This document shows, one piece after another, positions 1 to 6,639 of a stretch of DNA of 6,639 nucleotides; the stretch's first letter is position 1; each line of letters begins with the position of its first letter. This stretch comes from an archaeon (GTDB taxonomy: Archaea > Iainarchaeota > Iainarchaeia > Iainarchaeales > CSSED10-239), in NCBI GenBank assembly GCA_037147375.1, contig JBAWVI010000052.1, positions 1 to 6,639 of the forward strand, read 5' to 3'. A program made the position numbers and the translations under genes. The notes below the pieces were generated by a model that did not search any database, was not told where the DNA came from, and saw nothing but the letters and a program-made list of their open reading frames with translations.

Positions 1-976
1 CAGAATCTCAGCTATGGGAGTTGCTGGTGCAGAATTAGTTGCTATTAACACAGATAGACAACACTTAGGAATAATTTCAGATGATATTACAAAATTATTA
101 ATTGGAAAATCAGTTACAAACGGTTTAGGTGCAGGAGCTTATCCAGAAATCGGAGCTAAGGCTGCTGAAGTTTCTAAAGGTGCACTTGAAGAAATACTTG
201 ATGGTGTTGATATGTTATTCATCACAACTGGTATGGGTGGAGGAACAGGAACAGGAGCATCTCCAGTAGTTGCTCAAATAGCTAAGTCACAAGGAGCAAT
301 CGTTGTTGCTATCGTAACATATCCATTCGCACTTGAAAGAGCAAGACTTGTTAAAGCTGAAGAAGGAATTATGTTATTAAAAGATGTTTGTGATACAGTA
401 ATTATAATTGATAACAATAGATTAGTTGAATTAGTTCCAAACTTACCAATGCAAGATGCATTCAAAGTTGCTGATGAAGTAATTGCAAGAACAGTAAGAG
501 GAATTACAGAAACAATTACACAACCTTCATTAATCAACTTAGATTACGCAGATATTAGAACAGTAATGGGCGGAAAAGGATTATCAGTTATTGCTGTTGG
601 AGAATCACAGTCAGTTAATAAGGTTGAAGAAGTTGTTGAAGACACATTAAAGAACGCACTTCTTGATGTTGATATAACAGGAGCTTCAGGATGTTTATTA
701 CACATTACAGGCGGAACTGAGTTAACACTTGGGGAAGCAAACGCTGTTGGTGAAATGTTAACAGATGAAATAGATCCAAACGCAGCTGTTATCTGGGGTG
801 CTAGAATAGATCCTACTTTCGAAAACAAGATTGAAGTAATTGCAATCTTTACAGGAGTAAAGTCACCATTCATTAAAGGAAGTAGAATGTTTACTGGAAA
901 AAACGCTCCACAAATGTCATCAAAGGGCGGAAGCAGAAGATCATTCGATAATGATTTCGGTTTAGATGAGATCTAA
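1..976 (+). CDS. ftsZ: Cell division GTPase FtsZ (archaeal FtsZ1-like), 5'-truncated by the window edge
   Basis: The frame is open from nt 2 (R-I-S-A before the listed Met), and the N-terminal GxGGGG nucleotide-binding loop is absent, so the gene starts left of the window. It has the tubulin/FtsZ signature [13 protein letters not shown]. Other family blocks are [16 protein letters not shown], the archaeal-type blocks FKVADEV and [13 protein letters not shown], and [21 protein letters not shown] followed by [12 protein letters not shown]. The gene ends in a Gly/Ser/Lys-rich linker and the tail [10 protein letters not shown] (944-973). TAA stop at 974-976. Confidence 0.97.
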
Positions 977-995
977 GTCAATTTAATAAAACAAG

Positions 996-1050
996 ACACA
1001 GCTATTTAGCTGTGTTATTTTCTTTCTTTTTCTTTTTTGCCTTTTTTAAA
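996..1050 (+). terminator. Hairpin plus long T/C-rich tract downstream of ftsZ (intrinsic-type / archaeal oligo-T termination signal)
   Basis: Perfect inverted repeat ACACAGCT-ATTT-AGCTGTGT at 996-1015 (8-bp stem, 9 bp if the A:T closing pair is counted). It starts 20 nt after the stop. It is followed immediately by TATTTTCTTTCTTTTTCTTTTTTGCCTTTTTT, which contains several T5-T6 runs. Confidence 0.55.
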
Positions 1051-1137
1051 TCTTTTTATAAATATTTTGATTTACATTATCTTGTATAAGAGAAACCTAT
1101 TTTCTAATAATTAATAAAAATAAAAAAGAGATTAAAT

Positions 1138-1749
1138 ATGCTTGCAGATTATGTTGTTCTTGATGTTGAAACAACTGGACTTTCTAAACATTTCTGTAAG
1201 ATAACTGAAATCGCAGCTTTAAGAGTAAGAAATAACAAAGTTGTTGATAAATTCCAATCTCTTGTTAATCCTGAGTGCCCTATTCCTGAGTTTATTACTC
1301 ATCTTACAGGAATAGATAATGAACTTGTAAAATATGAAAGACCAATTAAAGAAGTCCTTCCAGGGTTTATTGATTTTCTTGGAGAAGACATAATGGTTGG
1401 ACATAATGTTGGATTTGATTATGGGTTTATTAATCATAATTCTGAAAAGCATTTAGAAAAAACTCTTCTAAATAGTCGTTTGTGTACAATTAAATTATCA
1501 AGAAGATTACTTCCTGATCTTGCATCAAGAAAATTAAGATCTTTATGTGATTATTTTGAAGTAACTAATGAGAAAGAGCACAGAGCAATGGGAGATTGTG
1601 TTGCAACAAACAAGATATTTGCAAAGATGAATGGAATTCTTCATAATAATGGAATAATAGAAAGAGAAGATATTTTAAAATTTCAAAAATCTAAAATTCC
1701 AAGAATTGATTATTTTCAAGCACCTAGTTCAAGCTCTTGTACTCAATAA
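1138..1749 (+). CDS. DEDDh-family 3'-5' exonuclease (DNA polymerase III epsilon / DnaQ-like, stand-alone 203 aa)
   Basis: All three Exo motifs are present in the correct order: ExoI VVLDVETTGL (D9, E11), ExoII GHNVGFDYGFI, and ExoIII HRAMGDCVAT (H-x4-D, the DEDDh subtype). A purine-rich AAAGAGAT lies 6-13 nt before the ATG. Confidence 0.9.
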   Translation: MLADYVVLDVETTGLSKHFCKITEIAALRVRNNKVVDKFQSLVNPECPIPEFITHLTGIDNELVKYERPIKEVLPGFIDFLGEDIMVGHNVGFDYGFINHNSEKHLEKTLLNSRLCTIKLSRRLLPDLASRKLRSLCDYFEVTNEKEHRAMGDCVATNKIFAKMNGILHNNGIIEREDILKFQKSKIPRIDYFQAPSSSSCTQ

Positions 1750-1751
1750 AT

Positions 1752-2174
1752 TCAATCAAATCTAATTAAACCACTATTTACATATTTCTTAAATTGTTCA
1801 ACAAAGTTTCTTGTTGTATCTAGTAATGGAAGAGCAAGTGCATCATCAATTTCAAACCATCCATATTCAAGAACTTCATGATTTGGTTTAATTTCTGTAG
1901 AAACAGCTTTTGCAAAGAAATCAATAAAATGAATGGTTGTTGTTTCATCTTTGAAATCCTTGCTTGGAGGTTTAACCTTTTCTCCAACTTTTTTAATATG
2001 TGTTATTTCAATTCCTAGTTCTTCTTTGATTTCACGCACCAGTGCTTGTTCTTCAGTTTCTTGATCTTCAATCTTTCCACCAGGAACAATATACCCTTTC
2101 CATTTTGGAGATGTCATTAGAAAAATTTTCCCTTCGAAGTTGTATATTACAGCACCAACACAATGTTTAATCAT
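1752..2174 (-). CDS. NUDIX hydrolase
   Basis: Exact match to the Nudix box GX5EX7REUXEEXGU: G-KIEDQ-E-TEEQALV-RE-I-K-EE-L-G-I, encoded at 2010-2078. The ORF track starts at a TTG (2186). I prefer the in-frame ATG at 2172-2174 (MIKHCVGAV...), which is preceded by GAAGGGA. The stop is at 1752-1754. Confidence 0.92.
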   Translation of the reverse strand: MIKHCVGAVIYNFEGKIFLMTSPKWKGYIVPGGKIEDQETEEQALVREIKEELGIEITHIKKVGEKVKPPSKDFKDETTTIHFIDFFAKAVSTEIKPNHEVLEYGWFEIDDALALPLLDTTRNFVEQFKKYVNSGLIRFD

Positions 2175-2190
2175 ATTTCCCTTCAATTAT

Positions 2191-2373
2191 TTATTTTTCA
2201 AGTGGAGTAAATATCCAAAATAAAAGATATGCTAAAATTCCTATTCCTCCAACAAAACAAAGTATAAACCAAATTATTCTAACAAGAACTGGATCAATAT
2301 CAAAATATTTTGCAAATCCAGAACATACTCCACCAAGAATATGTTCTCTTGATCTCTTTAATCTTTTAACCAT
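2191..2373 (-). CDS. PspC-domain small membrane protein (60 aa)
   Basis: The N-terminal amphipathic part matches the PspC-domain pattern: L.RS....I.GGVC.GFAKYFDIDP.LVRIIW. One hydrophobic helix follows (FILCFVGGIGILAYLLFWIF). GAGG lies 10-13 nt (its 3' G 9 nt) upstream of the ATG, inside the 21-nt spacer 2374-2394. Confidence 0.85.
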   Translation of the reverse strand: MVKRLKRSREHILGGVCSGFAKYFDIDPVLVRIIWFILCFVGGIGILAYLLFWIFTPLEK

Positions 2374-2394
2374 ATTTAATTTCCTCTTTAATTA

Positions 2395-3153
2395 TTATTC
2401 TTTAATATAATTAAATTTATTATCTAGTTTATATCCATGCATTGGAGTGAAATAAATTTCAAACCCAATTTCAGGAAGTATTCTATACATATCTATGCTT
2501 GTTTTTATTCCATGTCCCATTTTTTTATTTGCTACTTTATCAATATATTGAACAATTGGATTCCAATTAAGTACACTTCTTGATTTACTATTTGGTTTTT
2601 CAAAACTAATTGATTTCATTACATTTTTCAGTTTTTCTTTATTTATTTTAAGAACAGTGTATCCACAATCTTTTCCATGTTCATCAACTACACCAATAAT
2701 ATCATAACTATGTTTAGTTTTTTTATAATGTCCTATTGTTTCAACAATATCAAGATGACTTGGAAGAGCAGTTAATACTTCTTTTCCAATTCCAAGTTTA
2801 TTTTCTTCAATTACATGTGTGTGTAATAAACTTGCTCTTGAGATAATTTCTTTTGCAACATCTTTAGGATAATGCTCAGAAAAAGTATGATATATAAATT
2901 CAATTCTTTTATGTGAGAAGTTAACATGCGTTTTTTCTCTACCAAAAGATATATCTCTTATTCCTTGTCCAGGAAAACTATATAATCCTACTTCTTTTTC
3001 TCCAAGCTTACTTACGTTTTTTAAATATAAAGAATATTTATTTTTACCAATAGTTGGATGCTTGAATATTTTTGGTTCTGCAATCTTAGTTTTAAAAGGT
3101 CTTTTAATTGGAGCCATATATCTATCTATACATAAATTAAGTTTAAAAAGCAT
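2395..3153 (-). CDS. Hypothetical protein, 252 aa, His-rich, no family recognised
   Basis: Long uninterrupted ORF with the same codon style as its neighbours. It is the first gene of the tightly spaced minus-strand block, with 21-nt and 16-nt gaps to PspC and NUDIX. An alternative start is the ATG at 3115-3117 (MAPIKRP...). No catalytic motif that I can name. Confidence 0.7.
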   Translation of the reverse strand: MLFKLNLCIDRYMAPIKRPFKTKIAEPKIFKHPTIGKNKYSLYLKNVSKLGEKEVGLYSFPGQGIRDISFGREKTHVNFSHKRIEFIYHTFSEHYPKDVAKEIISRASLLHTHVIEENKLGIGKEVLTALPSHLDIVETIGHYKKTKHSYDIIGVVDEHGKDCGYTVLKINKEKLKNVMKSISFEKPNSKSRSVLNWNPIVQYIDKVANKKMGHGIKTSIDMYRILPEIGFEIYFTPMHGYKLDNKFNYIKE

Positions 3154-3229
3154 GCTTTTTCTTAATAAATATATTTATATTAGGTTTTTCTTATGAAATA
3201 TATATAATATAGTAATTATGTGATTAATT
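3154..3229. promoter_or_regulatory. Divergent promoter region between the minus-strand block and the DHS cluster
   Basis: This is the only non-coding DNA between two divergently oriented first genes, so it must carry both promoters. It contains a 14-bp perfect palindrome, ATAAATATATTTAT (3165-3178), that resembles a symmetric TATA element. A second TATA-like run, AAATATATATAATA (3196-3209), is centred about 27 nt before the DHS ATG. GTGAT (3220-3224) lies 5 nt before that ATG. Confidence 0.5.
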
Positions 3230-4168
3230 ATGCAATATACTAAAGATATTTTATGGAAGAAAGGACTTACTGTTTCAGAGCTTGTTAATGCTTATTCTGG
3301 AGTTGGATTTCAATCTTATGAGCTTTATAGAGCTAGTGAGTTAATTAAAAAAATGAAAAAAGATGGAGCTAAAATCTTTCTTTCATTTACATCAAATATG
3401 GTAACCTCTGGGCTTCGTGGATTCTTTGCTCAATTGGTTTCACTTAAAATGTGTAACGTAATTGTTACAACTGTAGGTTCAATTGAAGAAGATATTATGA
3501 AAGCTGATGGAGAAAAGTTTATTTTAGGAACATTTTCAGCTAATGATGAAGAATTGTATGAGAAAGGACATAACAGAGTTGGAAATATATTTATTACAAA
3601 TGAAAGTTATTCTAATTTTGAAGGTAAGATGCAAGCACTTCTTGGATCTTTATATCAAGTTAAAAAAACTTGGCAGATTTCTGAAATGTTAAGAGAGATT
3701 GGACTTAAATTAAATGATCCAAATTCAATTCTTTTTCAAGCAGCAAAGAATAATGTTCCAATCTTCTGTCCAGCAATAACTGATGGTTCACTAGGATTCC
3801 ATCTTTATATGTTTAAGCAAGATCATCCTGATTTTAATGTAGATATTATTAGTGATTTTAAAGATATTATATTTTCTACAAGTCATGATGAGAAGAAAGG
3901 AATAATTGCTCTTGGTGGTGGACTTTCAAAGCATCATGTTATCTTAACAACTTTAATTAATGGAGGAGCAGATTATGCTCTTTACATGACAACAGCATCT
4001 CCTAAGTCTGGTTCTCTTTCAGGAGCAACAACAGATGAAGCAAAGTCTTGGGGTAAGATTAAAGATGATGCAGATGCAGTAACTGTTGTTGGAGACGTAA
4101 CAATAACCTTTCCAATAGCAATTACAAAAGCACTAGATGATTTAGTAAATGAAGGAATAATTAAATAA
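3230..4168 (+). CDS. dys: Deoxyhypusine synthase (or DHS-like homospermidine synthase), 312 aa
   Basis: DHS family blocks are present in order: FLSFTSNMVTSGLRG, IVTTVGSIEEDIMK, CPAITDGSLG, LGGGLSKHH, SGSLSGA and DEAKSWGKI. The Lys of SWGK (codon 4055-4057, K276) is at the position of the catalytic enzyme-imine lysine. Confidence 0.94.
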   Translation: MQYTKDILWKKGLTVSELVNAYSGVGFQSYELYRASELIKKMKKDGAKIFLSFTSNMVTSGLRGFFAQLVSLKMCNVIVTTVGSIEEDIMKADGEKFILGTFSANDEELYEKGHNRVGNIFITNESYSNFEGKMQALLGSLYQVKKTWQISEMLREIGLKLNDPNSILFQAAKNNVPIFCPAITDGSLGFHLYMFKQDHPDFNVDIISDFKDIIFSTSHDEKKGIIALGGGLSKHHVILTTLINGGADYALYMTTASPKSGSLSGATTDEAKSWGKIKDDADAVTVVGDVTITFPIAITKALDDLVNEGIIK

Positions 4169-4183
4169 TTTATTTGATTTTAT

Positions 4184-4837
4184 ATGAAACTTAAACCAAT
4201 AAATAAACTAAATAAACAGAAAAAAAGAATTAATGAAGTATTTGATTATCTTGACAAGCAATATAAAGAAAAAGAGGTAATTAAAAAAAAAGTACTACCT
4301 TCATTTATTGAGCACTCAAATAGATTAAAAATAATTAATAAATTAAAAGATAATCAATATGTTTTTGCAAGAAATAAAAAGAAAATAGAAATGTATTCAA
4401 ATAATTTTGTTTTTTCTGGAGAAATATATGAATTTAAAAATAATAATCCATATCTTCAGATTCTTGAAATTAAAAGATTACAAGGTAAGAAACTAACTGA
4501 TATTTTACAAATTAAAAATATGATTGAATATTTAAAAAAATATTGTAAAGAAAAAAGTATACCAGAAATACAAATGGGAACTTGGATGTTTGAATCACAT
4601 CCTGGATTTGCAGAACATCTTGGATTTGTCTCATCAAATCCACAAAAATTAAATGAATATAGAAAATATTTATTGGATAATGGAATAACTAAGATTACAT
4701 ATTTAGATAATAATGTAGTTCCAAGCACTATTCATTATCTTAAGAAAGATGCGAGTACAAATAAGCTAACTGAACAAAAAATTCCTTTTATTAAATTTGA
4801 AGTTGGATTTCCTCCATATGTTTGTAAAATAAAGTGA
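4184..4837 (+). CDS. Uncharacterised protein, paralogue A (217 aa); basic N-terminus, possible divergent GNAT-like fold
   Basis: Clear paralogue of the next ORF. Shared blocks are (Y/F)CKEK..PEI...TWMF...PGF.E.LGF...NP, KIT..D.N.VP..IHY.K, IKF, and the C-terminal P.YVCK.K. The order of motifs (R-x-x-G-x-K, helix, strand, then ..LGF) resembles GNAT motifs A and B, but this is by eye only. The start is 15 nt after the DHS stop. Confidence 0.8.
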   Translation: MKLKPINKLNKQKKRINEVFDYLDKQYKEKEVIKKKVLPSFIEHSNRLKIINKLKDNQYVFARNKKKIEMYSNNFVFSGEIYEFKNNNPYLQILEIKRLQGKKLTDILQIKNMIEYLKKYCKEKSIPEIQMGTWMFESHPGFAEHLGFVSSNPQKLNEYRKYLLDNGITKITYLDNNVVPSTIHYLKKDASTNKLTEQKIPFIKFEVGFPPYVCKIK

Positions 4838-4845
4838 TAACTATT

Positions 4846-5517
4846 ATGTTAAAATTACCTTTGAAATTAAGAAAATCAGTACCAACTGAAAGAAGATTAA
4901 AAGAAAAGTCTAAAAAACATAATCAAGTAACTGAAGTAATGGAGCATCTAACTAAAACTCATATTGGTAAAGAAAAGGTTAAGCATGTTACAATCCACGA
5001 GTTTGATGCATATTTTAATAAAGTTCCAAATTTAAAGGAACATGAGTACGTAGTTCAAAAAGGATATGATTCTACAATTAATGTATTTTCTAAAAATTAT
5101 GAAATTTATGGAAGTTATAAATCAAAGTATGCAACTATTGATTCAATTATAAGAAGAGGATCAAAAACAATTACTGATTTACATCAAATAAAAACAAATC
5201 TTGATTTACTTAAAACCTTTTGCAAAGAAAAACGTATGCCAGAAATTAGAATAAGCACTTGGATGTTTGATGCATTTCCAGGATTTGGAGAATATCTTGG
5301 ATTTAATCCAGTAAATCCTAGACTGGTTGAAATTTATAAAACTAGACTTAAAGAAAATAATATTCAAAAAATTACACATGTTGATTTAAATATAGTTCCT
5401 GCTGTCATTCATTATATAAAAATAAATAAAAATGGTAAAAAATCAGAAGCGGAAATGAGTCATATTAAATTTAAATTAATTACAGATTTGCCAGATTATG
5501 TTTGTAAAGTAAAATAA
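4846..5517 (+). CDS. Uncharacterised protein, paralogue B (223 aa from ATG 4846; 227 aa if GTG 4834 is used)
   Basis: By my by-eye count it is roughly 40% identical to paralogue A over the C-terminal ~115 residues. GTGAT (4834-4838) lies 7 nt upstream of the ATG at 4846. The GTG start in the ORF track would overlap the upstream stop as GTGA. Confidence 0.8.
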   Translation: MLKLPLKLRKSVPTERRLKEKSKKHNQVTEVMEHLTKTHIGKEKVKHVTIHEFDAYFNKVPNLKEHEYVVQKGYDSTINVFSKNYEIYGSYKSKYATIDSIIRRGSKTITDLHQIKTNLDLLKTFCKEKRMPEIRISTWMFDAFPGFGEYLGFNPVNPRLVEIYKTRLKENNIQKITHVDLNIVPAVIHYIKINKNGKKSEAEMSHIKFKLITDLPDYVCKVK

Positions 5518-5529
5518 AGTGATTAAACT

Positions 5530-6591
5530 ATGTTATCAAAAGCAAAATTTATATTTTCAAAATCAAAAGTAATATCTGAAGAAAATAAAATTGAGAAGTT
5601 ATCTGATATTATTGCATATAGTGTTAAATCTAACCCTTACATCACATCTATCCTTGAAGAAAACACAAGTTCAAACTTTTTGCTTCATCATATAAATGAA
5701 CTTATTTATGTTACTGATAAAAGTAAAGTTTGGTTTATGCTTCATTCTCCAGAAAAAGAAGAACTTGAGATTTTATTTAAAGATAAAATAAATAAATTTA
5801 TTGTAGATAACGAAAATGATTTAAATAGTTTGTTATATTTCTTGGACAACACAGCTCCAAAAGAAACAAAGATAACCCTTCTTTTAAGAATGAGACTTAA
5901 AGAATACACAATTCAGACTGGAAGATACTTTGTTTATGGATTTTATTCAAAAGAAGTAAATGAATTAATAAAAAAGCTAAAAGATAACAAACAAATAGAA
6001 GCACTTGGTGTGCACGTTCATAGAAAAACACAAAATCTTTCTGAATGGTCTTTAATTCAAGAATTATCTGATTCCTTAAGCAAAGAAACAATGGCTACAA
6101 TAAAATATTTAGATATTGGAGGAGGAGTTCCTGTTCCTTATAAGAACATAAGCGTCTCTGTAATTGAAAATGTGTATAAAGAAATAAAAGAATTAAAAAC
6201 TTTTGTAAATAAAAATAATTTAAAATTAATTATTGAACCTGGAAGAGCAATAGCTGCTCCATCTGGTCGCCTTGTAACTACAATTAAAAATATAGTAGAT
6301 AACACAGTTTTTGTAGATGCATCTCTTTTCAATAGTTCAATGGATACTCTTGTAACTCATATTAAGCTTCTTGTGGATGGAGAAATAGAAGATGAAACAG
6401 AAAAAGGAACACCATACATAATTAAAGGATTAACTCCAGCATCAGAGGATATATTTAGATATAGAGTATATTTTATAGAAGGAAAAGAACCAAAGATAGG
6501 AAATAAGTTAGTTTTCTTAAATGCAGGGGCGTACATCTATTACACAGATCTTTTCAATCTAGAAAGACCAGAAATTGAGTTTGAGGAATGA
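5530..6591 (+). CDS. PLP-dependent decarboxylase, fold-type III (Orn/Arg/Lys/DAP/carboxyspermidine decarboxylase superfamily), short and divergent (353 aa)
   Basis: Family blocks appear in canonical order. AYSVK33SNP carries the PLP Schiff-base lysine (codon 5626-5628). LLLRMRL follows, then GVHVH in the position of the H.H.GS block, then YLDIGGGVP (the phosphate-binding GGG), IIEPGRAIAAPSG, and finally NAGAYIYY..LFN near the C-terminus. The substrate cannot be assigned from the sequence. AGTGAT (5518-5523) lies 6 nt before the ATG. Confidence 0.85.
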   Translation: MLSKAKFIFSKSKVISEENKIEKLSDIIAYSVKSNPYITSILEENTSSNFLLHHINELIYVTDKSKVWFMLHSPEKEELEILFKDKINKFIVDNENDLNSLLYFLDNTAPKETKITLLLRMRLKEYTIQTGRYFVYGFYSKEVNELIKKLKDNKQIEALGVHVHRKTQNLSEWSLIQELSDSLSKETMATIKYLDIGGGVPVPYKNISVSVIENVYKEIKELKTFVNKNNLKLIIEPGRAIAAPSGRLVTTIKNIVDNTVFVDASLFNSSMDTLVTHIKLLVDGEIEDETEKGTPYIIKGLTPASEDIFRYRVYFIEGKEPKIGNKLVFLNAGAYIYYTDLFNLERPEIEFEE

Positions 6592-6599
6592 ATAATATT

Positions 6600-6639
6600 A
6601 TGCAAAAATTAAATTTTATGAATGTTCCAAAGGAATATA
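6600..6639 (+). CDS. Possible start of a further co-directional ORF (MQKLNFMNVPKEY...), truncated by the window end
   Basis: The ATG at 6600 is 8 nt after the decarboxylase stop, and the frame stays open to the window end. GAGG at 6583-6586 is 13 nt upstream. Only 13 codons are visible, so this call is weak. Confidence 0.3.
   Translation, partial: MQKLNFMNVPKEY

Follow-up and report, generated by a model that had tools for sequence, protein, structure and literature searches.

The bacterial SpeY pathway combines arginine decarboxylases (ADCs) of three folds with a specific bis-guanidino-homospermidine ureohydrolase (PMC13625781). Within the DPANN archaea, speDA-speY-speB clusters are known (PMC10407285). 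For Euryarchaeota, a clustering of the genes for deoxyhypusine synthase (DHS), agmatinase and aIF5A was described in 2016, along with a Haloferax model in which agmatine is used by DHS and an agmatinase-like enzyme completes the modification (PMC5178350). Phe204 and Leu286 of the agmatine-coupling CdmS, which correspond to Asp243 and Asp316 of human DHS, are reported as the sole residues of differing property between these two enzymes (PMC10981699). The DHS of S. solfataricus has a Thr at the Asp243 position and its donor is spermidine (PMC7773846). The locus described here bears on the question whether archaea possess an agmatine-dependent DHS. In our reading, to which we assign a probability of roughly 0.55, a compact operon-like cluster would supply an arginine-derived amine donor for aIF5A deoxyhypusination without spermidine in a DPANN (Iainarchaeia/Diapherotrites-like) host.

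The window, i.e. the whole analysed stretch of 6,639 nucleotides, contains five tightly packed plus-strand genes with the first start at position 3230. They encode a DHS (3230-4168, 312 aa), the paralogues A (4184-4837, 217 aa) and B (4846-5517, 223 aa from the ATG at 4846), a divergent PLP decarboxylase of the alanine racemase fold that is short with 353 aa (5530-6591) and, cut by the window, the first 13 codons of a ureohydrolase from the arginase/agmatinase family (6600-6639) that starts with the ATG at 6600 and runs past the window end. The spacers measure 15 nt between DHS and paralogue A, 8 nt between A and B, 12 nt between B and the decarboxylase and 8 nt ahead of the fifth gene. Paralogue B has an alternative GTG start at 4834 that would overlap paralogue A by 4 nt and yield a product of 227 aa; the N-terminus of its homologue P0124 reads MLKLPLKL. 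SD-like GTGAT motifs were found at 3220-3224 before DHS, at 4834-4838 (7 nt ahead of the ATG of paralogue B) and at 5519-5523, and an SD-like GAGG at 6583-6586 precedes the ureohydrolase start, while no such motif is present upstream of paralogue A. No hairpin resembling an intrinsic terminator came up in the scan, and a T run of at least five is absent from all four spacers, with 11 T among the 15 nt of the DHS-A spacer TTTATTTGATTTTAT. The open reading frames and spacers given in the sequence-only reading match exactly at 3230-6639, and its SD-like motifs before three downstream starts as well as the lack of hairpins and T-tracts between the genes were likewise recovered. The divergent intergenic region between ORF252 on the minus strand and DHS on the plus strand (3154-3229) is AT-rich with TATA-like stretches and presumably holds the promoter; the promoter scan was of the sigma-70 type and is uninformative for archaeal DNA. 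As genes are tightly packed genome-wide, with spacers of 4 and 21 nt between the minus-strand NUDIX, PspC and ORF252 genes, short spacers alone do not mark out the DHS cluster.

The first gene encodes a genuine DHS, as had been claimed for the head of a polyamine/aIF5A-modification module. It matched Pfam DS with 1.1e-100 and reached 328 bits against the NCBIfam archaeal DHS model (cut-off 350), compared to 134 against 500 bits for the SpeY model. Its closest PDB match was the DHS of P. horikoshii (1.3e-63). The catalytic Lys276 (codon 4055-4057) is conserved together with Trp274, Glu270, His235 and Lys234, and Ser55, Asn56, Glu87, His235 and His236 are DHS-like and not SpeY-like. The identity to SpeY is 27%, and SpeY is equally distant from every DHS group. 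The donor pocket carries Phe190 (codon 3797-3799) and Leu263 (codon 4016-4018), the equivalents of human Asp243 and Asp316. Thus, the enzyme is archaeal-DHS-like overall, yet has the CdmS/SpeY residues at the two substrate-pocket positions that set CdmS/SpeY apart from human DHS. Phe at the Asp243 position was found in all decarboxylase-linked DPANN DHS examined and also in bacterial SpeY-type proteins of Sphingomonas (L025) and Trichormus (L026); in Sphingomonas, a type III PLP enzyme is encoded upstream of the SpeY-type gene. This Phe is no proof of agmatine use by DHS, since the S. solfataricus enzyme uses spermidine with Thr at the same position and archaea generally have Leu where human DHS has Asp316 (PMC7773846 and our residue mapping).

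The decarboxylase showed the motifs of its superfamily, namely the PLP-binding Lys33 (codon 5626-5628), HxHRKTQN (162-169), GGG (197-199), EPGR (236-239) and NAGAY (331-335). In place of the canonical Cys stands Pro303 (codon 6436-6438), which is invariant across the family alignment and aligns to the Cys of DapDC, the nearest PDB match with only 2e-8. Given this replacement, not even plain decarboxylation can be taken for granted. The enzyme is only a distant relative of DapDC, CANSDC and ODC (E about 1e-8). Calling it atypical was justified, as its match to Pfam Orn_Arg_deC_N was only 9.6e-14 (about 1e-13) and its scores for lysA (76 bits), nspC (46) and speA (24) were far under all NCBIfam equivalog cut-offs. 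An ordinary LysA, the outcome named beforehand as speaking against the module, was rejected with 76 bits against a cut-off of 298. Among 780 relatives, the named ones belong to DPANN. The substrate is not readable from the sequence, but the protein is probably an arginine decarboxylase.

On longer copies of the contig (L002-L004), the fifth ORF belongs to Pfam Arginase. The full-length ureohydrolase has 306 aa (L003:4193-5113), and the junction into it is continuous in L003 and L004. The sequence-only reading had recognised none of the usual polyamine partners, among them a ureohydrolase. This holds true only inside the window and is an artefact of its edge, as the very next gene from the ATG at 6600 is of the agmatinase family. 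The metal-ligand motifs GSDHS, DTHPD and SIDVDVLDP are intact. With 130 bits on the NCBIfam agmatinase model TIGR01230 (cut-off 174) versus 76 bits for arginase, the enzyme seems more agmatinase-like than arginase-like, although it stays under the agmatinase equivalog cut-off.

The decarboxylase gene adjoins DHS or sits one gene away in eight of nine sampled lineages (the window, L006, L015, L008, L016, L024, L017 and L018), and a ureohydrolase follows within three genes downstream in seven of nine, including L010 with a different context. In L017 and L018, the DHS ORF overlaps that of the decarboxylase, which is 49-51% identical, and the flanks are unrelated. DHS and the decarboxylase, together with the ureohydrolase, form the core of the linkage, which is found again in remote DPANN archaea with otherwise different neighbourhoods. 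Of the proposed neighbourhood conservation, the DHS-decarboxylase part stood, while the paralogues were not kept throughout. Unrelated genes for a DEAD helicase and DNA-alkylation repair are also inserted in the operon of relatives. The aIF5A gene was in none of the loci examined.

These observations are consistent with the following route. The short PLP enzyme would convert L-arginine to agmatine, which would additionally feed tRNA-Ile agmatidine formation. Judging from context and pocket residues, DHS with NAD could oxidise the primary-amine end of agmatine and pass the 4-guanidinobutyl group via Lys276 to an acceptor amine. This acceptor would be the target lysine on aIF5A or another agmatine molecule, the latter giving bis-guanidino-homospermidine as with SpeY/CdmS. 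The ureohydrolase would finally remove urea, leading to deoxyhypusine on aIF5A or to homospermidine, which could act as aminobutyl donor. The paralogues would be a lineage-restricted insertion between DHS and the decarboxylase.

A different role for the two middle genes, in line with the sequence-only reading, was considered. As integral, undescribed module enzymes of the GNAT acetyltransferase type, they would modify the amine donor, be it agmatine, putrescine or homospermidine, or place an acetyl group on (deoxy)hypusine or a neighbouring aIF5A lysine, like eukaryotic SSAT1 and PCAF. BLASTP aligned the two proteins over 211 aa with 37% identity (E 4e-41), confirming their paralogy, and B is a tandem duplicate of A. 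Paralogue A had no match in Pfam, NCBIfam, PHROG, PADLOC or PDB sequences. Its AF2 model (pLDDT 82.7, pTM 0.78) gave Foldseek lists of nearly only GNAT acetyltransferases among the best matches (E 4e-4 to 4e-2), and a GNAT-like fold was recovered from two independent AF2 models. This lends the GNAT idea weak support at the level of predicted fold, but the TM values were only 0.3-0.5, the hhalign probability against GNATs was 0.24% with no Pfam GNAT match, and neither the Q/RxxGxG/A CoA-binding motif nor a catalytic residue is conserved in the family. Both copies are under purifying selection (dN/dS 0.145 for A and 0.21 for B, i.e. 0.15-0.21) and evolve at about six times the rate of DHS. The SD-like motifs and the spacers of 8-15 nt suggest co-expression. 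L006, L015, L008 and L016 have one copy, flanked by DHS and the decarboxylase, and paralogue identity falls to 28-38% in lineages with DHS 76-77% identical; this retained position is not independent evidence because the entire region is syntenic in these lineages. The gene is missing in L024, whose DHS is as distant as in lineages keeping it, and in L017 and L018, whose DHS and decarboxylase genes are immediate neighbours. Remote homologues have unrelated neighbourhoods beside TspO or PLD genes. The paralogues are therefore no conserved module component but a tiny orphan, fast-evolving and lineage-restricted family outside the core, and their duplication is limited to the window lineage, with a single copy in the nearest relatives. 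Any involvement of theirs in the pathway is doubtful; if there is one, acyl transfer to, or binding of, one of the pathway amines or aIF5A would be the likeliest role. The full acetyltransferase proposal is unlikely.

A canonical putrescine route is rather improbable. Here, the decarboxylase makes agmatine, an ordinary agmatinase yields putrescine, DHS works conventionally on scavenged spermidine or a putrescine-derived triamine, and the genes cluster as part of general polyamine housekeeping and of the agmatine supply for agmatidine. DPANN are episymbionts, hence spermidine scavenging; the top ureohydrolase model is agmatinase, DHS resembles archaeal DHS overall, a non-Asp residue at the Asp243 position fits spermidine use in Sulfolobus, and archaea require an ADC anyway for agmatidine (PMC8503589). 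However, this leaves the welding of DHS to the decarboxylase by overlapping ORFs in L017 and L018 and the SpeY-type Phe unexplained, and eukaryotic DHS yields no homospermidine without spermidine. Arginase followed by ornithine decarboxylase to putrescine is very unlikely: many decarboxylase family members bear the JGI label 'ornithine decarboxylase' and the ureohydrolase is about equally near plant arginases and agmatinases in the PDB, but the HMMs prefer agmatinase, SpeY-adjacent ODC homologues repeatedly turned out to be ADCs (PMC13625781), archaea need an ADC for agmatidine and no putrescine-using downstream enzyme is apparent.

Compared with known families, the decarboxylase shares the YSxKxN PLP-lysine, HxH, GGG, EPGR, GAY and PF02784 with fold-type III decarboxylases (DapDC/LysA, CANSDC/NspC, ODC, SpeA), but it is about 50-80 residues shorter, has the invariant Pro in place of the GxxCxxxD Cys and reaches only ~1e-8 to the nearest solved structures. 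The paralogues resemble the GNAT superfamily (SSAT1/SpeG, Naa50, KKT23, GCN5/PCAF) in predicted topology, in GNAT-dominated Foldseek lists and in an alpha3-beta5-alpha4 segment ending with 'LGF' similar to the GNAT motif end 'GF'. They differ by lacking the conserved Q/RxxGxG/A loop and the catalytic Tyr/Glu and by an extra N-terminal helix and C-terminal strands.

With the euryarchaeal aIF5A-agmatinase-DHS clustering (PMC5178350), the locus has in common the physical linkage of an archaeal DHS to an agmatinase-like gene and, with the Haloferax volcanii model, itself unproven, the proposed use of agmatine by DHS with a ureohydrolase finishing. It lacks an aIF5A gene, and its candidate ADC lies inside the cluster, whereas the Haloferax ADC is pyruvoyl-type and lies outside. 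The DPANN speDA-speY-speB and aguA-aguB clusters of Ca. Diapherotrites and Ca. Woesearchaeota (PMC10407285) belong to the same superphylum and likewise unite an ADC, a DHS homologue and an agmatine-type hydrolase. Their ADC is pyruvoyl-dependent, derived from AdoMetDC and biochemically verified, while the candidate here would be a non-orthologous replacement by a PLP enzyme of the alanine racemase fold. From the bacterial SpeY (CdmS) homospermidine cluster, the locus is set apart by an archaeal DHS orthologue that presumably must serve aIF5A too, by a separate DPANN-specific decarboxylase subfamily without the canonical Cys and by two inserted GNAT-like genes. Both have the same three enzyme types side by side (PMC13625781, PMC10981699), an ADC slot taken by non-orthologous decarboxylases, including ones of the alanine racemase fold directly beside the DHS homologue, for example in Sphingomonas (L025), and the Phe/Leu pocket pair that is common to the window DHS and CdmS, unlike human DHS. 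The module is thus not undescribed as had been proposed, its combination of arginine decarboxylase, DHS homologue and ureohydrolase being known from bacteria and, with a different ADC, from DPANN (PMC13625781, PMC10981699, PMC10407285); the cluster matches the ADC-SpeY-ureohydrolase logic of bacteria and also the euryarchaeal DHS/agmatinase/aIF5A clustering.

By its sequence, the protein encoded at 3230-4168 on the plus strand is unambiguously assigned as a deoxyhypusine synthase (DHS). It matched Pfam DS (PF01916) over its full length with 337 bits (cut-off 27, E 1e-100), and its best NCBIfam models were the archaeal DHS equivalogs, with scores slightly below the cut-offs (328 against 350 bits and 301.9 against 304.25 bits). 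The best PDB match was the DHS of Pyrococcus horikoshii (1e-63). Lys276, Trp274, Glu270, His235 and Lys234 aligned with the catalytic Lys329 of the human enzyme and with its Trp327, Glu323, His288 and Lys287, respectively. An aIF5A gene was not found in any locus examined.

The score on the equivalog NF002699 of SpeY, the bacterial DHS homologue that couples agmatines, was 134 bits (cut-off 500) and membership was not reached. The window DHS is 27-28% identical to the SpeY-type proteins of Sphingomonas and Trichormus. It was aligned with seven other DHS of DPANN archaea that are linked to the decarboxylase described below, human and Pyrococcus DHS (sequences taken from PDB alignments), two haloarchaeal plasmid paralogues and the two bacterial SpeY-type proteins. 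The latter are plasmid-derived, and a type III PLP enzyme is encoded directly upstream of the Sphingomonas copy. Where the human enzyme has Asp243, all eight decarboxylase-linked DPANN DHS and both SpeY-type proteins carry Phe, Pyrococcus DHS likewise carries Asp, and the haloarchaeal paralogues carry Asn. The position of human Asp316 is occupied by Leu, Met or Cys in every non-eukaryotic sequence aligned, Leu being common there among archaea. The window DHS has Phe190 and Leu263 instead of Asp243 and Asp316, which anchor spermidine in eukaryotes. Phe204/Leu286 of CdmS, the Thermus SpeY, and Asp243/Asp316 of human DHS are the only substrate-site residues that differ in their properties between these two enzymes (PMC10981699). 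SpeY also departs from DHS at the human positions 105, 106, 137, 288 and 289, and here the window enzyme has DHS-like residues. Because the Phe/Leu pair is present and the other SpeY-divergent positions are DHS-like, the alignment characterises the window enzyme as an archaeal DHS scaffold whose donor pocket is of the SpeY type. For agmatine use, Phe190 is suggestive and not decisive, since the DHS of Sulfolobus carries Thr at the 243 position and takes spermidine (PMC7773846), and SpeY is no closer to one DHS group than to another (27-29% identity to each). Given this equal distance, there is also no signal that the bacterial SpeY arose from the DPANN type.

The two haloarchaeal plasmid paralogues (3396-4370 in locus L027, H. 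volcanii pHV3, and 3399-4370 in locus L028, a Natrialba plasmid) adjoin an amino acid racemase or PNPOx-family gene, and the Asn at their Asp243 position represents a third pocket type.

The PLP-dependent enzyme at 5530-6591 (+) matched Pfam PF02784 (Orn_Arg_deC_N) with 51.8 bits (cut-off 23.4, E 1e-13). The sequence-only reading had considered that it might be an ordinary LysA within a lysine pathway. This, like an ordinary NspC, is ruled out by scores and gene context: it reached 76.1 bits on LysA TIGR01048 (cut-off 297.9), its scores are likewise far below the nspC and speA cut-offs, and no lysine-biosynthesis neighbours were present at any decarboxylase locus examined. The closest solved structures are DapDCs (E ~1e-8). 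The family comprises proteins of ~345 amino acids with 780 matches, and its members with names are from DPANN. In an alignment of 14 members, the PLP lysine Lys33 (YSxKxN; aligned with the lysine of the DapDC motif YAVKAN), HxHRKTQN (His162/His164), GGG (Gly197-199), EPGR (Glu236-Arg239) and NAGAY are invariant. Pro303 (codon 6436-6438) replaces the Cys of GxxCxxxD, the active-site Cys of this fold (Cys360 in ODC). It is aligned with the Cys of plant DapDC and is invariant in all 14 DPANN members, while the SpeY-linked Sphingomonas enzyme retains GPTCDDLD. The absence of the Cys is mechanistically odd, and the chemistry may not be plain decarboxylation. The decarboxylase had thus rightly been called atypical, in view of its low Pfam score and Pro303, and since an invariant Pro replaces the Cys across 14 members, this is a family trait. 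To our knowledge, the archaeal arginine decarboxylases (ADCs) characterised up to 2021 are restricted to the pyruvoyl type and one enzyme of the AAT fold. If it is an ADC, the present family would be an uncharacterised alanine-racemase-fold class for archaea.

Between these two genes lie paralogue A (4184-4837, +) and paralogue B (4846-5517, +, or with its start at GTG 4834), and a fifth plus-strand ORF starts at 6600 and continues past the window end. The window is an archaeal contig with 27% GC, and its genes have relatives annotated as DPANN (Ca. Diapherotrites, Ca. Ainarchaeum, Nanoarchaeota, Aenigmarchaeota and Micrarchaeia). The layout had been described accurately from the sequence: from DHS onward the spacers are 15, 8, 12 and 8 nt, GTGAT or GAGG precedes every ORF except paralogue A, and the spacers between the five ORFs contain no T run of at least 5. 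They also contain no hairpin terminator, in a bacterial-type promoter and terminator scan that is uninformative for an archaeon. The spacer between DHS and paralogue A has T at 11 of 15 nt. Minus-strand neighbours lie equally close, 4 and 21 nt apart; tight packing is a genome-wide property and not peculiar to the DHS cluster. Scanning for Rfam families and tRNAs gave no match in the window.

Longer contigs carrying the decarboxylase (L001-L005) were found by exact-match look-up. In L003 and L004, a gene for a 306-aa Arginase-family protein begins 8 nt past the decarboxylase stop, and Pfam Arginase (PF00491) was matched on L002-L004. The best NCBIfam model for this gene was agmatinase TIGR01230 with 130 bits (the cut-off of 174.3 was not reached), followed by arginase with 75.8. 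The translation contains GSDHS, DTHPD and SIDVDVLDP, the binuclear-metal ligand motifs (H, DxHxD, DxD) of the arginase fold. The sequence-only reading had stated that no ureohydrolase was recognisable. Since L003 and L004 carry this gene 8 nt past the decarboxylase, the fifth ORF is the ureohydrolase and its apparent absence was an artefact of the window edge. In L001 and L002, the calling of a single 192-aa gene and of a displaced arginase is due to masked N-runs and has no biological meaning. L002 and L003 are near-identical to the window, with 20 nucleotide differences, 12 of which are concentrated in a 38-nt patch at 4203-4240 (residues 7-19 of paralogue A; INKLNKQKKRINE versus IIKQNKQRNKIKE). 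This patch is a tract of local hypervariability or recombination. Downstream of the cluster (10835-13032 in L002, 8273-10470 in L003), genes for a radical SAM protein and a Memo-AMMECR1 fusion are followed by HIT/DcpS_C and a FEN1-like XPG nuclease.

For the conservation of the linkage, decarboxylase homologues of falling identity were traced onto long contigs and the window proteins were mapped by tblastn. At 80-86% decarboxylase identity (L006, L015), the order is DHS, one paralogue, decarboxylase and ureohydrolase. At 68-69% (L008, L016), it is the same except that unrelated genes (one or two, a DEAD-box helicase among them) precede the ureohydrolase. In Ca. Ainarchaeum (L024, 63%), DHS is directly followed by the decarboxylase with no paralogue between, and then by two unknown genes and the ureohydrolase. 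The decarboxylase of L010 (60%) is followed by a DNA-alkylation repair gene and the ureohydrolase, with no DHS near. At 49-51% (L017, L018), DHS overlaps the decarboxylase start and the flanks are wholly different, with a KH-domain protein upstream and EamA downstream. Both the DHS-decarboxylase and the decarboxylase-ureohydrolase pair were found outside the syntenic block, and this recurrence is real evidence for a functional coupling of the core pairs. Of the cluster proposed earlier, the DHS-decarboxylase pair is kept in distant relatives, while the recurrence of the paralogue is limited to the syntenic block. Clustering with an ADC and an agmatinase/iminohydrolase homologue, a feature of the SpeY class, was found at the window and in its relatives, the ADC role of the decarboxylase being predicted.

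Inserts lie between core genes or downstream of them, at 7154-8749 (L008), 7248-9677 (L016), 7053-7760 (L010), 7186-9043 (L024) and 8015-8803 (L006). They encode the DEAD-box helicase, the DNA-alkylation repair protein and several unknown ORFs. As unrelated genes are inserted among the core genes, adjacency alone is weak evidence of shared function in these DPANN relatives. Upstream, the order FtsZ, RNase_T, NUDIX and PspC is conserved in relatives. The gene at 1138-1749 encodes a stand-alone DEDDh (RNase_T/DnaQ-like) exonuclease that is kept in the syntenic relatives; its best NCBIfam models are exonuclease domains of the bacterial PolC and DinG types.

Paralogues A and B share 37-39% identity and belong to a very small family. 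Three proteins were found in a word-indexed set of 5.8 billion, whose profile search added no further members among the matches listed, and 14 when 1.84 billion representatives were searched exhaustively with a profile. Scans at the DNA level yielded one locus in GTDB species genomes and three in JGI metagenomes. Searches against Pfam, NCBIfam, PHROGs, PADLOC and PDB sequences gave no matches, except for a stray one of the family member P0132 to the PADLOC model RT-DUF3800 (E 4e-4), which was treated as noise. Structure prediction with AlphaFold2 improved from pLDDT 70.6 with 4 sequences to pLDDT 82.7 and pTM 0.78 with 15. Foldseek searches of PDB and BFVD with the model returned nearly exclusively GNAT acyltransferases (KKT23, NatD, Naa50, glyphosate acetyltransferase, AAC(6'), GCN5/PCAF and FemAB-like proteins) with marginal E values of 4e-4 to 4e-2 and TM scores of 0.3-0.5; the order beta1-alpha1-alpha2-beta2-4-alpha3-beta5-alpha4-beta6-7 served as criterion for the GNAT fold. 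The GNAT models of Pfam (Acetyltransf_*) did not match any of 16 family members even at E values up to 10, and hhalign against four GNATs gave a non-significant probability of 0.24%. Between beta4 and alpha3, the acetyl-CoA pyrophosphate loop Q/R-x-x-G-x-G/A is not conserved: residues 98-105 are RLQGKKLT in A and RRGSKTIT in B, and the family members P0127 and P0129-P0133 have no Gly there. Only Lys122, Ile129, Trp134, Phe136, Leu146-Gly147, Lys170 and Pro210 are invariant or nearly so, and the alignment contains no conserved catalytic candidate. The paralogues are described as a new orphan family with a predicted GNAT-like fold that fails GNAT membership by sequence criteria.

The evolution of this family is very fast. 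FtsZ is 97.5% identical between the window and L006, DHS 91%, the decarboxylase 86% and the ureohydrolase 82%, compared with 37-38% for the paralogue. DHS and paralogue are 93% and 62% identical between L006 and L015, and 94% and 57% between L008 and L016. Both copies are under purifying selection with dN/dS values of 0.145 and 0.21, versus 0.015 for DHS. The remote homologues P0128, P0129 and P0130 adjoin TspO, PLD or unknown genes and not DHS; P0128 of Ca. Ainarchaeum shares its contig with the DHS cluster but is encoded elsewhere on it. Because of the fast evolution, the unrelated contexts of remote members and the unrelated inserts in the operon of relatives, we consider a functional tie of the paralogues to the pathway possible and on balance improbable. 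Should it exist, they would most likely act by acylating or binding either one of the pathway amines or aIF5A. A function as defence, toxin-antitoxin or viral cargo genes found no support. The paralogues carry less weight than the core of DHS, decarboxylase and ureohydrolase.

Divergently from DHS, ORF252 (2395-3153, minus strand) encodes another orphan with no match in Pfam, NCBIfam, PHROGs and PADLOC. It is 37% identical between the window and L006 (FtsZ 97.5%), evolves as fast as the paralogues (dN/dS 0.18) and occurs in two tandem copies in L008 and L016. No relation to paralogues A and B was found.

An essential residue of a/eIF5A is hypusine or deoxyhypusine, whose textbook biosynthesis requires spermidine. 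How aIF5A is modified in archaea without spermidine of their own has been a standing question since the 2016 study on Haloferax. For the core cluster, an agmatine route in three steps is the best-supported mechanism. Arginine would be decarboxylated to agmatine, DHS would move the guanidinobutyl group onto the aIF5A lysine and/or a second agmatine, and the ureohydrolase would release urea to give deoxyhypusine or homospermidine. In the model put forward for Haloferax, which lacks spermidine, agmatine is the substrate of DHS and an agmatinase-like enzyme completes the modification; genes for DHS, agmatinase and aIF5A are clustered in Euryarchaeota (PMC5178350). Agmatine is also required for the agmatidine of archaeal tRNA-Ile (PMC8503589). 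This need would account for an ADC, but not for the fusion-like adjacency of the decarboxylase to DHS.

Taken together with the paralogues, the agmatine route leads to a wider reading, to which we assign a probability of roughly one in five. These DPANN would run a minimal, spermidine-free hypusination, in which a new Cys-less ADC of the alanine-racemase fold makes agmatine. Their sole DHS, with its Phe190 pocket, would be agmatine-dependent and guanidinobutylate aIF5A directly, and it may also make bis-guanidino-homospermidine. The linked ureohydrolase would act on the protein-bound or dimeric guanidino intermediate, and a new GNAT-fold family without CoA motif would have been recruited and duplicated in the window lineage to acylate or regulate the pathway amine or aIF5A. 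If true, this would be the archaeal agmatine-dependent DHS first proposed for Haloferax (PMC5178350) and asked for in the closing question of a study from September 2026, namely, whether archaea encode agmatine-dependent besides spermidine-dependent DHS (PMC13625781). The cluster and its recurrence across DPANN offer three small candidates for testing this, an archaeal DHS with SpeY/CdmS pocket and its linked decarboxylase and ureohydrolase. Nothing established is overturned by the DHS cluster.

In bacteria, SpeY (CdmS) converts two agmatines to bis-guanidino-homospermidine, from which a linked ureohydrolase forms homospermidine, and the agmatine is supplied by ADCs of three unrelated folds that are frequently encoded beside speY (PMC10981699; PMC13625781). 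The same group observed speDA-speY-speB clusters with a pyruvoyl ADC in DPANN MAGs (PMC10407285). The window DHS lies outside the SpeY equivalog, and its neighbour, the decarboxylase, is neither LysA nor NspC nor SpeA. The window cluster resembles the bacterial SpeY system in its logic of ADC, DHS homologue and ureohydrolase. It differs from that system in its archaeal host, in an archaeal-type DHS that presumably also serves aIF5A, and in its uncharacterised, Cys-less decarboxylase of the alanine-racemase fold.
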